NCBI GenBank assembly: GCA_035703405.1
Contig: DASSYG010000365.1
Location: 1 to 30,924 of the forward strand
DNA: 30,924 nt
Direction of reading: 5' to 3'
Origin: Acidimicrobiales bacterium
GTDB lineage: Bacteria > Actinomycetota > Acidimicrobiia > Acidimicrobiales > Iamiaceae
The position numbers were made by a program, and so were the translations under genes. Positions 1 to 30,924 of the stretch are shown piece after piece. The notes under the pieces are model-generated. The model ran no database searches, had not been told where the DNA came from, and worked only from the letters and a program-made list of their open reading frames with translations. How positions within the stretch are numbered: the stretch's first letter is position 1; every line of letters starts with the position of its first letter.

Positions 1-435
1 ATCCTGATCATCCACGGTGGGGCAGACGAGCAGATCCCGACCGTGTCGAGTCAACTATTGGCCGGGCAGTTGTGTGCGACGGGTCAGAATCTCGAGCGTT
101 GGATGTACCCCGGCCGGTCGCACTCCGGAGTAATCGGCCCATCGCTGAACAGCATGGTCGACTGGATGAGCGCCCGATTCGCCGGTGAGACCGCCCCCGA
201 TGCGGCTGCCCCCACCGGCCAGGACGACATCGACGACACGATCTGTGCGAACGGCACGATGGTCAGCCGCGCCGACTACGAAAAGCCGAATGGCAACGGC
301 AACGGCAACGGCCACAACGGTGACGGCACCGACAACGAACCGTCGTCGGGCAATGGCAATGGAAGCGGCAACGGAACAGGCACGACAGCACCGGTCGCCA
401 CGCCGGTGAGCGCTCGGCCGGCATTCACCGGCTGA
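1..435 (+). CDS. Alpha/beta hydrolase (secretory lipase-like), 5'-truncated by the window edge; Gly/Asn-rich linker and C-terminal PAFTG
   Basis: Frame 1 is open from base 1: ILIIHGGADEQIP...YPGRSHSGV, the typical acid (HGxxD) and His segments of a lipase/esterase C-terminal half. TGA at 433-435. Confidence 0.7.
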   Translation: MLIIHGGADEQIPTVSSQLLAGQLCATGQNLERWMYPGRSHSGVIGPSLNSMVDWMSARFAGETAPDAAAPTGQDDIDDTICANGTMVSRADYEKPNGNGNGNGHNGDGTDNEPSSGNGNGSGNGTGTTAPVATPVSARPAFTG

Positions 436-462
436 GTCGTCACCGGCTGAACCGTCACCGGC
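425..462 (+). repeat. Short tandem repeat with 15-bp period, core tcaccggc(tga), 3 copies
   Basis: tcaccggctga at 425-435 and 440-450; tcaccggc at 455-462. Confidence 0.7.
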
Positions 463-471
463 GCCACCGCA

Positions 472-1179
472 TCAGGCGTCCGGGCCGCTCAGCGTCGCCA
501 TGTCCTCGGCGAGCGTGGCCCGGACCCGCACACACAATGCCTCGTGGGCGAGCTGCTTGGAGCGCGCGTACGCGCCCGTCCGGTAGCCGGCCAGCACCGT
601 CGCGCGGTCCATGGCAGAGGTGATGACTTCGTCGGCCGGCACGACGGCGTCGAGGTAGCCGATCTGCGCGGCGCCTGTCGGGTCGAAGATCTCTGACGCG
701 AGCGTGGCCCGAGTGAACGCCGTCGGCAACAGCCGGTCGCGGGCGAACTCGATCACGAAGATCGGCAGCGGCATGCCGATCGCCACCTCGGTGAGTCCGA
801 TCTTGAAGGGTCCGTCTGCCCCGATGCGAATGTCGCTCGCCATGAGCAACAATGCTCCCATCGCCAAGGCGTGACCGGTGCAAGCAGACACGATCGGTAG
901 CGGGTGTTCGTACATGGTGCACAGCAGCTCGGCGCCGTCGCTGACCAGGGAGCGCATCGCGTCTTCCGACGAGGTCATCACCGACAGGTCGAACCCGGCA
1001 GAGAAACGACCGTCACGGCCCACCAGTACCACCGCACGCGCCTCGGAGGCGGCACGATCGAGGTATTCGTGGACGGCCTCGATGGTCGACGGGCCGATGA
1101 CGTTCGCCTTGCCGTCGTCGTGGGTGATGACCGCGATGTTGCCGTCGAGATGATAGGTGGGCACGGGGGCTTCGCTCAT
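472..1179 (-). CDS. Enoyl-CoA hydratase/isomerase (crotonase) family protein
   Basis: 235 aa; DDGKANV, FSAGFDL and ACTGHALAMG crotonase motifs. Confidence 0.9.
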   Translation of the reverse strand: MSEAPVPTYHLDGNIAVITHDDGKANVIGPSTIEAVHEYLDRAASEARAVVLVGRDGRFSAGFDLSVMTSSEDAMRSLVSDGAELLCTMYEHPLPIVSACTGHALAMGALLLMASDIRIGADGPFKIGLTEVAIGMPLPIFVIEFARDRLLPTAFTRATLASEIFDPTGAAQIGYLDAVVPADEVITSAMDRATVLAGYRTGAYARSKQLAHEALCVRVRATLAEDMATLSGPDA

Positions 1180-1241
1180 GGGAGGCGACGCTACCCGGGT
1201 CGTCGGGTGCCGCCCGCCACGCCGTGCCCCGGTGCGTCGGG

Positions 1242-2516
1242 TCAGAGCCCGATGTGACCCTGGGTCCGCAGGAAAGCGACCATCTCGGTGAAGCGGGTTC
1301 CGTGGTCGAGCCTGGTGGTCCAGTAATCCAGACCCGCCGGGTCGGCGGGGCGGTCGAGGATCGCGAGATACGCGCCCTGCACGAGCACGTCGTGGTGCGT
1401 GCGCGCCCGGTGTTCGGCGGATTCGGAGAACGCGTACAGCACCTGGCCGCGGGTCATCGACCCCTGATCGATCTGTTCGGTCCAGTAGCGAGCGCCGGCA
1501 GGGTCTGGTGGGCGACCGAGCACGTTCGCATAGAGCGCTTCGACGAGTCCCGCGGTGCCGCCGCGGTCATAGCGGGCATGGAATTCTTCGGAGGCGGCGA
1601 ACTGGGCCGCGACCGAGTGTGGTGACCCACCGCTCTGGAGGCGGGCGCTCCAGTAGAACATCTCGGAGACGTCGGGGCGCCGGTCGAAGGTGCTCTCGTA
1701 CAGCCGGATGACCATTGCCGGTGCGCGCTCGAATTCGGCGGAGGTGAGTAGCCGGGTGAGCAGACTGGTGCGGCCGAGGGTGCCCCGGTCCAGAGCGATG
1801 CCGGTGAGGTGCGCTTCGAGCGGCGATGGCCACCGTTGCAGCGTGCGCAGATACGCGGTGCCCACGTAGCGACTCGACGCGGGGCTGGCGGCGAGCACCG
1901 CTACGCCGTAGCGGTGGGCAACCTGTTGACGTTCGGAGCCGAGCGGCCACACCCGGTTCACACACGGCGCAGCGCCCTTGCTCTGTTGCATCATCACCGG
2001 CGCGGGTCGACCGGCGCCGGGGCATGCGACGTGGCCGAGGCCGAGAAAATGACCGACCTCGTGATTGACGACGTAGTCACGGTACGCGTCGAGACCGAGC
2101 GTCCAGGTCGGGGTGCCGTGCTTCCAACGTGCTTCGTTGATGTAGACGTTCGAGCCGACTCGGCAACTCCAGGTGCTACTGCACCCGGGTGTCGCGCCGA
2201 GCACGGCCGGATCGGTGATCAGCAGGTGCATCAACGCGTTCGAGGCGACCCGCGTGAACGTGATGCTGCCGCCCAACGACCACCCGTCGAGCGCCCTCAG
2301 CGTGCGGGCCGCACGGGACGCGAACGCTTCGACGCTCGTGCTGGTGTGGCCCGCGCTGCCGACCGAATAGGAGATGACCACTGACCGCTTCGATGCCGCG
2401 GCCGCCGCCGGTGCAGCATGCGCCGCCGGTGGGGCCGAAACGGCTGAACCCACCACGACGGCCAGCGCCAGCGCGACGGCGCAGGACTGGTGACGGAGCT
2501 GGCGCGGCGACTTCAT
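1242..2516 (-). CDS. Secreted DUF3152-like zinc metallopeptidase fused to a DUF4214-like surface domain
   Basis: Signal-peptide-like N-terminus; NHEVGHFLGLGH (HExxHxxGxxH) and PVMMQQ; C-terminal LYxxxLGRxPDxxGxxYW repeats and FxxSxEF, typical of DUF4214. Confidence 0.8.
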   Translation of the reverse strand: MKSPRQLRHQSCAVALALAVVVGSAVSAPPAAHAAPAAAAASKRSVVISYSVGSAGHTSTSVEAFASRAARTLRALDGWSLGGSITFTRVASNALMHLLITDPAVLGATPGCSSTWSCRVGSNVYINEARWKHGTPTWTLGLDAYRDYVVNHEVGHFLGLGHVACPGAGRPAPVMMQQSKGAAPCVNRVWPLGSERQQVAHRYGVAVLAASPASSRYVGTAYLRTLQRWPSPLEAHLTGIALDRGTLGRTSLLTRLLTSAEFERAPAMVIRLYESTFDRRPDVSEMFYWSARLQSGGSPHSVAAQFAASEEFHARYDRGGTAGLVEALYANVLGRPPDPAGARYWTEQIDQGSMTRGQVLYAFSESAEHRARTHHDVLVQGAYLAILDRPADPAGLDYWTTRLDHGTRFTEMVAFLRTQGHIGL

Positions 2517-2543
2517 GTGGACTCCCGGGACGTGCTGTGAACG

Positions 2544-3707
2544 TTACCTGCCCGCAGAGACGCCGTTGGTGCGTCGGGCCGCCGCCCGGTTGAGTTCGGT
2601 CGCGCCGACGGTGCCGGCGACCTGGCCGTCGTGACCGACGACGAGGATTTGGCCGACGGCGTTGCCGCGCAGCCGATCGACCAGGTCGAGGCTGGATTCG
2701 TCGACGCGGGCGACCGCGACGCGGTCGATGGGGAAGGCGAGCTGTCCGAGGGGAACGGTGGCCCGACTGCCCGCGTCGGTGTTGCGGATCTGCTCGGCGG
2801 TCAGCAGTCCGGTGATGCGTCCGTCGGGTGCCTGCGCGCAGAACGCCGGCGGGAACGGGTCCGGTGCCCCGACCGCGAGTGCCCGGTCGATGCTCAGGTT
2901 CGCGGGGAGGATGGGTGGCGAGGGGCGCATGATGTCTGCGGCGGTCGCCGCTGACAGCGCGGTCTCCGCGCCGGTACGTCGGAGATCGCTCAGCGCGACC
3001 GAGATGATCCACCAGCCGATGATCATCAGCCAGATGCCGTTGAACGACTCACTCGAGTTCATCGCCGCCAGGCCGTAGGCGACCCCGGCGCCGCCGAGTG
3101 CGACGCCGGCGTATGCGGACCACTTTCGAGCGGCGGTGCGGTTGCCGGTGACAGCCCAGACCCCGGCGCTGAACAGTTGGCCTCCGTCGAGCGGGGCGGC
3201 CGGCAGCAGGTTGAACGCCCCCAGCAGAAAGTTCACGAACGCCAACCAGCCGAGCACGACGGCGACCAACCCGGAGGTGCCGATGCCGACGGCGAACACG
3301 TCGGCGTCGCCTGCGACCCACAGGTGCGCGAGCCAGAAGATGCCACCGAGCGCCAGGTTCGAGACTGGGCCCACCGCCGCAATGATGAACTGCTGGCCGG
3401 GGGTGGTGGGTTCGCTTTCGAGTTCGGCGTAGCCGCCGAGCAGCCAGAGGGTGATGCCGCGCACGCCGATGCCTCGGCGTTGGGCCATGAGAGCGTGGCT
3501 CATCTCGTGGACGAGCAGGCTCAGAAAGAATCCGAGTGCGCCGACAATGCCGGCGATCCAGTATGCGGTGTCCGACAGGAAGTACGCCTCCCGCGGGAAC
3601 TGATACGTGGCGAGGATGTAGACGTAGAACCCGGCGATGAGCAGCACCGACCAGCTCAAGCCGACCCGGATGCCCCGGATGTGACCGAGTGGGATGTTGT
3701 TCTTCAC
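2544..3707 (-). CDS. Site-2 protease (M50) with C-terminal CBS-like domains, Rip3-like
   Basis: HEMSH zinc motif, FNLLPAAPLDGG motif, several TM helices, C-terminal ADIMRP...CBS-like region. Confidence 0.9.
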   Translation of the reverse strand: MKNNIPLGHIRGIRVGLSWSVLLIAGFYVYILATYQFPREAYFLSDTAYWIAGIVGALGFFLSLLVHEMSHALMAQRRGIGVRGITLWLLGGYAELESEPTTPGQQFIIAAVGPVSNLALGGIFWLAHLWVAGDADVFAVGIGTSGLVAVVLGWLAFVNFLLGAFNLLPAAPLDGGQLFSAGVWAVTGNRTAARKWSAYAGVALGGAGVAYGLAAMNSSESFNGIWLMIIGWWIISVALSDLRRTGAETALSAATAADIMRPSPPILPANLSIDRALAVGAPDPFPPAFCAQAPDGRITGLLTAEQIRNTDAGSRATVPLGQLAFPIDRVAVARVDESSLDLVDRLRGNAVGQILVVGHDGQVAGTVGATELNRAAARRTNGVSAGR

Positions 3708-3823
3708 CGTCGCGCTTCCATGAGCGGCTTCAGGCTACTGGTCGGCGCCCGGGACTGTCCGGGTCGGCCACGACCCGGCGTCTGTGGAATGTGTCTGCGG
3801 CTTGACGCGTGACCGGAGCAGTG

Positions 3824-3843
3824 ATGACTAGGATACGGGTCAT
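3824..3843 (+). promoter_or_regulatory. Candidate -10 box (TAGGAT, 3829-3834) for a leaderless TA transcript, flanked by an ATGAC/GTCAT inverted repeat (possible operator)
   Basis: TAGGAT ends 7 nt before ATG 3842; ATGAC at 3824-3828 and GTCAT at 3839-3843. Confidence 0.4.
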
Positions 3844-4114
3844 GGCCGACGTGCAGTCCCTGGCGCACATCAAAGCGCATCTCTCCGAAGTGGTGGACGG
3901 CATCGAGCAGCGGCACGAGCGGGTGGTGCTCACCCGGAACGGTCGCCCGGCCGCGGTTCTGTTGAGCCCGGATGATCTCGAGGCGTTGGAAGCAACCTTG
4001 GATCTGCTTTCTGACCCCGCGGCGCTGCGAGAGATCGACGAGGCGCGTGCTCAGATCGAGGCCGGTGACTTTCTGGACGCCGACACACTGCGCGAGAAGT
4101 ACCTCCGCCGTTGA
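3842..4114 (+). CDS. Type II antitoxin, Phd/YefM family (RelB/RelF-like)
   Basis: MADVQSLAHIKAHLSEVVD...VVLTRNGRPAAVLLS...LEATLDLLSDP. ATG 3842 preferred over the longer ORF start at 3809. Confidence 0.9.
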   Translation: MADVQSLAHIKAHLSEVVDGIEQRHERVVLTRNGRPAAVLLSPDDLEALEATLDLLSDPAALREIDEARAQIEAGDFLDADTLREKYLRR

Positions 4115-4386
4115 CCGAAGGCGAGTGGCAACTTGCGGTCGCGGCCGCGGCGGATCGCACGTTGCAGCGTCTGCCTGCGAAGGTCGCCGCGCCGGTTGTC
4201 GAGTTCATGGTTGGGCCGCTGTGTGCATCTCCGCAGCGTGTCGGTCATCCGTTGCGACGGGAAGTCACGGGTGCCTACTCGGCCCGTCGAGGTGCCTACC
4301 GAATCCTCTACGAGTTGGACGAGGAAACTCGGACCGTTCAGGTCTTGCGTATCGAGCACCGCGCAGACGTCTATCGGCCACGGTGA
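4111..4386 (+). CDS. relE: Type II toxin, RelE/ParE family
   Basis: 91 aa, 4-nt overlap with the antitoxin stop; GHPLR...YSARRGAYRILY...IEHRADVYR. Confidence 0.88.
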   Translation: MTEGEWQLAVAAAADRTLQRLPAKVAAPVVEFMVGPLCASPQRVGHPLRREVTGAYSARRGAYRILYELDEETRTVQVLRIEHRADVYRPR

Positions 4387-4419
4387 CCTCTTGGTCTGCC
4401 GGTACCGGGTTGGGGCTGT

Positions 4420-5166
4420 TCAGATCCGACCGGTGAAGTCCTGGCCGAACGGCGACCCTGCCGGGCCTGAGTCTGGTGACGCGTCTGCAGCAGGGCCGGC
4501 CCCAGCAGGCGGTGCCGGATCGGCGGAGGGACTCCGTTCCGCGAACGCCGCGATGTTCGATGCGTCCTGTTCGAGCCTGGCGAGGATCCGGTGCACCGCG
4601 CCCGGGGTGATCTCCAGCGCCCGGGCGAGCCGGTCGAGCATCGTGCGATTGGTCAGCGACAGGTCCCCGGTGGCCGTGGCGACATGCCCGATGTCGATCA
4701 CCAGGCGTTCCCTTGCGGTCGGCTCCATGTCGATCGTCAATTGGTGTGCTTCGTCTACGACATTGGAAACGTCCATGCTGCGCAGGTCGGCGTCGAGATC
4801 GGTCGTCGAGTAGTGGTGCATGCCCGCCCCCTGGATCACGGTGACGGCCACGCGCCGCGTCGGCTCGTCGTAGGGGTCGCCGTCGAGCACGGCCAGCACG
4901 GTCGCGGCACGGGTGAGGCGTTGGAGCCGGGTGGCGAGATCCGAGGTAGGAGGAGAGGTGAGCACGTGTTCGTCATAGACGCGGTGGCATCCCTGGCATA
5001 CGTACACCTCGGCGGTGATGTCCCGAGGAATGAGTGGGATCACGATGTGGTACCAGTTTCGGGATCGGCGATGGCGATAGACCCGCTCCGAGCCGCATCC
5101 GGGGCAGTAGAACGTGCCGGTCTCCCGGTCGTGCCAGCGTTCGAAGGTGCCCACCCTTGTGCTCAC
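4420..5166 (-). CDS. Zinc-ribbon plus TerB-like domain protein
   Basis: CPGC...IPLIP...CQGC zinc ribbon followed by a helical domain ending LARALEIT, resembling TerB. Confidence 0.7.
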   Translation of the reverse strand: MSTRVGTFERWHDRETGTFYCPGCGSERVYRHRRSRNWYHIVIPLIPRDITAEVYVCQGCHRVYDEHVLTSPPTSDLATRLQRLTRAATVLAVLDGDPYDEPTRRVAVTVIQGAGMHHYSTTDLDADLRSMDVSNVVDEAHQLTIDMEPTARERLVIDIGHVATATGDLSLTNRTMLDRLARALEITPGAVHRILARLEQDASNIAAFAERSPSADPAPPAGAGPAADASPDSGPAGSPFGQDFTGRI

Positions 5167-5256
5167 GGCACGTCACCGTATCTGGTCCGAGCGCCCCATG
5201 GGTCGCCGAGCGCACTGGTCGATCGTCGGCGATTGCACGGTAGGCTCGGTGCCGAC

Positions 5257-5913
5257 ATGACTACGACGTCGATCTCACCGGTGCTCACCGTGACCGAACG
5301 GGCGATCACCGACATCCGCAACCTGCTGGTCGCCGAAGACGACGCCGACGATCTCGCCCTCTGGGTGCAGATCACCGGCGCGAACGGCCCTGATTATGCC
5401 TATGACCTGGCCTTCGAGTCGCTCGATGACGTGGCCGAAGGCGACGCGGTCAGCGACCACGACGGGCTCCGGGTGGTGATCCCGGCCGCGTCGATCGACG
5501 CGTTGCGGGGCGCGACGCTCGATCTGCCCGACGATGCGGACCAGGGCGGCCTGGTGTTGCGCAACCCCAACAAACCCGACCCGCTCGAAGGGATCGACCT
5601 GACCACGGGTGGGGACCTGGCCGAGCAGGTCACGATGGTCATCGACAAGATCGTCAACCCGATGCTCGCTCAGCACGGCGGATTCGCCCAGCTCGCCGGG
5701 GTGCAGGACACCAAGGTGTTCGTGTTGATGGGCGGCGGCTGTCACGGCTGCTCGATCAGTTGGCTGACGCTCAAGAGCGGCATCACCAAGACGATCATGG
5801 AATCGGTACCCGACGTGACTGAGGTCGTGGACGTGACCGATCACGCCACCGGTGAGAACCCGTATTTCACCTCGACCGACGGTGCCTCTTCGGTCGCGTC
5901 GTCCAGCACCTGA
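5257..5913 (+). CDS. nfuA: Fe-S cluster biogenesis protein NfuA (A-type-like N-domain plus NifU C-domain)
   Basis: From ATG 5257: VTERAI...YAYDLAF...VNPMLAQHGG...MGGGCHGC...VDVTDHATGENPYF. The upstream part of the ORF-track call 4591..5913 overlaps the opposite-strand gene. Confidence 0.88.
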   Translation: MTTTSISPVLTVTERAITDIRNLLVAEDDADDLALWVQITGANGPDYAYDLAFESLDDVAEGDAVSDHDGLRVVIPAASIDALRGATLDLPDDADQGGLVLRNPNKPDPLEGIDLTTGGDLAEQVTMVIDKIVNPMLAQHGGFAQLAGVQDTKVFVLMGGGCHGCSISWLTLKSGITKTIMESVPDVTEVVDVTDHATGENPYFTSTDGASSVASSST

Positions 5914-5949
5914 GCCACCGCCGAAGCGGCGAATCGACCATCGGGCGCT

Positions 5950-7842
5950 TCAGTCCAGTCGAGCGGTGACCGCGTCGACGATGCCGTTGGCGTCGAGTCC
6001 GGCGTCGGCGAGCAACTCTTCGGGGTTGCCGTGGGTGACGAACTCGCGGGGCAGCCCCAGGTTGATCACCCAGGGAGGGTGCGCGGCGCCGTCTCGGGCA
6101 GCCACCGCGACGATGCGCGCGCCCATCGTCGCGCCGACGCCACCTTCGACGAGGCCGTCTTCGATGGTCACCACGACATCGTGGTGCGCGGCGTTGGCGA
6201 TCAGCGCCGGGTCGGGCGGCTGCACGACCCGCGGATCCCACACGGTCACCGCGATGCCCGCTTCGGCGAGTCGATCCGCGGCGGCGACCGCTTCGTCGAG
6301 CAGTTTGCCGACACCGATCAGACAGACTCGGGCGGCTTCGTCCGCGCGCACGAGGCGCCCGGCGAATCCTGACCCGACGGCGTGTTCGTCGCCCATGACC
6401 GCCGGGGTGCGCGGGTAGCGGATCGTCACAGGGCCATCGGCTGATTCGACGGCGTCGTGCAGCATCTGCTGGAGCTCCTGGTACGACGAAGGCACGAGCA
6501 CGGTCATGCCGGGCACCTTCGACATCCACACCAGGTCGAACATGCCGTGGTGAGAGGCGCCGTCGGGCCCGGTCAGCCCGGCCCGGTCGATCGCGAAGAT
6601 CACCTTCTGGCCGTGCAACGCGACGTCGTAGATGCTCTGGTCGAGCGCCCGGGTGAGAAAGGTCGAGTACAGCGCGACGACGGGGCGCAGCCCGGCCATG
6701 GCCATGCCCGCAGCGGCGGTCACCGCATGTTGTTCGGCGATGCCGACGTCGATGAGTCGATCGGGAAAACGGTCACCGAAGGCGAGCAACCCGGTCGAGC
6801 CGGGCATCGCCGCGGTGATCGCCACGATCTCGGGGTGGGCGTCGGCCTCCTTGATGAGCGCCTCGGTGAACGCGCCGGTGTAGGAGGGCGGGCCGCCGGG
6901 CACATGTTGGGGGCCGATCTCGGGGTTGAACCGGGGCGCGTCGTGCAGACACTTCTCTTCGTCGTCTTCGGCGGGCGGGTAGCCACGCCCCTTCTGGGTC
7001 AGCACGTGCACCACGACCGGACCGTCGGGGTAGTCGGCCGCGTTGCGCAGCGCCTTCTCGAGGGATTCGACGTCGTGGCCGTCGAAGGGGCCGGCGTAAC
7101 GCACGCCGAGCGTTTCGAAGAACGCGGTGGGTTCGATCATGTCGCGCAGACCGGTGAGTGCGCCCTCGATGCCCCAGGCGAGATGGTCGCCCACGACGGG
7201 CACGTCTCGCACGATGCGCGACATCTTCGCCCGTTGCCGCAGATACGACGGGTGCATCCGCAGACGTGCCACGCCTTCGGAGATGCGCGACACGGTCGGG
7301 GCGTAGCTGCGGCCGTTGTCGTTGAACACGATGATGGCGCGGCGGCCCGAATGGCCGAGGTTGTTGAGGGCCTCGTACGCGAGCCCGCCGGTCATGGCGC
7401 CGTCGCCGAGCACGGTGACCACACGCCGGTCGTGCACGCCGAGGTGTTCGAACGCAGTGGCGATACCGAACGCGTAGCTCGCGCCGGTGGATGCGTGGGA
7501 GTTCTCGATCCAGTCGTGATCGGATTCGGCCCGACTCGGGTAGCCCGACATGCCGCCGGGCTGGCGCAGGTGCTCGAATCCATCCTGGCGACCGGTGAGG
7601 ATCTTGTGCACGTAGGCCTGGTGCCCGGTGTCGAACAGCAGGACGTCGTCGGGGGAGTGGAACACCCGGTGCAGGGCGAGGGTCAGCTCTACGGCGCCGA
7701 GGTTGGAGCCCAGGTGGCCGCCGTTTGCGGCGACCGAGGTGACGATGAAATGCCGGATCTCCGCGGCCAGCGCGTCGAGCTCGGCATAGTCGAGCCGCCG
7801 CAGATCGCGGGGAGAGTTGATGCTGGAAAGATACTCGGGCAC
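5950..7842 (-). CDS. dxs: 1-deoxy-D-xylulose-5-phosphate synthase
   Basis: 630 aa; GGHLGSNLGAVEL, DTGHQAYVHK, GDGAMTGG, DVGIAEQHAV, DGASHHG. Confidence 0.97.
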   Translation of the reverse strand: MPEYLSSINSPRDLRRLDYAELDALAAEIRHFIVTSVAANGGHLGSNLGAVELTLALHRVFHSPDDVLLFDTGHQAYVHKILTGRQDGFEHLRQPGGMSGYPSRAESDHDWIENSHASTGASYAFGIATAFEHLGVHDRRVVTVLGDGAMTGGLAYEALNNLGHSGRRAIIVFNDNGRSYAPTVSRISEGVARLRMHPSYLRQRAKMSRIVRDVPVVGDHLAWGIEGALTGLRDMIEPTAFFETLGVRYAGPFDGHDVESLEKALRNAADYPDGPVVVHVLTQKGRGYPPAEDDEEKCLHDAPRFNPEIGPQHVPGGPPSYTGAFTEALIKEADAHPEIVAITAAMPGSTGLLAFGDRFPDRLIDVGIAEQHAVTAAAGMAMAGLRPVVALYSTFLTRALDQSIYDVALHGQKVIFAIDRAGLTGPDGASHHGMFDLVWMSKVPGMTVLVPSSYQELQQMLHDAVESADGPVTIRYPRTPAVMGDEHAVGSGFAGRLVRADEAARVCLIGVGKLLDEAVAAADRLAEAGIAVTVWDPRVVQPPDPALIANAAHHDVVVTIEDGLVEGGVGATMGARIVAVAARDGAAHPPWVINLGLPREFVTHGNPEELLADAGLDANGIVDAVTARLD

Positions 7843-8186
7843 TTCGATCGCCTCGAAAGGGTGGCTTCACGGCACGCCCGGGAAGGCGGAGCTGCCGACG
7901 ATCCAGGTTACTCCGCGAGCCGCCGCTCCGTCGCGCCGGGGCGCACGGTTGGCCGATGCCGGCGCGTGTGGCGAGAACGCGAAGAGACTGTTCGCCCGTG
8001 GATTATCTGACGGCGGCAGCGCGAAAACCGTGAGGTGCTCGAAAGCAAGCGTGGTCGACAAACATTTCGAGGTCTGCATCCGTGTGCTTGACACGAGGGG
8101 TAATCTCATTGGTGACGGCTTCTATCGTATGGGGATTGTCGTGTCGGCGGGGGGCTGACGTGGCGCTTCGTGAGGAGATTCAGGCA

Positions 8187-8927
8187 ATGGCGGGTGCGCG
8201 GGTTGGGGTGGTGTTGGTTTCGTTGGTGGTTGTCGGAGCGGGCGTGTTGGTGCCCGCGGGCACGTCGTTTGGTTCGGGGCCGTCGTCGGTGTCTGGGTCG
8301 GGTTCTTCGACGTCGGCTCCGGGTACGACTACGTCGAGTTCGATTGCGGGAAGCGGTTCTGTGGCGTCGGGTTCGTCGTCGAGTGTGCCCGAGGCGTCGG
8401 TGCCTGTGCCGGGTACGGCTCCTGGCCCGGAGGTGAATTCGGGTGTCCAGGGGTCGGACGATGAGCCTTTCAGGGTTGATCGGTGGGGGGTGCCGTCGTC
8501 GTCGGGTCTTCTGTCCGGGGTTTCGACTGGCGGGAGTGCTGGTCCTGGGTTGCTATCGGTGTCTGGGGATCATGCAGTTGAGTATGCGGATGCGGTGATC
8601 GGGACCTCAGGATTGGCTGGGTACTGGCGGTTGCATGGGGTGTCTGATGTCGCGGATCGGTCGTCTGGTGGTCACGATGGGGTGATCACTGCGCTTGATC
8701 CGACGCCGGAAGATAATGTGCCGGTGGATCCGGCGGACATATTTTCGACGGCGGTTGGTGGTGGGGTGTGGCCGGGCTCGGATGCATTGAAGCTGGACCG
8801 TGTTGAGCAGATTGCGGGTGGGGTCGCGGTTGGTTCTGATTGGTTCGATCAGACTGTCTGGTCGGCGGAGGGTTGGGTGAAAGACACTCAAGAGGATCAA
8901 TTGGGTGTCGGTGTTTTCGATCAGTAG
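8187..8927 (+). CDS. RHS toxin segment 1: signal peptide, Ser/Gly/Pro linker, start of LamG domain
   Basis: MAGARVGVVLVSLVVVGAGVLVPA hydrophobic leader; YADAVIGTSGLAGYWRL opens a LamG-like domain. Confidence 0.7.
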   Translation: MAGARVGVVLVSLVVVGAGVLVPAGTSFGSGPSSVSGSGSSTSAPGTTTSSSIAGSGSVASGSSSSVPEASVPVPGTAPGPEVNSGVQGSDDEPFRVDRWGVPSSSGLLSGVSTGGSAGPGLLSVSGDHAVEYADAVIGTSGLAGYWRLHGVSDVADRSSGGHDGVITALDPTPEDNVPVDPADIFSTAVGGGVWPGSDALKLDRVEQIAGGVAVGSDWFDQTVWSAEGWVKDTQEDQLGVGVFDQ

Positions 8928-11900
8928 TCGAACAATGAGAGTGCGTCTTGGCGGCGGAGCTTGTCCTCGAATGGCGCTGAATCGTCGAGTGATGTGCGCG
9001 TCGCTGCGTATCGTTATTCGAATCCTTCTAGCATCGGTGTTCAGGGTTCGATGTCGGTGGGTGGTTGGCATCAGGTTTCGGTTGTCGATGATGGTTCGAT
9101 GTTGACTTTGTTCGTCGATGGCGTGCCGGTCGCTTCGGTTACCGAGGCGGCCGTGGCTTACCCGGCGGGGTCGGCCTTGTGGTTGGCCTGGTTCACGAAT
9201 GGGTGTGACTGTAGGCGTGGCGTCGCGTACATGAGTGACATTTCGGTGTATTCGGAGGCGCTGCCACCGGGCGTGATCGCGGAGCATTATCAGGCCGCGG
9301 GTGGGGTGTTGCCGTTGAGCTACGCGAATCTTATGGGTGAGTCGAATCCGTCGATGTCGTGTTATTCATGTTCGGCCGGCACGATTCGTCAGCAGATCGG
9401 TGCTCCGGTGAACGCGCAGACCGGCAACTTTTCGCATTCGTTCGACGATATCGGGTTGCCCGGTCGAGGCCCGGAGTTGGGGGTTTCCCGAACGTACAAT
9501 TCGTTGGCTGCGGTGATGCCCGACGAGGGATCCTCGGCGCCGGAGGTGGGTTTCGGGTCGGGTTGGTCTTGGAATTATGGGAGTCATCTGGTGTTCGATG
9601 CGACGGCGCCGGTCCCGGTCGATCCTGGCGACCCGTCGCCTGATCCGGAGACGGGGCCGAACCTGATCGGGTTTGTCCAAGAGAACGGTTCAGAGGTGCT
9701 GTTTTCTCAAGACGGCACGGGTGCGTGGGTGTCTCCGTCGAATGTATTCGCGACACTGGCCCACAATCTGGATGGCTCGTGGACGGTCGTGCGTGCGGAT
9801 ACGGCCACGTTCACGTTCGACGCGGATGGCCGCCTGATCGGTGAATCGGATAGGAACGGGTATCAGATTTCGTTGTCGTGGCCGTCGAGTTTCCCGGGTG
9901 CCGTGGTGGTGACTGGTGCGTCGGGTGCGACGTTGTCGATTGAAGTGAACGGCGATGGCCTGGTGACTTTGGTGACCGATTCGGTCGGGCGGAGCGTCAG
10001 CTACGGCTATGCCGACTGGATTTTGAGGTCGGTGTCATCGTTGGCTGGCGGTTCGTGGACCTACAGTTATGGTCCAGGTGACTTGATGACGTCGATGACC
10101 GATCCGTTCGGTGGTACCGTAGCAAATAGTTACGATGGTATGGACCGGGTCGTTGCCCAATGGGGGCCGGTCGCGGCGGCGAACGCGGTTGGTGAACCCT
10201 CGGATACCGCGTCGGCGACGACGTTCGATTATTCGATTCTGAACGAGACGACGATCACCGATCCGACAGGTCGGATCGAACGACAGACCTTCCGGCAGGG
10301 CTATTTGGTATCGGACACGATCGGCACGGGCGCTGGCGCGTCGACGAGCATGTTCGAGTACGACGCGGTCACCTCCGGGCAGGCGAGGATGACCGATGCG
10401 TCCGAGAACGTGACCGAAACAACCTATTTCGAGCAAGGTTGGATCAAATCGACGACCGATGGTGCCGGGAACACCACCAATTTCGGAGGATACAACGCTT
10501 TCGGTGAACCTGGCACGGTCACTGACCCGTCCGGGGTGACGACCACCTACAGCTATGACGTGCACGGCAATGTGACTTTGGTGTCCACGCCGTGGAACAC
10601 CCACCCTGGCCAGCCTGCTCTCACACACTACGCGTATGACACGACCTATCCAGGTGATTTGCTCCAGACCGTCGAAGCCGACGGGACCGTCACCGAGTTC
10701 AGCCATGACCCGGCCACGGGGCAGGTCACCTCGGTGATCGGTCCCGACGGGGAGACCACCTTTGGCTACGACCAGGCCGGTCACCGGACATGGTCGATTT
10801 CACCGGCAGGCAACACAGCCGGTGGAACACCGAGTGAGCATCGAAGTGTTGGGGTGGTGAACCCCGCGGGTCAGATTCTCGAGTCGTTGGATCCGCTTGG
10901 CGAGCCGGTCGCAGATGGTTTCCTGCGCTCCGGCACGAGTCTGGGGATCAGCGCTACCGGTGAGACCTGGGACGTCCGGTCGGGGAGCTGGGCGGTAACG
11001 CCGGGCGTGGCGTCGGTGACTGGCACCGCTGGTGGGGTGGCGTTGGCGACCATTCCGAATCCTGGCGATCCGAGCGATGGTGCGGTGGCGTCTATGATCG
11101 TGGCCGATGGCACGTCGAATTATGCAGGTCTTGCGTTCCGGGTGAAAGGTGCCGACAATTACTGGTTTCTCCGACAGGTTCCGGTGTTTGGTGGTCTGGC
11201 CATGTACAAGACCGTTGGTGGGGTGACCACGTTCGTGGCCGGCTATGAGACCGGTCTCACCACGGGGGACCGGATCATGGTGTCATCGGTCGGCTCCAAG
11301 ATCGCCGTGTATCGCAACGGCGCGCGACTCGATGTGCTCGGTGGATCCGGTGAGGTCACCGACACCGACCTGGACACTTTCGCAACGACCGGGTTGATCG
11401 GCTTCTCGGCCGGACCGGTCGCATCCGGGTTCTCCAACCACACCCCAAGCGGTGGGGTCACCGATGCCTGGTTCGACGAGGCCGGTCGTGTCCTGAAAAC
11501 TGCTGGGCCGCGCCTTGTTGCGTCGGGGGAAGAGATCACCAGGGTTGTCTATGACGCCGGGGGAAGGGCGGTCAAAACCACCGACGCGAATGGTCACGCG
11601 ACAGCCAGTGAGTATGATCTGGCGGGACGGGTCGTCACCCAACGGGTCGGGGTGACGGGCTCGGATCCGAACGGGTCGGGTTCGACCAGCTACGCCTATG
11701 ATTCCCAGGGCCGGGTCGCGTCCACGCAGGCCGGTGGGAAGCCTGCAGTTGAATTTGTTTACACCGATGCGTCCGGGTCGAATCCAGCCACGCGAGTGGT
11801 GACCGAACCGTCCGGGGCGACGGTGACGACCGTGTTCGATACGGCGAGTCGGCCGTCGAGGGTCACCTATTCGGATGCGACACCGATGGTGAGCTTCACG

Positions 11901-12731
11901 TATGACGAGAATGGTCGGGTCACGAGCGAGGATTCGGCCGGGTCGGGGGCAGATGTGGTCAGTAGCTATGACTCCTTGGGGCAGGTCGCGTCGGTGACGC
12001 GGGCTCAGCGGTTGGTCAGATATATCTATGATCGGCCTGGTCGGATCTCCAAGATCAAGTATCCTTTCGGGAATGTGATCACACGCGGCTATGACCCCAA
12101 GGGACGGTGGGACACGGTCACCGACTGGAACGGCCAGACCACCAGCTTCGCCTACGATGCCGATGGCAATATCGCCGCCGTCACGACACCGAACGGAGTG
12201 ATCGCCACTCGCAGCCATGACGCGAACGGCGCGATCGACCACATCAGCATCGATGATGCCACGACCAGTATCGCGGACTGGGAATATGCCCGTGACCAGG
12301 CCCAGAACCTGACCGGGGTCAGCGCTACTGGTGTTGGTGGGAACCACACCTGGGATTATGACGCGGCCGGAAATCTCACCAACCAAGCCGGGACACCCGC
12401 CGAGTCCTACGCGTACGATCCGTCCAACCAACCTGTCACGGTCGGCGACACCGCGCAGGCCTTCGACGCATCGGGTGAAATCTGTTGGACCTCACCGATC
12501 GCCGCAGCCGGCGCCGCCCGGGACTGTTCCGACAAACCCTCAGGCGGGGCAAGCTTTCACTACAACGACAACGGACAACGCACCGGGGAAGGCGCGACCG
12601 GGCTCTATCACTGGAATGCCGCGGGCCAACTGACCTGGTCAGGACGCCACGTCGCGACCGCGTACCGCTACGATCCAGCAGGGCTGCGCACCCAAGCCAC
12701 CTACAACGGCTCCTACCACCGCTACTCCTAG
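8928..12731 (+). CDS. RHS toxin segment 2: end of LamG, RHS core start (PVNAQTGN at 9405), YD repeats, inserted beta-sandwich domain
   Basis: GWHQVSVVDDG..LFVDG (LamG); GAPVNAQTGNF...SRTYNS; many YDxxGR/GN repeats. Confidence 0.88.
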   Translation, partial: SNNESASWRRSLSSNGAESSSDVRVAAYRYSNPSSIGVQGSMSVGGWHQVSVVDDGSMLTLFVDGVPVASVTEAAVAYPAGSALWLAWFTNGCDCRRGVAYMSDISVYSEALPPGVIAEHYQAAGGVLPLSYANLMGESNPSMSCYSCSAGTIRQQIGAPVNAQTGNFSHSFDDIGLPGRGPELGVSRTYNSLAAVMPDEGSSAPEVGFGSGWSWNYGSHLVFDATAPVPVDPGDPSPDPETGPNLIGFVQENGSEVLFSQDGTGAWVSPSNVFATLAHNLDGSWTVVRADTATFTFDADGRLIGESDRNGYQISLSWPSSFPGAVVVTGASGATLSIEVNGDGLVTLVTDSVGRSVSYGYADWILRSVSSLAGGSWTYSYGPGDLMTSMTDPFGGTVANSYDGMDRVVAQWGPVAAANAVGEPSDTASATTFDYSILNETTITDPTGRIERQTFRQGYLVSDTIGTGAGASTSMFEYDAVTSGQARMTDASENVTETTYFEQGWIKSTTDGAGNTTNFGGYNAFGEPGTVTDPSGVTTTYSYDVHGNVTLVSTPWNTHPGQPALTHYAYDTTYPGDLLQTVEADGTVTEFSHDPATGQVTSVIGPDGETTFGYDQAGHRTWSISPAGNTAGGTPSEHRSVGVVNPAGQILESLDPLGEPVADGFLRSGTSLGISATGETWDVRSGSWAVTPGVASVTGTAGGVALATIPNPGDPSDGAVASMIVADGTSNYAGLAFRVKGADNYWFLRQVPVFGGLAMYKTVGGVTTFVAGYETGLTTGDRIMVSSVGSKIAVYRNGARLDVLGGSGEVTDTDLDTFATTGLIGFSAGPVASGFSNHTPSGGVTDAWFDEAGRVLKTAGPRLVASGEEITRVVYDAGGRAVKTTDANGHATASEYDLAGRVVTQRVGVTGSDPNGSGSTSYAYDSQGRVASTQAGGKPAVEFVYTDASGSNPATRVVTEPSGATVTTVFDTASRPSRVTYSDATPMVSFTYDENGRVTSEDSAGSGADVVSSYDSLGQVASVTRAQRLVRYIYDRPGRISKIKYPFGNVITRGYDPKGRWDTVTDWNGQTTSFAYDADGNIAAVTTPNGVIATRSHDANGAIDHISIDDATTSIADWEYARDQAQNLTGVSATGVGGNHTWDYDAAGNLTNQAGTPAESYAYDPSNQPVTVGDTAQAFDASGEICWTSPIAAAGAARDCSDKPSGGASFHYNDNGQRTGEGATGLYHWNAAGQLTWSGRHVATAYRYDPAGLRTQATYNGSYHRYS

Positions 12732-13667
12732 GACGACACCTCCGGTGTGCCCCAACTTATCGGCGACCAGAACCCGGCCCACAACCTCACCTATCTCTAT
12801 GGACCAGATGGGTTGCCTTTCGAACAGATCGACACGGTCACCGCCACCAGCACCTGGTTCCACCAAGACGCGACCGGATCGATCCGCTGCACCACCGACG
12901 ACACCGGCACGTTGACCTCCACCCAAACGTTCACCCCCTGGGGCGAATCGGTCGATTCCACCGGCACCCCACCCCGCCTCGGCTACAAATCCAAACAAAC
13001 CGACCCCTCCGGACTCATCTACCTCCAAGCCCGCTACTACGACCCAGAAACCGCCCAATTCCTCAGCGTCGACCCCCTCGCCCCCATCACCCACACCCGA
13101 TACGGCTACACCAACAACAACCCCCTCAACGGCGCGGACCCGAACGGGCTGGTTGTGCAAGGATTCTGTCTGAGCGCGTCTGTCGGGTCGGTGCTGGCAA
13201 TTGAAGGCCAAGCATGTATCGTAAGCGACGGCGTACACTCAGGCGTCTTGGTTATTAGTGGAGTAGGGTCCGGAACGCCTCAGGCCTCGATAGCGGGCGC
13301 TCTATTTATGAGTTCGGCCGATTCCGTTTTCGATCTTTCAGAAACTCAAGGCTGTCTTACGGCTCAGGGGGGTGTCGGGCCCGGAGTGGCAGCTGAATTG
13401 TGTATCGGGCGTGATGGATCCGACTCGTCTATCTTTGTGCACGTAGGTGGTACAATTGAGCCTGGCGGCTCTATGTCTGGGGGAGTATATACCGCGAAAT
13501 ACTATTCGTTCTCGGAGATATTTGGAAATTACCTTAGGAAGATATTCGGCTGTGAGCCTGGACCTTCGCCGACCCGCCACCACCGAAACCCCGACGGAGG
13601 TTGGGGAAGTGGTGGAGTTTCTCCGAACATGGATGGTAATGGTCTTCCGCTGCCGCCCCGAGGCTAA
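12732..13667 (+). CDS. RHS toxin segment 3: RHS-associated core end plus C-terminal effector domain (13152..13667)
   Basis: TFTPWG, GLIYLQARYYDPETAQFLSVDP, YGYTNNNPLNGADPNGL, then a 171-aa variable tip ending in TAA. Confidence 0.88.
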   Translation, partial: DDTSGVPQLIGDQNPAHNLTYLYGPDGLPFEQIDTVTATSTWFHQDATGSIRCTTDDTGTLTSTQTFTPWGESVDSTGTPPRLGYKSKQTDPSGLIYLQARYYDPETAQFLSVDPLAPITHTRYGYTNNNPLNGADPNGLVVQGFCLSASVGSVLAIEGQACIVSDGVHSGVLVISGVGSGTPQASIAGALFMSSADSVFDLSETQGCLTAQGGVGPGVAAELCIGRDGSDSSIFVHVGGTIEPGGSMSGGVYTAKYYSFSEIFGNYLRKIFGCEPGPSPTRHHRNPDGGWGSGGVSPNMDGNGLPLPPRG

Positions 13668-13689
13668 CATTCAACTACGGATACAACTC

Positions 13690-14178
13690 ATGCCAAATGA
13701 CGTAATCATGACACCACGGATCTGGAGTTCCTTCTCCAGGATCTTCCCATCATTCGTGATTCTGCTTTCTGGGCCGCTCTTCCATGTTATTGGGTTCCCC
13801 ATATTGCCGATTGTGCCCATCACCATTCTATTCGGGATATTAGCCATCATAATTAGCGTGAGTGGAACGCCACGTTACATCATCTCGGGCGTTGATGCCA
13901 TTACATGTCGCATGTGGTCTGGTGCATCTATATTACTGGATGCGGAAGAAACACTTCTCTACAGCGGCGGTGGCTGGTACTGGCAAGTATTTTCCGGATG
14001 GCTTCTGGTAGATGGATCTGACAATGCTGTGTTTGTGCCAGCTCGTCCGACTAACTACACTGAGTGGCTGGGGCATGCGCAGGCTTCCGGGCTGCAAATC
14101 GTCGAACAGCGACCCGTTATTCAAAATGGGAGCACAAGTGCACTTCGCACAGCTCTTAGGAGTCTTTCGAATCGATGA
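13690..14178 (+). CDS. Putative immunity protein, about two N-terminal TM helices plus a soluble domain
   Basis: ATG 22 nt after the toxin stop; 162 aa; hydrophobic FVILLSGPLFHVIGFPILPIVPITILFGILAIII; low GC (25/60 G+C in 13801-13860). Confidence 0.65.
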   Translation: MPNDVIMTPRIWSSFSRIFPSFVILLSGPLFHVIGFPILPIVPITILFGILAIIISVSGTPRYIISGVDAITCRMWSGASILLDAEETLLYSGGGWYWQVFSGWLLVDGSDNAVFVPARPTNYTEWLGHAQASGLQIVEQRPVIQNGSTSALRTALRSLSNR

Positions 14179-14226
14179 CAAGAGGTCAGATCAGGCGGCA
14201 ATCCCCTTCCAAGGATTATGCAGGCG

Positions 14227-14243
14227 GGGTCTGCTGTGGGTTA
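14227..14243 (-). mobile_element. Probable right-end stub of the IS3-family relic, cut off by IS630
   Basis: On the minus strand the relic sequence resumes across the TA target as ...accatcgacc|TA|acccacagcagaccc; assignment as an IS3 end is from resemblance only. Confidence 0.4.
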
Positions 14244-15353
14244 GTGGTCCGTCGCGGATTTGGTGACGTGGTCGAGTTTGGCTCGTCCGCGTTTGACTTT
14301 GGTGATGATTTCTTTCGCGGTTTTGGTCCACACGAAGGGTTGGGGGTCGTCGTTCCAGTGTGAGACCCACAGGTCGAGTGCGTCGGTGAGTTGGTCGACG
14401 GAGGTGAACACGCCGTGTTTGAGGCGCTTGTTCGTGAGCTGAGCGAACCAGCCCTCGACCAGGTTCAGCCACGACGAGCTCGTCGGGGTGAAGTGGAGGT
14501 GCCATCGCTTCTGGCGGGGTTTCGCGAGCCATGCTTTGACCTCGGCGGACTTGTGTGCCGACAGGTTGTCCAACACGACATGGACCTCGAGGTCGCGGGG
14601 CGTGTGGGCATCGATCCAGCGGAAGAACGCCAACACGTCGGTGCTGGTGTGGGTCTTGCGGGTCTGGTGGAGCACTTCACCGGTGCCGACGTTCAACGCC
14701 GCGAACAAATCAGTGGTGCCGTTGCGCTTGTAGTCATGAGTCATCGTGCGGCCACGCCCGTTGATCATCGGCAGCGACGGCTGGGTCCGGTCCAACGCCT
14801 GGACCTGGGTCTTTTCGTCGAAGCTGAACACCACCGCCCGCTCAGGCGGGTTCAGATACAGGCCGACCACGTCAACCAACTTGGCTTCAAAATCCGGGTC
14901 GGTCGACAGCTTGAACGTCTCCACACGCCACGGTCGCAGTTTCCGGGCCTGCCAGATCCGCGCCACGGTGTCCTTGCCCACCCCATGCCGTTCGGCCATC
15001 GTGCGCGTCGACCACGCGGTGGCTTGATCGTCAGGGATCGTGTGCAACGTGTCGTGAACGATCGCGTCGACCGTGGCTTGCGCGATGACCGGTTTGCGGC
15101 CCCGCCCCTCAGCGATCGACCCGACCGCGTCGATCCCACCTTCTTCGTACTTGCGCCGCCAGCGACGCACCGCGTTCGGAGTCGTCGAACACTGCCGAGC
15201 GATCTCCGCATTCGCGACACCGTCCGCGGCCAACACCAACGCCTTGGCCTGGGCCACCGTCCGATGAGGCAACGACGTCGAACACGCCAACCGCTTCAAC
15301 GCCTTACGTTCTCTGCGGGACACGTTCAACCGGGGAGCAGTCTGGATCGGCAT
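14241..15353 (-). CDS. tnp: IS630-family transposase
   Basis: N-terminal HTH; DDE motifs FSFDEKTQVQAL, VVLDNLSAHK, SWLNLVEGWF. Start at ATG 15353 or at 15377. Confidence 0.95.
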   Translation of the reverse strand: MPIQTAPRLNVSRRERKALKRLACSTSLPHRTVAQAKALVLAADGVANAEIARQCSTTPNAVRRWRRKYEEGGIDAVGSIAEGRGRKPVIAQATVDAIVHDTLHTIPDDQATAWSTRTMAERHGVGKDTVARIWQARKLRPWRVETFKLSTDPDFEAKLVDVVGLYLNPPERAVVFSFDEKTQVQALDRTQPSLPMINGRGRTMTHDYKRNGTTDLFAALNVGTGEVLHQTRKTHTSTDVLAFFRWIDAHTPRDLEVHVVLDNLSAHKSAEVKAWLAKPRQKRWHLHFTPTSSSWLNLVEGWFAQLTNKRLKHGVFTSVDQLTDALDLWVSHWNDDPQPFVWTKTAKEIITKVKRGRAKLDHVTKSATDH

Positions 15354-15396
15354 GCCCTCAAGCCTAACCCACGCCACTATTTAAGCGACGGACCAT
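14244..15396 (-). mobile_element. IS630-family insertion sequence, apparently intact, 1153 bp
   Basis: Terminal IRs gtggtccgtcgc (14244-14255) and gcgacggaccat (15385-15396), 11/12 complementary; TA on both sides (14242-14243, 15397-15398). Confidence 0.9.
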
Positions 15397-15398
15397 TA

Positions 15399-15578
15399 GG
15401 TCGATGGTGGTTGTGAGTGATAATGCGGCGTTGGTGTCGGCGTCGTGATCGGTGGTGAAGGCGAGTTCGTACTCGACTGGGGTGAGCCGGCCGAGGCGGC
15501 GTTGCCGGCGGCGGCGGTTGTATCGGGTCGAGAAGCGGTGAAGTTCCGTTGCACCAGATCATCGTGCACCGCCGGTCC
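15399..15578 (-). pseudogene. Internally deleted IS3-family transposase (OrfB) relic
   Basis: GPAVHDDLVQRNFTASRPD (start of the IS3 integrase core) joined out of frame to YNRRRRQRRLGRLTPVEYE (IS3 OrfB C-terminus). Confidence 0.75.
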
Positions 15579-15672
15579 CAGAGGCAGGATCACGATGCCC
15601 CTGGGTGCTGCCCGCGGGCACAAGGCGGCACCGCTGTTCCCTCGTGGTGGCCTGGGCCGCTACCCGCCTCGA

Positions 15673-16659
15673 TCAAGCGGGTGCGTCGGCATCGCCGTGG
15701 TGCGGCACGCCCGCAGCCGCGCTGGTCGCGGCAGGCGAGACGAGGCGCTTGGCGTCGCGGCGGTCGGCCCAGCGATGCGTCGCGAGGGCGAGCTGCCAGC
15801 CGAGAACTGTTCCCACCCCGAGGGTGACCAGCCCACCGACCGCGTCGAGCCAGTAGTGGTTGGCGGTGATGAGAATGCAGAACAGCGTCGCGAACGGGTA
15901 CAAGATCACCAGCCCCTTGACCCAACGGCGGCGTGCCCGCGGGGCCACGACGATCGCGCACCACGTCGACCAGCCGATGTGCAGGCTCGGCATCGCCGCG
16001 AACTGGTTCGAGACCTGGGCCATCGCGGTGCTCCCGAAGCTCCACAGACCACCGAACGACTCGAGTGTGTCGATGAAGCCGAACTGGTGGCACGCGAGTT
16101 GCGGGTTCGCCGCGACGATCGACGCGGGCAGGCTGCAGCCGCCGAACTGGCCGGTGTGGTCGAGCAGTCGCGGGGGCATGAGCGAGAACGAGGCAAAGCC
16201 CACGAGTGCCACGATCGTGGTCAGCACGAGCGCGTTGCGCCAGACCGTGTAGTCGCGGGGGAACCGGCGGAACAGCCAGATCAACACGACGATCGGGATG
16301 ATGAAGTGGAACGACCCGTAATAGATGTTCCAGAACTTGATCAGTCCGTGTCCGGGCAGGCCCAGATACCACTCCTGCAGGCGGGGTTCGAAGAACAGCC
16401 CAAGATGCTTTTCGATGTTGATCACGTCGTGGGCATGACCGAGGGCGATGGCGACCGCGTCGGGTGACACCTTCGAACCGATCGAGCTTCCCGATGATCC
16501 GAACGTGTTGCGCACGAGGCTGTACACCTCGTACAGCACGAACACCAACAACAACTCGCGCCACCACCGCAGACGCCGCCGCGCGGTCGGCTCCTCGGGA
16601 AGGTCGCGCCAGTGGCGTTCGGTCTCGGTCGTGTCGAGCACGATCGATTCTGGTGCCAT
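15673..16659 (-). CDS. PAP2-superfamily membrane protein (PAP2_3, Aur1/IPC-synthase-like)
   Basis: PPRLL, FAAMPSLHIGWS and TANHYWLD motifs. ATG 16659 chosen because the longer ORF overlaps the upstream gene. Confidence 0.85.
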   Translation of the reverse strand: MAPESIVLDTTETERHWRDLPEEPTARRRLRWWRELLLVFVLYEVYSLVRNTFGSSGSSIGSKVSPDAVAIALGHAHDVINIEKHLGLFFEPRLQEWYLGLPGHGLIKFWNIYYGSFHFIIPIVVLIWLFRRFPRDYTVWRNALVLTTIVALVGFASFSLMPPRLLDHTGQFGGCSLPASIVAANPQLACHQFGFIDTLESFGGLWSFGSTAMAQVSNQFAAMPSLHIGWSTWCAIVVAPRARRRWVKGLVILYPFATLFCILITANHYWLDAVGGLVTLGVGTVLGWQLALATHRWADRRDAKRLVSPAATSAAAGVPHHGDADAPA

Positions 16660-16738
16660 CAGGCGCGGCCTCGGAAAGTGGTGAATGCCCCGGCCCGCGC
16701 CGGACCAGGCTCTCTGGGCATCCGGGGAGGATAAGGGA

Positions 16739-17224
16739 TCACGTCCCTGCGAGGCCAACGAAGCCACCGACGAGCAGGCCGTAACCGACATGGGCGACGA
16801 GCGTGACGAGCGCAGTCGAGTGGCCGTAGTTGCGCATCAAAAACCCGGGAGGTTCGAGCAGCGGCGCCTCACCGGCCGCGCTGAAATCGTCTCCCATCCT
16901 CGGATGCACCGCCGGCAGGACCACGTTGACCAGTGCCGTGGCCGAGAACACGCCGTGCGCGGCGCCGAAGGCCGCGCCGAGCAGCCAGCCCGTGTGCCCG
17001 ATGGCCTCGAACAGGCCGAAGTAGCCGAGGGCGAAGACGAGACCGAATCCGAAATGCGCCAGGTAGCCGATCAGCTTGGCGCGCCGCCGATCCGGGGTGA
17101 ACATCGTGCCGAGCAGAAATGGCAGGTCCATGCGGGTCAGCCGCGCTTCGCTCGCCGCACGCAGCACCGTGGTCAGCACGAGCGTGCCTGCGAAGCCCCC
17201 GGCCAATGCCGCCCAGATGCTCAC
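16739..17224 (-). CDS. Hypothetical integral membrane protein coupled to GH15
   Basis: 161 aa with about 4 hydrophobic helices; its GTG start overlaps the GH15 TGA. Confidence 0.75.
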   Translation of the reverse strand: MSIWAALAGGFAGTLVLTTVLRAASEARLTRMDLPFLLGTMFTPDRRRAKLIGYLAHFGFGLVFALGYFGLFEAIGHTGWLLGAAFGAAHGVFSATALVNVVLPAVHPRMGDDFSAAGEAPLLEPPGFLMRNYGHSTALVTLVAHVGYGLLVGGFVGLAGT

Positions 17225-19074
17225 CGTGTCGTCTCCTCGAGTGTCGTCTCGTGCGCCGCATCGGCGCGGGGTCGTTGCTCATCCAGGGCCAGCGCCGCAC
17301 CGATCAGCGCCAGGTGCGTGAGCGCCTGGGGAAGATTGCCGAGAAACGCGCCGGTTTCCGGGTCGATCTCCTCGGCGTAGATGCCGACATCGTTGCCGAG
17401 TGCCACGAGTTCGTCCATCAGCGCCACGGCCTCGTCGCGCCGTCCCTGGAGTGCCAGCGCCTCGACCAGCCAGAACGAACACGTCAGGAACGCACCCTCG
17501 TCGCCATCGAGTCCGTCTTCACCCGAATAGCGATACACGAACGGGCCGTGTCCGAGTTCACGCCGCACGGCATCCACCGTGGAGGTCATCCGCGGATCAT
17601 CCGGGGGCCGATAGCCGAACAACACCCCGAGCAGCAGGCTCGCGTCGAGGTCGTCGCTGTGCGCGCTTCGCAGGTAGGTCTGTCGATCCTGTGACCAGCA
17701 CTGATCGTCGACGAACGCGCGGACCGCCTGGCCCGTGGCCGTCCAGCGCCCGACGTGCCGGTTCGGGATCGCCCCTTGTGCGGCGAGGGCGACCGCACGA
17801 TCCAACGCGACCACACACATCATCTTGGACTGGGTGAACTGCGCCAGCTCGCCACGCACCTCCCACAGCCCCGCATCGGGTGCATCCCAGCGTTCGCACA
17901 CCAGGTCGGCGGTCGCCGCGAACCGCTTCGCGATGTCGGGGTCGATGCGTCGACCGCCGGCGGCGTACAGCCAGACGGTCTGCATCAGGTCGCCGTACAC
18001 ATCGAGCTGGAGCTGACCCGACGCCCCGTTGCCCACCCGCACCGGCGTGGAGCCGCGGTACCCGGGCAGCCCGAGGGACCGTTCACCCGAGTCCTCGCCG
18101 CCGTCCATCCGGTACAGCACCCGCAACTCAGGATGGGTCCGCTGCGACGCCTGCATGAGCCACCAGAAGAACGCGTCGGCCTCTGCGAACATCTCCAGAC
18201 CCAGGAACGCCCCGAGCACGAACGCCGAATCGCGGACCCAGCAGAAGCGGTAGTCCCAGTTGCGTTCACCGCCGATCTCCTCGGGCAGCGACGTGGTGGC
18301 CGCCGCCGCGATCGCACCCGTGGGCGCATACACGAGCAGTTTCAGCGCCAGGACGCTGCGAACGACCGCGTCGTGCCAGTGACCGGTGTTCCCCAGTGAC
18401 GACACGACGTTGCGCCACAGGCGCGTCGTCGCGTCCAGTCGAGCTTCCACGTCGGCGCGGGTCGGCGACACCAGCGGCCCCTGATGCGCGAACGCGAGCG
18501 CGCAAAGTGCGGTCGACGCCGGGGTGACCACGAAGGAGCCTTCGAACCCATCGTCGACGAGTTCGGCGGCGCCGAAGTCCCAACCGAACAGCGCCACCGC
18601 GTCCGCCCCGCAGGTCGCGACCGGCAGCGTGCCACCTCGCAGCGACAACTCGGTCTTCCGTTGGCCGAACGCGAAACGAGGCGTCAGGCGCCAACGCATC
18701 GTCACGGTTCCGGTGAGACCTTCGATGCGCCTGACGAGTTCACGTTGGGGAGCGAGGCGCCCGGTCGGCACCGTCATCGCATCGGTGATGCGCACACTGC
18801 CCGATGCGGTGTGAAAAGTCGCCTCCAGCACGTTGGTGTCGGGCACGTAGCGTCGCTCCACCGTGGACGGCTCGGTCGGGCACACCTCGAAGCGGCCGCC
18901 CCCCTCGGCGTCGAGGAGCGCGTCGAACACCCCGGGAGAATCGATGTCGGGCGCGCACAGCCAGTCGATCGAACCGTCGCGCGCCACGAGTGCCACGGTG
19001 CGCCCGTCACCGATCGCGGCGTAATCCTGCAGTGGTGCGTAGCCGGCGACTCTTGTCGGCGGCGCGGGCTTCAT
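17221..19074 (-). CDS. Glycoside hydrolase family 15 (trehalase/glucoamylase-like)
   Basis: YAAIGDGRTVAL, RNWDYRFCWVRDS, GLWEVRG, YAEEID, GNLPQALTHL. Confidence 0.93.
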   Translation of the reverse strand: MKPAPPTRVAGYAPLQDYAAIGDGRTVALVARDGSIDWLCAPDIDSPGVFDALLDAEGGGRFEVCPTEPSTVERRYVPDTNVLEATFHTASGSVRITDAMTVPTGRLAPQRELVRRIEGLTGTVTMRWRLTPRFAFGQRKTELSLRGGTLPVATCGADAVALFGWDFGAAELVDDGFEGSFVVTPASTALCALAFAHQGPLVSPTRADVEARLDATTRLWRNVVSSLGNTGHWHDAVVRSVLALKLLVYAPTGAIAAAATTSLPEEIGGERNWDYRFCWVRDSAFVLGAFLGLEMFAEADAFFWWLMQASQRTHPELRVLYRMDGGEDSGERSLGLPGYRGSTPVRVGNGASGQLQLDVYGDLMQTVWLYAAGGRRIDPDIAKRFAATADLVCERWDAPDAGLWEVRGELAQFTQSKMMCVVALDRAVALAAQGAIPNRHVGRWTATGQAVRAFVDDQCWSQDRQTYLRSAHSDDLDASLLLGVLFGYRPPDDPRMTSTVDAVRRELGHGPFVYRYSGEDGLDGDEGAFLTCSFWLVEALALQGRRDEAVALMDELVALGNDVGIYAEEIDPETGAFLGNLPQALTHLALIGAALALDEQRPRADAAHETTLEETTR

Positions 19075-19312
19075 CGTTGCCGAAGCTATCCACGCAACGG
19101 CCGAATCGTGCCTCGCACTCCGTCGGGCGGTGTGGGATCCGACCGGTTCTCGGGCGAATCGGTATCACCGAGACCGCCTCCGGCAGGGCGACGCGTTCGT
19201 GCCGGTACGATGAAGCGCCGGACCGCACGGCCGTCGACGACGCTCGACGGTGCCAGGTGCGGTGTGACCAGTTCGCGAGATGCGCCCGTGTGGGCGCGAC
19301 CAGGAGCCTTCG

Positions 19313-20722
19313 ATGTCCCTACCCGATCTGATCGACCACGACACCCTGTCGTCCACGTTGTCCGAGGCGTTGCGTACCGGCGGAGAGTTCGCCGAGATCT
19401 TCGCCGAAGACAAGTCTTCGACGTCTGCACACCTCGACGACGGCCGCATCGAAGAACTGGTCTCGGGCCGTGACCGAGGCGCGGGCATCCGGGTCGTGCG
19501 CGGTGAGACCACCGGGTTCGCCCACACCGCGGACCTGTCAGCCGTTGGCCTGGCCGCAGCGGCCCGGGCTGCGGCGGCGGCCGCACACAGCGACGACGGC
19601 GGCGTCCACGAGATCTCCCTCGACGCGCACCTGGTGGATCACCCCTCACCGCCCAAGGTGCGTCCCGGTGACGTCGCCAAGGCCGACAAGGTCGCCCTGT
19701 TGCAACGCGCCGATGAGGCCGCCCGGGCCGGAGGGGCCGAGATCTCCCAGGTAGCGGTGAACTACGGCGATTCGCGCCGCCGGGTACTGATCGCCAACTC
19801 CGACGGGCTGCTCACCGGCGATGATCAGACCCGCACGCTGTTCAGCGTCGGTGCGGTCGCCACTGGCGACACCGGCATGCAGACCGGTCGCGAAGCCATC
19901 GGCCACACGGTGGGTTACGAGCTGTTCGACCGTTACGACGTCGACGAACTCGCCCGGGCCGCGTCGCAACGCGCCCGTACCAAACTCGCCGCCCGTCCGG
20001 CCCCAACCGGTGAGATGCCCGTGGTGATCGGCCCCGGCGGCGGCGGCGTGCTGTTCCATGAAGCCTGCGGACACGGTCTCGAAGCCGACCTCATCGCCAA
20101 GGGCGCGTCGGTGTTCGCCGGTCGCCGCGGCGAGAAGGTCGCTTCGGAGCTGGTGACCCTGATCGACGACGGCACCGTCGCTGGTGAATGGGGCGCGTAC
20201 GGCGTGGATGACGAGGGCACCCCCGCCCAGCGCAACGTGCTGATCGAGAACGGAATCCTCACCGACTACATGTGGGACTTCCTGCGGGCCCGCAAGGAAG
20301 GCCGAGCGCGCTCTGGCAACGGACGCCGCCAGAACTACCAGTTCCTGCCGATGGTGCGCATGACCAACACGTTCATCTTGAACGGGCCCGACAACCCCGA
20401 CGACATCGTCGCCGGCACCGACCACGGCGTGTACGTCGCCAAGCTCGGCGGCGGTCAGGTCAACACCGCCACCGGCGACTTCGTGTTCGGCATGACCGAG
20501 GCGTACCTGATCGAGAACGGCCGCATCACCGAGCCGCTGCGAGAGGGCAACCTGATCGGCAACGGCCCGGGCGTGCTGGCCGCGATCGACGCCGTGGGCA
20601 ACGACTTCGCGTTCGGCCCGCCCGGAACGTGCGGCAAGGACGGCCAGGGCGTGCCGGTGGGTGACGGCGTTCCCACGCTGCGGGTCCCGACCGGTCTGAC
20701 CATCGGAGGCCAGGCGGCATGA
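19313..20722 (+). CDS. tldD: TldD metalloprotease subunit
   Basis: RBS caggag at 19301-19306; LFHEACGHGLEAD zinc motif, DDEG, RMTNT, CGKDGQGVPV. Confidence 0.93.
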   Translation: MSLPDLIDHDTLSSTLSEALRTGGEFAEIFAEDKSSTSAHLDDGRIEELVSGRDRGAGIRVVRGETTGFAHTADLSAVGLAAAARAAAAAAHSDDGGVHEISLDAHLVDHPSPPKVRPGDVAKADKVALLQRADEAARAGGAEISQVAVNYGDSRRRVLIANSDGLLTGDDQTRTLFSVGAVATGDTGMQTGREAIGHTVGYELFDRYDVDELARAASQRARTKLAARPAPTGEMPVVIGPGGGGVLFHEACGHGLEADLIAKGASVFAGRRGEKVASELVTLIDDGTVAGEWGAYGVDDEGTPAQRNVLIENGILTDYMWDFLRARKEGRARSGNGRRQNYQFLPMVRMTNTFILNGPDNPDDIVAGTDHGVYVAKLGGGQVNTATGDFVFGMTEAYLIENGRITEPLREGNLIGNGPGVLAAIDAVGNDFAFGPPGTCGKDGQGVPVGDGVPTLRVPTGLTIGGQAA

Positions 20723-22062
20723 GTGACGAACTGCTCGAACTCGCCGACCGGGTGATCGGCTGGGCCCGCGACGACGAACAAGTCGAAGTGGTCGTCGGCC
20801 GCTCGACCGAAACCGAGATCCGCGTCTACGAAGGCGACATCGAGTCATTGTCTTCTGCGGGCACCGCCGGGGTCGGCGTGCGCGTGATCTCACAGAACCG
20901 TCAGGGTTTCGCCTATGCGGGCACCCTCGACGCCGACGTGCTCGGCGAGGTGCTGGCCGAGGCCCGCGACAACGCCACCTTCGCCACCGAGGACGAATTC
21001 CTCGGCCTCGCCGAACCCGACGGTGTGCCCGTGCCAGAACTGGATCTGTACCGAGCGTCGCTCGAATCGGTGCCGACCGAGGACAAGGTGGCGCTCGCGC
21101 TCGAACTCGAAGCGTCGGTGCGTGCCGCGGACGACCGGATCACCGGCGTCGAATCGGCCGAATACGGCGACGCCATCGGTGAAGGGGTCGTGGTCACCAC
21201 GACCGGGATCCGTTCGGCCGGCCGTGAATCGGCGTGTTACGTGGGCGCGTATCCGCTCGCGAAGCAGGGCGAGGAGACCAAGACCGGTTTCGGCTTTTCG
21301 GTGGGCCGTGAACCCGCCGACGTCGACGTGGCCGCCGCTGCCGCCGACGCGGCCCGTCGGGCGACCCGTCTGCTGGGGGCAACCAAACCCACCGGCGGAC
21401 GCATGACCGTGGTGTTCGACCCGTTCGTGACCGCCCAGTTCCTCGGCATCATCGCCGGCACCATGAACGGCGAAGCGGTCAACAAGGGCCGGTCGCTGTT
21501 CGCGGGACGCCTGGGTGAAGCGATCGCGAACCCGATCGTGACCCTTGTGGACGACCCGACCGACCCGCGCGCCTACCGGGCGACCGAAGCCGACGGTGAA
21601 GGCCTCGCCACCCGCCGCAACGTGCTGATCGACGGTGGCGACCTGCAGATGTTCCTGCACAACACCTACTCAGCCCGCCGCGCCGGGGCCAACTCGACCG
21701 GCTCGGCGGTGCGCGGGTTCAAGTCCACACCCGGGGTCGGTGCCCGGGCAGTCCAACTCACACCCGGATCCAACGATCAGGCCGCGCTGCTCGCCGAGGT
21801 CGGCGAAGGGATTCTCGTGTCGTCGGTGTCGGGCCTGCACTCGGGCGTCAACCCGGTCAGCGGTGACTTCTCCACCGGTGCCGAAGGGCTGCGGATCGCC
21901 GGTGGATCGTTGGGCGAACCGCTCAAGGAGTTCACAGTCGCCTCGACGCTGCAACGGATGCTGCTGGACGTGGCCGCGGTCGGCAATGACGTCGAATGGC
22001 TCCCCATGGGCGCGGCTGGCGTCAGTCTCGTCATCGGTGACGTGTCGGTGTCGGGTCTCTAA
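20719..22062 (+). CDS. pmbA: TldE/PmbA subunit
   Basis: ATGA overlap with tldD; DGEG, VNPVSGDFSTG; no HExxxH motif. Confidence 0.9.
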   Translation: MSDELLELADRVIGWARDDEQVEVVVGRSTETEIRVYEGDIESLSSAGTAGVGVRVISQNRQGFAYAGTLDADVLGEVLAEARDNATFATEDEFLGLAEPDGVPVPELDLYRASLESVPTEDKVALALELEASVRAADDRITGVESAEYGDAIGEGVVVTTTGIRSAGRESACYVGAYPLAKQGEETKTGFGFSVGREPADVDVAAAAADAARRATRLLGATKPTGGRMTVVFDPFVTAQFLGIIAGTMNGEAVNKGRSLFAGRLGEAIANPIVTLVDDPTDPRAYRATEADGEGLATRRNVLIDGGDLQMFLHNTYSARRAGANSTGSAVRGFKSTPGVGARAVQLTPGSNDQAALLAEVGEGILVSSVSGLHSGVNPVSGDFSTGAEGLRIAGGSLGEPLKEFTVASTLQRMLLDVAAVGNDVEWLPMGAAGVSLVIGDVSVSGL

Positions 22063-22118
22063 CTCGCCACCACTCACGCATCATCGGGCCGAGCGCAGCG
22101 GTGTCGGCCTGAACTGCT

Positions 22119-22187
22119 TCAGTGCAAGACGGCGGCGATGTCGGTTTGACCGAAGTCGGTTCCCTTGAACAACAGCGCCGCACCCGA
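22119..22187 (-). pseudogene. Relic of the C-terminus of a VapC (PIN) toxin
   Basis: Translates SGAALLFKGTDFGQTDIAAVLH*, resembling the LLFKGxDFxxTDI tail of VapC proteins; no upstream PIN sequence recognisable. Confidence 0.55.
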
Positions 22188-22297
22188 CGGAGGGCGATGT
22201 GGCGAGGTCCACCGCCTTCATCATCGGACCGGCGGCGTGGTAGTCCACTGGGGAGTGAGCGAGATCCTGTCTCGTTTGCAGAATCGAGGACCACACC

Positions 22298-22702
22298 ATG
22301 ACCACCTTCACCGGAATTTCCCATGTCGATCTGACCGTCTCCGACGTCGAAGCCAGCGCCGAGTGGTACGCGAAAGTGCTGGGGTTGAAGCGGTTGGCAC
22401 GCCAAGACCTCGACGGGCGGGTCATGGTCGTGTTGGCGCACCCCGAAACCCGTCTCGTGATCGGGCTCAACCAGCACGAAGGCCGCACGGCCGATCGATT
22501 CGACGAACGAAACCCGGGGCTCGACCACATCGGCTTCTCCGTGGAGCAGCGCGACGACCTGGTCGCACTGGACAAGCATCTGACGGCACTCAGGGTCGAC
22601 CATTCGCCAGTCACCGACGCCCCATCGGGTTCGGGCACGGCGCTCGTGTTCCGCGACCCCGACAACATCCAGCTCGAGTACTGGTGGACCGCACCGCGCT
22701 GA
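22298..22702 (+). CDS. VOC/glyoxalase family protein
   Basis: ISHVDLTVSD...WY..VLG, GLDHIGF, FRDPDNIQLE; RBS gagga upstream. Confidence 0.9.
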   Translation: MTTFTGISHVDLTVSDVEASAEWYAKVLGLKRLARQDLDGRVMVVLAHPETRLVIGLNQHEGRTADRFDERNPGLDHIGFSVEQRDDLVALDKHLTALRVDHSPVTDAPSGSGTALVFRDPDNIQLEYWWTAPR

Positions 22703-22772
22703 GTCTCATCGTCGGTCGGGCATCAACCTGCTTCGGTCCGGAGACCGGCGCCTTCTACGATGCTCGGACGCC

Positions 22773-23114
22773 ATGACCTCGTCCTCGACTCCGTCCTTTC
22801 TGTCCGACCTGGACACATTCCTGCGTGCCCGGCTCGTCGACGCGCCGGAAGGGTCCTATTCGAGTCGGGTCATGGCCGACCCGGTGCTCGCCCAACGCAA
22901 GATCATGGAGGAAGCCTTCGAGGTCTGCCTGGAGCTGGGTGCCCGACACCCCGACCTCACGGCCACCGCCGAGGAGGCCGCCGATCTGCTCTTCCACCTC
23001 GTCGCGGCGCTCGTCGGTGCCGGTGTGGCCTGGGCCGACGTCGAGGCCGCACTGCGCGAACGCCACCAGCGCCCCGCCCGGGACAGCACCTATGGCAGCG
23101 AGGAGACATCGTGA
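22773..23114 (+). CDS. hisE: Phosphoribosyl-ATP pyrophosphatase
   Basis: GSYS, RKIMEEAFEV, EEAADLLFH. Confidence 0.88.
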   Translation: MTSSSTPSFLSDLDTFLRARLVDAPEGSYSSRVMADPVLAQRKIMEEAFEVCLELGARHPDLTATAEEAADLLFHLVAALVGAGVAWADVEAALRERHQRPARDSTYGSEETS

Positions 23115-23962
23115 CCCCGTCGACGGGGACCAGGATCGCGGTTCCCTCCAAGGGACGCCTTCGTGACGCGGCTCTCGACCTGCTCGCGGCCGCGGGATAC
23201 CCGGTCTCGGGGCTGCGCGGCCGGGGCTCGATCGTGCAGGCCGAAGACCTGGAACTCATCGAGATGCGTCCCCGAGATGCCGCCGCGGCGCTCGCTGCGG
23301 GCACGCTCGACGCGGCGTTTCTCGCCACCGACATCGCACTGGAGCACGACGTCGCCGACCTGGGTTACCTCGCCCTCGGGCGGGCCCGGTCGACGCTCGT
23401 GGTGGCGGGGCGCGACGACGACGGTCCCGCGTCACTCGCGGAACTGACCGGTGGCGTCGTCGCCACCCACATGCCGAACCTGACGCAGCGGTTCCTCGCC
23501 GAGCACGGCGTCGAGGTGACGATCCTGTCGATGGGTGGATCACTCGAAGGGGTCTGCGCTGCGGGTATCGCCGATGCGATCGTCGACAACACCGAGACCG
23601 GTACGAGCCTGCGCCAGAACAGGCTCCGCGTCCTTGCGACCATCGCCGAGTGCGAGGCCGAACTGCGCTACCGAGAAGGCAACGACGAACTCGACGACCT
23701 GGTGTTGCGCCTCGACGCCGCCATGCACGCCGCCGCGCACCGCTATGTGATGCTGCATCTGCCCGCCGACCGGATCGAACAGTTGCGGTCGATCTTTCCC
23801 GGGCTGGCCTCACCCACGGTCCTGCCCCTGGCCGGACGCGACGACCTCGTCGCGGTGCACCTGGTCGTGGAGACCACCGCGTTGTGGCGCCGTCTCGGCG
23901 AGCTGCGGACCATGGGCGCGACGGGAATCGTCGCCCTACCTCCCGACGCCTTGCTCCCCTGA
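23111..23962 (+). CDS. hisG: ATP phosphoribosyltransferase, long form
   Basis: GTG 23111 overlaps the hisE stop, RBS aggag; IAVPSKGRL, MRPRD, DAIVDNTETGTSLRQN, PGLASPTV. Confidence 0.93.
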   Translation: MTPSTGTRIAVPSKGRLRDAALDLLAAAGYPVSGLRGRGSIVQAEDLELIEMRPRDAAAALAAGTLDAAFLATDIALEHDVADLGYLALGRARSTLVVAGRDDDGPASLAELTGGVVATHMPNLTQRFLAEHGVEVTILSMGGSLEGVCAAGIADAIVDNTETGTSLRQNRLRVLATIAECEAELRYREGNDELDDLVLRLDAAMHAAAHRYVMLHLPADRIEQLRSIFPGLASPTVLPLAGRDDLVAVHLVVETTALWRRLGELRTMGATGIVALPPDALLP

Positions 23963-24004
23963 GCACGGTGCCAGCCGGTCCGGTCCTCCTCTGCATCCCG
24001 TCGC

Positions 24005-24045
24005 ACTTCGGGACGTCCTACCGATTCTTCTGAACCTCCCGAAGT
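24005..24045. terminator. Inverted repeat between convergent hisG and fmdB, possible terminator
   Basis: ACTTCGGGA (24005-24013) and TCCCGAAGT (24037-24045): perfect 9-bp stem, 23-nt loop. Confidence 0.4.
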
Positions 24046-24054
24046 TCGGGGTGG

Positions 24055-24438
24055 TCAGTCCGATGACGACGACGAGGACGATGCCTTCGAGGTCGACTTC
24101 GCCGAACCGGACGACTTGGACGAATCCGACTTCTTCGCGGATGAGTCCGCGCCGTTGCTCGACGATGCCGACGTCGACGAGTCACCAGATGACGACCCTG
24201 TCGCATCCGAAGACGACCCGGCCGAATCCGACGAGCCCGACCCCGTGGTCGCCTTCTTCTTCGCGCCCGAGTCGTTCACGTAGAACCCCGAGCCCTTGAA
24301 GGCGATCCCGACGCTGCCGAACACCTTCTTGAGCCGACCACCACAGTCGGGGCACTCGGTCAAGGCGTCGTCGGTGAACGCCTGAACGATGTCGAACGTG
24401 TGACCACAGTCGGCGCAACGATATTCATAGGTGGGCAT
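24055..24438 (-). CDS. FmdB-family zinc-ribbon protein (Rv0991c/Ruc-like) with Ser-rich tail
   Basis: MPTYEYRCADCGH...ECPDCGG...FKGSGFYVND from ATG 24438. Confidence 0.92.
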   Translation of the reverse strand: MPTYEYRCADCGHTFDIVQAFTDDALTECPDCGGRLKKVFGSVGIAFKGSGFYVNDSGAKKKATTGSGSSDSAGSSSDATGSSSGDSSTSASSSNGADSSAKKSDSSKSSGSAKSTSKASSSSSSSD

Positions 24439-24536
24439 GGAACAAACCTCGGTCGATCCAGCGGGGAATTTCACCCGACTCCAAAACACGGTGGCCGCTC
24501 CGGAGTTCGTCACCGCGTCCGGCGGCTCTGGCCCTC

Positions 24537-24567
24537 CTGGCACTCGGCCACGTCGACTGCCAGCATA
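24537..24567 (-). promoter_or_regulatory. CIRCE-like HrcA operator overlapping a TATGCT -10 box upstream of the FmdB-family gene
   Basis: CTGGCACTC-N9-GACTGCCAG at 24537-24563; minus-strand TATGCT at 24567-24562. Confidence 0.7.
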
Positions 24568-24717
24568 CCGGCAGGTCGCTCACCTGCCCGAACCGGGTCG
24601 GCGCAATGCCCGCTGGCCGGGCCGGTCGGGGTGCTCCGATAGCATGTCGTGACCCGGGGCTCGATGGTGCGCATCGAGTGGGAGCAACTCGAATCGTCCA
24701 GAAAGGAGTCGGCGCTC

Positions 24718-25611
24718 GTGAGCAATGACGTCAAGTGTGCCGTGATCCCCGCGGCGGGCCTCGGTACCCGTTTTCTCCCGGCCACCAAGGCGCAGCCCAA
24801 GGAGATGCTCCCGGTCGTCGACAAACCGGCCATCCAGTACGTGGTCGAAGAGGCGGTCCAGGCGGGGATCGACGACATCCTCATCATCACCGGCCGAGGC
24901 AAACGCAGCATCGAGGACCACTTCGACCGGCAGTTCGAACTCGAGTACTTCCTGGAGGCCAAGGGCAAGGACCGGATGCTCACCGAGGTCCGGGAGCTCG
25001 CCGACCTCGCCGACATCCACTACGTCCGCCAGGGTGAACCCCTCGGCCTCGGTCATGCGGTGTCGGTGGCTCGCAAACACGTCGGCGACCGGCCGTTCGC
25101 GGTGATGCTCGGCGACGATCTCATGGTCGACGACTCCAAGGTGCTCCGTGCGATGATCGCCGCGCACGGGGTCCACGATGCGCCGGTCGTGGCGCTGCGC
25201 CAGGTGCCCGAAGCAGAGATCAGCTCCTATGGGTGTGCCGACATCGGGGGCATCGATCCTGGCGACGAGCCGGGTGTGGTGCAGATCCGGGGCATCGTCG
25301 AGAAACCCGAGCCCTCCGAAGCTCCGTCGTCGATGGCGGTGATGGGCCGCTACGTGTTCACGCCCGAGATCTTCGACATCCTCGACCGTGTCCAGCCGGG
25401 TGTCGGCGGCGAGATCCAACTCACCGACGCCATCGCCGAGTTGATCACGGTCGGCGACGTGTACGGCTACGTGTTCTCCGAAGGACGCTACGACATCGGC
25501 GCCAAGCTCGACTACCTGCGGGCCACGGTCGAGCTGGCGTTGCAGCGTGACGACCTCGGTGCGCCCTTCGAGGCATTCCTGGTCGAGCTCATGGCGCGGC
25601 GGTCCAGATGA
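24718..25611 (+). CDS. galU: UTP--glucose-1-phosphate uridylyltransferase
   Basis: AVIPAAGLGTRFLPATKAQPKEMLPVVDKP, GLGHAV, VEKP; RBS aaggag before GTG 24718. Confidence 0.96.
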   Translation: MSNDVKCAVIPAAGLGTRFLPATKAQPKEMLPVVDKPAIQYVVEEAVQAGIDDILIITGRGKRSIEDHFDRQFELEYFLEAKGKDRMLTEVRELADLADIHYVRQGEPLGLGHAVSVARKHVGDRPFAVMLGDDLMVDDSKVLRAMIAAHGVHDAPVVALRQVPEAEISSYGCADIGGIDPGDEPGVVQIRGIVEKPEPSEAPSSMAVMGRYVFTPEIFDILDRVQPGVGGEIQLTDAIAELITVGDVYGYVFSEGRYDIGAKLDYLRATVELALQRDDLGAPFEAFLVELMARRSR

Positions 25612-26114
25612 CGGCCCGACGGTTTCTCGATCCGCTCGCCACCGCACGGGCGACCGAGACGGGTATCAAAGAGGTCACTCATCGACGGGCCGTCGCTCGT
25701 GGCCGGGTCCACATGTCGCCCGAGACGACCTCGCTGGTGGCTCGGGGCGCGGTGTCCAAGGGAGATGTGCTGGCGGTCGCCCGGGTCGCGGGGATCCAGG
25801 CCGCCAAACGCGCCTCGGATCTGTTGCCGATGTGTCACCCCGTGCTGGTCGGATCGGTGTCGGTGAACTTCCGTGTCGAGGATGCGTTCATCGAGGTCGA
25901 GGCCCAGGTCGACACCGTCGATCGCACCGGCGTCGCGATGGAGGCGATGACCGCGTGCACGGTGGCGTGCCTGTCGATCTATGACATGTGCAAGTCGGCG
26001 GATCGGGCGATGACCGTCGACGACGTGTCCCTGTGGGAGACCACCGGCGGTGCCTCCGGACCCTACCGTCGAGATTCGACTGGCGAATATGACGGCGCCG
26101 TAGTAGAACCGTAA
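25608..26114 (+). CDS. moaC: Cyclic pyranopterin monophosphate synthase MoaC-like, with degenerate motifs
   Basis: KGDVLAVARVAGIQAAKR, PMCHP and YDMCK retained; N-terminal MVDV, GVEME and KxGG motifs altered. Confidence 0.85.
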   Translation: MTARRFLDPLATARATETGIKEVTHRRAVARGRVHMSPETTSLVARGAVSKGDVLAVARVAGIQAAKRASDLLPMCHPVLVGSVSVNFRVEDAFIEVEAQVDTVDRTGVAMEAMTACTVACLSIYDMCKSADRAMTVDDVSLWETTGGASGPYRRDSTGEYDGAVVEP

Positions 26115-26271
26115 CAACCACGACACGACCGTCATCGGGAATCCGAGGCGCACGCGTGCCGTGGGGGTGTGCCACGATCGGCCCACGTCCTCGTCCGAAC
26201 CGACCGGGTATCCACCAATTCAGCAAGGTGGCGGAACTACGGTCACATTCACGTAAAGGCAGGCACGGAGC

Positions 26272-26766
26272 GTGACATTCGTGGTTCTGGGAGTACTGGC
26301 CATCGTGTGGATTGTCGTCCTCGGCTCCTACGCGAAGGAGCGCATGGCCGACCGACGCACCGACAGCGTCTCCGCCTTCCACTCCCAGCTCTCGACCCTG
26401 CAGCGCACCCACGCCGGCCCCGGGTCGCGGTCACCACGTGGCACAGCCGGTCGCCCACCGGTTTCCTCCGCATCAGCGATGGCCTGTGCAGTGGCACGTC
26501 AGCGCCGCAAGAACGTCCTGCTGGGCCTGCTCACCGTTGCCCTTCTCACCGTGATGCTCGCCGTGGCGGCGCCGGGGCTCGTCACGATCGGCCTCGCCAT
26601 GATCAGCGTCGTCGCGTTCACCGGCTACGTGCTCCTGCTCGTCGAGCGGCAGCGGGTCGTCACCGAGCAGCACTCCAAGGTGCGCCCGATCTCCTCCGCG
26701 CGTCCCCGTCCGGCGATGCGTCAGGCGCCCGCCCGCCAGACGGTGCTCTCCGCGTCTCGGCGCTGA
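26272..26766 (+). CDS. Three-TM membrane protein, SepX/GlpR-like candidate
   Basis: N-terminal TM, then SVSAFHSQLSTL, a linker, ARQRRK and two TMs; lies downstream of galU-moaC. Confidence 0.6.
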   Translation: MTFVVLGVLAIVWIVVLGSYAKERMADRRTDSVSAFHSQLSTLQRTHAGPGSRSPRGTAGRPPVSSASAMACAVARQRRKNVLLGLLTVALLTVMLAVAAPGLVTIGLAMISVVAFTGYVLLLVERQRVVTEQHSKVRPISSARPRPAMRQAPARQTVLSASRR

Positions 26767-26772
26767 GTCAGC

Positions 26773-28293
26773 TCACTTCTCGGCAACACAGGTGGCCGGG
26801 GCGCCCAGTTCGAGCGTGCTGATCGCATAACCAGGAACGTGGCCGATCTCGCGTGAACCGCGATCGTTGATGCAGAACCACGTGTCGCCGTCGGGAATCC
26901 AGTGACGCACGTCGTGGTCGTCGACGTACCAGGTGGTCCCGTCGTCGTGGCGCAGGATCTGACCGCGGTACTCGGCGGGCAGGGTCGCAGCAGGATCGTC
27001 GACCTCATGGAAGGCGAGTGCCCCGGTGTAGCTGAGGGTGAGTCGTCCCTTGGAGAAGTCCTGGTAGTAGCCCACGGCGTTGTTCAGCGGATTCGATGCC
27101 GGCGTGCCCCAATCACCGGTGTCCTCTCCGTTGCCGTGCCACGTCGACCACACCACGTCGCCCAGGTAGAAGCCCGGCTGGTCGACCCCTGCACTGGCCA
27201 TTGCCCCGTGGTCGGTGATGATCAACGAGACCTTTCCCGATGCCGACATGGCGCGCCGGCGGGGGAGTCCGGCGAGGGCCTGGGCCTGGGTGCCGTCCTT
27301 CCCCCCGACCTGGTGGTACGAGGAGTACTCGGCCTGGGACATCAGCAGCACGTGGTCCGGGTCGATCGCCACGAGCGCACCGTCGGGGGCGCCGCCGTTG
27401 ACGAGCGGTTGGATGACGAGTTGGTCCCACCGCATGACCGGTGAACCCCCGCACGGTTCTGCCTCTCCCGGAGGGGTGAGCTGGGAGACCTGGGTCTCGA
27501 AGGGCACCTCGTAGGCCGCCAGTGCCGGATCGGTCGACTGGCCGACCGGATGGCACCCGGTGGCCCCGCCACCGGCGGTGGTGACGTGGCTGGTCGTGGA
27601 GGCGACCGCGATGGTGGAGGCCGCGGCCACTACGCCGTTGCCCGAATCCTCCCGTGTGGTGATCACCACCACGCCCGCCACGACGATGAGCAGCAACACG
27701 AGCGCGCCGGCGACCATGAACAGCCGTCGACCACGATCGGGTGATCGGATGTCCGATGCTGCGGCGGACGGCGGCGCATCGTCGGCGGCGGGATCGGACG
27801 GTCCTCCTCCGACGTCGACCGCGGCGGTGCGAGCATTGGTGTCGAGCGCACCGGCCAGTTGACGGACCGTTTCGTCCAGGAGACTCACACCGGTCGAGCG
27901 CCGTGCGCGCCGGTAGGCGTCGAAGGAGCAGTTGAAGGATGCCGACGCGCGTTCTCCACGCTGACGCAGTGGCGTCCACCGGTTGTCGCCGAACGCGAAC
28001 AGGGCTTCGGCCGCGGCACGGAACTGCGGATCGTCGATGGACTCGAGGCCACCGGTTATCCCCCTGCGGTAACCGGCGAGACGGCGGTCCGGGTCGTCGG
28101 GAACGTCGAGGTAGGTCGCGAGGACGGGGAGGTGGGCGTCACGGAGCGCCTTGGGGGATCGCATGCCGGCGACGCGCCGGAGGTCATCGACGAGGTCGTC
28201 GAGCGACGACGCATTCACCGACTCGCGCGCCGCGTGATCGGCGATCTCGGGAGCGACTTCAGCAGGGGTGGAGTGCTGCTCGTCCTCGGACAT
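26773..28293 (-). CDS. Single-pass membrane protein: helical N-terminal domain, TM, extracellular domain with an LGFP-like segment
   Basis: 506 aa; TM LFMVAGALVLLLIVVAGVVVIT; WGTPASNPLNNAVGYYQDFSKGRL resembles an LGFP repeat. Confidence 0.7.
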   Translation of the reverse strand: MSEDEQHSTPAEVAPEIADHAARESVNASSLDDLVDDLRRVAGMRSPKALRDAHLPVLATYLDVPDDPDRRLAGYRRGITGGLESIDDPQFRAAAEALFAFGDNRWTPLRQRGERASASFNCSFDAYRRARRSTGVSLLDETVRQLAGALDTNARTAAVDVGGGPSDPAADDAPPSAAASDIRSPDRGRRLFMVAGALVLLLIVVAGVVVITTREDSGNGVVAAASTIAVASTTSHVTTAGGGATGCHPVGQSTDPALAAYEVPFETQVSQLTPPGEAEPCGGSPVMRWDQLVIQPLVNGGAPDGALVAIDPDHVLLMSQAEYSSYHQVGGKDGTQAQALAGLPRRRAMSASGKVSLIITDHGAMASAGVDQPGFYLGDVVWSTWHGNGEDTGDWGTPASNPLNNAVGYYQDFSKGRLTLSYTGALAFHEVDDPAATLPAEYRGQILRHDDGTTWYVDDHDVRHWIPDGDTWFCINDRGSREIGHVPGYAISTLELGAPATCVAEK

Positions 28294-28514
28294 TGTCGTG
28301 GAGCTTAGGTCCCTCCGGGTGGCTCGGCCAGCGCCCCCGCCCCGACTTCAGATAGCAGATTCATCCAAATTTCCCGAAGCCCCCTGTTTTTCCCCCGTTC
28401 TGAGGCCGAGGAACCCTTGACCTTCAGGCCGAGCTGCCGTAAACCGTGGTGAGTCCTGAGGGAGGAGGGTGGGGCCACGTGCCGATGCGGGACGGCACGG
28501 CTCCGCCTCTCGTC

Positions 28515-28544
28515 GATCGGGGTCCGGTCATCCGGGCCCCGATC
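28515..28544. terminator. Hairpin just downstream of the CAP gene
   Basis: GATCGGGGTCCGG-tcat-CCGGGCCCCGATC; 12 of 13 positions Watson-Crick paired; 11 nt from the CAP stop. Confidence 0.6.
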
Positions 28545-28555
28545 CGACGGGCATT

Positions 28556-29026
28556 TCAGCAGACGTCGACGAATTCGTGCACCACGTAGTAGGTGTTGCC
28601 TCGCTTGGCGACGCCGGTTCCCATGTGGTCGTAGAGGGACGACAGCATGTTCGCCCGGTGACTCGGTGAGTTCATGAACGCGTTGTTGATCGCCAAGAGA
28701 CTCGGACCCATGCCGACATTCTCGCCCAGTCGGCACCACGTGCCGCTCCGATAGCCGCTGGTCAACGAACTGTGCCTGATCGTGCCGATACTGGCGAGAT
28801 GATTGGCCCAGTTCTGCGCCTTGGTGTCGGCAGGTCCGTAATCCGCGAGTTGGTGGACACCATTGACGGCCCTCGAGTAGATGATCTGGGCTTGGACGGT
28901 CGTCTGGTCTTCACTGAGGCAGCCGGCCAACACGGCGACCGTGAGGACCCCGGCAACGAGTGCGCCGAACATGCGACGTGACCGCGAACGGCCGGGTACA
29001 ACAGAAATTGATGGTACGAGCTCCAT
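28556..29026 (-). CDS. CAP/SCP-domain lipoprotein
   Basis: Lipobox LAGC; IRHSSL, LGENVG, FMNSPSHRANML, MGTGVA. Confidence 0.88.
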   Translation of the reverse strand: MELVPSISVVPGRSRSRRMFGALVAGVLTVAVLAGCLSEDQTTVQAQIIYSRAVNGVHQLADYGPADTKAQNWANHLASIGTIRHSSLTSGYRSGTWCRLGENVGMGPSLLAINNAFMNSPSHRANMLSSLYDHMGTGVAKRGNTYYVVHEFVDVC

Positions 29027-29153
29027 GGCCCCACATCGGCACACTCCGAGAGGAAGTTGAACGGAAGTTCCGGGGCATCGGAGACAACTCCGTCACAGTC
29101 GTCGGATCCGGCATGGCAGGGAATGGCCCACTAAGATCGACCGGGTCACCTCT

Positions 29154-29230
29154 GGGGGTGTAGCTCAGCTGGCTAGAGCGCTTCGGTCGCATCGAAGAGG
29201 TCGTGGGTTCGACTCCCATCACCTCCACCA
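29154..29230 (+). tRNA. tRNA-Ala(CGC)
   Basis: Acceptor stem GGGGGTG/CACCTCC with G3:U70; anticodon stem CTTCG/CGAAG, loop GTCGCAT (CGC at 29188-29190); TTCGA T-loop; encoded CCA. Confidence 0.96.
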
Positions 29231-29280
29231 GAGAAGCCCATGTGGGCACGTCAGAGCCACCACGGGCGGGCAGGGGAGGG

Positions 29281-30120
29281 TCAGGCTTCCCCGCGCACCA
29301 CGACGACCGGTGTAGTGGCGTGTTGGGCGACCTGGCGGCTCGTCGAACCCAGCAAGGTTCGTCTGAGCGGCCCGCGCCCCCGGTCGGCGATGACGATCAT
29401 CGCCGCGTCCGCGCCGTTTGCGAGGAGCGATTGCGCCGGCCCGCCGTTCACCGCCTCGACCTCGACGGTCAATCCTGCAAGCGATGGATCACCGGAAACC
29501 TCGGCCAGCAACTCGTCGGCGCCTTTCGCGAGCGCATCGTAGACCTCGGGCACGGCGACTTCGGCGAAAAGCGGCCATTGCCACGCGTGCACGAGGCGAA
29601 CAGATGCCCCCAGACTCGATGCCTCCGCGGCAGCCCACCGGAGCGCCCGCATCGACACATCCGAGCCGTCGACGCCGACGACGATCGTGTTTCGATGAGG
29701 CGTGGCATCGTCGACGTGGATGACCGCTACGGGACAGGGAGCGAGTTCGAGGATCCGCTGGCTGACCGAGCCGAGCAGGAGTCCCTCGAAGCCACCCAGG
29801 CCCCTGGCACCGACCACGATCGTGTCACCTGCGTCCGCGAATTCGGTGATCACCTCGGCGGCCGGACCCTGGATGCAGCGCTGGGTCACGCGGGGCGCCA
29901 GATCAGATGAGTCGATCGCCTTCGCGAGCACCCGCTGCGCGTCGACGTCGGTGAATTCCGGCTGCATCGCCTCACCGGCGGGCCGGTAGCCCTGGTCGAA
30001 GAACGACCAGGCGAGCACGGCGACGACCTCGTCGCCCGATCGCTCGGCCCGCTCGACCGCCCAGGCCAACGCACGTGCACTGTTCTCGGATCCGTCGATT
30101 CCGACAATCGTCCGACTCAT
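29281..30120 (-). CDS. Universal stress protein with two USP domains
   Basis: IVGIDGSENS...VVGARGLGGFEGLLLGSVS, repeated as IVVGVDGS...RGRGPLRRTLLGSTS. Confidence 0.94.
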   Translation of the reverse strand: MSRTIVGIDGSENSARALAWAVERAERSGDEVVAVLAWSFFDQGYRPAGEAMQPEFTDVDAQRVLAKAIDSSDLAPRVTQRCIQGPAAEVITEFADAGDTIVVGARGLGGFEGLLLGSVSQRILELAPCPVAVIHVDDATPHRNTIVVGVDGSDVSMRALRWAAAEASSLGASVRLVHAWQWPLFAEVAVPEVYDALAKGADELLAEVSGDPSLAGLTVEVEAVNGGPAQSLLANGADAAMIVIADRGRGPLRRTLLGSTSRQVAQHATTPVVVVRGEA

Positions 30121-30412
30121 GGCAACTCCTCGCTCAGGGGGATGTCATCGATCTCACTCTGCCTCCATCATCGCATCGATGTGTGGGGACCGAGCGAAAG
30201 TCGTTGACGCCGACTACCGATGGCGGTAGCACGTTGCCCACTATCGGATCCGAGTCTCTCGTGCTACCAGGGGACAACGGCCCGGATCTTACCGACGATC
30301 GGCGGTGGCATCCCGGCATTCGGCTCACGGTCCGCCCGGGTGCGCCGCTCCCAGGTCTGGCACGGGTGGGCACGATCTCGCGCCAGATCTGCCGGGGTGG
30401 TAGTCATCTGCC

Positions 30413-30924
30413 ATGGATACGGTTGATCCCCGCAACGACCCGGCCCACTCGACGCGTCAGAGTGGCGACGACCCGCTCGACTTTCTCGGCATTGACGAAC
30501 TGCTCGATGACACCGAAGTGCTGCTCCGTGACACGGTCCGGGCCTTCGTCGCCGATCGGGTGTTGCCCGACATCGCCGACTGGTTCGAACACGGCACCAT
30601 CCCGGCCGAACTCGGCCCGGAACTCGGCGCGCTCGGGCTGTTGGGTATGAACCTGCACGGCTACGGATGCTCCGGTACCACCGCGGTGCAGTATGGCCTG
30701 GCCTGTGCGGAACTGGAGGCGGGCGATTCGGGTATCCGCAGTTTCGTGTCGGTCCAGGGGTCGCTGTCGATGTTCCCGATCTGGATGTTCGGCTCCGATG
30801 ACCAGAAGAACGAATGGCTTCCCCGCATGGCCGCGGGAGAAGCGATCGGCTGCTTCGGGCTGACCGAGCCCGATTCGGGCTCGGATCCGGGCTCGATGCG
30901 CACCCGAGCGCGTCGCGACGGTGA
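30413..30924 (+). CDS. Acyl-CoA dehydrogenase (glutaryl-CoA dehydrogenase-like), 3'-truncated by the window edge
   Basis: Not in the ORF track (no stop inside the window). ATG 30413 gives ...DPLDFLGIDELL...YGLACAELEAGDSGIRSFVSVQGSL...GCFGLTEPDSGSDP. Confidence 0.92.
   Translation, partial: MDTVDPRNDPAHSTRQSGDDPLDFLGIDELLDDTEVLLRDTVRAFVADRVLPDIADWFEHGTIPAELGPELGALGLLGMNLHGYGCSGTTAVQYGLACAELEAGDSGIRSFVSVQGSLSMFPIWMFGSDDQKNEWLPRMAAGEAIGCFGLTEPDSGSDPGSMRTRARRDG

Follow-up and report, generated by a model that had tools for sequence, protein, structure and literature searches.

WapA of Bacillus subtilis is a Sec-exported, contact-dependent RHS/YD-repeat toxin of a Gram-positive bacterium, in which an N-terminal signal peptide and a YD/RHS shell precede a variable C-terminal toxin, the immunity gene being located downstream. 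Split RHS cocoons occur in the Tc toxins, where the TcB/TcC shell encapsulates a C-terminal toxin that is freed by the aspartyl protease motif of the core, and two polypeptides could, in principle, make up such a shell. Rhs pseudogenes and relics carrying premature stop codons are well known among the Enterobacteriaceae, in which accessory RHS toxins on variable, mobile-element-associated loci are degraded by such stops, sister genomes harbor either an empty site or fragmentary relics, and tips of low GC content are found with immunity genes (Jackson et al. 2009, BMC Genomics 10:584; PMC2935791).

The locus described here was found in a soil MAG (432 contigs, 68% complete) whose host is an uncultured soil Acidimicrobiales-like actinobacterium; the window refers to the entire stretch of 30,924 nucleotides that was analyzed. 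It resembles the enterobacterial relics in all of the above respects, but differs from them in its actinobacterial host, in the lack of a vgrG/T6SS context, in the N-terminal signal peptide and LamG domain of its product, and in a decay which is at its first stage, with two point stops and no indels. The general architecture and the monoderm host are shared with WapA, which, in contrast, is intact, harbors cell-wall-binding repeats rather than LamG and carries tRNase tips, whereas the tip encoded here belongs to no known family. A comparison with TcB/TcC extends to the shell and the core motif; unlike in that system, the breaks observed here do not coincide with a subunit boundary and do not occur in relatives, and no TcA-like partner was seen in the window. 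As outlined below, the locus probably reflects the ordinary and recent decay of an RHS toxin gene through two single-base nonsense changes.

The interrupted gene and its island

Translation of positions 8187 to 13667 (forward strand) yielded a single frame of 1,826 codons without a frameshift, composed of 246 amino acids, a stop, 1,267 amino acids, a second stop and 311 amino acids followed by TAA, and the three ORF calls which a first-pass annotation had merged into one frame are, therefore, correctly joined. The ribosome-binding site that it had listed was also recognized, as a Shine-Dalgarno-like GAGGAG (8172 to 8177, forward strand) read directly from the sequence 9 nt upstream of the ATG at 8187. 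The first segment (8187 to 8924, forward strand; 246 codons) specifies an N-terminal hydrophobic signal or anchor, with the signal peptide being assigned by eye only, a Ser/Gly-rich linker and the start of a LamG/concanavalin-like domain. This domain (residues 213 to 362, positions 8823 to 9272, forward strand) was detected as Pfam PF13385 (Laminin_G_3) with an E value of 2.3e-6, above the gathering score, and returned 334 homologues in a representative search. It spans the first TAG (8925 to 8927, forward strand; codons GAT CAG TAG TCG), which, in agreement with the initial placement of this stop within LamG, occupies residue 247; the loop concerned is variable.

The second segment (8928 to 12728, forward strand; 1,267 codons) comprises the remainder of LamG, DUF6531 (9399 to 9602, forward strand) and the RHS/YD-repeat shell, as assigned by Pfam and NCBIfam matches and by alignment to the homologue P0002, with a non-repeat domain inserted in the shell at about 10884 to 11441 (forward strand). 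Profile searches identified the RHS repeats both as PF05593 (seven stretches, E = 1.6e-48) and as TIGR01643 (E = 8.7e-26). The second TAG (12729 to 12731, forward strand) lies between TCC and GAC, such that the site reads CCTAGG, and it replaces a conserved Trp of the shell about 67 residues upstream of the Rhs-associated core. Downstream of it (12732 to 13151, forward strand) are the end of the shell and the core itself (12930 to 13151; TIGR03696, residues 1582 to 1655, E = 1.2e-17), which terminates in DPNGL, the intact DPxGL motif of the earlier description, and is followed by the variable tip. The uninterrupted frame expected of a functional RHS toxin was, accordingly, not found, being broken by TAG at 8925 and 12729. 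Since LamG spans the first stop, the RHS domains continue beyond it, and the alignment with a homologue of 1,848 amino acids is unbroken across the second stop, the three ORFs derive from a single ancestral gene and are not aligned by chance, with RHS repeats, DUF6531 and the Rhs-associated core kept in order downstream of LamG.

The C-terminal tip (13152 to 13667, forward strand) consists of 171 Gly/Cys-rich residues followed by TAA, and produced neither a Pfam match nor a convincing Atlas match; its only homologue found was the tip of P0002, with 54% identity. Because identity to the homologue of the congener G004 stops at residue 1669, the latter carries a different tip. An intact ORF of 162 amino acids with a GC content of 50% (13690 to 14178, forward strand), for which the frame and a hydrophobic membrane segment were checked, begins 22 nt past the RHS gene and is proposed to encode the immunity protein: it shares 36% identity (E = 3e-34) with the ORF directly downstream of the P0002 RHS gene, and accompanies the same tip at the only other locus which possesses it. 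Together, these genes form a low-GC, transposase-bounded island between dxs and a PAP2 gene, with dxs (5950 to 7842, reverse strand; Pfam DXP_synthase_N, E = 5e-99) as the left chromosomal flank and an IS630-type DDE_3 transposase gene (14241 to 15377, reverse strand; Pfam DDE_3 and HTH domains) at the right edge. On sequence grounds, the gene is classified as an accessory LamG-RHS polymorphic toxin with a putative immunity gene; no other RHS copy was found in the MAG.

A gene that is deliberately split, with its three ORFs translated separately and their products assembling the shell as TcB/TcC do, would find a candidate re-initiation codon in the GTG at 12747, six codons (15 nt) after the second TAG. 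The breaks fall inside folded units, however, in the middle of LamG and at the conserved Trp preceding the core, rather than at domain boundaries, an export signal is present only on the first piece of 246 amino acids, and no relative is split at these points, all of which renders such an arrangement very improbable.

Codons of relatives at the two sites

Trp occupies the second site in 100 of 112 aligned homologues, in keeping with the earlier remark that aromatic residues are usual at this position, and is encoded by TGG in the relatives G004 (TCC TGG GAC) and L001 (ACC TGG GAC); the congeners G004 and G006 retain this codon in a near-identical surrounding context. At the first site, the nearest congener, G007, carries TAT (Tyr) and L003 carries TTC (Phe), while Ser or Val also occurs among the aligned relatives. 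Each stop is thus a single base away from a sense codon observed in a relative, as had been suggested from the window sequence. In each of the four relatives the frame is uninterrupted at these places (1,848 amino acids in L001, 1,824 in G003 and 1,110 in G007, and 778 codons in G004), and the stops are, therefore, not conserved. The homologue alignment that the first-pass annotation had recommended consequently returned sense codons at both sites.

The segment past the second stop (12732 to 13151) retains 82 to 88% amino acid identity to relatives. Against G004, dN/dS was 0.16 upstream of this stop and 0.10 to 0.19 downstream of it; against L001, it was 0.08 to 0.28 across all aligned segments from residue 384, the point at which this comparison begins, as the N-termini before it are non-homologous. 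The comparison of dN/dS around the stops that had been proposed thus gave equally low values on both sides of the second stop, with no detectable relaxed selection. The equally low values around the second stop argue that the nonsense changes are recent, and in the absence of both frameshifts and detectable relaxation they may be regarded as very recent.

Under the proposed decay, the second TAG would have arisen through a G-to-A change of the conserved Trp codon, and the first would replace a residue of the LamG loop which is Tyr or Phe in relatives. Translation is predicted to end at residue 246, leaving a secreted stub devoid of shell and toxin, such that the toxin would be lost while the putative immunity gene is kept intact. 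Recent nonsense inactivation had been one of three readings offered in the first-pass annotation, and it is the best supported of these, given the intact relatives, the one-base codon changes and the unrelaxed dN/dS. If a single chromosome had decayed purely neutrally, two nonsense hits within 5.5 kb unaccompanied by any indel would be a slightly odd outcome, which could be explained by alleles that are not linked or by an artefact at one of the sites.

The coincidence of two stops of the same type, which had been presented as remarkable, is not so: the codon content of the gene directs 54 to 58% of one-step nonsense routes to TAG, and the chance of both stops being TAG is about 0.3. A single mutational mechanism common to both stops was also rejected, since the congener codons differ in kind, with TAT to TAG being a third-position transversion and TGG to TAG a second-position transition. 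Deamination of 5-methylcytosine at a CCWGG site, as suggested previously for the second stop, fits the geometry, as relatives carry CCTGG where CCTAG is found here and the mutated G:C pair lies in the CCWGG context. The first site lacks this context, however, no C5-cytosine methyltransferase (PF00145) was matched in the incomplete genome, and genome composition showed neither depletion of CCWGG (O/E 1.09) nor enrichment of CCTAG/CTAGG (O/E 1.05), and a Dcm-type origin was, therefore, rejected.

TAG as a terminator in this genome

Programmed amber read-through or suppression, whether by near-cognate, suppressor or pyrrolysine tRNAs, would allow full-length toxin to be produced only if both TAG codons were decoded, thereby constituting a dosage or bet-hedging switch. 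This second reading of the first-pass annotation is consistent with a frame which is open and well conserved past both stops, with the identity of both stops as TAG and with the intact immunity ORF, although an open downstream frame is expected in any case of a very recent mutation. The sense codons present in every relative at the stop sites argue against it. Furthermore, TAG terminates 142 of the 1,377 confident ORFs of this MAG (about 10%), and TAG-bridged pairs account for 6 of 40 stop-bridged ORF pairs, which is no excess over this 10% baseline; four of the six represent different adjacent genes and two are uninformative. A test based on a Shine-Dalgarno sequence and start codon was too weak to separate adjacent from broken genes, as 24 of the 40 pairs lacked a clear combination of the two, and Pfam was used for this purpose. 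None of the 10 pairs thus checked genome-wide, among which 8 were informative, proved to be a broken gene.

These counts lend no support to a genome-wide reassignment of TAG, and the earlier statements that housekeeping genes contain no internal TAG and that genome-wide recoding is unsupported both hold in the genome-wide screen. The search for a CUA-anticodon tRNA and pyl genes advised at the outset was negative within the 68%-complete MAG: a CUA anticodon was absent from the 35 tRNAs found, PylS was not matched, and PylB yielded only a 45-bit radical-SAM match, below the 348-bit cut-off. Decoding by pyrrolysine or a suppressor tRNA is, accordingly, not supported; the present gene resembles such recoding solely in bearing in-frame UAG codons in an otherwise open gene, and differs from it in that UAG is not kept by its homologues, serves as a normal terminator and is accompanied by no decoding genes among those recovered in the MAG. 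Read-through of TAG in E. coli is lower than that of TGA (PMC11126739), and two successive stops would multiply the loss. We thus attach very little probability to a read-through switch, and the interpretation of the first-pass annotation is partly supported, chiefly as regards nonsense inactivation. The variant in which both TAG codons are real and reside on one chromosome, with low-rate read-through due either to near-cognate tRNAs or to a suppressor whose gene lies in the third of the genome that was not assembled, is regarded as similarly far-fetched; if true, a rare subpopulation would make the full toxin while all cells are immune, and a costly weapon would be gated by two amber codons as a form of bet-hedging.

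Base support and the locus among kin

An alternative to the proposed decay, raised in the first-pass annotation as assembly error, is that one stop, most likely the second, or both represent a read error or rare-variant base that was taken into the MAG consensus at a position covered by no more than one or two reads, in which case the gene would contain one stop or none. The k-mer depth over the gene is about 3 to 8 (about 5x overall), and about 9% of its sampled words are absent from the contigs of the run. A Logan contig covering 12376 to 12729 stops at the T of the second TAG, with depth in the bin falling thereafter, and a run search with a 61-nt stretch in which every 31-mer contains base 12730 listed no sequencing run. 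The second TAG, therefore, has no independent k-mer support, whereas the first does, being carried with zero mismatches by a Logan contig (8900 to 10051) that was assembled independently from this run. The suspicion of assembly error is, as a result, unlikely to apply to the first stop but retains some force for the second. Random errors, moreover, create stops only about 4 to 5% of the time and would be expected to be evenly spread, while no in-frame stop interrupts the remaining coding sequence of the window (roughly 25 kb), none of the 8 informative stop-bridged pairs corresponded to a broken gene, and both stops fall in the one gene class known to decay. A low-coverage artefact is, in our estimation, an unlikely explanation, though appreciably more plausible than read-through or a split gene.

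Genuine nonsense changes thus remain the favored explanation, and these are probably not fixed in the population. Logan contigs terminate precisely at 8925 and 12729, the base that precedes the A in either TAG, which suggests that reads disagree at those bases. Alternative letters at 8926 or 12730 were not listed in the comparison, which covered the assembler contigs of the source run; JGI metagenome contigs, scanned with patterns in which the stop bases were replaced by N, yielded 0 matches, and a 200-amino-acid query across the second stop recovered only the ORF of the window itself and distant fragments. Being separated by 3.8 kb and unphased, with a depth of about 5x, the stops may even reside on distinct chromosomes within the population that was sampled; at such depth, a MAG consensus can merge variants that are unphased, or that come from a single read, into a "double-hit" gene. 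Should the stops prove polymorphic, the locus could offer a natural example of a toxin being lost, and immunity retained, in a soil population. The appropriate annotation is that of a pseudogene or disrupted allele, and neither that of three ORFs nor that of evidence for recoding; beyond this the finding matters little.

The RHS locus also decays in kin of the same genus, and as such displays RHS toxin decay at three stages in one uncultured genus. In G002, G003 and G007, dxs directly adjoins PAP2 and no RHS gene intervenes, which represents an empty site; the present genome carries the point-broken gene with an intact immunity ORF; and a fragmentary relic is found in the sister species G009 (dxs 92% identical), in which the same dxs-PAP2 locus retains only about residues 103 to 167 and 810 to 1099 of the gene.

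Architecture of the interrupted RHS frame

The LamG-RHS toxin gene (positions 8187 to 13667, forward strand) had been described in the first-pass annotation as one frame broken by two TAG codons, a description borne out by translation, domain content and homologue alignment. When read with X at the stop positions, the frame comprises 246 aa, a stop, 1267 aa, a second stop, 311 aa and a terminal TAA, and a GAGGAG box is located 9 nt upstream of the ATG on the same strand. The first stop, TAG-1 (8925 to 8927, forward strand; GAT CAG TAG TCG), is spanned by a single domain, as the Pfam Laminin_G_3 match extends from residue 213 to 362; this is followed, in the usual order, by DUF6531, seven RHS-repeat stretches and the Rhs-associated core (residues 1582 to 1655), which ends in DPNGL. 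The second, TAG-2 (12729 to 12731, forward strand; TCC TAG GAC, creating CCTAGG), is crossed without a gap by the alignment to P0002, the 1848-aa RHS homologue encoded at locus L001 of the related genome G006, and no frameshift occurs within the 5.5-kb gene. As judged from the sequence, the three ORF pieces thus represent one gene. A TcB/TcC-like split gene is not a credible reading, because the middle and last ORFs carry no export signal and each stop interrupts a folded unit.

A strong composition gradient was apparent at the four-fold degenerate sites along 8187 to 13151 of the gene, with C 0.08, G 0.61 and T 0.26 in its first 600 nt, C 0.61, G 0.23 and T 0.04 at gene positions 4201 to 4800, and C of approximately 0.5, G 0.35 and T 0.08 in host genes. 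As this 5′ G/T-rich bias is common to the LamG regions of relatives (C 0.06, G 0.64 and T 0.27 in that of the congener G007), it is a family trait rather than a local accident.

Conservation, age and coding meaning of the stops

Alignment to relatives revealed sense codons at both sites. Tryptophan occupies site 2 in 100 of the 112 homologues aligned over this position; the congener G004, which shares 80% amino acid identity with the window across residues 1042 to 1669, reads TAC TCC TGG GAC GAC against TAC TCC TAG GAC GAC in the window, and L001 reads ACC TGG GAC. TAG-2 is thus one G-to-A substitution in the codon of a conserved Trp. Site 1 is located in a variable loop following the WSAEGWV strand of LamG and is Tyr in G007 (GAG TAT TCG), Phe (TTC) in a relative among the Logan contigs (independent assemblies of sequencing runs) and Ser or Val in remoter relatives; any of several sense codons, each one step away, may have been ancestral here. 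Because all four relatives remain open through both regions (1848, 1824, 1110 and 778 codons), both stops are private to the assembly of the window. The nearest LamG relative (L003:90-1052, 51% identity), a Logan contig from another run, carries a TGA directly behind the LamG domain, 15 nt from the contig end, while another frame continues with faint resemblance to the next residues of the window; it may carry a frameshift or be another relative with a broken gene.

Against G004 (dS 0.7 to 0.9), dN/dS was 0.16 before stop 2 and 0.10 to 0.19 after it, being equally low on both sides without downstream relaxation. Against L001 it was 0.08 to 0.28 in all aligned segments from residue 384 onward, the tip included; dN/dS is unusable for residues 1 to 383, which are not homologous to the L001 N terminus. 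These low downstream values, coupled with the absence of frameshifts, indicate that the region downstream of the stops was under purifying selection for almost its whole history, and that the stops are recent, occupying, as a rough bound, at most about a sixth of the branch. Among the options initially put forward, recent nonsense inactivation is therefore the one favored by the private stops, the low downstream dN/dS and the lack of frameshifts.

The proposal that amber read-through acts as a dosage switch did not withstand the comparison, as the stops are unconserved and TAG is a normal terminator, which together make a strong case against recoding and equally against a programmed switch. 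In the set of ORFs that have the high-GC coding signature and are 150 codons or longer, TGA, TAG and TAA terminate 1211, 142 and 24, respectively, and same-frame coding stretches joined over a single stop (32 TGA, 6 TAG and 2 TAA) are proportional to this use. Pfam analysis of every TAG pair (six) and of four TGA pairs detected no broken gene among the ten; eight were informative, each comprising two different adjacent genes (e.g., FtsE and FtsX, or TetR and RPE65). No CUA-anticodon tRNA was present among the 35 tRNAs and tmRNA identified by ARAGORN in this 68%-complete MAG, nor was PylS matched, and PylB returned only a sub-threshold radical-SAM match; such absences from a genome of this completeness are no proof. 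In E. coli reporters, read-through decreases in the order TGA, TAG, TAA (PMC11126739), and with two read-through events required, the loss would be multiplied.

That the gene was hit twice by the same stop type is unremarkable: TAG is the product of 54 to 58% of one-step nonsense routes from its own codons under equal, transition-weighted and GC-to-AT-weighted models, giving a probability of approximately 0.29 to 0.33 that both stops are TAG. The suggested deamination of a methylated CCWGG site has the correct geometry at site 2, where relatives carry CCTGG, and may apply there only; no C5-methyltransferase was found in the 68%-complete MAG, and neither depletion of CCWGG (observed/expected 1.09) nor enrichment of CCTAG (1.05) is seen.

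Base support at the stops

Base support was judged from Logan contigs of the source soil run X1, in which k-mer depth across the gene is 3 to 8. TAG-1 is present without mismatch in a contig spanning 8900 to 10051, which argues against an artefact at this stop; this contig and its left neighbour wholly account for the depth of the TAG-1 bin. Two listed contigs terminate at exactly 8925 and 12729, the T of each TAG, and the chance of both is estimated at about 1e-3 or less, even when several possible ways of coinciding are generously allowed for. De Bruijn contigs end where k-mer support falls once the next base is included, and we infer, rather than observe, that reads disagree at 8926 and 12730; no alternative letter at either position was listed among the contigs of the source run.

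As depth drops past 12729, and as a run search with 61 nt placing base 12730 in every 31-mer found no holder among the listed runs, fewer than two source-run reads probably carry the A of TAG-2. This stop could, therefore, stem from an error or represent a rare variant, and the assembly-error option stays live for this stop; uniform error is disfavored by the approximately 25 kb of other coding sequence in the window and by the genome-wide screen, neither of which contains broken genes. Overall, we consider it rather unlikely that at least one stop is artefactual and highly improbable that both are. Should both be genuine, they are probably polymorphic, and, as the sites are unphased and lie 3.8 kb apart, the consensus may have joined two different alleles that each carry one hit. 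The feature is accordingly assigned as a recent disruption, possibly still segregating, of an accessory RHS toxin by nonsense codons in a low-coverage MAG: a correctly observed but ordinary finding.

Island decay and the likely toxin-immunity module

No contig is longer than the window in its soil metagenome MAG (2.73 Mb, 432 contigs, 67% GC), which the dxs gene places among uncultured Actinomycetota, near Acidimicrobiales MAGs. The RHS gene (GC 0.60 to 0.62), the only one found in the 68%-complete MAG, lies between dxs (5950 to 7842, reverse strand) and a 162-aa ORF (13690 to 14178, forward strand; GC 0.50), followed by an IS630-type transposase (14241 to 15377, reverse strand) and a PAP2 gene. 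In the congeners G002, G003 and G007 (L018, L019 and L020), dxs adjoins PAP2 with no intervening RHS gene, a homologue of window ORF 19280-20722 then following; compared with window 7843 to 19074, the RHS-immunity-IS630 block is missing, as are the DUF6789-like ORF and GH15 gene (16739 to 19074), which are present in the sister species G009. In G009 (dxs 92% identical, flanks 85 to 87% nucleotide identity), the equivalent place (L017:7983-13416, contig C197) holds fragments of the RHS gene only, namely a 326-aa ORF matching residues 810 to 1099 (77% amino acid and 81% nucleotide identity) and a weak match to residues 103 to 167. This locus, a small graveyard of RHS parts, also contains approximately 2 kb of DNA at 42 to 56% GC and a gene for a 747-aa RCC1-repeat product. 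Based on the empty sites and the G009 fragments, the island was gained in the G000/G009 lineage (G000 being the MAG itself) and is decaying, the window representing the first stage and G009 the relic stage. Enterobacterial rhs loci, with their pseudogenes, relics and premature stops, follow the same pattern (PMC2935791).

Translation would stop at residue 246, leaving a product made up of signal peptide, linker and one third of the LamG domain, with no shell, core protease or toxin; toxin function would presumably be lost. The 171-aa Gly/Cys-rich tip (13152 to 13664, forward strand) matched no Pfam family, nor any Atlas cluster convincingly. Together with its membrane-type partner ORF (13152 to 14178), it co-occurs in one other known locus only, L001:8204-9229 of a ‘PE_dung20’ MAG, where the RHS gene bears an N-terminal Choice_anch_L domain instead of LamG and an IS3-type transposase then follows the pair. 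Because the 162-aa ORF shares 36% identity with the ORF behind this sole other gene with a matching tip, it is likely to be the immunity gene. The ORF is intact, and the cell would lose its weapon yet keep immunity, as commonly happens at polymorphic toxin loci. The final 26 residues of the two tips are nearly identical. Elsewhere, six RHS core-end matches were observed within 14 kb of contig C8 of the congener G008 (229 to 243 kb; L007 and neighbours), an arrangement resembling an array in which core-end and tip modules have been displaced.
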